A program made the position numbers and the translations under genes. A stretch of 64,000 nt of DNA, taken from Eledone cirrhosa (Eukaryota). The notes beneath the pieces are model-generated. The model searched no databases and had not been told where the DNA came from. It was given only the letters and a program-made list of their open reading frames with translations. The stretch is from contig OZ024741.1 of NCBI GenBank assembly GCA_964016885.1, forward strand, positions 434,001-498,000. Direction: 5' to 3'. Of the stretch, positions 1 through 64,000 are shown one piece after another; positions within the stretch are counted from its first letter, which is position 1; each line of letters begins with the position of its first letter.

Positions 1-322
1 TGCTGTAGCACACATATCCTTGGTTTCAATGGCTGTTGTGTGTGACTATGGCTTTGAACTGGTTGATCACTCTCCCTATTCTCCTGATTTGGCCCCATCT
101 GACTTTCATCTGTTCCACAACATGAAAAACTACTATAGCAGTAATGACATCATATCTGCTGTTGATGATCTTTGTTTACCAACCGGATGAAAGCTCTTTT
201 ATCAATGGCATCCAAGAAGTGTGTGGACTGCAAGGTAGACTATGTTGAAAAGTAAACCTCATTTGGTCACAATCCATGAGCATATCTTGGTTGGCCTATG
301 AACTTTTCAGCCAACCCTCATA
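1..322 (+). mobile_element. Mariner (Tc1/mariner) transposon, 3' part with right terminal inverted repeat, degenerate
   Basis: 50-130 translates GFELVDHSPYSPDLAPSDFHLFHNMK (mariner YSPDLAPSD motif). The C-terminus KCVDCKVDYVEK* lies near 216-255. It ends in the TIR-like aacttttcagccaaccctca followed by TA. Confidence 0.85.
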
Positions 323-567
323 TATCAAAATAATCAACAGTATTCTTTTTTAAACCACAGGTTCAGACATGGCTATTGGCTAAAAAGAATTGTTGGACAA
401 CCACATAGTTTTAGGCTTGGTCATACTGTTTATCACCTAAGTAAAGTATCTTCTACTATAGCCAGGGACTGACCATCTTATATAGAAATGTATATGTACA
501 GAAGACCCGACTTCCCACAGGTACAAGCCGAAGCTGAAGCATATAGACAATATGCTCCCACCCCCGC

Positions 568-742
568 CCACCCAGCACTCACTGTAAATGAGGTTGGTGT
601 TAGGAAGGGCATCCAGCTGTAGAAATCAAGCCAAAATCAGTTCCCGTATGAGCAAGACATGGTCAGCTGACCTGGCACTGCCCACAACATGACAACCCAT
701 CTAACTCATGCTAGCATGGAAGAATGGGCGTAAAACAATGAT
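568..742 (+). mobile_element. Isolated 3' tail of an RTE LINE or SINE
   Basis: cacccagcactcactgtaaatgaggttggtgttaggaagggcatccagctgtag...catgctagcatggaag; the same tail ends full RTE and SINE copies in this window. Confidence 0.75.
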
Positions 743-768
743 ATATGAGTGTGTGTATACAATATACC

Positions 769-2650
769 AGGAGGGATTCAGTGGAGTCCACAGCAGCTAT
801 AGTTATTGCTCAAGAAATGAAGAGGGACTGAAGCTCCTGGAATTCTGTGATGTAAATGAACTAACTGTTTGCAACACAAGTTACAGAAAACCAATCAGCC
901 ACTTCATCTATCAATCAGGTGAGCACACAACCCAAATTGATTACTTGTACGACAACAAAATAAATGGACTGTAATAAATACTAAGGCCTTCCTTGGGGAA
1001 GAATGCACTGCCCAGCACAAGTTAGTTAGAGAGAAGCTAGACAACAGGTATACACAACTTGAAGAGAAGCTAAAGAAAGAAAGTTTGCTAATGTCCTGAG
1101 ACATGAGGATCAGAGAGGCGAAGTGTTCTGCATTACAAGGCAGTGTGTTAGTGTGAATTGTGATGTTGGGGGAAAATGTGCTATAAATGAGAGATTGGTG
1201 AATGTTGAGAATGAATGGGAGGAAGAGAAGCTACCCCCAACTTACACAACAGAAGGACCACCAATTGAAGTTGACAGTTATAGGGTTAAAGAAGCAATCA
1301 AGGAGATGAAAAATGGTAAAGCTGCAGAACCATCAGAGATAGTTGCTAAGCTGCTAAAAGCAGCAGAAGTATGAGTAAGACTAGTAACCCACTTAGTCAA
1401 TCAGGTAATACAGGATTGAGTCATACCCAATGACTGGTGCAGCAGTACAATCATAAATTGTTAGAAGAGCAAAGGTGATGCCCTAGAAAGGAGCAACTAT
1501 AGAAGAATAAAACTAATGGACCAAGTTATGAAAGTGATGGACATAGTTATAGCGCAACTAATTAGGGAAAGTCGAATTAGATGAGATGCAGTTTGGTTTC
1601 ATGCCTGGAATAAGTACTGCAGATGCCCTCTTTCTTGGTGACGCAAGAATAAGCCACTATATTTAGCTTTCGGTGGTCTAGAAAAGGCCTTTCAGAGAGT
1701 ACCCCAATCTATTAAATAGGGGTCCTTAAGGAAATTAGGTGTAGAATAATGGTTGGTGAGAACAGTGCAAGCTATGTACTGTCAGCCAAGAGAGAGTAGG
1801 AAATCAAAGAAAAATGGTTCATTAGGATTTGGTTTTTAGCCTACTACTATTCATTATAGTTCCTCAGGCTATAACGGAGGAGTTTAAGACCAGTTGCCCA
1901 TTGGAACTTCTTTATGCAGATGATCGGGTTCTTGTAGTCAAATCCATTAAAGAACTAAAAAATAAGTTCCAACTATGGAAATAAAATTTAGAATCAAATG
2001 GTCTGAGAGTAAATTTTACCAAAACTGAAGTGCTAGTGAGTAGGAGAGAATATAGGACCCTGATTCCTTCAATATGTAGAAAGGGAATAGGCATAAACTC
2101 CATACAATGTATGCAATATATATTTGGGATACAGAAGAGATGTAATGGGATAAATGGTAGACTAACAAGAAGGGAACACTTTGTATGTAGAAGAGGCACA
2201 TGGGTAACTGAGGGGAAGATAACCAGTGATGTAAAACTACTCCAGTCACAGGAAGGACCCATAGAATTGGTGTTGCATGGTAGTGAAACATGGGCTGTGA
2301 CTGCAGAGGACAAGCGTAGACTGGAGAGAAATGAAGCAACCATGCTCCATTGGGTGTGCAATGTGTGACAGAAAGGCAGAGCATGGAGGACGAGTTGAGG
2401 GAGAAGCTGGGTTTAAGAGGAATCTGAGGGTGTATGCAAGAGAGAAGACTGCGTTGGTATGGACAATGATTGCTGCATGAAGAAGTGCCAGGGAATCCCA
2501 GTGGAAGGAAACCCCAGTAGAGGTTGACCTCAAATCACTGAGACTCACAGAGCAGATGACAAAGGAATGCAATGAGTGAAGAGACGCTGTGCTGAGAATG
2601 ACTTCCAAGCCATGCAAGCATGGAAAAATAGACGTAAAAATGATGATATA
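769..2650 (+). mobile_element. RTE-clade LINE, degenerate (end of APE endonuclease, RT, 3' end)
   Basis: ORF pieces RNEEGLKLLEFC...TQIDY, MKNGKAAEPSEIV, LYADD near 1910 and LHGSETW, with many stops and frameshifts; the tail is catggaaaaatagacgtaaaaatgatgat. Confidence 0.85.
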
Positions 2651-2754
2651 TAGATTGTATAGCCCATGCTAGCGTGGAAGAACAAGTGTAAAATTGTGAT
2701 GATGATATATATATATATATGTGTGTATGTGTGTGTGTGTGCTTCTGGACCGTC

Positions 2755-4610
2755 TATTGACACACATTGCAGATTGTTTTCTTCCTTAAAGCCAATCTGG
2801 TTTTCGTGCTGGACGCGGCACTACTGATATGATCTTCTCAGCTAGACAGCTCCAAGAGAAGTGCATGGAACAAGGTTTGGATCTGTATCAGGTTTGTGTC
2901 AATCTGTCAAAAGCTTTCGATACTGTTAACAGAAAGGCATTGTGGAAGGTTCTCCAGAAACTTGGTTGCCCTGATAAGTTCCTTGTTTTGGTCAGGTCTT
3001 TCCATGACAACATGAAGGCTTAGGTTAATGTCAGAGGTAACATGTCGGAGCCTATCTCAGTAAAAAATGGAGTGAAACAGGGGGATATTCCAGCACCGAC
3101 CCTGTTTGCCATATACTTTGCAATGATTTTCTATATTGCATTCAGAAATTGTGAACATGGTGTTTACATCTGATATCGAACCTCTGGCAGCATATTTAAC
3201 ATCAGGTGCTTTGCTGCAAAAACAAAATTATTTACATCAATCATAAGAGACCTCTTGTATGCAGATGATTGCGATCTTGTAGCGCACACAGAGATTGATA
3301 TGCAACACATTTTGAATGCATTTTCTGATGCTTGCACTGCCCTACGATTGACTGTCAGTCTCAAGAAAACTGTCGTCATGTACCAACCTGCCCCTGGTAA
3401 GCATTACAGTGAACCAAATATCTATGTGTATGGTAAACAACTTGGAGTGTTTGATCTGTTTGTCTACCTGGGAAGCTCTGTCAATCGATACAGCAATTAT
3501 GATAATGAAATTCCATTCAGGATTAGGAAAGCAAGTGAATCTTTCGGAAAGCTAGAAAGGCGCCTCTGGGGTCAGCGAGACATATACAAGAGGACAAAGG
3601 TAAAGGTATACTAGGCATGTGCGCTCTCTTCTCTTCTTTATGCCTGCGAGACCTGGGTCGTATATCGACACCACCTTAAACAATTGGAGCGTTTCCATTA
3701 GATGTGTCTCAGATGGATCCATGGCGTTCACTGGAGGGACCACATCAGTGACGTCGAGATTTTGGAAAACTCTGTGTGAAAGTATAGAAGCTTTTGTGCT
3801 TAAGCAAAGACTCCGATGGAGTGCTCACTTTGCTAGGATGAAGGATTCTTAAATACCGAAACAACTCTTTTATGGAGAGTTAAAGTAAAACAACCTCCAC
3901 ATAAACCAAAAAAGAGGTATGAGGATTCCTTGAAAGCCTCTTTGAAAGACACTAACATCTCTGCTGATACATGGGAAAGCGTCGCTGCTGATCGTAATAA
4001 ATGGAGAAAGGCTGTACATGAGGGGAAGGTTGCCTTTGAGGCATCTCGAATCGCATACGAGAAAGTAAAGCGGGATGTGAGGAAGGGCATTGCTGTTGCA
4101 CTTCCAGACGGCGAAGGTCCTCCTATGGCGCTGACATGTAGCGTCTGTGCAAGACTTTGCCTAAGCAAAACTGGACTCGAAAGTCATCTTCGCAGTCATA
4201 AAGTAAGACCACTGGTTGACTACCAGGCTGCTGTTGGAGATGCTACTCATCATGCCTGCCAAGCATGTGGTAGAGAATGTAAATCAGCAGGAGGGCTCAA
4301 ACAACATGCAAAAGTACATGAAATCCAACCACAGCCGGCTATTCCCAGTGAATGTTTTGGTTGGTTGCCAACTCTGTGCAAGACATTTTAGATCATTGGC
4401 TGGGCTAAAAATCCACATTCGATTGCAACACCGTTAATTGTTATTGTGGGTGTGTGTAGGTCTGTGTGATGTATATATAGATATGTATGTGTGTGTGTGT
4501 ATTTTTTAATATATTTTTTCTATTATTATTATTGTCATTATTGTTATTATACTGGGGGGGGGGGTTCCCTCGTGCAATGGCCATACTTGATAACGAGGGG
4601 GCGGCCACCA
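2755..4610 (+). mobile_element. RTE-clade LINE (BovB-like lineage), 5'-truncated, with three C-terminal C2H2 zinc fingers
   Basis: MIFSARQLQEKC...KAFDTV, LYADDCDL, FVYLGS and RLRWSAH, then CSVC..H..H, CQAC..H..H and CQLC..H..H. The 3' end is ggccatacttgataacgagggggcggccacc. Confidence 0.88.
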
Positions 4611-4629
4611 TGTATGTACGGACGGACGG

Positions 4630-4858
4630 GACAACAGTCCACACTGTAAGGTGGTCATGTAGGAGACACGGTAAAAAGGCTCCCAGTCCACACTGTTAAT
4701 GTGGTTGGTGTTAGGAAGGGCATCCAGCCATAGAAAACCTGCCAGATACAGTCCTATACGAGTGACACATGGTCACCCGATCAATCTTGCCTCAAGTGGG
4801 ACAATTTCTGTCTAACCCATGCTAGCGTGGAAGATAGACGTTAAACAATGAGGATGAT
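4630..4858 (+). mobile_element. RTE 3' UTR tail fragment
   Basis: Matches the 3' UTR of the RTE copies at 11250-11445 and 57690-57915. Confidence 0.75.
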
Positions 4859-4903
4859 ATATATATAGATAGATAGATATTTAGATGTATATATATATAT
4901 AGA

Positions 4904-5335
4904 AGGCGCATGACTTAGTGGTTAGAGCATTGGGCTTGCAATCGAAAGGTTGTGAGTTCAATACTCGGACCGGGTGATGTGTTGTTTCCTTGAGCAAGAC
5001 ACTTTATTTTACATTGCTCCAGTTTATTCAGCTGTAGAAATTACATGATAGGACTGGGTTCCCTATCATTCCACTGGAAAGTAGTCGTGGAGGTGCTACG
5101 GCAAAAAAAGCACCCAGCACACACTGTAAAGTGGACATGTAGGCGCCACGGAAAAAAGCACCCAGCACTCACTGTAAATGAGGTTGGTGTTAGGAAGGGC
5201 ATCCAGCTGTAGAAATCAAGCCAGAATCAGTTCCTGTATGAGCAAGACAAAGTCAGCCGACCGAACCCGCAACAGGACAACTCATCTAACCCATGCTAGC
5301 GTGGAAGAACGGACGTAAAACGGTGATGATGATGA
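4904..5335 (+). mobile_element. tRNA-derived SINE, family A (tRNA head + ccttgagcaagacactt central block + RTE-derived tail)
   Basis: A box tgacttagtgg and B box gagttcaatact, a central block resembling conserved SINE core domains, a tail shared with RTE LINEs, and a (gat)n end. Confidence 0.85.
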
Positions 5336-5369
5336 TAGATAGATATTTAGTTGTATATATATATAGATA

Positions 5370-7480
5370 TATTTCTTTATTTGCCACAAGGGCGCACAAG
5401 AAAAGGGGACAATAGAAAGACACATGCCAGGGATTTTACATACAGTCGTGTAAAAATATTGAAACAAACAATTATAACAATTGAAATCTCCAATAGAGGG
5501 TTGTTTAATACCCCATCGATAGAACACCCCTCAACTTCAGGAGTGTGTTGTGCAAGTGCTCCTTTCTTCCTTTTGCTCTCTTCTTTAACCTACAGGCTTA
5601 TAAACAGAGACGGCCCAATCACTCGGGCCATTTTCGCTTCATTCAACCACCTTTCAGTAAATTTACTGGGGTGCAGTGCCTCTCTCTCCACTCTGATTGA
5701 TTCTCCTTCTAAAGTGATACTTTAAGAAGGGAATCAATTGTTGTCCGGAGAGAAAGGCATCTGTCCTCAGTCCTCTCAATCTCGTCCACCATATAACCTC
5801 TTTCACCATAGCCACTGTACAGAGGAAAACCGCCTCTCTTTCGTTTTTGAAAGAGGCTGTCAACTGGATTTGTCCCACAGGCGACAGCAGTTGTTCTGCA
5901 TAGTTCCACAGGTCGGTTACGCCCGAGCGTTGTACGATTGCGTGCAAGACGGTTTCAATGTCCTGCTCGCATCTTGGACATGTCCTCTTGGAAGGATCCC
6001 TGCTGGGGCGTCCGTGCCTGTAGATCTTGTCTCAGACTGGTAGAGCTCCTCAGCACATGTTTGTGCATCATCAGCCATGGCATTCCCAGCCCTCCGTTGT
6101 AAGGGTGCTGACAGCAGACAAATCTCCTCACCACTGGAGCCTGCTTCTTCCAAAAGAAATGGAAGAGCATGCGTACCATCTTGGTGAGGTGTTCACGGGG
6201 ACAAGGCACGACGGTCAAGCGGTAGTAGATGACGGATGCTATGAAAGTGTTTGCCACCTCTGCTCGACCTTTCAAGGATAGTTTGCACTCTGCCCACTTC
6301 TGGGTGAGCGCAAATGCCTTGGCCATGACCTCATTCCAGTTTTTCTCCATCTGGAGGTCCTGACTGAACCAGACCCCGAGCAATTTCACTGGTCTTTCCG
6401 TCCAGTGTCCGACGACGCTGTTGGATGGCATCGGTTTGCCTCTCCACGTTCCGAGTTGCAAACCGACAGACTTGTCCGGGTTCAATTTTGCTCCTGTGAG
6501 CCTTTCGTATTCCTGCAGTAAGTTGCTGATCACCCCGATTTCCGAGGTTTCCGACACCATTACTGTCACGTCGTCAGTATAAGCCAACGCCGCTTTTCGC
6601 AGTCCCGGTTCCAATGGGATGCCCCGCAGAAGCTCCAACTTCCGCAGTAGTGGCTCTAGAGTCAATACGTACAAAATGGAGGAGAGAGGGCATCCCTGTC
6701 GGATGGAACGCGTGATTGTGAACAGCTCCGATAGGTAGCTGTTCACCTTGACTGTTGAGCGCATGTTGGTGTGCATTGCTTTGATCCAGCCTCTGAAGAC
6801 GGGTCCGAAACCGGCCACCTTGAGAACCGCTTCCAAGTATCGATGGTCCACCCTATCGAATGCCTTAGACTGATCTAAATTGATCAGAGCCCCACTGAAG
6901 CCGGGTTTACACCACACCCTCTCTATGGTGTATTGCATGAGGTTGAGGTTCTCGTGTATGGACCTGGTCGGGATTGCACACATTTGCGCTTTCCCTACCA
7001 GGTTCTCAACAGCAAGTGCCAGCCTCGTTGCTAACACCTTGATTTACTTCTGACCACACAGCCTTCGTGTTTCGCGTCAAAGAACTGGTCCAGTGCCGTT
7101 CTCGTTGCTAGCACTCTAGCTGTGTTGCCACTCCTAAGCGCCTTCTCTACCTTGGCTACTAGTTCTGTTTCTGTTTTGTTTTTCTCTAAGGCTAATTCTC
7201 TGCTAAAGTCTATTGACTCTACTTTAATTGCTCTCTTGAGAGAGTACCACCATCTATTGCTGATGATGGCTCCCGTCAACTGTTGCTTAACTAATCTACT
7301 TATCCGTTCACTGTAGGCTTTACATGTCGGTAACATGTTCAGCTTCCAGTATCCGGGTCCTTGTCTATGTATTCTATCATGGTTGACTATGCAGATGACT
7401 AGTTTGTGGTCTGAATAGGTAACCATGTACATTTGTGGACAGCTTAACTTGTCTCTCTCTCTAATAAAGAACCTAACTAA
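5370..7480 (-). mobile_element. L1/Tx1-clade LINE ORF2 fragment with 3' end
   Basis: Minus-strand SDHKLV...GPGYWKLN (end of endonuclease), LDQSKAFDRVDH, RQGCPLS, YTDDV, LLGVWF and GGLGMP. AATAAA on the minus strand near 5376-5381 precedes the TA-rich flank. Frameshifted. Confidence 0.88.
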
Positions 7481-7490
7481 ATACGATTAG

Positions 7491-8896
7491 ATTTTGTGCG
7501 ACGTTAGGTTTGGTGCTATAGGAGAGTTTGATGGTATTTTTGTTGATTATGTTGTGGTAGTGGCTCTACCAACACCGACATACTTTCCGAAACCCGGTCC
7601 GGCGACATGCCACTACACTTTCGGGCCACATCTGGAACCTCAAAGATAATAATGTAACCTACAATCTCACTTGGAGCTTACTGTCCAGAGCTAACTCTTA
7701 CACGGGAAGATGCCGCCCGTGTAACTTATGCTCGGAGGAAACATTACAAATGCTGTTTTTGAAGGACCAACTCCTAAACAAGAAAGTCGAACTGGTAACC
7801 GCATGCAAACACAGATTGCATAGGACTTACCTCGCCCTCAAACCCCATAACGACCCGGGTGGGTAGACGAGAGCTGATACCCCCCACTTGCCGAATAAGT
7901 TAGGGGAAACCCCAGCTTACATAGGTAGATGTACCTCTTTTCTTTTCCTCTGTTTTCTTCTTCCCCCTGTCTCATCTTATCATTTCCTTCCACCCCCCCC
8001 GATCTTCTTCCTCGTCTGTGTTTCCCCTTTCGCCTACCCCGATGCAGCCCATTGGTCCTCTGTAGCCTCAGTACCCCCACCCCTGTAATTTTAAGATAGA
8101 ATTGGCCGAATATGCTTTACTAACCATTTATAGCAGATGTGTTAGACCCCTGTAATTTTGTATCATTTTTGTTACTACTCCAATTCTACAATTACAAAAT
8201 TTCTTATTTAGTATTTTCTATTCTCAACTTATTAACCTATTCGTTTACTATTCCTTTACTAACTATTTATAGCAGCTGTGTTAGATCCCTGAAAAGTTTG
8301 CATTATATTTTTTCACTACCCACTTCTACAATTTCTTATTTAGTATTTTCCATTCTCAACTTATTAACCTATTCTATAGCTTTGGCCGTACAAGCAACAC
8401 CTACTAATTAGAGCAGCTGTTTCTAGACTCTACTGTTTTTTTGTTTTTTTTTTATTCATTTCTCACTATCTAATTTTATATATATATTTTTTTATATTTC
8501 TTTCTATTATTTTTTATTGTCTTCTACTCTCATTCGAATTACTTATTCTATAACTTCCCTCCTCCATTTTCTCCAGAACAATTTTTCGATTTTTCATACA
8601 CTATCCTTAGAATCTGCTGTATAGATTTCACTTTCAATGCTTGACCGGCTCCACTCACTCCCTCATTGTTCTACAGGCAAGTTCAGCCACCCCTACCGCC
8701 CACCAAATGCCATGATAGACTTATTTGTGTTTACAACAAATTTTGACCAATCCTCTCGACAACTATAATCTTCCCATATAAGGAAGTACCCTTTGACAAG
8801 TTCGGCTATTTATTTACCAGGCTAAAAATTCTAATTTAGTCCAGAAATAGCCCTCGAAATGGCTTGAGCTCTGCCGTCGGGGTCATACTTTTTCCT
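7491..8896 (+). mobile_element. Naiad-type Penelope-like element, 5'-truncated with a short 5' inversion
   Basis: 7564-7866 reads LYQHRHTFRNP...HIWNLKD...CNLCSEE...ACKHR (GIY-YIG C-terminus, close to the 17679-18000 protein). 7491-7560 is an inverted piece (YHNIINKNTIKLSYST on the minus strand). A pLTR/3' region follows, ending in a hammerhead and (TA)n. Confidence 0.88.
8788..8883 (+). ncRNA. Type I hammerhead ribozyme, U3-A8 core variant, long stem II
   Basis: Stem I accct/ggggt; core TTGACAA; stem II ggctattt/aaatagcc; GAAA; stem III atggc/gccgt around loop ttgagctct; predicted cleavage after GTC at 8878. Confidence 0.75.
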
Positions 8897-8920
8897 ATAT
8901 ATATATATATATATATATAT

Positions 8921-11445
8921 TGTACAATATAGAGGAACAGTGGGAATTCCTGAAAGCAAACCTGCTGAAGGCGACAGATGAAGTCTGTGGCTGGAGCAGG
9001 CCTATAGGCAGGAGGAGAGTAACGTGGTGGTGGAACAGTAAGGTGGAGGAGTCAATTAAGGCCAAAAAGCAGGCTTGCAAAGTATGGCGGGATGGGGGAA
9101 GTAGAGAAGACTATCAAGTGGCCAGGAGGGAAGCTAGGAGACAAGTGTACTTCGCAAGAAGGGAAGCAGAGGAAAGAAGGTTCAAGCATGTTCTACAACG
9201 CGAGGACCAAAAACGTGAGGTGTTCAGGATTGCTGGGCAATGTGTCAAGGAAAACCTTGATATTGTCGGGGAGAAGTGTGTCCTTAATGATGATGGTGTA
9301 CTTGCCATCACTGACGCTGATAAGAAGGTAGCTTGGAAGTGTCACTATGAAAGGCTACTAAATGAGGAGAATAAATAGGAGAAAGACAGTCTCCCCCACA
9401 TCGACCCAATAGAGGGACCAGCAGTGTTAGTCGAAGGTAGTATAATAAGTAAGGCAATCAAAGATATGAAGACGGGTAAGGCGGCTGGGCCTTCGGAAAT
9501 AGTTGCTGAAATGCTGAAAGCTTCTGGAATGGTGGGACACACCATGGTCACCCGGATAGTAAACCAAGTCATGCAAAATGGGGTTGTTCCGAAGGACTGG
9601 CGTAGCAGCATCATCATTAACTGCTACAAGGGTAAAGGAGATGCCCTAGATAGGGGTAACTATAGAGGCATTAAATTAATCGACCAGGTCATGAAGGTCA
9701 CAGAAAAAGTAATAGCGCAACTAATCAGAGAGCAAATTGATCTAGATGAAATGCAGTTCGGGTTTGTGTCAGGTAAAAATACCACAGACGCTATTTTCAT
9801 TGTACGACAACTACTGGAGAAGTACCTAGCTAAAAGTAAACCCCTATACTTAGCTTTTGTCGACTTGGAGAAAGCCTTTGACAGAGTCTCCCGTTCCATT
9901 ATCTGGTGGGCTCTTAGAAAACTAGGTGTTGATGAATGGCTTGTGAGAGCTATACAAGCCATGTATAAAGAAACAGTCAGCAAGGTTAGAATTAACAACG
10001 AATATAGTGAAGAGTTTAGCGTAAAAGTTGGTGTTCATCGGGGCTCCGTTCTTAGCCCCCTACTATTTATTATTGCCCTTCAGGCTATAACAATGGAGTT
10101 CAAGACCGGCTGCCCATGGGAACTCTTATATGCAGATGATCTAACGCTCATAGCTGAATCAATGGCCGAACTAGAGAAGAAATTCCAAACATGGAAGCGT
10201 GGCCTAGAATCAAAAGGCCTTAAAATTAACCTGTCAAAGACTAAAGTTCTAGTTTGTAGGAAGGAAAATAGGGCACCGGTCCCATCCGGGATATGGCCAT
10301 TCTCAGTGTGTAGGAAAGGAGTAGGTAGAAACTCCATTTTATGTCCCAAATGCAAAGTATGGGTGCATAAAAGATGTAGTGGGATCACAGGTAAGCTAAC
10401 TAAGAACATAGATTTTATATGTGGCCGGTGTTCTGGTGCAATAAGTAGCAGCAAGTGCCCACAGAATACTAGCTCATTCCATTGCACAGATGGTTCTATA
10501 GAAATAGTGGACAGCTTCCGTTACCTGGGTGACAAAATCAGCAGTGGGGGATGGTGCTCTGAAAGTACAGTAGCTAGGGTCAGAACTGGATGGAAAAAGT
10601 TCAGAGAGCTTATACCACTATTAGCCGCTAAAGGGTTCTCTCTAAAAATGAAAGGCAGGCTGTATGATGCCTGCATACGAACAGCAATGTTACATGGCAG
10701 TGAGACCTGGGCATTGTGTGCAGAGGATATACGCAGACTGGAGAGAAACGAAGCTTGCATGCTCCGCTGGATGTGTAATAGTAATATACGTGAACGGCAA
10801 AGCATAAACGAACTAAGGGAAAAATTAGAAATAAGAGGGATCAGATGTTGTTTACTCGAGAGAAGACTACGTTGGTATGGTCACGTGATGCGCATGAAAG
10901 ACGACAGCTGTATAAAAAAGTGCAGGGCAATAAAAATAGACGGTAGCCACGGAGTAGGCAGACCCAGAAAAACCTGGGACGACTTGATAAATTCCGACCT
11001 CACACACTTACACCTCTCCAAGACAATGTCACTGGACCGAGATCTTTGGCGCTACACAGTAATACAGAAAACCCGCCTTACCTAAGTACAAAGTGAAACC
11101 TACTACAGTCAGTAGGCACCTCTAACAAAAATACACCTCCGTCCCACTACCCCCACCCCATCCACACCACCCCTTTCAATGTAAAGTTATGTTGGTACCA
11201 CAACATCCAGTCTGAAACAAATGAGGTCGTGTAGGTGTCACGACAAAAAAAAAACACACAGTCCACGCTGTAATGTGGCCGTGTTGGTAACACGGTAAAA
11301 ACCTCCCAGTCCACACTGTTAACGTGGTTGGTGTTAGGAAGGGCAGACAGTCCTATGCAAGCAAGACAACCACTCTTGCCTCAAATGGGAAAACTCCCGT
11401 CCAAACTCATGCAAGCGTGGAATATGGACGTTAAACGATGATGAT
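8921..11445 (+). mobile_element. RTE-clade LINE, 5'-truncated, young copy with long 3' UTR
   Basis: Continuous frame 8920-11085 broken only by TAG at 9376-9378 (TGG in sister copies); 3' UTR ends in ggacgttaaacgatgatgatg; (TA)n on both flanks. Confidence 0.92.
9424..11085 (+). CDS. RTE reverse transcriptase ORF (553 aa open stretch) with an internal PHD-like finger
   Basis: NYRGIKL, QFGFV, AFVDLEKAFDRV, GVHRGSVLSP, LLYADD, FRYLG, LHGSETW and RRLRWYGHV; Cys/His cluster at about 10294-10431. Confidence 0.85.
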   Translation: MLVEGSIISKAIKDMKTGKAAGPSEIVAEMLKASGMVGHTMVTRIVNQVMQNGVVPKDWRSSIIINCYKGKGDALDRGNYRGIKLIDQVMKVTEKVIAQLIREQIDLDEMQFGFVSGKNTTDAIFIVRQLLEKYLAKSKPLYLAFVDLEKAFDRVSRSIIWWALRKLGVDEWLVRAIQAMYKETVSKVRINNEYSEEFSVKVGVHRGSVLSPLLFIIALQAITMEFKTGCPWELLYADDLTLIAESMAELEKKFQTWKRGLESKGLKINLSKTKVLVCRKENRAPVPSGIWPFSVCRKGVGRNSILCPKCKVWVHKRCSGITGKLTKNIDFICGRCSGAISSSKCPQNTSSFHCTDGSIEIVDSFRYLGDKISSGGWCSESTVARVRTGWKKFRELIPLLAAKGFSLKMKGRLYDACIRTAMLHGSETWALCAEDIRRLERNEACMLRWMCNSNIRERQSINELREKLEIRGIRCCLLERRLRWYGHVMRMKDDSCIKKCRAIKIDGSHGVGRPRKTWDDLINSDLTHLHLSKTMSLDRDLWRYTVIQKTRLT

Positions 11446-11528
11446 GTATATATATATACGCATATACATATATATATATATATATATACGTATATATAGT
11501 TATGTAATAAACAACATAAGATAATTAT

Positions 11529-11599
11529 TTCATTAACTAAAGGTTTCATGAAGACAGACGTGCTTGACACAGACGTCTGAAATTGTTCGTCAGAATGAA
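11529..11599 (-). ncRNA. Type I hammerhead ribozyme motif (PLE terminal fragment)
   Basis: Minus strand: ttcatt CTGACGA a..cagacgt-loop-acgtctg..t GAAAC cttta GTT aatgaa; 6-bp stem I ttcatt/aatgaa. Confidence 0.6.
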
Positions 11600-11735
11600 C
11601 ATTTATTTAAAACGGATGTGAGATATGGATTTCAAAACAAAGTCTAGAACAATTGAAAGCGAGGATGAAATAAAATAACAGACGTAATGCAAAGGGGAAA
11701 ATAATAAATGTATATGTATATATATAAAAATATAC

Positions 11736-13765
11736 ACATGGCTTAGTGGTTAGAGCATTGGCCTTGCAATTTCTTGCGTGACAACTTACTGCAGGCTACT
11801 GATGAAACTTGTGGTTGGGGCAGAGCTTCAACCAGACAGATCTTGACCTGGTGGTGGAACAGCACGGTAGATAGGGCCATTAGAGACAAAAGACTGGCAT
11901 GGAAGGTTTGGGAAAATGGTGGAAGTAAAGAAGGATACACAGCCGCTAAGAGAGAAGCTAGACATCAGGTGTACTTAGCGCGCAGGGAGGCTGAGAGTAG
12001 GAGGTTTACCAATGTTCTGCAACGGGAAGATCAGAGACGTGCGATGTTTCACATTGGAAGGCAGTGTCTCAGTGCGAATCAGGATGTTGTTGGAGATGTG
12101 TGTCCGGAATGATGCCGGTGTACTTAGTGTCACGAATGATCAAAAAAAGGAGGCCTGGAAATGTCATTATGAGAGATTGATGAATGTAGAGAACGAATGG
12201 AAGAGAGAGAAATTACCCTCAGTTGACCCGACAGAGGGACCAGCTATTGAGATTGATGAATATAGGGTACAAGAGGCAATTAAGGAAATGAAGAATGGTA
12301 AGGCTGCTGGACTGTTGGGGATAGTTGCTGAGATACTGAAGGCATCAGAAGTAGGCACTAAACTGGTTGCACGCATCATCAATCAAGCTATATATGGTGG
12401 TGTCATACCCAAAGACTGGTGTAGCAGTATTCTCATAAATTGCTATAAAGGTAAAGGGCATGCTCTAGAGAGGAGCAATTATAGGGGCATAAAGCTGATG
12501 GATCAGGTTATGAAAGTGGCAGAGAGAATATTAGCGCAACTGATTAGAGAAAGGGTCAAATTAGATGAGATGCAGTTTGGTTTTGAAACTAGGTGTAGAG
12601 GAATGACTTGTGAGGACAGTGCAAGCTATGTACAGAGGTGCTGTCAGTAAAGTGAGAGTAGGAATGGAGTTTAGTGAGGAATTCCAGATACAAGTAGGTG
12701 TACATCAGGGTTCGGTCCTCAGCCCGCTCATGTTCATTATGGTCCTCCAAGCCATAACAGAGGAGTTTAAGACTGGATGCCCATGGGAACTTCTCTATGC
12801 TGATCTGGTTCTTATTGCAGAATCAGTAGAGGAGCTAGAGAATAAATTCTGGCTATGAAAACAGCAGTTGGAATCAAGAGGCCTGAGAGTGAACATAACT
12901 AAGACAAAAGTGTTGATAAGTAGAAGAGAGGACAATACTCTGATTCCATCAGGGAAATGGCCATGTTCAATATGTAGGAAATGAACTGACATAAATTCCA
13001 TAAAATGTACGCAATGCAGATCTTGGGTACACAAGAGATGTAGTGGGATAGCAGGCAAACTAACAGGTAGGGAAAACTACGTATGCAGTAAATGTACAGG
13101 GAAAGTTGGCAGTAGTAATCGCAGTGATAGACACTTTTCCAATGCAGGTGGGTTGTATAGAAGTGGTTGATAGCTTCCGGTAACTAGGTGATCAGATTAG
13201 CATGGGGGGGTCCGAGGCTATAGTATCTAGAATAAGGACGGGTTGGAAGAAGTTTAGGGAGCTGCTTCCTCTGTTGACAAAGAAGGGTTTCTCCCTGCAT
13301 ACGAAAAGACGGTTATATAATGCCTGTGTAAGATGCACGATGCTGCATGGTAGTGAGACATGGGCAGCAACTGCAGAGGATCTGCGACGGCTGGAGAGAA
13401 ATGAAGCAAGTATGCTCCATTGGGTGTGCAATGTCAATGTGCGTGAATGACCAAGCATAGACGAGTTGATAAAGAAACTGGATATAAGAGAGATAAGTTG
13501 TGGTGTGCAGGAAAGAAGGCTGAGATGTGATGCGCATGGAGGATGACTGCTGGGTAAAGAAGTGCCAAGAAATCCCAGTAGAAGGAAGACGCAGTAGAGG
13601 TAGACCACAAAAAACGTGGGCGGAGGTGGTGAGAGCAGACCTCAAATTGCTGAAACTCACGGAGGAGATGACGAAGGACCGTGTCAAGTGGAGAGATGCT
13701 CTGCTGAATTGGACCCATCCAACCCTTGCAAGCAGGGAAAAGCGGACGTAAAATGATGATGATGA
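11736..13765 (+). mobile_element. RTE-clade LINE (short-tail lineage), degenerate, preceded by a 35-bp SINE A head fragment
   Basis: WWWNSTV, GKAAG, NYRGIKL, GVHQGSVLSP, WPCSIC, LHGSETW and GRPQKTW; tail cccttgcaagcagggaaaagcggacgtaaaatgatgatg; the SINE head cacatggcttagtggttagagc is at 11736-11770. Confidence 0.88.
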
Positions 13766-14019
13766 TATATAGACATACATGTATATATATATACCTACAG
13801 GGACATATACACACACATATGCATACATACATATACACATGCACACATATATATACACTCACATACACATACAATTGTATTTATTTATTTTTACATACAT
13901 ATCCACGAGTATATATATATATAGGTAGAACACTGGTAGGTAATATCTGTAGTGGTAGAGCACTCAGTCCATGGGACGAGTTAGGTAGAAGTGGTAACAC
14001 AACAGTTAGTTCACCATAC

Positions 14020-14057
14020 CGAGAACAATTGTTTCACCTTAGCGGATCCTCAGCTCG
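14020..14057 (-). ncRNA. Minimal type I hammerhead ribozyme within a probable PLE terminal fragment (~13925-14285)
   Basis: Minus strand: cgag CTGAGGA tccgctaaggt GAAAC aatt GTT ctcg; stem I cgag/ctcg; palindromic stem/loop III aacaattgtt. Confidence 0.65.
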
Positions 14058-14289
14058 TAATGGTCATGGTTATACGAAATAGGAAGAACAAACGTATGAA
14101 CGAGCATGTGCAGAAACTGTCACTTCACCCAAGCGATACAATGCCACGGGCGAAAGGTGTAAGAGAGATAACTGCGAAAGTCCAAAAAGTAGTTCGAGTT
14201 GATAAGAAAATTAGAATGTTGTTGTTATTCAATCCAGAACTTTATAGTTATGTAAGAGGTGTTTCCAGACATGTGGACGTGTGGGGGGA

Positions 14290-15485
14290 TCGGGTCTTCT
14301 GTATTACTGCGTGACGCCAGAGGTCACAGTTGTGTGTCATCGCCTTTGAGAGGTGTAATTGGGTAAGGTCGGCTTTTATCACCTCACCCCAGGTCTTCTT
14401 GGGTCTCCCTACTCCGCGGTTGCCATCGACTTCTAGTTCTCTGCACTTTTTTATGCAGCTATCATCCTTCATACGCATCACATGTCCATACCAACACAAC
14501 CGCCTCTCCTGCACGCAGCATTTGATTCTTCTTATGCTCAGTCTCTCTCTCTCAATTCGTTTATGCTTTGCCATTTGCGTATATTACTATTACACATCCA
14601 TCGTAGCATGCAGGCTTCATTTCTTTCTAATCTCCGCAAATCTTCTACAGACAGTGCCCAGGTCTCACTACCATGTAACATTGCTGTTCGTATACACGCA
14701 TCATACAGTCTGCCTTTCATTTTGAGGGAAAAACCTTTTGCAGCTAGCAGTGGCTGTAGCTCCCTGAACTTCTTCCATCCCGTTCTTACCCTAGTTATTG
14801 TACTTTCCGAATACCCACCTGTGCTGTTAATTCGGTCACCTAGGTAGCATAAGCGGTCTACTGTTTCTACAGAGCCCTCCCAGAGTTTGGTGGTGCTTGT
14901 TTCCTGTGGTCGTTTGCTGCTTGCTGTCCTAGCGCAGCTGCTACATGTGAAGCCTACATTCTTAGTTAAGCTTCCTGAGATCCCGCTATATCTCTTGTGT
15001 ACCCATTGTTTGCATTTGGGGCGGAGAATGGAGTTCCTACCTACACCTTTCCTACATACAGAGCAAGGCTATTTCCCTGAGGGGATCTGGGTTCTGTTTT
15101 CTCGTCTACTTAGAAGGACCTTCGTCTTTGTCAGGTTGACTTTGAGACCCTTTCTTTCTTGTCCCTGCTTCCAAGTTTGGAATTTCTTCTCTAGTTCTAC
15201 CATAGATTCAGCTATAAGTGCGAGGTCATCTGCATACAGGAGTTCCCATGGGCATCCGGTCTTAAACTTCTCCGTTATTGCCTGCAGGACTATGATGAAC
15301 AGGAGAGGGCTAAGAACAGAGCCCTGGTGGACACCGACCTGTACGCTAAATTCCTCGCTATAGTTATTACTAATCCTAATGCTGACTGCTCCCTATACAT
15401 GGCTTGTAGAGCTTTCACAAGCCATTCATCTACTCCTAGTTTTCTAAGAACCCACCAGATTATAACACGAGGAACGCTGTCAAAG
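14290..15485 (-). mobile_element. RTE-clade LINE fragment
   Basis: Minus-strand GVHQGSVLSP, LLYADD, PHD-like Cys cluster, LHGSETW and GRPKKTW; closely similar to 30586-31700. Confidence 0.88.
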
Positions 15486-15509
15486 TTATAGCACGGGGAA
15501 TATATATAT

Positions 15510-15853
15510 ATCATCATCATCATCATCATAATTTTACGTCCGCTTTTTCCTGCTTGCAAGGGTGGGACAGGAACTGATTCTGGCTTGATTTCTCCAGCTG
15601 GATTCCCTTCCTAACACCAACCTCATTTACAGTGAGTGCTGGGTGCCTTTTTGCTGTGGCACCTCCACGACCACTTTGCAGTGGAATGATATGGACCCCA
15701 GTCCCTATCATCTCATTTCTACAGCTGAGTAAACTGGAGCAATGTGAAAGAAAGTGTCTTGCTCAAGGAATCAATACATCACCCGGTCTGAGAATTGAAC
15801 TCACAACCTTTCGATTGCAAGGCCAATGCTCTAACCACTAAGCCATGTGCCTC
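15510..15853 (-). mobile_element. SINE family A, full length
   Basis: Reverse complement of the 42718-43046 copy; tRNA-like head ggaggcacatggcttagtggttagagc. Confidence 0.85.
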
Positions 15854-16388
15854 CATATATATTATACTTGGGGAAGGTCATATTGTTATAGTATTGCCAG
15901 AAATAATAACAGAACATACTCACTGTTTGGCTTAGATTGGTTTTCACTTCTATATCTTTTATATCTCCATAGTTAATTTATCTGGCAATCAATGTTTATC
16001 ATTATCTCTGTTTGTGCATGCATTTGTGTGTGTGTTTCAGGTTTGGTGTGTGTGTTTCATGTTTGGTGTGTGTGTGTTCATGTTTGGTGTGTGTGTTTGT
16101 GTTTGAGTGTATGTGTTTTTGTTTTTGTATTCTATCTTTGTTCACTAATGTATATTTATATGTGTTTGTTGTTATTGTACTTGTGTATATATTTACTTAT
16201 TTATTTACATTTCCCTTAGGTCACTATTGTTTGTTTGGGTATGGTTGTTATTCCTAGATATAGATATATATGTGTGTGTATATATATATATATATAACGA
16301 AGGAAATGTGGTAAGGAGCCAGGTGGACCATAACGCACCAAAGTACTCGATACTTAGGGTAGTAGAGTGGGTAATAGGAACAAGTAAG

Positions 16389-16483
16389 ACCCCGACGGCT
16401 GAGCTCAAGCCGTTTCGACGGCTAATTCTGTACTGAATGAAAAATTAATTCTGGTATTTAAATAGCCGAACTTATCAAGGGGT
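16389..16483 (-). ncRNA. Type I hammerhead ribozyme in the 3' pLTR, U3-A8 variant
   Basis: Minus strand: acccc TTGATAA g..cggcta(long insert)tagccg..c GAAA cggct tgagctc agccg TC ggggt; predicted cleavage after 16394. Confidence 0.8.
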
Positions 16484-17678
16484 AATTCCATATATGGTCA
16501 AAGAGATAATCACCAGGATTGGTCACATCACAAGTTAGTAGTAAATCTGTGATGGCAAGTTGGTGGGGGAAGGGGTAGCTAAACCTGCCAGTAGGAGAAA
16601 AAGGGGAGAGGGGGTGGAGTAGACCCATTCATGCATTGGTAGTGCCAGCTGCAGCTGGGTGTGAGATCAAAGGGGATACTGGGGAGGGGGAGGAGGTCGA
16701 AACGGTAAGTAGAACAATGAAAGGTAAAACTGTAAAAGGTACTGAGAGAGAAAAAAAAATATAAGCAAAATCTGGTTACTAAGACTTAAGTCTCTCGCTA
16801 TTGCTAGGCTGAAGAAATACATAAATAAATAAATAAACAAATAAGTGAATAAAAGAATAGATAAATAGATTTTAAAAAAAAAAAAAAAAGATAAATATAT
16901 ATATATATATATATAATGTAGAATAAAAAAATAAATGATAATAATAGAAATAAACTAGGTGGGACGGAAATAAAGGGACCCTTATACGAGGTATAAGTGC
17001 ATGTATCGTACGGTGACGGGTCAACAAAAGGGGGGCCAGAATACTAAAGAGACTACCACGAAAATAATAAAGGTTTCTACCCCAAACACAGGGCCAGCAA
17101 CCACCCAGTGCAAGAAAGTAAACTAGTACGAGAATATAATTCAGGGTCTCGCAAAAAAATACTAGTGCTAACTCTAAGGGTACCGCCACGAAACAAAAAA
17201 GTCTTATACAAGCTACATGAAAGATCGTACGAAGTAAAAGTAAAGAACAGAAAATTATAACAGGAACACCCCCCCCCCCCCAAAAAAAAAAGGGAAAAAG
17301 AAAAAAGAGATACTGGATAAACGAGAAATTAAAGCCAAGATGCCACTAAGAGATATAGAAGGCACGGAAAAAGGGGACAGCGGTCGGAGAAGGGGGCGAG
17401 TATCCGAAGTCTAACACCTCTGCTATAAAAAGCGGAGTCAGCCACATCTATCATAGAATAGGGGAGGGGGTGGGGGTGCTGAAGCTACAAGGGACCGATG
17501 GGCTACCTCGGGTGGGCGAGAAAAAGACGACGACAAAGAAAGGGAACTGGGGTAGAAGGACTAGGGAGGGATGGGGGAAGGAGGAAATATAGAGGAAGCG
17601 ATAAAAGAATATAAAAGAAGATCTTACGTCTCCATAGGCAAGCAGGGGTTACCCATTACAAAATAGGTAAGTGGGGTG

Positions 17679-19837
17679 TTATAGCCCTAGTCTACCCCCC
17701 GGGTCATTATGGGGTTTGAGGGCGAGGTAAGTCCTACGTAATCGGTGTTTACATGCAGTAACCAGTTCATCTTTCTTGTTTAGGAGTTGGTCCGTCGAAA
17801 ACAGCATTTGTAATGTTTCCTCCGAGCATAAATTGCACGGACGGCGTCCTCCCGTGTAAGAGTTGGCTCTGGACAGTAATTTCCAAGTGAGATCATAGTT
17901 GATGTCCTTGAGGTCCCATATGTGGCCCGAAAGTGTAGTGGCGTGACGCCGGGCCGGGTTTCGGAAGGTATGTCTGTGTTGGTATAGCCGGGTCTTGAAG
18001 TCGCATGCGGTTAATCCTATATAAGCTTTATTGGAGGTGTCCGTGCTCACGTTGCACTGGTAGATCACATTACGGTCTCTGCATCTGTTGTCGAGGGGGC
18101 AACTGGATCTATCAGGACAGTTGCACCTCCTGGTCGGCTCTCCACTGCTATTTAGGTTGTTTCTTCCATCGGGGTTGAGTTTTTTGTTGTTGGAGGAGAC
18201 GATGTTTTGTGCGAAGTTAGGTGTAGTGCTGTAAGAGAGTTTGATGGTATTTTTGTTAATTATGTTGTGGTAGCGGTGTTGTGGTGGGAAGTGTTTTTCA
18301 ATGAGCCTAAAGAAAATTTTCCCGATGGGAGTTGTCACCTCAGCGTTGTGGGGAGGATTGAACCATGTTACATTGTGTGAGTGGTGGTGTCGCCTGCTGG
18401 TTCCGCTAATGGGAGCTGGACAGTAGGATATTTCCTCCCGGAAACCACTCCGCTTGAGGGCCTGGTTGTAGTAAGGCGCATGTTCATCGAATATCTTCTC
18501 ATTAGCTGACAAACGGGATATACGGAGGGAGATGTTTTTGACCAGGTTGTTGGTGATGTTCCTGGGATGGTTAGATCGGCGGTGGATGTAGTGCAGGTTG
18601 TCATTGGGTTTCCTGTATGGGTAGTACAGGTCATTATTGAGATCGAGGGTAACGTCCAGGAAATTAACTCGGGTCAGGGACGTTTGTAGGGTTATTTTAA
18701 ATCCCCAGTCGCGGAAGAAGCTGATTAATTGTTTACGGACCCGATCTGTACTACTGGGGTTGTACCCTTTAAGGGTAAGGAGCCCATCATCACGGTACAA
18801 TCCACCACCGAAAGCAGGAAACATATCGGTGAGTTTGGCTATAAGGAATAATCCTATAAGATCTGTGACCTCCGCCGAATCCATAGCGCCCATGCTGACG
18901 TCGAAGGGTGAGTCAGGAGCTCTTTTTATCCATTTGGAGTTGTCAAAGAGTAAGACTGTCTTCCTGGCGTGGAGGATGATTTTTCTTTCCTGGTCAGTGA
19001 TGGGCACAAGTGCTTCGGCGAAGTCCAAGGCGGCAGTAAGTAGCGGTAAGGTGATGGAAGCATAGTAGCTCTCTATGTCGAACTGGATAAATTTAGTGTC
19101 TCGTTTATCCTCCAAATTGCTGAACCATGAGATAACTTCCTGGGTGTTGATCCATAAGCTAAGTCGGGCGTGTTGCTTGACTTTAGGTATCATGCGGTCT
19201 AGGATTTTTTTGCTGATTCTCCCTATGTCGGACTTCGTTGGGTTTATAAGCCTGATAGATGGTTTACGGTCGAAATCGGATTTGTGGTCCTTCAGTGTGA
19301 AGTAGGGTGTCCGTGGGTCTAGGGGTTCGGTGCGGTCGGCGACCCCGAGGCTGGAGGTAATTTGTTGTCCATCTCGATTAATGTCCTCGATGCATGAGTG
19401 GTTGGCCTTTTTATAGGTGGAGTTTAGGCTGCTCCTGATCAGTGTGTGATATCTGTCGGGGTTGACAAAGTATAGGTTCCCAGTTTTATCCGAATGCACC
19501 ATGATGTCATTGGTGTTATCATACTCTGTTAAGTTGCTACGGAGTTTTTGTAGGAATCGGTTGTGTCTGGGTTTGAATTTAAGGTTCTTGACCAGTTGGA
19601 AGAGGTCATTCTCGAAGGGTGAGAGCGAAGGGTTCGGGGAGAAGATTTGTAGGTAATAAATCCGAATCTCTCCTTGGTACCGAAGTCCTGATTGTCGCAG
19701 AATCTGTCGTAGAAAAAAGTTCTCCATCTAAGTCTTTTCGCAAATAGGTCGATTTTTTGCGTGATCATCCGAAGGTAAAGTTTTTTCGGTGGGATTGGGA
19801 TGTTCTTGGTAGAGAAGTCGATATTGTGTTTTCGCAT
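17679..19837 (-). CDS. PLE protein: RT + CxCx5Cx5C linker + GIY-YIG endonuclease; one -1 frameshift near 19637
   Basis: Starts MRKHNIDFSTKNIPIP...KRLRWR (ATG at 19837), switches frame in a C4 run, then DKT, IRLINP, QFDIESYY, MGAMDSAE, LYRDDGL, FLDVTL, CNCPDRSSCPLDNRC, NVIYQC..YIGLT, CNLC and CKH. Confidence 0.9.
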
Positions 19838-20022
19838 GGTGCAAGTGAAACAAATTGAGCTTAGCGGAAACGTCTGGATACGGCGTGGTAGGGTCGGAAA
19901 GTGCTCTACTACGGGGATAGGAGCTAGATAACGAAGGAAATGTGGTAAGGAACTAGGTGGACCATAACGCACCAAAGTACTCGATACTTAGGGTAGTAGA
20001 GTGGGTAATAGGAACAAGTAAG

Positions 20023-20117
20023 ACCCCGACGGCTGAGCTCAAGCCGTTTCGACGGTTAATTCTGTACTGAATGAAAAATTAATTCTGGTATTTAAATAGC
20101 CGAACTTATCAAGGGGC
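20023..20117 (-). ncRNA. Type I hammerhead ribozyme in the 5' pLTR, U3-A8 variant
   Basis: Same fold as 16389-16483, with gcccc/ggggt stem I and one stem II substitution; predicted cleavage after 20028, ~190 nt upstream of the ATG. Confidence 0.78.
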
Positions 20118-21107
20118 AATTCCATATATGGTCAAAGAGATAATCACCAGGATTGGTCACATCACAAGTTAGTAGTAAATCTGTGATGGTAAGTTGGTGG
20201 GGGAAGGGGTAGCTAAACCTGCCAGTAGGAGAAAAAGGGGAGAGGGGGTGGAGTAGACCCATTCATGCATTGGTAGTGCCAGCTGCAGCTGGGTGTGAGA
20301 TCAAAGGGGATACTGGGGAGGGGGAGGAGGTCGAAACGGTAAGTAGAACAATGAAAGGTAAAACTGTAAAAGGTACTGAGAGAGAAAAAAAAATATAAGC
20401 AAAATCTGGTTACTAAGACTTAAGTCTCTCGCTATTGCTAGGCTGAAGAAATACATAAATAAATAAATAAACAAATAAGTGAATAAAAGAATAGATAAAT
20501 AGATTTTAAAAAAATAATTAAAAAAATAAAAATATATATATATATATAATGTAGAATAAAAAAATAAATGATAATAATAGAAATAAACTAGGTGGGACGG
20601 AAATGAAGGGACCCTTATACGAGGTATAAGTGTGTGTATCGTACGGTGACGGGTCAACAAAAGGGGGGCCAGAATACTAAAGAGACTACCTCGAAAATAA
20701 TAAAGGTTTCTACCCCAAACACAGGGCCAGCAACCACCCAGTGCAAGAAAGTAAACTAGTACGAGAATATAATTCAGGGTCCCGCAAAAAAATACTAGTG
20801 CTAACTCTAAGGGTACCGCCACGAAACAAAAAGTCTTATACAAGCTACATGAAAGATCGTACGAAGTAAAAGTAAAGAACAGAAAATTAATACAGAAACA
20901 CCCCCCCCCCCCCCCCCCCCCACCCACCCACCCCCCAAGGGAAAAAGAAAAAAGAGATACTGGATAAACAAGAAATTAAAGCCAAGATGCCACTAAGAAA
21001 TATAGAAGGCACGGAAAAAGGGGACAGCGGTCGGAGAAGGGGGCGAGTATCCGAAGTCTAACACCTCTGCTATAAAAAGCGGAGTCAGCCACATCTATCA
21101 TAGAATA

Positions 21108-22151
21108 ATATGGTTGTTGAGAGGACATTTATTTTTAACAGGGCAATTACAATTGCGATTAGAGAAATTAAGAGTTATTAACAAGTGACCTAGTGTTATC
21201 TATAGGAGGAATTGGATTGGAGAAGTTATTTACGATAGGAATAATAGTTTCTTGATTTAGAATGGGATTAAGAACATTTAACGAAGTTGCGTTTGACGTT
21301 GTATTTGGATTTGCAGAAATTAGCCTAGAGTTAACAATGACGTCGGGAGTACTATTACTATTATTATGATATTCAGTGTTGGAAGGAAGAGATTTAGTAT
21401 TTAGTATTTTATTGTTGTGTTTTGAGATAATGTTGGAGATGTTGGAGGAGGTTGAATAGGAAAATTTTTTGTGTGTTTGTTAAATATTTTACTATAGATA
21501 TGTGAGGGAGGGAAGCATTTATTTAAGGCATTAAAGAATAATTTAGGAATATTATTAATAGAGATGGAGAAGAGCATTATACCAGATTATGTTTTTGTAT
21601 CTAGGTCTTTTATTAAAGTTATTGGAATGATCATGATTAATTATTCTACTGTAAGATCTTCTAGGATTTGTATCTTTACTGTATTTGATTTTATCAGGAT
21701 AACCGGCTTTAGAAAGCGCGTTATTATAGTAATTGGCGTTAGCATCAAAGATGTTTTTATTAGATGATAGGTTGGATATTCTTTTCCCAATATTACTAAC
21801 TATAGCATTCTTAATATTAGTGGGGTGGTTAGATTTAAAATTAACATAATTTAGATTCTCATTGTTTTTATGGTAAGGGTAATATAGGCCAGTGTCAAGA
21901 TTAAGAGATACATCCAAGAAGTTAGCTAGTTTGATGTTGTTATCAAATTCAATTTTTAAGTTATGTAGGTTGAAGAGATTACGTATATTGTTCTTAATAA
22001 TATTAAGGTTAACTATGTTGCAATTTAAGATAGTAAAAAGGCCATCATCACGATAAATTCCACCGCGAAGTTGAGGAATTTTCCGATTCAAAGAGTTCAA
22101 AGTAAAGATACCAATTAAATCTGTCAATTGGGATGAATCGGATGCACCCAT
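21108..22151 (-). mobile_element. AT-rich Naiad-type PLE fragment (RT motif to linker zinc finger)
   Basis: MGASDSSQLTDLIG, IYRDDGL, FLDVSL, SNHP, and CNCPVKNKCPLNN at ~21110-21160; cut off at the edge of the intact Naiad. Confidence 0.85.
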
Positions 22152-22211
22152 ATATATATATATATATATACTTTATAAATAACAATCAAAGAGTGTTTAA
22201 GAACATTTAAT

Positions 22212-22258
22212 TACTAACGATTGTTTCATCCAAGCACAAGGCTGGAATCATCTGAGTA
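22212..22258 (-). ncRNA. Degenerate minimal hammerhead motif
   Basis: Minus strand: tact CAGATGA ttcca-loop-tggat GAAAC aatc GTT agta. U4 is mutated to A, so it is probably inactive. Confidence 0.45.
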
Positions 22259-22339
22259 CAATTCAAAAGTTAAAACATAGGTAAACTTGTCAAAGAACAT
22301 TCTGGAGATACCACATATGAGAAGAAGGCATACCATCAT

Positions 22340-22585
22340 AATCATCATCGTTTAACGTCCATCTTCCACGCTTGCAAGGGTTTGGACGGGAATTTTCCCA
22401 CTTGAGGCAAGATTGGTTGTCTTGCTCGTGTAGGACTCTCTGGCGGGTTTTCTACGGCTGGATGCCCTTCCTAACACCAACCACGTTTACAGTGTGGACT
22501 GGGAGGTTTTTACCGTGTTACCTACACGGCCACATTACAGCGTGGACTGTGTGCTTTTTTGTCATGACACCTACACGACCTCATT
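22340..22585 (-). mobile_element. RTE 3' UTR tail
   Basis: Reverse complement of the 11215-11445 type tail. Confidence 0.8.
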
Positions 22586-22914
22586 TATAATAATAGATAT
22601 TAACATTGATATAAGAGAGGAAAGCAAGAAGCATATGAAAGCTGCTAGACGCATTAAAAAACTTATAAACAAGCTGGTATAGAGAAAAAATGCTGCTATA
22701 AGGAATTTAAGCATAATGCAAGGCATATAATATAATAATAAATTTACATACAACATAAGCATTACAAAAGTCTATAAAAGCTAGTGCATGGATCAAATAT
22801 AAATTTAAGAGTGCAAAAATACATCTTCCAAGTATATTTTTACTATATTTATAATAAAAAGTTCAACTCCATCTTTCAGTCTTTAGTATATAGATAATCT
22901 ATTATACTTCAAAT

Positions 22915-23480
22915 GTAATAATTGTTTCTACTTTTGGCACAAGGCCCGCAATTACCCAGTGCATTACTGGTACCTTATTTTATCGACCCCATAAGGATGA
23001 AAGGCAAAGTCAACCTCGGCGGGATTTGAACTCAGATCGTTAAGAGACATAACTATGCTGGAAACAAATGTAATAATTGTTTCTACTTTAGGCACAAGGC
23101 CAGCAATTACCCAGTGCATTACTGGTACTTTATTTTATCGACTCCATAAGGATGAAAGGAAACAAATGTAATAATATCAGCTGGGTGTAGTCAGCAAAAT
23201 AAATGTTAAAATGTTGTTCTTATTAATACTTGAGTTTGCCTTTCATCCTTACGAGGTCGATAAATTAAAGTACCAGTAATGCACTGGGTAATTGCTGGCC
23301 TTGTGCCAAAAGTAGAGAGAATTATTAATACTTGAGTATAGAGTTACGGCCCTTTATGATGTAAGTTCAAATCCCGCTGAGGTTATCTTTGCCTTTCATC
23401 CTTATGGGGTCGATAAAATAAAGTACCAGTAATGCACTGGGATAATTGCTGGCCTTGTGCCTAAAGTAGAAACAGTTATT
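22915..23480. mobile_element. Cluster of four 5'-truncated SINE family B copies (two minus, two plus)
   Basis: Diagnostic gcctttcatccttacggggtcgataaaataaagtaccagtaatgcactggg...ggccttgtgcc..aagtagaaacaattatta and its reverse complement. Confidence 0.85.
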
Positions 23481-23905
23481 ATTAATACTTAATCAAACCA
23501 ATCGAAAGGATTAATATTGAGAAAATGACTAGCAAAGTAAGATCCAATATATAGTAGTTGCTATCATCAGAGAAAGGTACCACATATATGAATAGGATGG
23601 AGAGAGTCATATATTAATTATACACAACTCCATCTTAAGATAAAGTATTTTGAAATTCATCAAATAACGGTTGATGGAAAAAAAAAAAGAGAATGAAAGG
23701 GAGGTAATTCATAAATATTTTTTAAAGGAGAGTTACAGATTATTAAATGTTTATTTAGTAAGTCAAGGTATAATAACAACAATAATAAATATTAGGACTA
23801 ATGATTATAGAACTAAAGAATTATTTTTAAAAATTATTAATCATAATTGTAGAATAATATAATATCAAAACTAATAAAATAATTTATAATTTATAGAATT
23901 TATTC

Positions 23906-24000
23906 AAAGGTTCTCAACCCATTTCGGCCCAACACCCCCTTTTGCCCCTCAAAATCACGAAACGCCCCCCTACCCTATTTTTCCATTTTTCAATATACTA
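23906..24000 (+). mobile_element. Possible hAT-type terminal fragment
   Basis: caaaggttctcaaccc resembles the CAGNGGTTCTCAAC hAT/Charlie terminus; I found no partner TIR. Confidence 0.3.
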
Positions 24001-24635
24001 CTGATTTTGATATCAGTAGATTACTGGGCCAAATCAAGTTATGTTAGAATCTTTAAAAAATACTCGTACGAATAAATACGAAAAAGTTTCAATCCAAAAC
24101 AAAAGCAAGCTATTTCAAATTATATATTTTTGAAAAATAGACATGAATGTTCTCAAAAATTTGATTTCAGTCGAAAAAGCTTCTTTTTTTTTTAAATTCT
24201 ATATTTCACTGTTAGCTGTTGTAATATTTTGAGTGGATAGACAATTCTACAATTCAAACTGTAAAGTCAAAATACAAAAGATGCAATATATGAAGAATTT
24301 CTTACCTTTCTCTGAAATCACAAACTCTGGGGAAAAATAGTACCTTGCAAAATAAAATACCTCGTAGCAAAATAAAATACTTAGTAGCAACGAATGAATT
24401 GAGAAGCTTGGTAACAGTGAGAAAGCATTATATGTATCCCTTATATATATAGATAGATAGTCACACACACACACACACATAAACCTGCACGCTCACACAC
24501 ACACACACATACATACATACACACACACAAACTTGTGTCTGTGCTTTGGTTTTGGTACAGAAATAATTTTGTCTCCAGTTTTTATTGCCAGGTCAAAGGC
24601 CACTGCTCTTTTCAACGATGCCAAATAACAACGCC

Positions 24636-24668
<33 letters not shown>

Positions 24669-24675
<7 letters not shown>

Positions 24676-25672
24676 GTGAGGTTTTTTTTTAACAAAATGA
24701 AAAATAACCGAGGTGTCCTACACAAGTGAAAGTATAAGGAAAAAAGATGAAATCGAAAAAGCAACTGGAGTCTTTTTTTTTTTTAAATATATATATTTAT
24801 TTGGTTCCTTTACCGGTTTTGCAGTTCTGCTTTTCAAAAGTAGAATTGAGATGGAGGGTCTGTGGTTTTTCTCACATCTGGTTGGTCTTTGAATGTTACT
24901 TGTTTTATATGGAAAAAAGTGGCTCGAAATGCCAGGTTTTTAGAGAGGTAGTTTGATTGGTTGGTGAATAAGTATAATAAATTGTGCGCCAGTTCGCGTT
25001 ACAAAGTTCTTCAAACAGGGGGGGGGGGGGGGGGGGCTCAGGTTGTTTTTCCATATATGAGTAAAGTTTGGTTGGTTGATGCAGTCATGTGAATAAGCAC
25101 ATCAGCTTTCGCGCCAGTTTGTGTTTGAATTTCTTCTTACTTAAAGAAAAGTGGCTCACGAAGCCTTTTTTTTATAAATGTAATTTGATTGGTTATAAAT
25201 GAAATTATGACTGTCACGTGAACAAGTTCATTAAATTTCGGACCCGTATTTGGGAATTTATTTTGTAGCCTTTTAGAGAATTTTGTGCCAAACAAAAGAT
25301 AATGGTCAAGGGAAATGGGATGGGGAGAATTGTTCTGGTTCAGTGAATATGGTTGGTGTGCTGGGGTGTCAGAATTCAGACTTTCTATTGAAATAAAGAA
25401 AGTAGAGATATGTATGTTTATTTGTGTGCTTGTGTGTGTGAAGGAAGATGATTCTATTAGTAGAAATGGGGGAGGGAGTTGTGTGTGTGTGTAAATGGGT
25501 GTTATGTGTGTGTGTGGGGGGGGGGGGGGAGTATGGTTAGCATGTTAAGATGGAAAGAATATATATATTTTGTGTGTGTGTGTGTAGGAAAGTGATTCTA
25601 TTAGTAGAAATGGGGGAGGGAGTTGTGTGTGTGGGAGTATGGTTAGCATGTTAAGATGGAGAGAATATATAT

Positions 25673-25707
<35 letters not shown>

Positions 25708-28700
25708 GAAAATGATTCCATTAGTAGAAATAGGGAAGGGAGTTATGTGTGTGTAGGGTGTGTGGTTAGTATGTTAAGGTGTTAGAGTATTAACGTATGT
25801 TGAGGTTTATTTAGTTCTGGTTTTTATTTTCTAAAGTAGGAGGTGTTATGTGTGTGTGTATGTATGTGTCTGTTTGAATGGTTAGCATGTTATGGTGTTG
25901 ACATAATGTATATTAAATTATATTTAATGCTAGTCTATATTTTTGAATAAACATATTTTCCTTATTTATTCATATTTGTTCTGTTGTCAGCGCAAAGATA
26001 AAATGGGAAGACTTGGAATTTGGGTGTCTTATTACTTGCGCATATGTCTAGATGTGCACTTAGTGGTATCTGTCTCGTGGTTGGATCTCGTAATTGTTGG
26101 TGATGAACTATCATTCTGTTTCTGAGTGTGAGTTTAGTTTGTCCTATATAATCTTCATTGCATCCTTTACCTTTAATGGCATAAATTAGATTTTTTGATG
26201 AGCAAGTGAAGTGATTTTTTTTTACAGCAAAATTTTGTCCCGATTGAAATGTATACGCGTTGCTTTCAATGAGGTGAGTGCAGGTTCCACAATTAGAGTG
26301 ACCACATTTTTTGACAGTTGGTTGTGGGTTTGTGGTAGGTAATTTGGCATTGGTGAGTAATGTTTTTAGTGATTTCGGTTGTGTTTTGCTTTTGATTATT
26401 TTGTGTGTTTCAAGGGCTTTTTTCATTCTTGGGTCTTGTTTCAATAGTGGGATGTTCTTGTGAATAGTGTTGTAAGCTTCCGCATTTCTTGGGTTGTGTG
26501 TTGAGATATATGATAGAATATTGGACGTACCTTGAATTTGTTTCTGTTTTCCTAATTCATCAATGCCTATTGCTTTAGCTCTTTCTAAAATAAAGTACCA
26601 GTAATACACTGGGCAATTGCTGGCCTTGTGCCAAAAGTAGAAACAATTATTTATTAGTAATGGTGGGTACTGTCTTTCGAGTAGAATTTCCTTTAATTCT
26701 TGAAGTCTTTTATTTTGCATTTCATAATTGGAGACAATTGTGCAAATTCTTCTTGCTAGGTTAAAAGGGATGTTCGTCTTTGTGTGCTTTGGATGGTTGG
26801 AGGTGAATAGCAGGTATTGTTTGGAATCTGTTGGTTTGTAGTGTATGTCAGTTCAATATTTGTGTCTTTTTTAAGATTAAGATGTCCAGAAATGGGAGTT
26901 GATCTTGGCTGTATTCCATTGTGAATTGGATGTGGTTATTGATGCCGTTAATAAAATTTTTGAAATTAAAATTTTGAAATCATTTAGTTGGTCGAGTGTG
27001 TGAGACCAAAGAATGAGACAATCATCCAAGTAGCATTTCCAATTCTCTGATAAATACTTGTGGAAGTTCAATCCGTATTTTGATTTGGACTGTTCATATA
27101 TCTGGACTTCCAAGTATGCCATGACTAAGTTGGAGCGGCTTTTGTACCCATCGCAATCCCCGATATTTGCTTGTAAGTGCTGCCATCGAAATCAAAAAAG
27201 TTCTGTAAAATAAATTTTAATCCCTCGCTGATGAAGCTTTTTTCTATTCTGTCAGGTATCTCATTGGGATATTTCTCTAGCCAGAATCCTATTGCTTCTA
27301 GTCCGTATTGGTGTGGGATCGTTGTGTAGAGATTCACTACATCGAAAGACACAATAATAGTGTCGTTGTTGACATGTTTGGGGAGGTGGTTTAAGAGGTC
27401 CAGATCGTCTCTTACAAGGCTTGGTATGTGTTTGAGAATAGGTTTTAGTAGTATGTCTATAAAGTTGCTTAGTCTGTGTGTTTCACATTGTGGGCTCGCT
27501 ACAATTGGTCTTAATTTAAGGTCTGGGGTATTGTGTTCACGCAGGTTGAGGTGGATTGTTTACAGGCATCGTTAATTATTTTACACTTGTGGATCTTCGG
27601 AAGTCCGTAAACGTTGCTGGTTTTGTATTCAAAATGTGTTAAATAATCGCGTTCGTTTTTAGTTGTCTTCCTGGTATCGACAAATTAATGTGTTTAATCT
27701 GGTCATCGTTTTTGATTGTTGGTAGTTTTTTACTCTTTCATAGTAGTTAGTATTTTATGAGAGAGAGAACATAGAATTTTTATATTGTTCAGCATCCATA
27801 ATGACGACAGTACTTCCCTTGTCCGCTTCCTTAATTATAATGTCTGTATTTTTAGTTCATGGATAATCTCCCATTCCCTTCGACTCGTGTTGGGTTTAGG
27901 TTGCGGTAGTTCATGGTATGGGAAAGTTGCTATGTGGTCACAAAATTTGTCCAGAACTCTGTTTCTACCTTTTATTGGGTTGTAGCTGCTTTTATTCCGT
28001 ACAATTGATTGGTCGTTATTCTCCTTGTCAAAAATTTCTCTGTGTGACGTAATTTTCTACAGAAGTGTGAGATATCGTCATTTATCTCGTTGAGGTTAGA
28101 GTATTGTGGTGTTGGGGTGAATTTCAGTGCTTTGGAGAGAATTTTAATTTGTTGGGCTGAGAAGTTTGTATTTGAAAGGTTGATTATTTTCGGTTTTTCA
28201 AAATCGGTTTGTGCCACTGGGGGTTGTGGGTCCTGTAGCCTTGGTCTAAAAAATAATTTTTCTGAATTGTTTTTTCATGGGTATTATTATATCTAATGGC
28301 ATTTCCCCTGTTGTGTAGTCTTGTATAGAAGTTTCGGACGTATTGAGGTTCGGTTTGTTGATAGACCGGGTTGTAGATTTTGTTCCTTTGTGTGGGTTGG
28401 GATCTACGATTTTGGAACAGGTTCTGTGTGGGTTGGGGTCTACGGTTTTGGAATAGGTTTTGTGTGGGTTGTGATCTGCGGATTGGGTCCTGTCTTGGGT
28501 TGGGGGATCTTCGGTTTTTGTTAGTAGGGTTATAGTTTTGTCTATGGGTTCTGGGATTATCGTCATGGTTTTGCTGGGGGTATGTTGGATGTTTTGTTAC
28601 TTTTTTTGTTATTTGTTGTGCGTGTGGTGTGTGAGTTTTAGTTTGTTTTAAAAATGGGTTACCTGTATGTTGTTCGTTTTTGAAATCCATTTCGTAGTTG

Positions 28701-30254
28701 TTGAACCAGGTGGCGTTTTTTTCCCATCGCTGAAGGGATGTTGGTTCTTCATCCTCACAATTTTCTTTCCAAAGTTTTAAGGTTTTTTCATAGAGTAGGC
28801 CTTCAGAGTGCCTTCAGATTTCTGTTTCCATCTGTTGGTCGAGTGACTTGAATTTTTCTTCGTTGTAGTTGGCTCTTAACCACAATAGTTCTATTTTTAT
28901 TTTAAACTTTTCTAACGCCATCTTTTCCCTAAGTCTTTGTTGGTTTTCTGATTCATTCGGGATGGGTTTTATTTGGAGTTTTTTGGGGGAGGATGATTGG
29001 GGTAGAGTTTAGCCACTTTTCATATATGTCTGCCATGCCATTATTTTTTAAGAGATTCCAAAAGGCGAATTTGCGGCTGTGAGCTTTTGAGTCCATATAT
29101 TGATTAGGGTGTTTTTCACTGAGTGGACATCTCGTAGATTGGGTTCTAATGGTTGTTCCAGCTTTTGGAGCATTGCTGTTTCAATGGTTTTGAAGTAGTT
29201 TAGTTAATGCTGGAGTAATATTCGTCTCTTGGTTATTTTCTGCTTCTTCGTGGGGTCCTTTTTTATAGATATGTATTTGGTCCACTTTGTTGGTCAGAAT
29301 TGAAAGTTTAGAGGAAATCTCTTTGAGTTCATTTAAGATGTCCTGGTTCAGTGAGTTGTCGTTTTGTTGAGACTTTGGTGGCATTTTAGGTCTTCGTGTG
29401 GTGGGTATATATTAGAAAGTGAGGTTTTTTGGGGGTTTTTTTTTTAAGAAAATGAAAAATAACACATAACTCCCTCCCCCATTTCTACTAATAGAATCAC
29501 TTTCCTACACACACACAAAATATATATATTCTTTCCATCTTAACATGCCAACCATACTCCCACACACACACATACATACACACACAAAATATATATATAT
29601 TCTCTCCATCTTAACATGCTAGCCATACTCCCACACACATATACACACACACACATAACACCCATATACACACACACACATAACACCCATATACACACAC
29701 ACACAACTCTCTCCCCCATTTCTACTAATAGAATCATCTTCCTTCACACACACAAGCACACAAATAAACATACATATCTCTACTTTCTTTATTTCAATAG
29801 AAAGTCTGAACTCTGACACCCCAGCACACCAACCATATTCACTGAACCAGAACAATTCTCCCCATCCCATTTCCCTTGACCATTATCTTTTGTTTGGCAC
29901 AAAATTCTCTAAAAGGCTACAAAATAAATTCCCAAATACGGGCCGAAATTTAATGAACTTGTTCACGTGGCAGTCATAATTACATTTATAAAAAAAAGCA
30001 TTCGTGATACACTTTTCTTTAAGTAAAAAGAAATTCAAACACAAACTGGCGCGAAAGCTGATGTGCTTATTCACGTGACTGCATCAACCAACCAAACTTT
30101 ACTTATATATGTAAAACAACCTGAGCACCCCTTTGTTTGAAGAACTTTGTAACGCGAACTGGACGCAAAATTTATTATACTTATTCACCAACCAATCAAA
30201 CTACTTCTCTAAAAACCTGGCACTTCGAGCCACTTTTTTCCATATAAAACAAGT
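24669..30254 (-). mobile_element. Neptune-type Penelope-like element, degenerate, with 3' pLTR and inverted partial pLTR at its 5' end
   Basis: Minus-strand IINLS..LKFTPTP, ADKGSTVV (~27810), SFDVVNLYT, GIAMGTKAAP, YLDD, CGHSNCGTC linker and NLIYAI...YIGQT. 24898-~25630 is the reverse complement of 29463-30254. 24669-24710 recurs at 29411-29463. (TA)n lies at the 3' end. Confidence 0.9.
24808..24840 (-). ncRNA. Minimal hammerhead in the Neptune pLTR, U3-A8 variant, G12 decayed
   Basis: Minus strand: ctt TTGAAAA gca-gaac-tgc AAAAC cg GTA aag; palindromic stem III accggt; GAAA appears as AAAA at a former CpG. Confidence 0.55.
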
Positions 30255-32600
30255 CATCATCATCATCATCATCATCATCACCGTTTTACGTCCGTTCTTC
30301 CATGCTAGCATGGGTTAGACGGGTTATCCTGTTGTGGGCAGTCTGGTCGGCTGACCATGCCTTGCTCATACAGGAACTGATTTTGGCTTGATTTCTACAG
30401 CTGGATGCCCTTCCTAACACCAACCTCATTTACAGTGAGTGCTGGGTGCTTTTTCCGTGGCGCCTACACGTCCACTTTACAGTGTGGGCTGGGTGCTTTT
30501 TTGCCGTGGCACCTCCACGACCACCTTGCAGTGGGAGGGTGTGGGGGCATATTGTCTATATGCTTCAGCTTGTACCCATGGGAGGTCAGGTACTCTGTAT
30601 TACTGCGTGACGCCAGAGGTCACGGTCGTGTGTCATCGCCTTTGAGAGGTGTAATTGGGTAAAGTCGGCTTTTATCACCTCATCCCAGGTCTTCTTGGGT
30701 CTCCCCACTCCGCGGTTTCCATTGACTTCTAGTGCTCTGCACCTTTTTATGCAGCTGTCATCCTTAATATGCATCACATGTCCATACCAACGCAACCGCC
30801 TATCCTGCACACAGCATTTGATTCCTCTTATGCTCAGTCCCTCTCTCAATTCATTTATGCTTTGTCGTTCGCGTATATTACTGTTACACATCCATTGGAG
30901 CATGCAGGCTTCGTTTCTTTCTAATCTACGTAAGTCTTCCACCTTCAGCGCCCAGGTCTCACTACCATGTAACATTGCTGTTCGGATACACGCATCATAC
31001 AGTCTGCCTTTCATTTTGAGAAAGAAGCCTTTTGCAGCTAGCAGTGGCAGTAGTTCTCTGAACTTCTTCCATCCCGTTCTTACCCTAGTTATTGTACTTT
31101 CTGAACACCTACCTCCGCTGCTAATTCAGTCACCTAGCTAGCAGAAGCTGTCTACTGTTTCTACAGAGCCCTCCCAGAGATTGGTGGTACTTGTTTCCTG
31201 TGGCTGTTTGCTGCATGTGAAGACTACATTCTTAATTAAGCTTCCTGAGATCCCGCTACATCTCTTGTGTACCCATTGTTTGCATTTGGGGCAGAGAATG
31301 GAGTTCCTACCTACACCTTTCCTACATACTGAACAAGGCCATTTCCCTGAGGGGATCTAGGTTCTGTTTTCTCGTCTACTTACAAGGACCTTAGTCTTTG
31401 TCATGTTGACTTTGAGACCCTTTCTTTCTTGTCCCTGCTTCCAAGTTTGGAATTTCTTCTCTAGTTTTACCATAGATTCAGCTATAAGTGCGAGGTCATC
31501 AGGGCATCCGGTCTTAAACTCCTCCATTATTGCCTGCAGGACTATGAGGGACAGGAGAGGGCTAAATTCCTCGCTATACTCATTGCTAATCCTAACTTTG
31601 CTGACTGCTCCCCTATACATGGCTTGTAGAGCTTTCACAAGCCATTCATCTACTCCTAGTTTTCTAAGAGCCCACCAGATTACAGCACGTGGAACTCTGT
31701 CAAAGGCTTTCTCGAGATCAACGAATGCCAGGTAGAGTGGCTTACTTTTCCTGTAACTGCCTCACAAGGAAGAGGGCATCAGTGGTGCCTCTTCCTGGTA
31801 CAAACCCAAATTGCATCTCATCTTGTTTCACCCGGTCCCTAATCAACTGTGCTATAACTCTTTCTGTTACTTTCATGACCTGGTCCATCAGCTGTATACC
31901 TCTATAGTTTCCTCTATCTAGTGCATCACCTTTACCTTTGTAGCAGTTGACAATGATGCTACTGCACCAATCTTTTGGTATGACACCATCTATTATTACC
32001 TGGTTAACAATACGTGTGGTTATAGTGTGACCTACAGACCCAGATGCTTTCAGCCTCTCAGCAGCTATACCCGATGGACCAGTTGCCTTCCCCATCTTCA
32101 TATCTTTGATTGCCTTACTTACTACGCTGCTGCTGACTTGTACTGCTGGCCCCTCTATAGGGTCTACTTGGGGTAGGGTCTCTTCTTCCCATGCATTCTC
32201 CTCATTTAGTAATCTATCATAATAGCTCTTCCATGCATCTTTCTTCTCAGCACTTGTGAGGGCAAGCTCACCTTTATCATTCCGGATACACTTCTCTCCA
32301 ATGACATCACAATTCTCTCTGACACACTGCCTCGCAATCTTGAACACCTCCTGTTTCTGGTCTTCACGTTGCAAAACATGCTTGAATTTTCTATCCTCTG
32401 CTTCCCTCCTAGCTAAGTATACTTGTCACCTAGCTTCTCTCTTGGTCTCCATGTAATGTACCCTGCTCCCCCCATTCTTCCATTCTTTCCATGCCTGTCT
32501 CTTGGCCTTAACTGCCTCATCTACCTTATTGTTCCACCACCAAATCACTCTCCTCCTGCTTGTGGTCTTACTCCAGCCACAGACCTCACCCGTCGCCTCT
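30255..32600 (-). mobile_element. RTE-clade LINE, 5'-truncated with 3' UTR
   Basis: Minus-strand ORF pieces 31742-32374, 31357-31638 and 30586-31014; WPCSVC PHD-like finger; tail and (gat)n at 30255-30540. Confidence 0.9.
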
Positions 32601-33558
32601 AGTAATATATATATGAATGTATATATAGTGTATTTTGCAATACACTGTATGCTTAATTAAAAGCATTTTGAAGACCTCACGCTATTGTTTTAAAGTAGTG
32701 AGGGCACTTGGTTGTTCCAGCACTTCAGCCTCGCCATCACTCCAGGTAACTCTGTGAGTGTGCTGGCTTGCCTCAAAAATTATTAGAGAGGTTTCCCAGT
32801 GCTCCTTACTATATTGTTATCTTTTGCTCTGGTAGCAGCTCGTTTGTCCACTCCTTTCACCTACATTTTGTTCTATGTGGTCTAAGATGTGTGTGTGTTA
32901 TGTGCTTGTGTGATTTTTCACTTTCTTTTTATCCTTTCCTTTTCCTTTGTATATCTGTTAGAACACGAAAAGTGTGAAACAACAGGATGTTCACTTTTCG
33001 TGTTCTAACATATATGCCTAACATCTTCATAAATTTTTCGGGGATAGCCGTGGTGGTGGTGATCGTATGTCATTGGCTAATTTTCAACCAATCAGAGTAA
33101 GTGTTGATATATATATATATATACTATTCCCCCTCTCTCTATATATATCTTACGCTTTCGCTTTACACTCCTCCCCTTCAATAACACATTTCCCCCTCTC
33201 TATATATCTCTTCCACTGTTACTTACGCCTGTTTCTCTCTATCTGTTCCGTCTCTATATATATATCTCTCTTACTCTTTCGCTTTGCACTCCTCCCCTTC
33301 AATACCATCTCTCCCCCTCTCTATATATTTGTTACTCTATCGCTGCACGCTCCTCTCCTTCAATATATCAATTACACACGCTTTACACTCCTTTATCCCC
33401 AGCGCCCCTATATATACACCCCCCTCCCGCATCTATATTTTAATGTTCCGTTGCACCGTGAATATATGTGTCTATATATATATACATATATATTGTATAT
33501 ACACATTCATGTATGTGTATACACACTCATGTATGTATATACACTGGTTTTATGTGTG

Positions 33559-33681
33559 TATTGTAAATTTGTACTGTTAAAACACGAAACTAACATTCGA
33601 TTGACACTTTGATTACCTGTACAGGCAATAGTTATTAGAATGCTGTTGAAGTGTGTATATATTTTTGGGGGACATCCTGTA
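33559..33681. mobile_element. Tc1/mariner-like terminal fragment (duplicated near 39554-39676)
   Basis: Ends in gggggacatcctg followed by TA, the reverse complement of a CAGG(A/G)TGTCCC-type TIR. Confidence 0.4.
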
Positions 33682-34447
33682 TATACACACATTATATATA
33701 ATACAATAAACAGATAAATACACACATATATATATGAGCTTATTTAATTATAAATATTGTGAATTTTTAACTCAGTTCAATTATATATATAAATGGCTTC
33801 TACAGGACTAGAACTGTTTCATTCGAAAGAAATCATCATAATATTGAGAGGGGGGACTAGATAAAATATTTCAAATCAAATGTGTATAAGTTATAAGTTA
33901 AAATGTATAAATAGAGACGATAGTGGAGGTATATCTGTTTAGTGGAACAGTAGACGATAGAATTAAATACAGACGAGAATCTCCCTTTAATGAAACAGCA
34001 GACGATAGAATTAAGGCAATTTAAATTTTAAGCATTTGCATTTCATCGTTACGGGGTCGATAAAATAAAGTACCAGTAATACACTGTCACTATAAGTAGA
34101 CGACTTTCAAATTGAATTGTTGGTTCCATTTCTTTAGTATTTTCAATTGTAGTTATCTACTTAAAAAGCGTTACACGGTTAGAGACATAATTCGTAAGTT
34201 ATATCTTCCCTATTAAACCATTGCATTATTTCGCCTACAATAGAACAAAAATGAAATGTTTTTAAAGAAACAGGAATATAACTTTATAAAAAAAAAAGTT
34301 GCATCCGCTTCTTTTATCATTGATAATTTTTTCGTTTTAATATTAATTGTTTTTTGTAGTTGTTTATATTAAAAATCTTACTGTAATATTTACTTAAACG
34401 AAGGCAGACATCTAAACTTATAGATTAATCTTGAGCGAAGGACTAGA

Positions 34448-34813
<366 letters not shown>

Positions 34814-35009
34814 GAATTTCTCCTAAGTATTCAATACTCTGTTGAGAAATACATTTTACATAAACAGTCTTTGTACCATTTATACGGTATTAATTACTTA
34901 TATTTATATATATATATATATATATATATAGCGTATGATTAGAACTGTGTTTATTATTAATATTTTAATGGATTTAATGAAAAATTTTAGGTGTTCATAT
35001 GTATATTCT

Positions 35010-35071
35010 AAAACTGCGCGTAATCGTGAATCCGCGATAGTTGAACCGCCAAGTAGCGAGGTATCACTGTA
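35010..35071. mobile_element. Pogo/Tigger-like terminal fragment
   Basis: cgaggtatcactg followed by TA, the reverse complement of CAGTGATACCTCG. Confidence 0.45.
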
Positions 35072-35589
35072 TATATGTTTAAATATATAGTGTAGCTGTG
35101 ATGTATCTCGCGAGTGAATCGAGACCTGTCACTGATTTTGGTGTCCCCACTGCCGATGTGAATGAGCAACGCTGCACTTGTGAATTGGGTCTTGATGTTG
35201 CAGGCAGTTCATATACTTACAATGATGCGGTCCCACAAGCTTGTTCACATTCCTGTGCTAATAATCTAGATGGGCGTATTAAATTGGATGTGAAAGCAGC
35301 TTACCGGATGCGGAATCGGGAGAAGTTGAGACAAAAACAGGCCGATTATAGAGCTGTGAATTTTGCTAAATTAACACAAAAACAGGCCAAGTATGGATGT
35401 TCAAAACGGTATGAGTTGGCAAACAAGCAGGCCAAGTATAGATCTGCAAATTCAGCTATTATATCACAAAAGCAAGCCGAGCGTAGAGCTTCTAAACGTA
35501 CCGAGTTGGCTAAAGAGCAGACCGAGTACAGATCTGCAAATATCTTATTGCACAAACAATAATTCTGCACAAATGTTGCTCCATTATTT

Positions 35590-35770
35590 TGGCAGTATTG
35601 GTAGAGGGTCGGATGCCATGCTTTCCAGCATAGTTACGTCCCTTTACGATCTGAGTTCAAATCCTGCCGAGGTTGACTTTGCCTTTCATCCTTACGGGGT
35701 AGATAAAATAAAGTACCAGTAATGCACTGGGTAATTGCTGGCCTTGTGCCTAAAGTAGAAACAATTATTA
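35590..35770 (+). mobile_element. SINE family B, near full length (other copies 37075-37250, 40887-41060, 49010-49120, 51165-51310, 55448-55635 minus, 60965-61180)
   Basis: A-box-like tggcagtattgg, B box gagttcaaatcc, conserved gcctttcatcc..gtcgataaaataaagtaccag block and an (att)n end. Confidence 0.8.
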
Positions 35771-35954
35771 GATCTAATGTTGCAACGATACCGTTAAATG
35801 TTGTCTGTGTATTTTAAAAAAGATTTGCTTATAATCTTTTCAAATTTCATTACGCCAATGATTCAAGCTCAAATTGACATTATCTAAAAAATTGTACAAA
35901 CAGCGGTGGATTAGCAGTAGTGAACAGATAAATCAGTCAATTTATTAAGATTGA

Positions 35955-36608
35955 CTTGGCATCAATCAGCAAGACCTTCATTAGCTGCTCTCCAGCCATC
36001 TATTTAAAGCTGTATACATCTATGGTACGAATACACTTGGAGTTCGTGTCATCAGTCTGGAACCCCTATCTTGCTCAGAACATTGACCTCCTGGAAACTG
36101 TTCAGAGACATGCAACCAAGCGCATACCCTCCATCAGACACCTACCATACCCTGAATATTTTGCTTCCCTCTGGCAATGGACTTGGTAAACACCCACAAA
36201 GTTATTAACCATCCGACCAACAACAACCCCGAACACCTTTTTGATCTCCATGTGTCTAACACGTGGACATGCCTACAAAGTCAGAAAACAACACAGCTCC
36301 CATGACTTTAGGAAATATTTCTTCATGCTCAGAGTTGCTGAAGGATGGAACAAACTTCCTGCATCAGTTGTTAGCTGATGACACACTGCATCCTTTAAAA
36401 CCATCATACATTCCGAAATACACCAAAACTACACCTGATGTCCCCCTTCCATACACATGCACATATGTGTATATCATGACTCATGCACTGTTCTTTTTTC
36501 CTGACGTTTTTATATTACCCTATGTATTATATATGCACTTTTGATGAGTTGTAGTGCACCTCAGCATTGTACACAATATTTTCATTATTATTATCATTAT
36601 TATTATTA
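35955..36608 (+). mobile_element. CR1-clade LINE 3' fragment
   Basis: LYTSMVRIHLEFVSSVWNPY...LETVQRHATK and TRGH, with an (att)n tail; same family as 43370-44690. Confidence 0.85.
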
Positions 36609-37799
36609 CACTCATTGATCCATTTTGCACTAACTCTGCATCAAGCACCCTCACCTAAATATTAACCAATCAAGGATCCAATACAGCTATCTGTTGGATG
36701 AGTATTGTATAGTGCCAAAAACGAAACCAATCAGTTTAGCAGAAAATTTCCAGACAAGAAACACGCATATTTTGCTATCCTCAAACACGTTTACACATGG
36801 CATGAAATATAACTAATCCGAGATGGCTAGGTTTCATCTTCTAACTGGATATACGAAATCCATTATGTCTTGACAACAACATGAGGTAACATTATGTTAT
36901 TCACAGACACACTTTGTACACTGTTCCATATCAGAATGTATTTCCTTCGTCACATTCACAAACAGTATTGAAAATATGTTCTTCGGCAAATAAAAATGTT
37001 TTGTTCATAATATTTCAACTAGCGATTGCTCTACTCCACGCACGACCACCATAAATTAATGACCAGCTCAACACAAGTATTGGTAGAGCGTCAGACACCA
37101 TGCTTTGCAGTATTGTTATGGTCCTTTGCATTCTAAGTTCAAATCCTGCCGAGGTTAACTTCGACTTTCATACTTACTAATTCGATAAAATAAAGTACCA
37201 GTAATGGACTGCCGTAATGGATTTGTGCCGAAAAATAGAAACACTATTAATGTGCAATAAGAGCAAAATATAACGACATTGCTCAATTATTTTATCTAAT
37301 GTTGTAATAACACAAGGAAATGTTGTTTGTGTATTTTTTTTTATATTTGCTCATAGGCTTTTACAATTTCGCTCAGCCAACAACTATTAAAAAGTGAGTT
37401 GCTTAAGATAACAATTTAATCACAAATTGTTGCTATCTTTTAATACACTCCAACAAGTCATCAAATTATGTACAATAAAAACAAATCTTATTAATTTGCT
37501 CAGGGAATATAAAGAAAATGTATATACACTGATAATTGCAATTGTATGTAAATATTTTGTTTTTGTATTGTTTATTTTATGTTTTCTATTATGTATAATA
37601 TATTGATTTAATATTGATTGTTTTTTGTAGTTGTTTATATTAAAAGTCTGAAAATATTTTTATACATCTTACACTAATATTTATAAGATAATTTATAATA
37701 ACAATTACATAATCTAATTACATTACAACGATAATTTATTATTAATATATATCCTGTTTAACTAGAGTTATTACAAGCGTTGCCTTAAAAAAATATTAA

Positions 37800-38756
37800 A
37801 CTAGACATGAAAAATGCGCAAGCTCAAAAGTGCCACAGAATGTTATAATAAACCTTCAAAAGTGTGGGACTAGAGTTGTTGCTAAAAAATATTGTAATCA
37901 TTATATATCGTACATTCTGTGGCATCCTTTATAAAAATAGCTTAAACCAACGAAGCCTTTATTTTTACGCTATTTCACTTAGTTAATTCTTAGAGTGTAA
38001 CATATAAAAATAAATACATCTATGTTTAATGTAATAACAGCTATAAATAATTACGTAATATTATTATCATATACTCATAGTAACAAAATAATTGTGTTGA
38101 AAATTAATATGATGCTTATATGAACGATCAAATCTATAATGATAATTTCTTAAATATACTAATAGTAAAATAATTTAGTTATCTATTGTTACATTTTCAT
38201 AGAACTATAATATTAACAATCGTATTGCATTATCAAATTTTTATCACTACAAACTTTCATATTGGAATTACCTTAAGCCACTTATTATTACTTCGCTTTC
38301 GTACTTTTACAGCTGTAGATATTGCGCTGTATCTTATATCTAATATCAATATCTCATGGTAATTTGCATGCAGTGTAAAATAGGTTTATTAATAACTTTA
38401 ATATGAAATGTATTATACAGGGCTGCGGAGTCGGCCAAAAATTGACTGGCTCCAACTCAGGATCCGATATTCCCTTATTTCCTAAATTTCAGCTCCGCAG
38501 CTCTGTTATTATATTAATTAATTTATTTTATAGTTGTAAATCATATTTTTATATGTTACACTCTAAGAATTAACTAAGTGAAATAGCGTAAAAATAAAGG
38601 CTTCGTTGGTTTAAGCTATTTTTATAAAGGATGCCACAGAATGTACGATATATAATGATTACAATATTTTTTAGCAACAACTCTAGTCCCACACTTTTGA
38701 AGGTTTATTATAACATTCTGTGGCACTTTTGAGCTTGCGCATTTTTCATGTCTAGT
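37800..38756. mobile_element. Non-autonomous foldback element with 212-bp terminal inverted repeats (second copy 41610-42566)
   Basis: 37800-38011 is the apparently exact reverse complement of 38545-38756; termini ACTAG...CTAGT. Confidence 0.85.
38418..38505. mobile_element. 88-bp hAT-type MITE (second copy 42228-42315)
   Basis: TIRs cagggctgcggag / ctccgcagctctg; 8-bp flanks gtattata / ttattata (7 of 8 match, TSD-like). Confidence 0.75.
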
Positions 38757-40450
38757 ATTATATTTGTGTTTTCGTTCTGTAACTATTGTATTAAATTTTT
38801 ATACAAATGAGTTTAAAAAGAAAAAGTTAAACTGTGTTGCTAATAAATCGATAAAAAGTTGTACTTCATTTTACACTCCCATTTCCAATTTATCGAATGC
38901 TATCATAACTGTATGTGTGTGTTTGTGTAAATGTATGTACGTGTTCGTGTGAAAGTATGTGTATTTATGTGAATGTATGTCCCTGAGCGTGTATTTTTGT
39001 AAGTTTGTCTGTGTTTGCGCGATTATAGTTATATACTGATACATATCTGTTAGAACACGAAAAGTGTAAAACAACAGAATGTTCACTTTTCGTCTTCTAA
39101 CATATATGCCTAGCTTCTATAAAAATTTTTCGGGGATAGCCGTGGTGGTGGTGATCGTATGTCATTGGCTAATTTTCAACCAATCAGAGTACCTCTCTCT
39201 ATATCTCTTCCACTGTTACTTACGCCTGTTTCTCTCTATCTGTTCCGTCTCTATATATATCTCTTACTCTTTCGCTTTGCACTCCTCCCCTTCAATACCA
39301 TCTCTCCCCCTCTCTATATATTTGTTACTCTATCGCTGCACGCTCCTCTCCTTCAATATATCAATTACACACGCTTTACACTCCTTTATCCCCAGCGCCC
39401 CTATATATACACCCCCCTCTCTCGCATCTATATTTTAATGTACCGTTGCACCGTGAATATATGTGTCTATATATATATACATATATATTGTATATACACA
39501 TTCATGTATGTGTATACACACTCATGTATGTATATACACTGGTTTTATGTGTGTATTGTAAATTTGTACTGTTAAAACACGAAACTAACATTCGATTGAC
39601 ACTTTGATTACCTGTACAGGCAATAGTTATTAGAATGCTGTTGAAGTGTGTATATATTTTTGGGGGACATCCTGTATATACACACATTATATATAATACA
39701 ATAAACAGATAAATACACACATATATATATGAGCTTATTTAATTATAAATATTGTGAATTTTTAACTCAGTTCAATTATATATATAAATGGCTTCTACAG
39801 GACTAGAACTGTTTCATTCGAAAGAAATCATCATAATATTGAGAGGGGGGACTAGATAAAATATTTCAAATCAAATGTGTATAAGTTATAAGTTAAAATG
39901 TATAAATAGAGACGATAGTGGAGGTATATCTGTTTAGTGGAACAGTAGACGATAGAATTAAATACAGACGAGAATCTCCCTTTAATGAAACAGCAGACGA
40001 TAGAATTAAGGCAATTTAAATTTTAAGCATTTGCATTTCATCGTTACGGGGTCGATAAAATAAAGTACCAGTAATACACTGTCACTAGACGACTTTCAAA
40101 TTGAATTGTTGGTTCCATTTCTTTAGTATTTTCAATTGTAGTTATCTACTTAAAAAGCGTTACACGGTTAGAGACATAATTCGTAAGTTATATCTTCCCT
40201 ATTAAACCATTGCATTATTTCGCCTACAATAGAACAAAAATGAAATGTTCTTTAAAGAAACAGGAATATAACTTTATAAAAAAAAAAGTTGCATCCGCTT
40301 CTTTTATCATTGATAATTTTTTCGTTTTAATATTAATTGTTTTTTGTAGTTGTTTATATTAAAAATCTTACTGTAATATTTACTTAAACGAAGGCAAACA
40401 TCTAAACTTATAGATTAATCTTGAGCGAAGGACTAGATAAATCTCTCTCC

Positions 40451-40495
<45 letters not shown>

Positions 40496-42618
40496 AACGA
40501 AGAATGATAAAATTTCAAGCAAAGAGTTTAATTAGGTATATTTTGTAATATTATTAACTAATTATTATAATTAACGCGCATATTTTGCTATCCTCAAACA
40601 CGTTTACACATGGCATGAAATATAACTAATCCGAGATGGCTAGGTTTCATCTTCTAACTGGATATACGAAATCCATTATGTCTTGACAACAACATGAGGT
40701 AACATTATGTTATTCACAGACACACTTTGTACACTGTTCCATATCAGAATGTATTTCCTTCGTCACATTCACAAACAGTATTGAAAATATGTTCTTCGGC
40801 AAATAAAAATGTTTTGTTCATAATATTTCAACTAGCGATTGCTCTACTCCACGCACGACCACCATAAATTAATGACCAGCTCAACACAAGTATTGGTAGA
40901 GCGTCAGACACCATGCTTTGCAGTATTGTTATGGTCCTTTGCATTCTAAGTTCAAATCCTGCCGAGGTTAACTTCGACTTTCATACTTACTAATTCGATA
41001 AAATAAAGTACCAGTAATGGACTGCCGTAATGGATTTGTGCCGAAAAATAGAAACACTATTAATGTGCAATAAGAGCAAAATATAACGACATTGCTCAAT
41101 TATTTTATCTAATGTTGTAATAACACAAGGAAATGTTGTTTGTGTATTTTTTTTTATATTTGCTCATAGGCTTTTACAATTTCGCTCAGCCAACAACTAT
41201 TAAAAAGTGAGTTGCTTAAGATAACAATTTAATCACAAATTGTTGCTATCTTTTAATACACTCCAAGTCATCAAATTATGTACAATAAAAACAAATCTTA
41301 TTAATTTGCTCAGGGAATATAAAGAAAATGTATATACACTGATAATTGCAATTGTATGTAAATATTTTGTTTTTGTATTGTATATTTTATGTTTTCTATT
41401 ATGTATAATATATTGATTTAATATTGATTGTTTTTTGTAGTTGTTTATATTAAAAGTCTGAAAATATTTTTATACATCTTACACTAATATTTATAAGATA
41501 ATTTATAATAACAATTACATAATCTAATTACATTACAACGATAATTTATTATTAATATATATCCTGTTTAACTAGAGTTATTACAAGCGTTGCCTTAAAA
41601 AAATATTAAACTAGACATGAAAAATGCGCAAGCTCAAAAGTGCCACAGAATGTTATAATAAACCTTCAAAAGTGTGGGACTAGAGTTGTTGCTAAAAAAT
41701 ATTGTAATCATTATATATCGTACATTCTGTGGCATCCTTTATAAAAATAGCTTAAACCAACGAAGCCTTTATTTTTACGCTATTTCACTTAGTTAATTCT
41801 TAGAGTGTAACATATAAAAATAAATACATCTATGTTTAATGTAATAACAGCTATAAATAATTACGTAATATTATTATCATATACTCATAGTAACAAAATA
41901 ATTGTGTTGAAACTTAATATGATGCTTATATGAACGATCAAATCTATAATGATAATTTCTTAAATATACTAATAGTAAAATAATTTAGTTATCTATTGTT
42001 ACATTTTCATAGAACTATAATATTAACAATCGTATTGCATTATCAAATTTTTATCACTACAAACTTTCATATTGGAATTACCTTAAGCCACTTATTATTA
42101 CTTCGCTTTCGTACTTTTACAGCTGTAGATATTGCGCTGTATCTTATATCTAATATCAATATCTCGTGGTAATTTGCATGAAGTGTAAAATAGGTTTATT
42201 AATAACTTTAATATGAAATGTATTATACAGGGCTGCGGAGTCGGCCAAAAATTGACTGGCTCCAACTCAGGATCCGATACTCCATTATTTCCTAAATTTC
42301 AGCTCCGCAGCTCTGTTATTATATTAATTAATTTATTTTATAGTTGTAAATCATATTTTTATATGTTACACTCTAAGAATTAACTAAGTGAAATAGTGTA
42401 AAAATAAAGGCTTCGTTGGTTTAAGCTATTTTTATAAAGGATGCCACAGAATGTACGATATATAATGATTACAATATTTTTTAGCAACAACTCTAGTCCC
42501 ACACTTTTGAAGGTTTATTATAACATTCTGTGGCACTTTTGAGCTTGCGCATTTTTCATGTCTAGTATATCTATGCATATGCACATACACACACGCATCA
42601 GCAAGTTGAAAAAAATCC

Positions 42619-42704
<86 letters not shown>

Positions 42705-42717
42705 ATATATATATATG

Positions 42718-43046
42718 GAGGCACATGGCTTAGTGGTTAGAGCATTGGCCTTGAAATCGAAAGGTTGTGAGTTCAATTCTCAGACCGGGTGATGTGTTGT
42801 TTCCTTGAGCAAGACACTTTATTTCACATTGCTCCAGTTTACTCAGCTGTAGAAATGAGATGATAGGGACTGGGGTCCCTATCATTCCACTGCAAAGTGG
42901 TCGTGGAGGTGCCACGGCAAAAAAGCACCCAGTACTCACTGTAAATGAGGTTGGTGTTAGGAAGGGCATCCAGCTGTAGAAATCAAGCCAGAATCAGTTC
43001 CTGTCCTACCCTTGCAAGCAGGGAAAAGAGGACGTAAAATGAAATG
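42718..43046 (+). mobile_element. SINE family A, full length
   Basis: tRNA head (tggcttagtgg; gagttcaattct), central block and RTE-type tail. Confidence 0.87.
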
Positions 43047-43049
43047 ATA

Positions 43050-43365
43050 TATATATAATCTGTCACATAATCACCCTATCTGTCTGTATCTCTCTCATCA
43101 CAATTCTCTCTTTCTCGCTCTGTATATATATGGTGGCAGTGGCAGCGATATACCGGAAGTGTAAAAATTTAAAACTTTTAAAAGAAGTCAATTTTAAATA
43201 AACAATAAAATTATTTATATTTAATCAAGAGTTACGAAATTTAGTACATAAATTATGTAATATTCATTCATTATTTATTCAAAGTAATCCAATTTATTTT
43301 ACTAACTGGATTAAAAGATATAAATCGTACGTTGTTATGCACTACTCCCTTTATTATAGTATAGA
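43050..43365 (-). mobile_element. Non-autonomous Helitron 5' fragment
   Basis: Minus strand begins A|TCTATACTATAATAAAG; the internal sequence resembles 48870-49205. Confidence 0.55.
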
Positions 43366-43369
43366 TTAG

Positions 43370-44690
43370 AATAATAATATAGAAATTATTGTGTACAGTG
43401 CTCAGGTGCATAGAATAATGTACAAATGTCAGCAAAGTGAACAGTGTATGAGTCATGATATACATGTGCATGTGTATGGAGGGAGGATATCAGGTGTAGT
43501 GTTGGCAAATTTCAGGAAGCATGGAGGTTTTAAAGGATGCAGTGTCTCAACAGCTAATAACTGATGCAGGTAGTTTGTTCCATGCTTCACCAACTCTGAG
43601 CGTGACAAAATGTTTCCGAAAGTCATGGGAACTGTGCTGTTTTCTATGTTAGACACATGGAAATCAAAAAGGTGCCCAGGGTGTTGTTGGCAAGATGCTT
43701 AATAATTTTGTGGCTGTTTACCAAGTCAGAGCTTCAATGTATCCATGCCCAAGGAAGCAAGGCGTTCAGAGTATGGTAGATGCCTGATGGAGGGTATTTG
43801 CTTGGTTGCACGTCTCTGAACAGTTTCCAGAAGGTCAATGTTCTGAGCAAGATAGGGGTTCCAGACTGGTGATGCACATTCTAAGTGTGGCCGCACCATA
43901 GCTATATACAGCTTTAAATAGATAGCTGGAGAGCGGCTGACAAAGGTCTTGCTGACTGATGCTAAGACACCCTCGACCTTCTTGACAATTTTAGAGAAGT
44001 GCTTTGTCCAACACAAATCGTTGCTGACAGTAATGCCCAGGTCACATTCACAAGAAGACTTCTTGATGTTAGTGTTGTGGAGGGAGTATGTGGACACTGG
44101 GTTTTTACTCCCAAAATACATGATGGTACACTTGTCCACAGCTAGCTTGAGTTGCCAGTCCGTAACCCATTGCTGCATTGTGTCCAGCTCTGATTGCAGG
44201 AAAGATCTATAGTATTCAGGATCTGCCCTTTTTATCTCAAGGTACAGCTTGATGTCATCTGCATATTTCAGTACTCTTCTTTAAGTTGGCATCTATGTCA
44301 TTAAACAAACAAAAGGGGACCAAGATCAGATCCCTGTGGTACACCAGATGATATCTCATACGGTGAGGAATGCTGTCCTAGAACTGTGACTACTTCTCTT
44401 CGACTGAGAATGAAGAACTTCAACCAGTTAAAAAGATCACAGAAAGTCAAGGTAAACAACATCCACCCATGAGCTGCCATCAGTGATCTGGGTGATGTCT
44501 TCAAGAAACTTGATAAGTTGATCACAGCAGCTGGAGTTAGGGATAAATCCAAATTGTGAGGGCCAGATAAGACTGTGAGAATTCCAGAAGTTCCAAAGTA
44601 TTTCTCTGACAGGATTCCATCAGTTTGGCAAGGCAGTTAGTAAGACTGACTGGATGATAGTTGACAGGCGATGTGCAGTCACCCTTTTTG
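43370..44690 (-). mobile_element. CR1-clade LINE 3' fragment
   Basis: SGVPQGSDLGPLLF, YADD near 44255, WQLKLAVDKC, DLGI, VRPHLECASPVWNP. Confidence 0.88.
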
Positions 44691-44699
44691 AACAGAAAC

Positions 44700-46350
44700 T
44701 AATGTCTTATGGGAGTGGTTTGTAGAATTACTAGGCATAACATTGCTAATTGTATCATCATGTTGCGAGTTACTATCTATGTTACCAGAAGAAAAATATT
44801 TACTAATTCTCTTATTATTACTACTCGCTATGTGATTCGCAATGTTAGGTGTGCTAGAATAAGAGATTTTAATGGTATTTTTATTAATTAAATTATGATA
44901 TTTATGATCAATTGGGAAATTTGTTTCCATAATAGAGATGAATACTCAAAATATATTAGTAGATTGAAGGGTGGATTAGAATATGAATTTAGCATTCTTC
45001 TATTCTTTTTATTTTTGTTACTAATAAGTAAATTCATACGATTATAATCTTCTGTTTTATATCTAGTATTACAGATGTTAGGTTTAGTTAATACACTATG
45101 CTTTTTATTCATAATATTTCTCTCATCTTTAAGATTTATTTTATTAGTGTTGGGAGGAACTGTAGATGGGTGTATATCATCATTTAATCCACTGTTACAC
45201 ACAATAACACTACAACCATTATTCCAAATATTTTTAGGTTTTTTCATAGCCATATTATGAGAAATAATATCAGGTTGTTTTTTACAGTTGGTAAAAGAGT
45301 TTTTAGGCATAAACTTAATTTTATTATTAGAGCCAGAACGTGATAAAGCTTCATTATAATAATGGGCATTATGGTTAAATGTGTGTCAATTGTAAGATAA
45401 ATTACTAATTCTATTAGATACACCTTTAATAATTGAGTTTAAGACAGATCTAGGGTGGTTAGAATTGGTATCAACATAGAAAAGTTTTTCATTAGGTTTA
45501 TGGTATGGTGTAAAGGTTTTAGAATCCAAACTGGGGCTAACACCAAGGAAATTAACAGTTTTGGAGTTCTTTCAATTGTATATTTTTTATAATCTAAAGT
45601 AAATAAGGCATCAGCGCGATATAATCCACCCTTCAGGTAAGGTAAAGCCTTATAAATTTCATTCAAGAGGTACAATCCGACTAAATCTGTGACCTGTGCA
45701 GAATCACTAGACCCCATAGTGATATCAAAATTATCCGGTGTATTCTTATGGGTCCATAATTGATCTTCAAATTTGATGATAGTCTTACAGGCTGCAAGAA
45801 TTACATCTACTTGGGATCTAGTTAAGTCACTATTATCTATGACCATAATAAGAGCCTTATTCAATAAAATAGGAGAGATAGATGTATAATATGAGTTAAT
45901 GTCGAATTGAATAAACTTCATAGACTTACTATCACCACTCAATCACTTCCCTAGTATTACCCCAAAAGTTGAACTGTATTTTCTGTTTGATTTAAGGGAT
46001 AATTTGGTCCAGAATCCTTTTACTAATTATACCAATGTCAGACTTAGAAGGGCATATTAATCTAACTAGGATTAGTATTAAAATCTTCCTTATGATCTTT
46101 TAAAGTAAACCTGGGAGGGTTAGGGGTATAAGGTTGAGTAATCTTTCAAGTTTTATTTTACTTACAATATTTATGTCATCTAAGATTTTATATATAGTTT
46201 TCTTATAATTTTTATACAATTCCTTATATATAAATTGTTATAATCTATATATACATATAAGTGTTATAATCTAGGCTATAAATATAAGTGTTATAATCTA
46301 GGCTATAAATATTTTTAGTTTTATCAGCTAGGACCAAGATGTTCTTATTT
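44700..46350 (-). mobile_element. AT-rich Naiad-type PLE fragment, degenerate
   Basis: RLICPSKSDIG near 46050, FIQFDINSYY, MGSSDSAQVTDLVGL, LYRADAL and YHNLINKNTIKISYSSTPN. Confidence 0.85.
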
Positions 46351-46457
46351 TATATATATATATATATCAACATGAATGGACCTGTTATTTTTATCTAAAG
46401 ACATTTTTTCCAATTCCAACTCGCCCATCACCTCAATCTATCTTATTTCTCATTCTT

Positions 46458-46493
46458 TCTTCTGATGAAGGACTAGCATCCAAAATGTTAAGA
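46458..46493 (+). ncRNA. CpG-decayed minimal hammerhead motif
   Basis: tctt CTGATGA aggactagcatcc AAAA tg TT aaga; restoring two CpGs gives GAAACGTT. Confidence 0.5.
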
Positions 46494-46746
46494 CCCTCTT
46501 CCTGCTATATCAAGCGTTAACCTAATATATCCCTTCCATAAACTATACCAATTGTGTTGTTATTTCTGTTTACTTTTTACAAATATATATATATATATAT
46601 ATACTTAGGTTAATAGGAGTTAGGTATTGTATACCCGTGTCCCATTAAGGTATTGGCAGCATAATAATTAGCTCTATGCTTTGGAGCAGAGCCGTATATA
46701 TGATAAAGAACACAAGAGCGTCTACAACGTTTAAAGATTTTTATTG

Positions 46747-46791
46747 GCTTACAATGTTTCTTCCTTATGTAACCGTAGGATTCGTCAGAGC
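46747..46791 (-). ncRNA. Minimal type I hammerhead motif
   Basis: Minus strand: gct CTGACGA atcct-loop-aggaa GAAAC att GTA agc. Confidence 0.6.
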
Positions 46792-46921
46792 TATAAAAGG
46801 GGTTTGATTGGTGTTATGGACTCTACCAACCAAACATTCAAGAACAAAGAGTAAAGAGCAAAAGTAGGGGACTTTTGGTAGTAGAGTGGGTAATAGGAAA
46901 AGAGTCAGGACTTCAACGGCT

Positions 46922-47202
46922 GAGCTGTAGTGTGCGGGAGAGAAGACTGCATTGGTATCGACATATGATGTGCATGGAGGATGACCGCTGCGTAAAAAAG
47001 TGCCAAGAAATCCCAGTGGAAGGAAGACGCAGTCAAGGAAGACCACAAAATCATGGGCAGAAGTGGTGAGAGCTGACCTCAGATCACTGAAGCTGACAGA
47101 GGAAATGACGAAGGACCATGATGAATGGAGAGATACTGAGCTGAAAAGGAGCTGTCCCACCCTTGTAAGCAAGGAAAAGCGGACGTAAAATGAGGATGAT
47201 GA
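46922..47202 (+). mobile_element. RTE (short-tail lineage) 3' fragment
   Basis: RERRLHWY...CVKKCQEIPVEGRR plus tail; same family as 13500-13765. Confidence 0.85.
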
Positions 47203-47222
47203 TATAAATATATAGATAGATA

Positions 47223-47526
47223 TGTAGTGACCTATATTCCACGGGCTCACATACATTCTCTGTGCGTGATTTGGCTCAGCTCAGCCAATCAACGCCAGTA
47301 GAAGAGGATGTATCCCTACGCGCCCTGAGGGAGAAATTCCCCGCGAAGATTTGAAGAATCTCTCTCTCGCACCCGGAACTTCGAACCAGCAACACGTACA
47401 ACATGTGACAGTGAGATTTTGCACTTTGGCCTGCCGGCTTTCCGGCACAATGGCACATTCCCTTTTGTAACCTCATTTTATGTGTAACTTCAACCATACA
47501 AGTTAACAAACATTATTTGTGCTACA
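47223..47526 (+). mobile_element. Possible solo LTR
   Basis: ~300 bp bounded by TGTAG...CTACA and richer in GC/CpG than its flanks; no TSD seen. Confidence 0.3.
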
Positions 47527-47629
47527 ACAAAAATAAACATACATTTCATCTCTAATTTCTGCTGTTGACATCATTAATATGTTACTCGTGTCTCAATAAC
47601 ATTTATACACCATGATGCTAAAGATATAT

Positions 47630-49590
47630 CTCATATCGTCAAGATATTTGAGAGGGTGGTGAGATCACGAATAAACCACTTTCTTGAAAGCAACAAACTC
47701 CTGAACTTCAACCAACATGGGTTCCGTAATGGAAGGGACTGCTTAACGCAGTTCCTGCATCCCTTTGATAATATTTTAAGAGCTTTGGGAGAGGGCTCCA
47801 ACACTGATGTCATCTACCTTGATTTCGGCAAGGCCTTTGACAGGGTTGATCATAAGATTCTATTGAAAAAGCTATCCAGCATTGATGTCTCTGGAAAGTT
47901 ACTACAGTGGATCAAATGTTTCCTGAGAGACAGAGCCCAATATGTTGTAGTTGAAGGAGTAAAATCAAGCTCAGCCAAAGTCAGCAGAGGCGTCCTGCAA
48001 GGCATTGTGTTGGGCCCACTTCTTTTCATCATCTACATGAATGACATTACAGACATCATCAAGCACAGCAACATAAGAATCTTTGCAGATGATACCAAGC
48101 TCCAGGTCATCAATGAAGAGGGTGACCTGACATCCTTCAGTCAGACCTACTGGTTGTTACCCAATGGGCGGAAAAGAACGATATGCTGCTGAATTAGGAT
48201 AAATATGAGTTAATCCACTTTGGAAAAGAGGATGCTCTGAAACTACCATACTCCCTTCCTCCAGGTGAAACTCTCTAGGCATCCAACAACATCAGAGACT
48301 TAGGAGTAATTGTGGACAACAACATAAGCTGGACCACTCATATAAACAACAAAGTTGACATGGCCCGCAGAATGTGTTCCTGGATTCTCAGAACCTTCCA
48401 GTCGAGTGATATCCACACTGTTATCCTTCTCTTCTCCACTTTTGCCCGAACCCACCTTGAATACTGTTGTCCACTGTGGTCTCCCCACACGAAACAAAGT
48501 ATCATGATGGCTGACAGGCCTTGACTATTAGGGTCGATTAGAAAAGCTCAATCTTTATTCTTTACAACATCGCCGTGAGCACTACATTATCTGAGAGGGT
48601 GGTGAGATCACGAGTGGTTTTCTGCTAGCATGTGTAGTGTGTATATTGATATTATACACAAATGTATATGCATGTAAATATGATACATCAAATAAAATTG
48701 TAATTGACAATATACACAGAAATTGAACAAAGCCTATGTTACACTGTCTTCTGTAATCAGTAATCCATGATATATTAAAAAAAAGACGACATTATATATA
48801 AACTGCATTAGGAGAAAATTAGCGATGGAAATATATGCGATTATAAGTGTTATAATATAACGGCCGCTAACCGGAAGTGTTGACATTTGATAATTTTAAA
48901 GATCTTTAAATAAGCTATAAAATATATTTAATCAACAGCCACGAAATTTAGCATATAAATTATGTAATATTCATTCATTATTTATTCAAAGTAAATAATG
49001 AATGAATGAATAACGCTGAGGTTAACTTTACCTTTCATCCTTACGGGGGCGATAAAATAAAAGTACCAGTAATACACTGGGTTATTGCTGGCCTTGTGCC
49101 AAAAGTAGAAACAATTATTTATTCAAAGTAATCCAACTTATTTTACAAACGGGGTAAAAAAATATATTCTGGACGCAATCCCACAGACCTTCCTTTATTA
49201 TAGTTAAGATGATGTGGAAAATATTCCGTTGGCATCACCTTTAAAGTACACCCAGGTCTTGGACCCCGTGCTATCCGCCCATGACAAAAATCACACTCGC
49301 ATCTCATAACAACAATACAGCACAATTATTTCACCTCAATTGGCCCCGTTCTCTTTAACATTACACCAAAACACATTAAAATGGAAACAGACCCCATAAA
49401 ATTCAAGAAGTCTTTGGACAAATTCCTTAAAGAAGTCCTGGATAAACCTACACCCGGATATGTCTCCGTAAACAATAACTCTCTACTTGAGTGGACCATG
49501 GTGTCCAAATCCTGATTTGAAAGACTTTGCCAGGTGGTACTGTTAAGTTAGTCACAGCCTGGGCTAATACTGGCTGAAACCTGTTCCAAA
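47630..49590 (+). mobile_element. CR1-clade LINE fragment, split by a Helitron-like insertion
   Basis: QHGFRNGRDC, YLDFGKAFDRVDH, GIVLGPLLF, FADDTKL, RDLGV, LEYCCPLWSP; resumes after ~49210 (MWKI...FKKSLDKFL). Confidence 0.85.
48615..49209 (-). mobile_element. Non-autonomous Helitron-like fragment containing a SINE B insertion
   Basis: Minus strand starts A|TCTTAACTATAATAAAG; the left end matches 53960-54000; the SINE is flanked by a duplicated tattcaaagtaa. Confidence 0.55.
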
Positions 49591-49874
49591 TCTTTCACTT
49601 TGATGTAGCTAGGAGAGTTAGTGACACATGTTTATGTCTCATGTAAACAATGTATCCTATAACTTAGTGATTCTATGTCTGGAGTGTAGTGGACTAAAAT
49701 ATCCTACTTATAAAGCATATGAAAGTTGTCACCAAGGAAAAGCATCTGGCTGTAGAATACAAAAAGTCTTATCTAAGCCATCAGTATGAGAAATGAAGAT
49801 GGACATAAAAATGATGATTATGATTGCGGTGGTACTCTTTTATCCCCTATTTTCCTTTTATTTTATTTCTCTAG

Positions 49875-50044
49875 ATTTAAAAAATTCCACATTCCAATAC
49901 CATGAAGATGACCCAGTTACTGACCATCATAGAAGTCGCCGTGATACCTATACCTATACTGTTTGTCCAATAATAGTTGTTGCTGACTACACCTTCTTCA
50001 GAAATGTTGGCCATAGCAGTACTTTGGCTACAGCAAACTATCTT
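49875..50044 (+). CDS. ADAM17: Exon of an ADAM17/TACE-like metalloprotease (end of prodomain, furin site, start of catalytic domain)
   Basis: Polypyrimidine tract + AG acceptor and GTAAGT donor. Reads (D)LKNSTFQYHEDDPVTDHHRSRRDTYTYTVCPIIVVADYTFFRNVGHSSTLATANYL, comparable to the ADAM17 RxKR..CKLLVVADHRFY..MG..TTNYL segment. Confidence 0.88.
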
Positions 50045-50069
50045 GTAAGTATCAATTTATATATATATA

Positions 50070-51769
50070 CTAGCTGGCCCGTCCGGCTGGTGCCCGGCTA
50101 GGTATACCGGCATTTTATCTTTTCAGGAATCCCCCCTCCACTCCAGTGCAAAGATACCGCACGCCCTCTCAAGTCAGCGGGGTGGGGTGGTGGGGGTTAA
50201 CGTGCATTGATGTTGGGTTTGAATAGTTTTTAGGATTCCCCAGTTCAGCAGCCAGTACGTTAAAGAAAATTGATAGTTACAACAATAAAGGCTGAACAGA
50301 GAACAAATTTTTTAACAAACTTTACAATAATTTATACAACCATAATCGAAATTCCAAGTAACAGAAAATACATAAATTACATTGTTAGAGCCTCAGAGTA
50401 TACAATATGTTTTATTCGGCCCTCCGGAGCAAAGATGAAGAGATTGTTTGGCGAGCTCCCCCTAGAGCATCCTACATACAATTGACCATGGGAGAAGCAT
50501 GGTTTTCCCAGATGAAGGCTAACCACTTTTAGGTTTTGACCCTGAGCTTTGTTCGTGGTAATTGTGACGCTTAGTCTTATTGGAAACTGAAGTCACTTAA
50601 CATGACCTGTAACTGGCAAATGATTTCAAGTCTGGTTCCTGGGATGGCCCGATGGTGATGTATCACTTGTGAATCTGCATCTCCAATGAAGTAGATTTGC
50701 AAAAACTTGTGGTCTTCGTCGGTCAGAGGTAGGACACTTCCAATTGTGTGGTATACTTGGCCCTGTACTTTAAATGTGGGCATGTATCCGTGCTTTCGTG
50801 AAATAAATAGGTTTTTGTTTTTGTGCATGCAAAAATATCTGTGCACGAATATATATATGAAAATAACAGATTAAATTTTAAGCAAAGAATCGCTGCTTTC
50901 ACCCTTAACGGGATCTTCTGAAACTAAAAAAATCAATCTGTGAACGCAGAAGTAAATATTTCGAAAAACGTTGCAACCAAAGGAAAACAGGAAGACAATA
51001 CTTTGGTTCGTGAAGTCGTTCCCTGGCAATGAGCGGAAAAAAGCGAAGATAATACGTCAGCAATGAGAACAATATTTGCTCTAGGGTTCTTATATATTTG
51101 ATATATATTTACCCTTATCGAACCCTCTTTGGATTTTAGTTTTCACATTTATTATTATTTGACTCATAGAGTTACGACCCTTGCCATTCTGAGTTCAAAT
51201 CCCGCCAAGGTTAACTTTGCCTTTCATCCTTACGTGGTCGATAAAATAAAGTACCAGTAATGTACGGGGTAAATACTGGCCTTGTGCCAAAAGTAGAAAC
51301 AATTATTATCACTAATTATATATATATATATATATATGTAATTAATTATTGAGAGGGCGTGCGATTTATTTGCACTGAATTAATTAAAAGTTGGTTAGAA
51401 GTGAAGTAAATGCAGACAGGCAGGCAGACAAACAGATATTATAAGCGTGCGACGTTATAGCTATGTATCTAATGCAGACATTATAAGGGTGCGACGTTAT
51501 ACCTACGTATCTATCTAAAAAGACAGACTAAGAAAGAGAGAAGAATGTTGTATAACCAGAAGCATTGATATTTGAAAATTTTAAAGAAGTGAATATTTAA
51601 ATAAAGATAAAATATCTTTAATCTTTTAACGAAATTGAGAAGACAAAAATACCCTCACTTTCTTACTTGGAAAAAAGTTACATCCATGGCGCAAATTTGG
51701 TGCTTTTTCGTTCAGCCGTTTGGCGAAAAGTTTGTTACATACATACGACCGTCAGCTTTATAATATAGA
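50070..51769 (-). mobile_element. Internally deleted Helitron with RepHel remnants
   Basis: Minus strand: 5' A|TC at 51769 and a 3' GC-rich hairpin + CTAG|T at 50070. It codes GYMPTFKVQGQVYHTIGSVLP..FLQIYF (Helitron N-terminal region) fused to NKAQGQ..FSHGQLYVGCSR (Pif1-helicase C-terminus). Confidence 0.88.
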
Positions 51770-51781
51770 TATATATACATA

Positions 51782-52850
51782 TCATCATCATCATCATCAT
51801 TTAACGTCCACTTTCCACGCTAGCATGGGTTAGACAGGAGTTGTCCCACTTGAGGCAAGGTTGGTCAGGTGACCGTGCCTCGCTCATATAGGACTATCTG
51901 GCAGGTTTTCTATGGCTGGATGCCCTTCTAACACCAATCACATTTACAGTGTGGAACTGGGAACTTTTTACCGTGTTACCTACACGACCACATTACAGCG
52001 TGGACTGTGTGTTTTTTTCTTGTGACACCTACACGATCTCGATCTCCATCTTTTTTATCTCATTTATTTGGACTGGATGTTGTAGTACCAACTTTATAGA
52101 GAGGGGTTGGTTTTGGTGGGAGTGGGAGGATAGGGTAGTGGATTGGGGTGTATATTTGGTTAAGAGGTGCCTACTGACTGTAGGTTTCGCTTTGTACATA
52201 GGCAAGGCGGGTCTTCTGTATTACTGCGTAGCGCCAAAGATCTTGGTCCAGTGACATTGTCTTAGAGAGGTGCAAGTGTGTAAGGTCGGAATTTATCAGA
52301 TCGTCCCAGGTTTTTCTGGGTCTACCTACTCCGTAACTACCATCAATTTTGATCGCCCTGCACTTTTTTATACAGCTATCGTCTTTCATGCGCATCACGT
52401 GGCCATACCAACGTAGTCTTCTCTCGAGTAAACAGCATCTGATCCCTCTTATTCCTAATTTCTCACTTAGTTCATTTATGCTTTGCCGTTCACGTATATT
52501 ACTATTACACATCCAACGGAGCATGCATGCTTCGTTCCTTTTCAGTCTATGCAGGTCCTCTGCACGCAATGCCCATGTCTCACTGCCATGTAGCATTGCT
52601 GTTCGTATACAAGCATCATACAATCTGCCTTTCATTTTTAGAGAGAAACCTTTTGTGGCCAACAGCGGTATAAGCTCTCTGAACTTTTTCCATCCCGTTC
52701 TGACTCTGGCTACTGTACTTTCAGAACACCCTCCACCACTGCTGATTTCGTCACCCAGGTAACGGAAAGTGTCTACTATTTCTGTAGAACCATCTGGGCA
52801 ATAGAAGGGGCTAGTATCCTGTGGACACTTGCTACCTATTGCACCTGAGC
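51782..52850 (-). mobile_element. RTE-clade LINE 3' fragment with UTR
   Basis: ORF 52171-52662 is nearly identical to the C-terminus of the 9424-11085 protein. Confidence 0.9.
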
Positions 52851-52854
52851 ATAC

Positions 52855-53285
52855 ATCATCATCATCATCATTTTACGTCCGCTTTTCCCTGCTTGCAAGG
52901 GTTGAATGGGTCCTATTCAGCACAGCATCTCTCCACTTGTAACGGTCCTTCGCCATCTCCTCCGTGAGTTACAGTGATCTGAGGTCTGCTCTCACCACCT
53001 CCGCCCATGTTTTTTGTGGTCTACCTCTACTGCGTCTTCCTTCTACTGGGATTTCTTGGCACTTCTTTACCCAGCGGTCATCCTCCATGCGCATCACATG
53101 TCCATACCATCTCAGCCGTCACTCCTGCACACCACAACTTATCCCTCTTATACCCAGTTTCTTTCTCAACTCGTCTATGCTTGGTCGTTCACGCACATTG
53201 ACACTGCACATCCGACTGAGCATACTTGCTTCAATTCTCTCCAGCTGTCGCATATCCTCTGCAGTTGCTGCCCATATCTCACTAT
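52855..53285 (-). mobile_element. RTE (short-tail lineage) 3' fragment
   Basis: Reverse complement of the 13355-13765 type sequence. Confidence 0.87.
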
Positions 53286-53346
53286 ACATATATATATATA
53301 TAAAGTGACAATAAGAATTGCAGCTTTTTCTAAACTTTATTTCAGA

Positions 53347-53935
53347 CTAGCAGTGGTACCCGGCGTTGCACGGGATAAGGTATTGTGAAATATATAACCG
53401 CCTTAGCTAAGCTTAGTATTGCCACAACCACGGCTGGCAAAGAAGTAAGGGTCTGGTGGTACGTTAGTAAGCAACACTGTGGCTTAAAACGTGAGGAAGA
53501 AGTTGTGTGCACTTACGAACTGTTTGGGGAATGAGTGTGCGATTTGTCTTGAGCAAGAGTTGCAGAATAACCGGAAGCAGCAGACAGCCAGACATTTAGA
53601 CAGATATTATAAGGGCGCATTCTGGACGCAGAGCGAATTGTAGGAAATGATGTAATGCAGACAGCCAGACATACAGAGAGATATTATAAGAGCGCGACGT
53701 TATATGTATCTATCTAAAAAGAGAAAGACTAAGAATTATAGAGAGAGATCGCTAAATCGCCTAATGCAGTCCCTAGGGCATTGAAAATTTGAAATTTTTT
53801 TTTTTTGCTCAGAACACCTGAAACATAAGTATTACATGTGTAAAGTTTGAAAAGAGTCGGTTGTGTGGTTCTCTAGTTTTAGGGATTCAAACTCACACAC
53901 ACACAGACAGACATCCTCAGTTTTATATATATAGA
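53347..53935 (-). mobile_element. Non-autonomous Helitron (589 bp), directly followed by the 3' end of a second Helitron-like element at 53936-~54210
   Basis: Minus strand: 5' TCTATATATATAAAACTG and 3' cccgtgcaacgccggg hairpin + CTAG|T. Confidence 0.75.
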
Positions 53936-54474
53936 CTAGCAGAAAACCACCCGGTGGGCGGTTTTCTGCTAGCAAATCTAGTGTATATACTGATATTGTT
54001 GAGATTTGGATGAGAAAGGTTTTCGGCACCACATGTTCACTGTCTCTCGGTGTGTCTTTTATGCATGTATAAATATATATGTTATCTATACGGTGAAATC
54101 TTTGAAATAAATATATGTTAAAACGAAAAAGGAGAAAAAGAGATTAGTGACGGAAATATAAACGTTATGATACATAAACGTTATGATATAACGATGGAAA
54201 TATATCTTCAAATGGTCCTTGGCATGGTGTCAAGTCAGAACCGCCTCGAACTGGTTACTTCTGGCTTGTGCAAGGTGTCTCTATAGCAACCAGCGATTCC
54301 CCCCCCCGGCTTCAGTGACCAAAGTCAGTGGAGAGGGGAAGGTAATGTTTCTATAGTGACAGTGTTTCTCTTGGTAGTACCAAAGTGGAGAAAGGAAGGG
54401 GAAGGTAATATTTCTGTAGCACCTACGTTTGAGTTTTAGGGAAGGACAGACAGACAGACAAACAGAAATGCCCA

Positions 54475-55325
54475 TATATTTCTGTGTGTGTATATATATA
54501 TATTACACACACAGAAATGTATATATATTTCTGTGTGTGTATATATATATATGTATATATATATATATTATGTCAGGTCACCAGTTGGTGCTACTGGTAA
54601 CATGTATCCCAGTACAACCTGTCTCATGGTCGGGACGTTGGCGACTAAACTGGCAACCCCACCAAGGTTTCTTGGTGAGGAGGGTGACTTTGGACATCCT
54701 GCAGGACTAAAAACAAAACCTGTCAAAGGGCAAAGGAGCTCTTAAGAGTCAATGGCCATCCAAAATCACCGGGAGAGATGACCCCTTAGCTTTTGTCAAG
54801 GCAGAATTCTAGGAGAAGGAAAACTCTGATATAACACCTGCAACTCTGATGGTATCCAATGATGTTGACTTGTTCTTCTTTTTGGTAAATATCATCTTGG
54901 TTAAGAGAGTGGGACTGGCTTTGTGCAGTGCCTTTGCTCACTATAAAAGCTTCACGGCACAGGCATTGCTTTATATCTGGAGATCTCTCTGCACTTGTCG
55001 TCACATGGTACCATGAGCCCAGCACTATGTGTCAGTAATTGTCACAAGTGTAGTGTTTGTACCAGAGTTTTCAAGTCGCTGGCTGAACTAAAAAGCCACG
55101 CTCGTTCAGCGCATCGGTAGGGGTTCTCCTACACGGATATAAGGTAGTGGCCGTACTCGAAAACGAGTTGGCAGCCACCATATATATATATATATATATA
55201 TTACACACACAGAAATGTATATATATTTCTGTGTGTATATATATATATTACACACACAGAAATGTATATATATTTCTGTGTGTGTATATATATATATATT
55301 ACACACACAGAAATGTATATATATT
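54475..55325. repeat. Palindromic minisatellite (cacacagaaatgtatatatatttctgtgtg..TA), interrupted at 54572-55179
   Basis: About five units of ~45-50 bp, each self-complementary. Confidence 0.85.
54572..55179 (+). mobile_element. Internally deleted RTE derivative (5' UTR + unassigned middle + 3' end)
   Basis: 5' UTR-type ctaggagaaggaaaactctga; 3' CSVCTRVFKSLAELKSHARSAHR* and end ggccgtactcgaaaacgagttggcagccacc, similar to 4579-4609. Confidence 0.65.
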
Positions 55326-55911
55326 CCTAAGAACAAAATTATTATTAATGTTTTGCTGTTCATAACAATTGGAATTTAAAAATTACTTTTGAAATTATTA
55401 GTTATTTTACTAATGCTTAGATATGTAAAAATGAAGCAATGTTTCTAATAATTGTTTCTACTTTTGGCACAAGGCCAGCAATAACCCAGTACATTACTGG
55501 TACTTTATTTTATCGACCCCGTGAGGATGAAAGGCAAAGTTAACCTTGGCGGTATTTGAACTCAGACCGTAAAGGGACGTAACTCCATGCTATGAAGCAT
55601 GGTGTCCGACTCTCTACAGATTCTGCCAATCCACCGCCCTAATGTCTGTACGTAATGAGGGAGTGAGAGGGGAGAGAAAGAAAGGCAGAGGTGAAGTGAC
55701 GAAGTGACTCTCTCCTCCTCCTCCTCCTCCATCTCCCCATTCGTCACAGCGATAGAGGGGAGGAATGTTAGTGTGTTACAAAGAGAAAGAGTGAGAGAAA
55801 CAGACAGACTAAAAGAGAGGGATAGCTGGAGAGAGAGATAGCAACCACGCGCGCACGTGTTTCCACTGTCGGACAGACAGACAGAGAAATTGCTGGATAT
55901 ATATTACAAGG

Positions 55912-56912
55912 AGATTACAAATTGTTTCTATATCAAACAGCTCTGGTTTGATCCCGAGCTGATCCCGACTCTTAATCGACACTTCTTCAGATATGAGAGT
56001 CTATATGGGTGGTCCCATCCAAACTGTTGACATATGTCCTGTTTGTTTTATATATATGTTATTGGGTTATGGTGGGTGGGAGACAAGAGTGGGTAAATGG
56101 TGAATAGTGGTTTTCAATGTGACAGAATTATAAAGAGTTGTAATTGGGATAGGTATAAAATTTTCTTTAGATGAAATTATAAATATCAAAATTGGAAAGG
56201 AAGCAGCTGTTAAGTGGTCAGCAGAAATTCCGGCCAGTCTGGGGCCATATTGTTATGAGGGATAATGGTAAACATAGAAGTGAGGGGAGAATGAGAAGTG
56301 GAGGAGGTAGAGGTGGTGGTTATGTTCTTCATGGTGAATATTATTGTGATGATGGTAGTGGTTATGATGGTGATGGTAAATTAGAAGATGAAGGGGAAGG
56401 TGGTCATGGTAGAGATGGTGAGGTTAAAGATGAATGGCGACAGGGATGAATTAATGTTTAAGTTTTGATGTTTTAGGAATGGAGCTGTTTTGAAGTTAGA
56501 GGAGATAAGATGAAAAGGAATATGGAATGAAATGAGATAAAATAAAATAGAATGAAATGAGGTGAAATCGAGTGAGATATATGGAAAGTGGTTGTTTGGG
56601 ATTGATGAATTAGGTGAATATACAAAGTGATTGAAACAATATTACTTGGTTGGGGTAGTCTGTTATTGATAGTGTTTGTTGGGTTGGTATTCCTGAATGA
56701 TAGGGCCGAGAATGTTGTGTTTCTGGCATGTCAGCATCTCAGCAGTATTTTGGAATTCAGATTCACTGGGTTTTTTAATCTGGTAATCTCCACGGCTTTG
56801 GCAATACAAAGCCGGAGATTGAAGTGTTGAGTGCTTAACCAAGCTCCAGTATAACCTGACCCTAGTTTGCGAGTCTTTGAGTCTCCATACAAAGTCTGCC
56901 AGTCTGGTGCAC
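55912..56912 (-). mobile_element. Old Naiad-type PLE 3' fragment with a terminal hammerhead motif (55912-55994)
   Basis: TRLADFVWRLKD..LYWSLV..RLCI..NLNSK..CQKH resembles the GIY-YIG C-terminus. Hammerhead: at CTGAAGA a gtgtcga..cagctc/gagctg..ttgatat a GAAAC aattt GTA at. Confidence 0.6.
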
Positions 56913-57296
56913 GATATATATATATATAAAGTGGTTATGTTGGTACCACAATAAAATATACCCAGTATACTATGTGAAGTTGCTGTTAGGAAGAACATCC
57001 AGCTGTTTTAACTATGCCAAAACGTGGAACATCAGAAATATTAACAAATCTCAGAATATGAAAGCCTATCTAACCCATACTAGCACGGAAAACATACTTG
57101 AAATGATGAGGAGAATGATTATCATCATCATCATCATCATCATCGTTTAGCGTCTATCTTCCACGCTAGCATGGGTTTAGATGGGAATCGTCCCACTTGA
57201 AGCAAGATTGGTTGGGTGACCGTATCTCACTCGTATAGGACTACACACACACACATTTCTGCATTGTAGGTATGTATGTATATATATATATATATA

Positions 57297-57915
57297 TGGT
57301 ATGGTCTCGTGATGCGCATGAAAAACGACAGCTGTATAAAAAAGTGCAGGGCGATCAAAATTGATGGAAGTTACGGAGTAGGTAGACCCAGAAAATCCTG
57401 GGACGATTTGATAAATTCCGACCTTGCACACTTGCACCTCTCTAAGACAATGTCACTGGACCGAGATCTTAGGCGCTATGCAGTAATACAGAAGACCCGC
57501 CTTGCCTATGTACAAAGCGAAACCTACAGCCAGTAGGCACCTCTTAACCAAATATACACCCCAACCCACTACTCCTACTCCATCCTCCCACTCTCACCAA
57601 CACCACTCTTTCTCTGTAAAGTTATGTTGGTACCACAACATCCAGTCCAAACTAATGAGATCGTGTAGGTGTCACGGCACAAAAAACCACAATCCCCGCT
57701 GTAATGTGGCCATGTAGGTAACACAGTAAAAACCTTCCAGTCCACACTGTAAATGTGGTTGGTGTTAGGAAGAGCATCCAGCCATAGAAAACCTGCCAGA
57801 TAGTCCTATATGAGCGAGACACGGTCACCCGACCAATCTTGCCTCAAGTGGGACAATTCCTGTCTAACCCATGCTAGCGTGGAAGATAGACGTTAAACGA
57901 CGATGATGATGATGA
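57297..57915 (+). mobile_element. RTE 3' fragment with UTR
   Basis: WYGLVMRMKNDSCIKKC...QKTRLAYVQSETYSQ; near-identical, inverted partner of 51782-52410. Confidence 0.9.
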
Positions 57916-57944
57916 TAACCTCTTATATTGTTTTTGTAAAATGA

Positions 57945-58400
57945 TGGAAGACTTGGGATGAAGTAATAAAAGCTGACCTTGCACAATTACACCTCTCAAA
58001 GGCAATTACCCAGGATCACGACCTGCTATCCCTTATCATTCACCTCCCTTAGCGGTAATAATACCTCCCCTACTACCCTGTCCACATCTTTTCCCCCCAA
58101 GCCCCTCCACCCTCCCTAGTCCCCACTGTGTTGTGTTTGTGACACAACAAAGGTGTCCAGTCTACACTGTAAAGAACATCCAGCCCACACTGTAAAGTGG
58201 ATGTGTAAAAGACACAACAAAAAGTACCCAGTTCACACTGTTAATGTGGTTGGCGTTACGAAGGGTATCCAGCCATAGAAAACCAGCCAGAAACAGTCCT
58301 ATATGAGTGCGACAGGGTCACCCGACCAACCTTGCATCTAATTGGTACAAACCCGTCTAACCCATGCTAGCATAGAAGATAGACGTTAATTGACGATGAT
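57945..58400 (+). mobile_element. Older RTE 3' fragment
   Basis: KTWDEVIKADLAQLHLSK plus a degenerate UTR tail. Confidence 0.75.
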
Positions 58401-58680
58401 GATATAAATATATATATATGTGTGTGTGTATATGTATATATAAAACACACACACACATATGTGTCCATGTGTATATATATATATATATCATTTAACATCC
58501 ATTTTTCCATGCTTGCATGGATTAGACAAGTTGTCGTGTTATGGGACATGTCAGTTCCAGAGACTAAATGCTCATACTAGCATGACCTCTATAGATGGTT
58601 GAGTTGGGATCTCCTGTCACCAACACAACCATCTTAGAGAGTGTATTTGGAGCTGTCTCTTTTCATGTTATCAGTTTCAT

Positions 58681-58812
58681 CCCATTACAGGATGGACTGG
58701 GTACTTTTGATGTTGTAGTACCAGACCCCATTACAGGATGGACTGGGTGCTTTTGATGTGGTACCAGACCCCATTACAGGATGGACTGGGTACTTTTGAT
58801 GTTGTGGTACCA
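58681..58812. repeat. Three tandem 43-46 bp units
   Basis: cccattacaggatggactgggt(a/g)cttttgatg..gtacca x3; resembles the repeated motif of RTE 3' UTRs on the minus strand. Confidence 0.8.
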
Positions 58813-59682
58813 AATTGCTATATATGGTAGACAAAGTGCTTTTTGTCATGGCAGCAGCATTATGGGATTGGGGAGAAGATTTGGAGCATGTCCTTCTTTC
58901 CATGCTTGTATGTAGGGGTTGAGCATGACAGGAGAGGTACCACAGAAACATGTAAGGTGGGGAAGGGAGGAGGGAGTATGTAAGTTGGACATTGATGAGA
59001 TGAGTGATGTATTTAGTTGCTGACAGTGATAGTATTCAGAAAGGTGAAGTAGGGAGGAGTTGAGGAATGCTGGTTGCAGGTTACTGTCTTCTACATGTTG
59101 TATCATCCTGTGACATGGGAAGACAGGTCTTCTGCAGTACATCATGATACCAGAGATCCAAATCTGCAATACAGCATATATATATATATATGTTGTATTG
59201 CAGAAGATAACAAATTCAAGTATGTTTTGCAGCGTGAGGACCAGAAACAGTAGGCGTTCAGGATTGCAAGTCAGTGTGTTATGGAAAATTGTGATGTTAT
59301 TGTTGAGAAGTATGTTTGTGATGATAAAGGGACACTTGCCCATACTGATACTGAGGATTCTACCCCAACAGCCCTCTCAGGAATATGTGGATGAAAAAGG
59401 AGAAGGAATTGTTAGAAATTGAAACAAAAGTTATAAGAGAATCTCTACAACAGATCTACACAATATGTTGGCAAGTTAGAGAAGTGACCTTAAATCAGTT
59501 GTAATAATGATGATCCTAAACTTTTAACAATTTAGGAGAACATATATAAAAATTAGTTTAATTTTTTCTTCTTATTTTTGTGTTTGTTGAAGGAGGGTGC
59601 ATGAATGTTACGCCAGTGTCGTTTAATGTGGCAAAAGATGTTAAGAGTTAATGATCTTTTTTATTATCCTTTATTTTTTCAG

Positions 59683-59775
59683 ATCCATATAATGAGTAAA
59701 GTTAATAACGTTTTCTATAATACAGTATGGGACGAACAGAAAAATGTGCAGGGTTTTTCTATGAAAATTAAGGCC
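59683..59775 (+). CDS. ADAM17: Next exon of the ADAM17-like gene
   Basis: tttttcAG acceptor, GTATGT donor, 93 bp, phase 0, in frame with the previous exon. Reads IHIMSKVNNVFYNTVWDEQKNVQGFSMKIKA, comparable to human [30 protein letters not shown]. Confidence 0.85.
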
Positions 59776-62009
59776 GTATGTTACAATCTTTACTGTTAAT
59801 TATTTATATATTTACCTCTGTGTTCATCTGTTTATATGCAGTTATGTATTATTCTATCTAATTAGAAAATAGTTTTATTAGAAGGCCACAGCAATGCAGA
59901 TACAGCTTTAAAGATGGTAGTTGTATAATTGTCATTAATATTTTGGAATTTGATCCCTTATTCAAAAGAAGAGTTGAGAAAACTTACAGTAGGATGTGTT
60001 GCTCTTATTTTGCCATCCTGCCCTGTATTAGTTTCCTCCACTCTACAATTTGATGAAGGGATTTTATCCTGAAATATTAAAGACCATTGAACAATTAAAT
60101 GATATTCCAGCATCTTTGTTATCAGTATTTTTAACATTTAAGTCCTACTTGCATTGCTGTAGCCTTCTAATAAAACACTCATCTCTACACTTTATACAAT
60201 GTTTCAAGCAAACTACAGCGCCCTCTGTATCTATGCATTTATTAACTTGGATGATCCCCCATAGATTTGACAATGTGTGTTTCTATACGATCAACTGAGT
60301 GTTTGACTTGTTAAATTAATGTATTAAGTTGTAGTGTATTCTACAGATATTTGTATCTTTAATGTAATTCTGAAGATGAATCAGTGCTAGACCTTTGAAT
60401 TAGAGGTACAATCATTTTGACAGTCTTCTGCACAATCTCTATCTACCCAAACTGACTCATATGGTTTGGATGGACCCCAGGCTATAGTAACACCATGTTA
60501 TGGTATTGAAGCTTGGACCTGATAATTTCATAGCAAACATCTTTACTCACTCATGTGTGCATCTATATTCATTTGACCTAGACACTAAAGAGACTATATA
60601 GCACAATCTTCAAAATTTAGTTTTACAATACTCTTGGTTCAAATCCTATTGTTGTCATCAACCTTACTTCCAATCTCAGTAACACAGTTTATATTTCAGC
60701 AGACCATCATAAGGTTTACTCTAGCTGCTGGTACTCCTTTTCAGCTGAGTGGACTGAAGCAATGAGAAATGAAGTATCTTGCTCAAGGACACAATGCACA
60801 GCTTGGTCTGGAGATGGGACATAACTTTATAATTGGGAAACCAACATCCTAACAAATAGGCCCTGGCAAAAGCCTCCAAAAGGGTTGCAGACACTGCTTT
60901 TCTCTTATTTACTAAACAGTGGAAAAAAACTGTATTACTATCGTTGTAATCATTATGATGTAGGGTGGTTGTTTGGTTGAGTCATTAGAGCCTTGGACAA
61001 ATGTGCTGCAGCATTTCTTCAGCTATTTTATGTTCTCAATTCAAATCCTGCCGTGGTCAACTTCATCTTTCATCTTTTCGGAGTCAATAAGTACCAGTCA
61101 TGTAAAGGTGTTGATTTAATCGACTTTCCCCTCCCCCCAAAATTACTGGCCTTGTGCTTAAAGTATAAATGATTATTATCATCTTCACTGTTTAATGTCT
61201 AATTTCCATGTTTGCATGGGTTTGATGGGTTGTCACATACTGAGGTTAGACTAGCCAAGTGACTCTCAGTTTTTGGCTTTGTTTCTATGGTTGAATGCCC
61301 TTCCTAGCACCAACCACATTATAGTGTTTACAGGGACCATATTTTTTTACTCCAGCACTACCACCTTACAGGGTGGACTGAACAGTTTTCATCATGGCAC
61401 CATAACTACTACTTTATAGAGTGAGCTGGGTGCATTTTTATCATGGCACCAGCAGTGGTATTGATGAGAGTTGGGTAGGGTCATACCATCATGGTAGAAG
61501 TGTTGGTTCATGGAGGTGACCTTGATATGAGTGAGTTAGAAGTAGGTGTCGCTGTCTTTTTCATGTAGGTATGCGTTAGATAAGTGAAGTAAATCAGAGA
61601 TGTGGGTGGGATTAGGGAGTACATCTTTCTTCCATGCTGACATGGGTTGGACAAGGAAGGTGAATTGTGGAAATCAGAGGGTGAGAGGGGGAAGCATGAT
61701 ATTAGGTGAAGGGTTCATCTTTCTGTGCTGGCATCGGTTAGATAAGGAAAATGGAAGTGAAGAATATGGATGGAGGAGGAGTGGGGGGAATAGTTGAGAG
61801 AATTAAATTGGGGAAGATGGACAGAGGAGTCAGGTCTTTGCATGCTGGCATGTGTTTGGTTAGAAAAGAAGAAATCAGGGGTGTAAATGAGAAGAGTGAC
61901 TGGTTGATGGTGATAGGGTAGGGAGTATTGGGGCTTATAAAGAGTATGGATGAGATAAGGAGTCAGTATGGGGGTTTATACAGATTATTACACTTCCCTA
62001 CTTGTGTTT

Positions 62010-63650
62010 CACCCTGCTCATGTGGGAAGGGAGTTTTCTTTTGTGCTAACTTTATTTTTTCCATATGTCTTACCAAGTCTGCCTTTCTAAATTATTGTAT
62101 GTTTCTTCCATGTTATTTATCCATTCTGCATTTGCATTATGAGATTCTTCTGTACTCCATACTCTTTTCCAAAATTCACCAATCTCATGAATTGAAGGAG
62201 ATCCTTTTACCTGAATTGTCTCTGTCCTGATTTCTCCATAAAACCTCCTTTTTGCATCAAACATAAACAGCTTATTTTGTCTGTAAAACCTATTTCGTTT
62301 TTCTAATTTTCTGATTCTTTAAGCTTTCAGGGTTTCTTTGGTTGATGGAATATCAAGTTTTGAAGTTACGTTGTATTTCATAATCACTTTCCTTCCTTTT
62401 CTTGCCTTGACATACTTCCCAGCACAGATTTGATCTAGGATCCATATTTCTCCCTCCGTCATTTCAATTTCTTTCACAATTTTTATTTTCCAGATTGTTT
62501 TTTTTTTAATCTTTTTTCTTGTGAGTGTTGTGTCCTTTTCATTTTTTCCTTAACCCTTTAGCATTTGCATTACTCTATATATACTATTTTTGCAGTAAAG
62601 GCTTTATCTTACATAATTATCTCACATAATATCAAATTTATGAGATTTTGATATTATTTATTTTGAAAACAATACTTTAACATTGGTATGAGTGGCCTGT
62701 TTGAACAGAAGAGGTGAGAGAATTCTGGCCGGATACAGCCGGTTTGAATGCTAAAGGGTTAACCTAGATTTCCTTTCTATTACCATTTCTACTTCATAAA
62801 TAACCTCATTCAATTCTGATATATCAGGCTCTATCTCTTCAATTATTGCTTTAACAGCCTGATTTCCAATTTTTATGTGTCTTTTGTTCTGGTTGTTGAT
62901 TCTCAATTTTTGCAAGAACTCTTTAACCCATACTAATGTTTTGGGGGTTCATTGAGAATTTCTTGTTTTGTTTGTTCTTTGCGTTCATGAGTAGAAATAT
63001 CCTCATCCATATTGTCAACCTGTCTTTCATCTTGACCCTGCTCTGTTGGGTTTCGGATACTTTCAATTTTTTGTGAAATTTCTTCTGGTGACAATATAGT
63101 CAATAAGTTTTGGGGTTTCTCTTCTGTCGCTCAACATTCTTCTTGATTTCATTTAACTCTGCATTTAGTTTCCAAGAATGTCCTTTCTTACATTTGCAAA
63201 ATTGTTTTCATCCATATTTGGTCTCGTGTCCAAATTTCTTTCCCTCCATAAAAGAATTTTCTGTGTTTTGATTCTGGCGGTTTTTCTCAATGAGTGATAG
63301 AATGCATATATCACTCTTTTATACTCGTCTTGAGTCCATTTGATGCATTTAAATTTTTGTCTTCCTTATGGTGCTGAACATGGAGAGCTTGGGTTGAGAT
63401 TACTCTTGATGAAGTGACCATTCAAGTGTGTATTTGGAGAAAACCTTGTTTCAGCGGCATACTTGTTGACTCTAGGCTGATTCCTCCCTGAGGGATGTGG
63501 CCCTTGTTGACCCAGGCAACAACCAACCTGATATGTGTTTTTGTCTGTAGGCATTGTGGTTTTTTTTTCTTTTTGCATTTTATCCTTCACTGCCTAGGGG
63601 TAATTTTGTTCCAAATACCACCTCAAGGACGATTATCAACCAGGATTAGT
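62010..63650 (-). mobile_element. R4/Dong-like non-LTR retrotransposon, N-terminal part, degenerate
   Basis: IKWTQDEYKRVIYAFY near 63300-63350 and FDAKRRFYGEI...PSIHEIGEFWKRVWS..HNANAEWI, typical of the pre-RT region of R4-clade elements. Confidence 0.65.
62554..62758. mobile_element. piggyBac-type MITE (205 bp)
   Basis: TTAA-ccctttagcatt ... aatgctaaaggg-TTAA. Confidence 0.85.
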
Positions 63651-64000
63651 GAGCTCATCCATCAGATGCCAGTTATATATTTCTTGGTCATGATTATTAT
63701 TAGAGCTGTCCTTAATGTCTTCTTCTTGTAAACGCTTTGCAGTTAATATAAAAAATCATTACTACTACTACTACCATCACCACTACCACTATTATTATTA
63801 CTACTATTATTATTATTATTGTTATTTCATTTATCTTGCTTTATGTTCATACGAGTTATCACCAAGTCACAACCAGTGACCTCAAGAGATAACAAGGTCT
63901 GCCATGTTCAAGAAATTTTTTTAAAAACCATATACACACATGTATCTTTAGGTGTTTACACTTGTGATATACTTATATCGACAGAATTTTCCTAAGTAGA

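Follow-up and report, generated by a model that had tools for sequence, protein, structure and literature searches.

A Hydra-clade Penelope-like element of Eledone cirrhosa with a likely capped start inside its predicted hammerhead and long copies that may derive from a circular RNA

The window, a 64,000-nt stretch of Eledone cirrhosa DNA, contains a Penelope-like element (PLE) on the minus strand (Table 1). As an earlier first-pass annotation had noted, it lies antisense to ADAM17-like exons, one of them in the window and others further downstream, all on the plus strand. Motif scans of the window yielded no pro-domain exon, so an intronic position of the element is not established; a full-length ADAM17 homolog for exon mapping was sought and not found. 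Local alignment of the two 1.17-kb direct repeats (21107-19928 and 17460-16294) gave 1144 matches and 22 mismatches, in agreement with their original description as near-identical, and their divergence is 1.1% (12 differences in 1073 positions) with two homopolymer or microsatellite stretches left out. The element boundary at 16294 is also the family boundary in sister copies, and at its 5' end the element is fused to a piece of another family that begins at the (TA)n tract. Hairpin 2 is present in the leader only, beyond the end of the 3' repeat. The geometry given at first pass was reproduced: the predicted cleavage base C17 falls at 20028 and 16394, so that a unit from 20027 to 16394 measures 3634 nt, and the ATG at 19837 gives a 190-nt leader. 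The window copy is itself ordinary, and the interest lies in its family.

Table 1. Positions of the element's parts and of neighbouring features in the window; offsets are counted from the predicted cut.
Feature	Position	Strand	Remarks
5' pseudo-LTR	19928..21107	-	5'-truncated second unit: 3' UTR, hammerhead, first 100 nt of leader
3' pseudo-LTR	16294..17460	-	ends at the long (+100) end; joined to (TA)n via TAT overlap
5' type I hammerhead	20011..20123	-	U3-A8 core, predicted cut after 20028; stem II G-to-A lesion at 20056
3' type I hammerhead	16377..16489	-	family-type sequence, predicted cut after 16394; all three stems in minimum-energy fold
Initiator-like TCAGT	20064..20070	-	putative capped start at A 20068 (-41, loop II), from insertion ends
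Initiator-like site, 3' repeat copy	16430..16436	-	A 16434
Bulged hairpin 1	19979..20002	-	+26..+49, just behind short end; second copy 16345-16368
Bulged hairpin 2	19903..19924	-	+104..+125, just behind long end
Short-end position of family (+17 to +20)	16374..16377	-	putative second RT start site
ORF part 1	19637..19837	-	aa 1-67, MRKHNIDFS..., RWR motif
ORF part 2	17679..19637	-	RT (DKT, YRDD), CxCx5C linker, C-terminal GIY-YIG with CxxC and CxH, no CCHH
C4 run	19636..19639	-	one base short of frame; poly-C slippage site, length varies among sister copies
Piece of different AT-rich Hydra family	21108..22150	-	RT C-half to linker, about 40% aa identity
ADAM17-like exon	about 49874-50050	+	best PDB matches all ADAM17, E 0.023

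The ORF is broken once, by the single -1 shift already reported, with one base missing at 19639-19636. Its two pieces match amino acids 1-67 and 68-721 of an intact sister ORF at 95%; this 721-aa ORF, in sister copy L021, has RT followed by a C-terminal GIY-YIG domain, the same layout as the window copy. Intact ORFs were found in a sister subfamily 93-94% identical to the window copy. Of 28 sister copies, 15 keep the poly-C site in frame and the other 13 have it shifted by differing amounts, so a programmed -1 frameshift can be ruled out. Searches of Pfam with the ORF pieces returned no family, and a PDB search with the element returned nothing. The window copy, initially described as young and possibly active, is frameshifted and likely inactive: we judge it probably dead because its frameshift falls in a slippery C run and its upstream hammerhead carries a stem II lesion seen in only one of 56 copies, and the repeat divergence points the same way.

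The element had been placed in the Naiad clade on account of a DKT motif and a CxCx5Cx5C linker. Both are present in the ORF; they are, however, published hallmarks of the Hydra clade, which the available part of Craig et al. (2021, PMC8557442) defines by RT before endonuclease, DKT, an RWR or RWK-like motif, CxCx5C, no CCHH and a hammerhead. Naiads as described there share with the window element a Penelope-like RT, a (TA)n preference and pseudo-LTRs, but their endonuclease is N-terminal and carries CCHH, and they have DKA and an insertion-in-fingers domain and lack a canonical hammerhead. Naiad membership is ruled out by four features of our element: RT precedes a C-terminal endonuclease, the motif reads SDKTGN (DKT, not DKA), CCHH is missing (the GIY-YIG core is without CxxC, unlike Neptune-type ORFs of the same genome), and a three-stem type I hammerhead motif is found in both repeats. 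None of 31 GIY-YIG loci screened was a Naiad sequence.

The features shared with the Hydra clade, for example with Hydra-1_Obim, in the same source comprise a single ORF with RT then C-terminal GIY-YIG, DKT together with an RWK-like motif (here the RWR variant, as in Hydra-1_Crog), the CxCx5C linker (CNCPDRSSC), CxxC and CxH around E and N (CNLCSEE, CKH), a hammerhead in the repeat, (TA)n targets, an inverted 5' copy and a one-sided tail. Among 120 homologs, DKT is found in 103, an RWK-like motif in 114 and CxCx4-6C in 113. A quick tree placed the element among 14 Hydra-motif homologs and apart from Neptune-type ORFs (support 99), the named Hydra sequences being compared by eye only; by eye, the element is also colinear with Hydra-1_Obim. 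On these sequence features, the element is a Hydra-clade Penelope-like retroelement. It differs from the Hydra families listed in that paper in its unit of 3.63 kb (versus 1.1-3.0 kb), and from all Hydra rows of its File S2 in a U3-A8 core (versus C3-G8) and a loop II of about 35 nt (versus 3-9 nt); its hammerhead sequence is unlike that of Hydra-1_Obim, which indicates a different family.

The hammerhead motif proposed for each repeat was recovered by hand, by folding and in homologs, with the core UUGAUAA...GAAA...GUC, a U3-A8 pair and stems I-III. Type I motifs in both repeats and the U3-A8 variant are known from the PLE hammerheads treated in the available part of Cervera and de la Pena (2014, PMC4209133), where stem III is minimal; in the window element it is a stable 6-bp helix. 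An Rfam search reported no hammerhead for the element, and the catalytic fold has a low predicted share (3' hammerhead 0.045, 5' hammerhead 0.001). Among copies, N7 of the core occurs in three states, and the other core positions are nearly fixed.

We counted the end positions of insertions from the predicted cut (+, downstream; -, upstream). The family has about ten thousand insertions in (TA)n targets, mostly head-to-head (mirror-image) minis of ~190 bp, and exact-pattern matching gave 9,946 long (+100) and 9,807 short (+20) 3' ends. Variation in the junctions and in size (137-242 bp across 55 loci) makes a single master mini-element unlikely. Because all insertion ends examined fall beyond the cut site, a linear 3634-nt RNA cannot template a full copy. 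In a set of 115 arms chosen without regard to their 5' end, the stop is at -34 to -46 in 74, at -2 to -33 in 25, at 0 or -1 in three and at -47 to -99 in two, and 11 arms pass -100; many of the stops at -35 to -45 fall on short palindromes, which blur their exact position. Arm ends pile up at -41, at an Initiator-like TCAGT in hammerhead loop II, usually with an extra G. There, 3,210 arms end before a non-element purine (by eye, G in 86 and A in 14 of the first 100 matches listed), and across 30 loci we found 13 G unexplained by the other arm, 10 G so explained and seven A. At the control position -7, 53 matches included 15 true stops (three G and 12 A, by eye). As an extra G is a mark of capped L1 templates in the available part of PMC11702581, these ends suggest that the mRNA likely starts capped at -41, inside loop II of the predicted hammerhead, so the element's own promoter transcript would probably carry only the 3' half of the 5' hammerhead.

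The cut site itself gave 643 matches, with 60 true stops by eye among the first 100 listed; compared like for like, there are about 140 stops at the cut versus 12 at -7. Near the cut we found 436 junctions, and among the first 100 listed, judged by eye, about 22 consist of two arms that both stop at the cut with a short A/T insert between them; 19 are flush, and some 11 are possibly one-base read-through. Stops exactly at the cut make up about 2-4% of arms. These insertion ends provide moderate evidence for cutting at C17. The cut-site stops also fall at a helix junction where RT could pause, an observation that counts against our model. The ORF-bearing copies behave differently from the minis: none of 30 has its 5' end between -75 and +54, and 25 run past -75. 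As no such copy ends at -41 or at the cut, the template of the long copies is likely endless and probably circular. Leader and tail differ at 3.3 positions within a locus versus 6.2 between loci (0 of 10,000 shuffles, 13 loci), and in 27 comparisons the mate repeat came out closest only 14 times; variants shared within a locus are also produced by subfamily structure alone, which again counts against the model.

We lean towards a model in which the Hydra element has a capped start inside loop II and its long copies are reverse-transcribed from a circular unit-length RNA. RNA polymerase II would start at -41, giving an mRNA with the 3' half of the 5' hammerhead and the whole 3' hammerhead. The protein would bind the two bulged leader hairpins and nick both strands of a (TA)n tract, and cDNA would be primed at +20 and +100 with a TAT overlap of 3 nt. 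If the RNA is linear and capped, the two cDNAs would reach the cap after about 60 and 140 nt, run off there and be joined head to head, leaving dead-end minis; on hammerhead-cut RNA they would run off at the cut. In the least certain step, some RNA would be cut at both ends and ligated to a 3634-nt circle, and copying round it would yield the ORF with a partial second unit, as in the window copy. The doubly cut RNA may come from a read-through transcript or from a split ribozyme rebuilt from leader and 3' repeat. The initial proposal of monomer release and circularisation is thus retained in part: the family data are in favour of a template that is circular or endless in some other way, and speak against release by two whole hammerheads, with the putative start inside the 5' one. 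A further version, rather doubtful, would have the promoter in loop II split the ribozyme, so that its upstream half, carried by the 3' repeat, pairs with the capped leader and removes the cap, and the RNA circularises, the switched mRNA being the sole template for full copies. For family-type sequence, the two halves are predicted to co-fold into a three-way junction (-27.9 kcal/mol, versus -1.0 and -13.6 apart).

A circle can be dispensed with if synthesis proceeds by retrovirus-like strand transfer, which we regard as rather unlikely. A capped mRNA from -41 to the 3' cut has a 41-nt terminal repeat, exactly as the geometry gives, and cap-stopped cDNA would jump to the cut 3' end. The same start, cut and hairpin data fit this, as do the reiterated jumps near -41 in some minis (L039, L049) and the likeness of repeats within a locus. 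However, of the 87 arms that reach -34 only 13 go on past -46, against 25 of 25 ORF copies that reach the site, and the cap-derived G sought as a trace at the jump site was not found: junctions gave five G (three loci) and six A, alongside 3,650 arms that read through. Template jumping, if efficient on full-length RNA, would give much the same DNA pattern, which counts against the circle.

Still less probable is a scheme in which uncleaved read-through transcripts of tandem arrays template the long copies, the hammerhead being dispensable and the cut stops being RT pauses at the helix junction. It accords with the low predicted folding of the hammerheads, with the existence of tandem units (L005; one case of three spaced matches) and with the anole element PAc, for which the available part of Frangieh et al. 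(2024, PMC11167929) reports that cleavage is dispensable in vitro, that unprocessed RNA is the main substrate and that no RNA reads end at the cut. Yet the 5' and 3' repeats do not form lineages of their own, as few of the 158 differences within loci are seen again at other loci; cut stops exceed those at -7 about tenfold with A/T inserts replacing the templated base, and the core is conserved with N7 free. The first-pass reading, an active copy whose two whole hammerheads release the monomer, its frameshift being a sequencing error or programmed, appears very improbable. The ORF has a single lesion, an assembly error at C4 is possible (no listed contig spans the run), and the 5' repeat is long enough for a whole hammerhead if read from upstream; against this stand the varying shifts among sister copies, which are not those of a programmed site, a run of only C4 here, the rare 5' stem II lesion and a host gene transcribed from the opposite strand.

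Several parts of the preferred circle model have counterparts in the available parts of published accounts. PAc, a Poseidon element of Anolis (PMC11167929), is similar in that reverse transcription begins at two internal sites, downstream of the hammerhead cut, which define the tail, and in that both target strands are cut and extended. Unlike in PAc, the putative starts of the Hydra family map to the 5' UTR at a spacing of about 80 nt and overlap the target by 3 nt (TAT), and the DNA ends suggest a capped start and some cutting in vivo. The circle model of PMC4209133 proposed that partial tandems arise by a cut-ligate-roll route, stated without in vivo evidence; unlike in that model, the putative start site here splits the ribozyme. 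An internal Initiator-type promoter regenerated by tandem arrangement would be shared with Penelope of Drosophila virilis (Schostak et al. 2008, PMC2377424), in which an intron begins 46 bp after the start, whereas the likely start here is inside the ribozyme. A literature search, mainly of the main texts of open-access papers, found neither a start site within a PLE hammerhead nor head-to-head minis with a cap mark described.

On the role of the hammerhead in PLEs and the origin of their partial tandems, a circle has been proposed (PMC4209133), and cleavage was dispensable in vitro (PMC11167929), as far as the available parts of these papers go. This family offers, from DNA alone and in thousands of copies, base-exact candidates for a capped start, a cut, two RT start sites and their hairpins, so that circle and strand transfer become directly testable, and its naturally intact ORFs are usable for biochemistry. 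If the split-ribozyme reading were true, unswitched mRNA would leave fossils of both RNA 5' ends in the genome, as ~190-bp palindromes in their thousands.

The first-pass annotation had read this Penelope-like element (PLE) as a Naiad, an assignment that has to be abandoned. As characterized by Craig et al. (2021, PMC8557442), Naiads have an N-terminal endonuclease, DKA and CCHH motifs and no canonical hammerhead, and Hydra elements have a C-terminal endonuclease, DKT and RWK motifs, a CxCx5C linker, no CCHH, a hammerhead and (TA)n targets. We found every one of these Hydra features in the element and none of the four Naiad features tested; it almost certainly belongs to Hydra. The Hydra motifs are common to the best 120 of 2031 homologs, and a quick tree of the element, Hydra-motif homologs and this genome's Neptune-type ORFs kept the element separate from the latter. 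Long open PLE ORFs of the Neptune type, with frames of 636-1096 aa, occur at three loci (L253, L255 and L256).

Other parts of that annotation are borne out by the sequence: two direct repeats with a hammerhead motif in each, the two cut positions with their 3634-nt spacing and 190-nt leader, and a single frameshift in the ORF. Outside two low-complexity stretches, the repeats match at all but 12 of 1073 positions. The element is also antisense to ADAM17-like exons: one is within the window, on the plus strand, and others follow downstream; the former includes an RSRR motif which we take to be a furin-type site. A piece of another Hydra family is joined to the element's 5' end in the same orientation and without a TA tract at the joint, reflecting either a template jump onto the other family's RNA or a target deletion at insertion.

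Coordinates of the element and of neighbouring features (window positions unless stated)
Feature	Position	Strand	Remark
PLE	16294-21107	-	5' repeat, ORF, 3' repeat
Predicted cut, 5' repeat	after 20028	-	
Predicted cut, 3' repeat	after 16394	-	
Putative capped starts	20068; 16434	-	position -41 from each cut
Piece of other Hydra family	21108-22150	-	AT-rich, frameshifted; begins at (TA)n
Sister-subfamily pieces	7485-8898		endonuclease part, 3' UTR, hammerhead region; 7485-7563 inverted
Remnant of another Hydra family	44724-46139	-	aa identity 43-60%
Short tail-like piece	46871-46926		
LINE-type RT remnants	8851-15392		several; one with 568-aa open frame, 9379-11082
tRNA-like stretch	15788-15845	-	probably a SINE head
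ADAM17-like exon	49874-50050	+	includes start of catalytic domain
Later ADAM17-like exons	G000 C2:506354, 528463, 567297		

The hammerhead core reads U3-A8 instead of C3-G8, a variant known from schistosome elements (PMC4209133). Among 56 copies, retrieved with a search expression that held four core positions fixed, N7 was U in 25, G in 25 and C in 5, with one core change elsewhere; a second listing, chosen on the segment with GAAA and stem III, showed the same. A nearly fixed core with a free N7 suggests selection, albeit mildly, as the copies are close relatives.

Most copies of the family pair a short arm with a long one, head to head, between TA tracts (137-242 bp at 55 loci; hereafter minis). 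Numbering positions from the predicted cut, we found that 74 of 115 arms, chosen without regard to their 5' end, stop at -34 to -46 and only two at -47 to -99. Position -41 is the A of a TCAGT within hammerhead loop II, which to our eye resembles an Initiator motif. In 3,210 arms the halt at -41 abuts a purine foreign to the element; counted by eye, 86 of the first 100 listed have G here. At 30 loci this purine was an untemplated G in 13, a G possibly derived from the other arm in 10 and A in seven. The control position, -7, gave 53 matches, of which 15 were judged by eye to be true stops, with G in three. In L1, an additional G is the signature of a capped template (PMC11702581), and the pattern makes a capped transcription start at -41 likely. 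A promoter transcript beginning there would carry only the downstream half of its 5' hammerhead. At two loci (L039 and L049) the long arm is preceded by short repeats of the sequence immediately downstream of -41, as if the RT had repeatedly re-annealed to the template end and copied it again. The literature searched yielded no report of transcription starting within a PLE hammerhead, nor of cap-marked minis.

A second set of stops falls at the cut itself. The base preceding the cut is replaced by A or T in 643 arms; by eye, the first 100 of these comprise 60 true stops and 40 substitutions, and true stops of a comparable class number about 140 at the cut versus 12 at -7. Of 436 nearby junctions, the first 100 were also judged by eye: in about 22 both arms end at the cut, separated by a short A/T insert, 19 are flush and about 11 may be one-base read-throughs. 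These stops are moderate evidence of cutting in vivo, the rival explanation being that the RT pauses at the helix junction; on balance, we consider hammerhead cutting in vivo probable.

At the other end, the TA-flanked ends of 30 loci all lie past the cut, at +17 to +20 or +97 to +100, except for a fold-back and an end that is slightly shorter. Both end types overlap the (TA)n target by TAT, and exact patterns matched at least 9,946 long ends (internal leaders included) and at least 9,807 short ends genome-wide. The two fixed ends match the tail of an anole element and its two internal sites of RT initiation (PMC11167929). About 5 nt behind each end is a bulged hairpin that varies mainly at loop, bulge or wobble positions. 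The second hairpin lies beyond the long end and is therefore present in the leader only; if it is the start mark, cDNA would begin close to the unit RNA's 5' terminus and could arrive at the ORF only by crossing an RNA end or a junction.

None of 30 ORF-bearing copies ends at -41 or at the cut: five end at +55 to +186 and 25 extend past -75, and, as some alignments break early at indels, certain ends may be further upstream. The repeats of a given locus resemble each other, leader and tail differing at 3.3 positions within a locus and 6.2 between loci (13 loci; 0 of 10,000 shuffles), though in upstream comparisons the mate repeat was the nearest copy in no more than 14 of 27. The cap mark is not kept at read-through (G in 5 and A in 6, beside 3,650 templated cases). 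An endless template fits long copies best. Our first choice is a circular RNA, as proposed in PMC4209133 and raised as a possibility for this element in the first-pass annotation, a reading somewhat likelier to be right than wrong; efficient strand transfer using a 41-nt terminal repeat ranks second, and uncleaved tandem transcripts third. Simple release of the unit RNA by two whole hammerheads is not supported, given the putative start at -41. The 5' end may be cut via read-through from upstream or via a split ribozyme, for which co-folding of the two halves is predicted; with the 5' variant of the window copy, the predicted fold mispairs the core.

That variant, a stem II change, occurs in one of 56 copies, and folding predictions give the catalytic fold a share of 0.001 for the 5' hammerhead versus 0.045 for the 3' one. 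The copy had been called young and possibly active; we read it as a recent insertion that, with its frameshift and rare stem II change, is probably dead. At least 40 near-full copies of 93-100% identity are present in the genome (40 of 4540 candidates scored), 30 of which were examined. The frameshift lies in a run of C residues whose length varies among copies: of the 28 scored (two were not), 15 are in frame and 13 shifted. Assembly errors may account for long C runs. Eight of the 30 retain a long open frame and both endonuclease motifs: seven, of normal length, all belong to a 93-94% subfamily, and one has an altered end. None of the eight is among the 16 best-scoring copies; the exact start motif is lacking in two copies. 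Two sister loci (L016 and L017) have in common a deletion of ~280 nt that removes the end of the ORF together with the beginning of the 3' UTR, indicating that the deleted variant was itself copied. The element represents a new family within a known clade; its ribozyme is unusual, its unit is longer, and the family may still be active.
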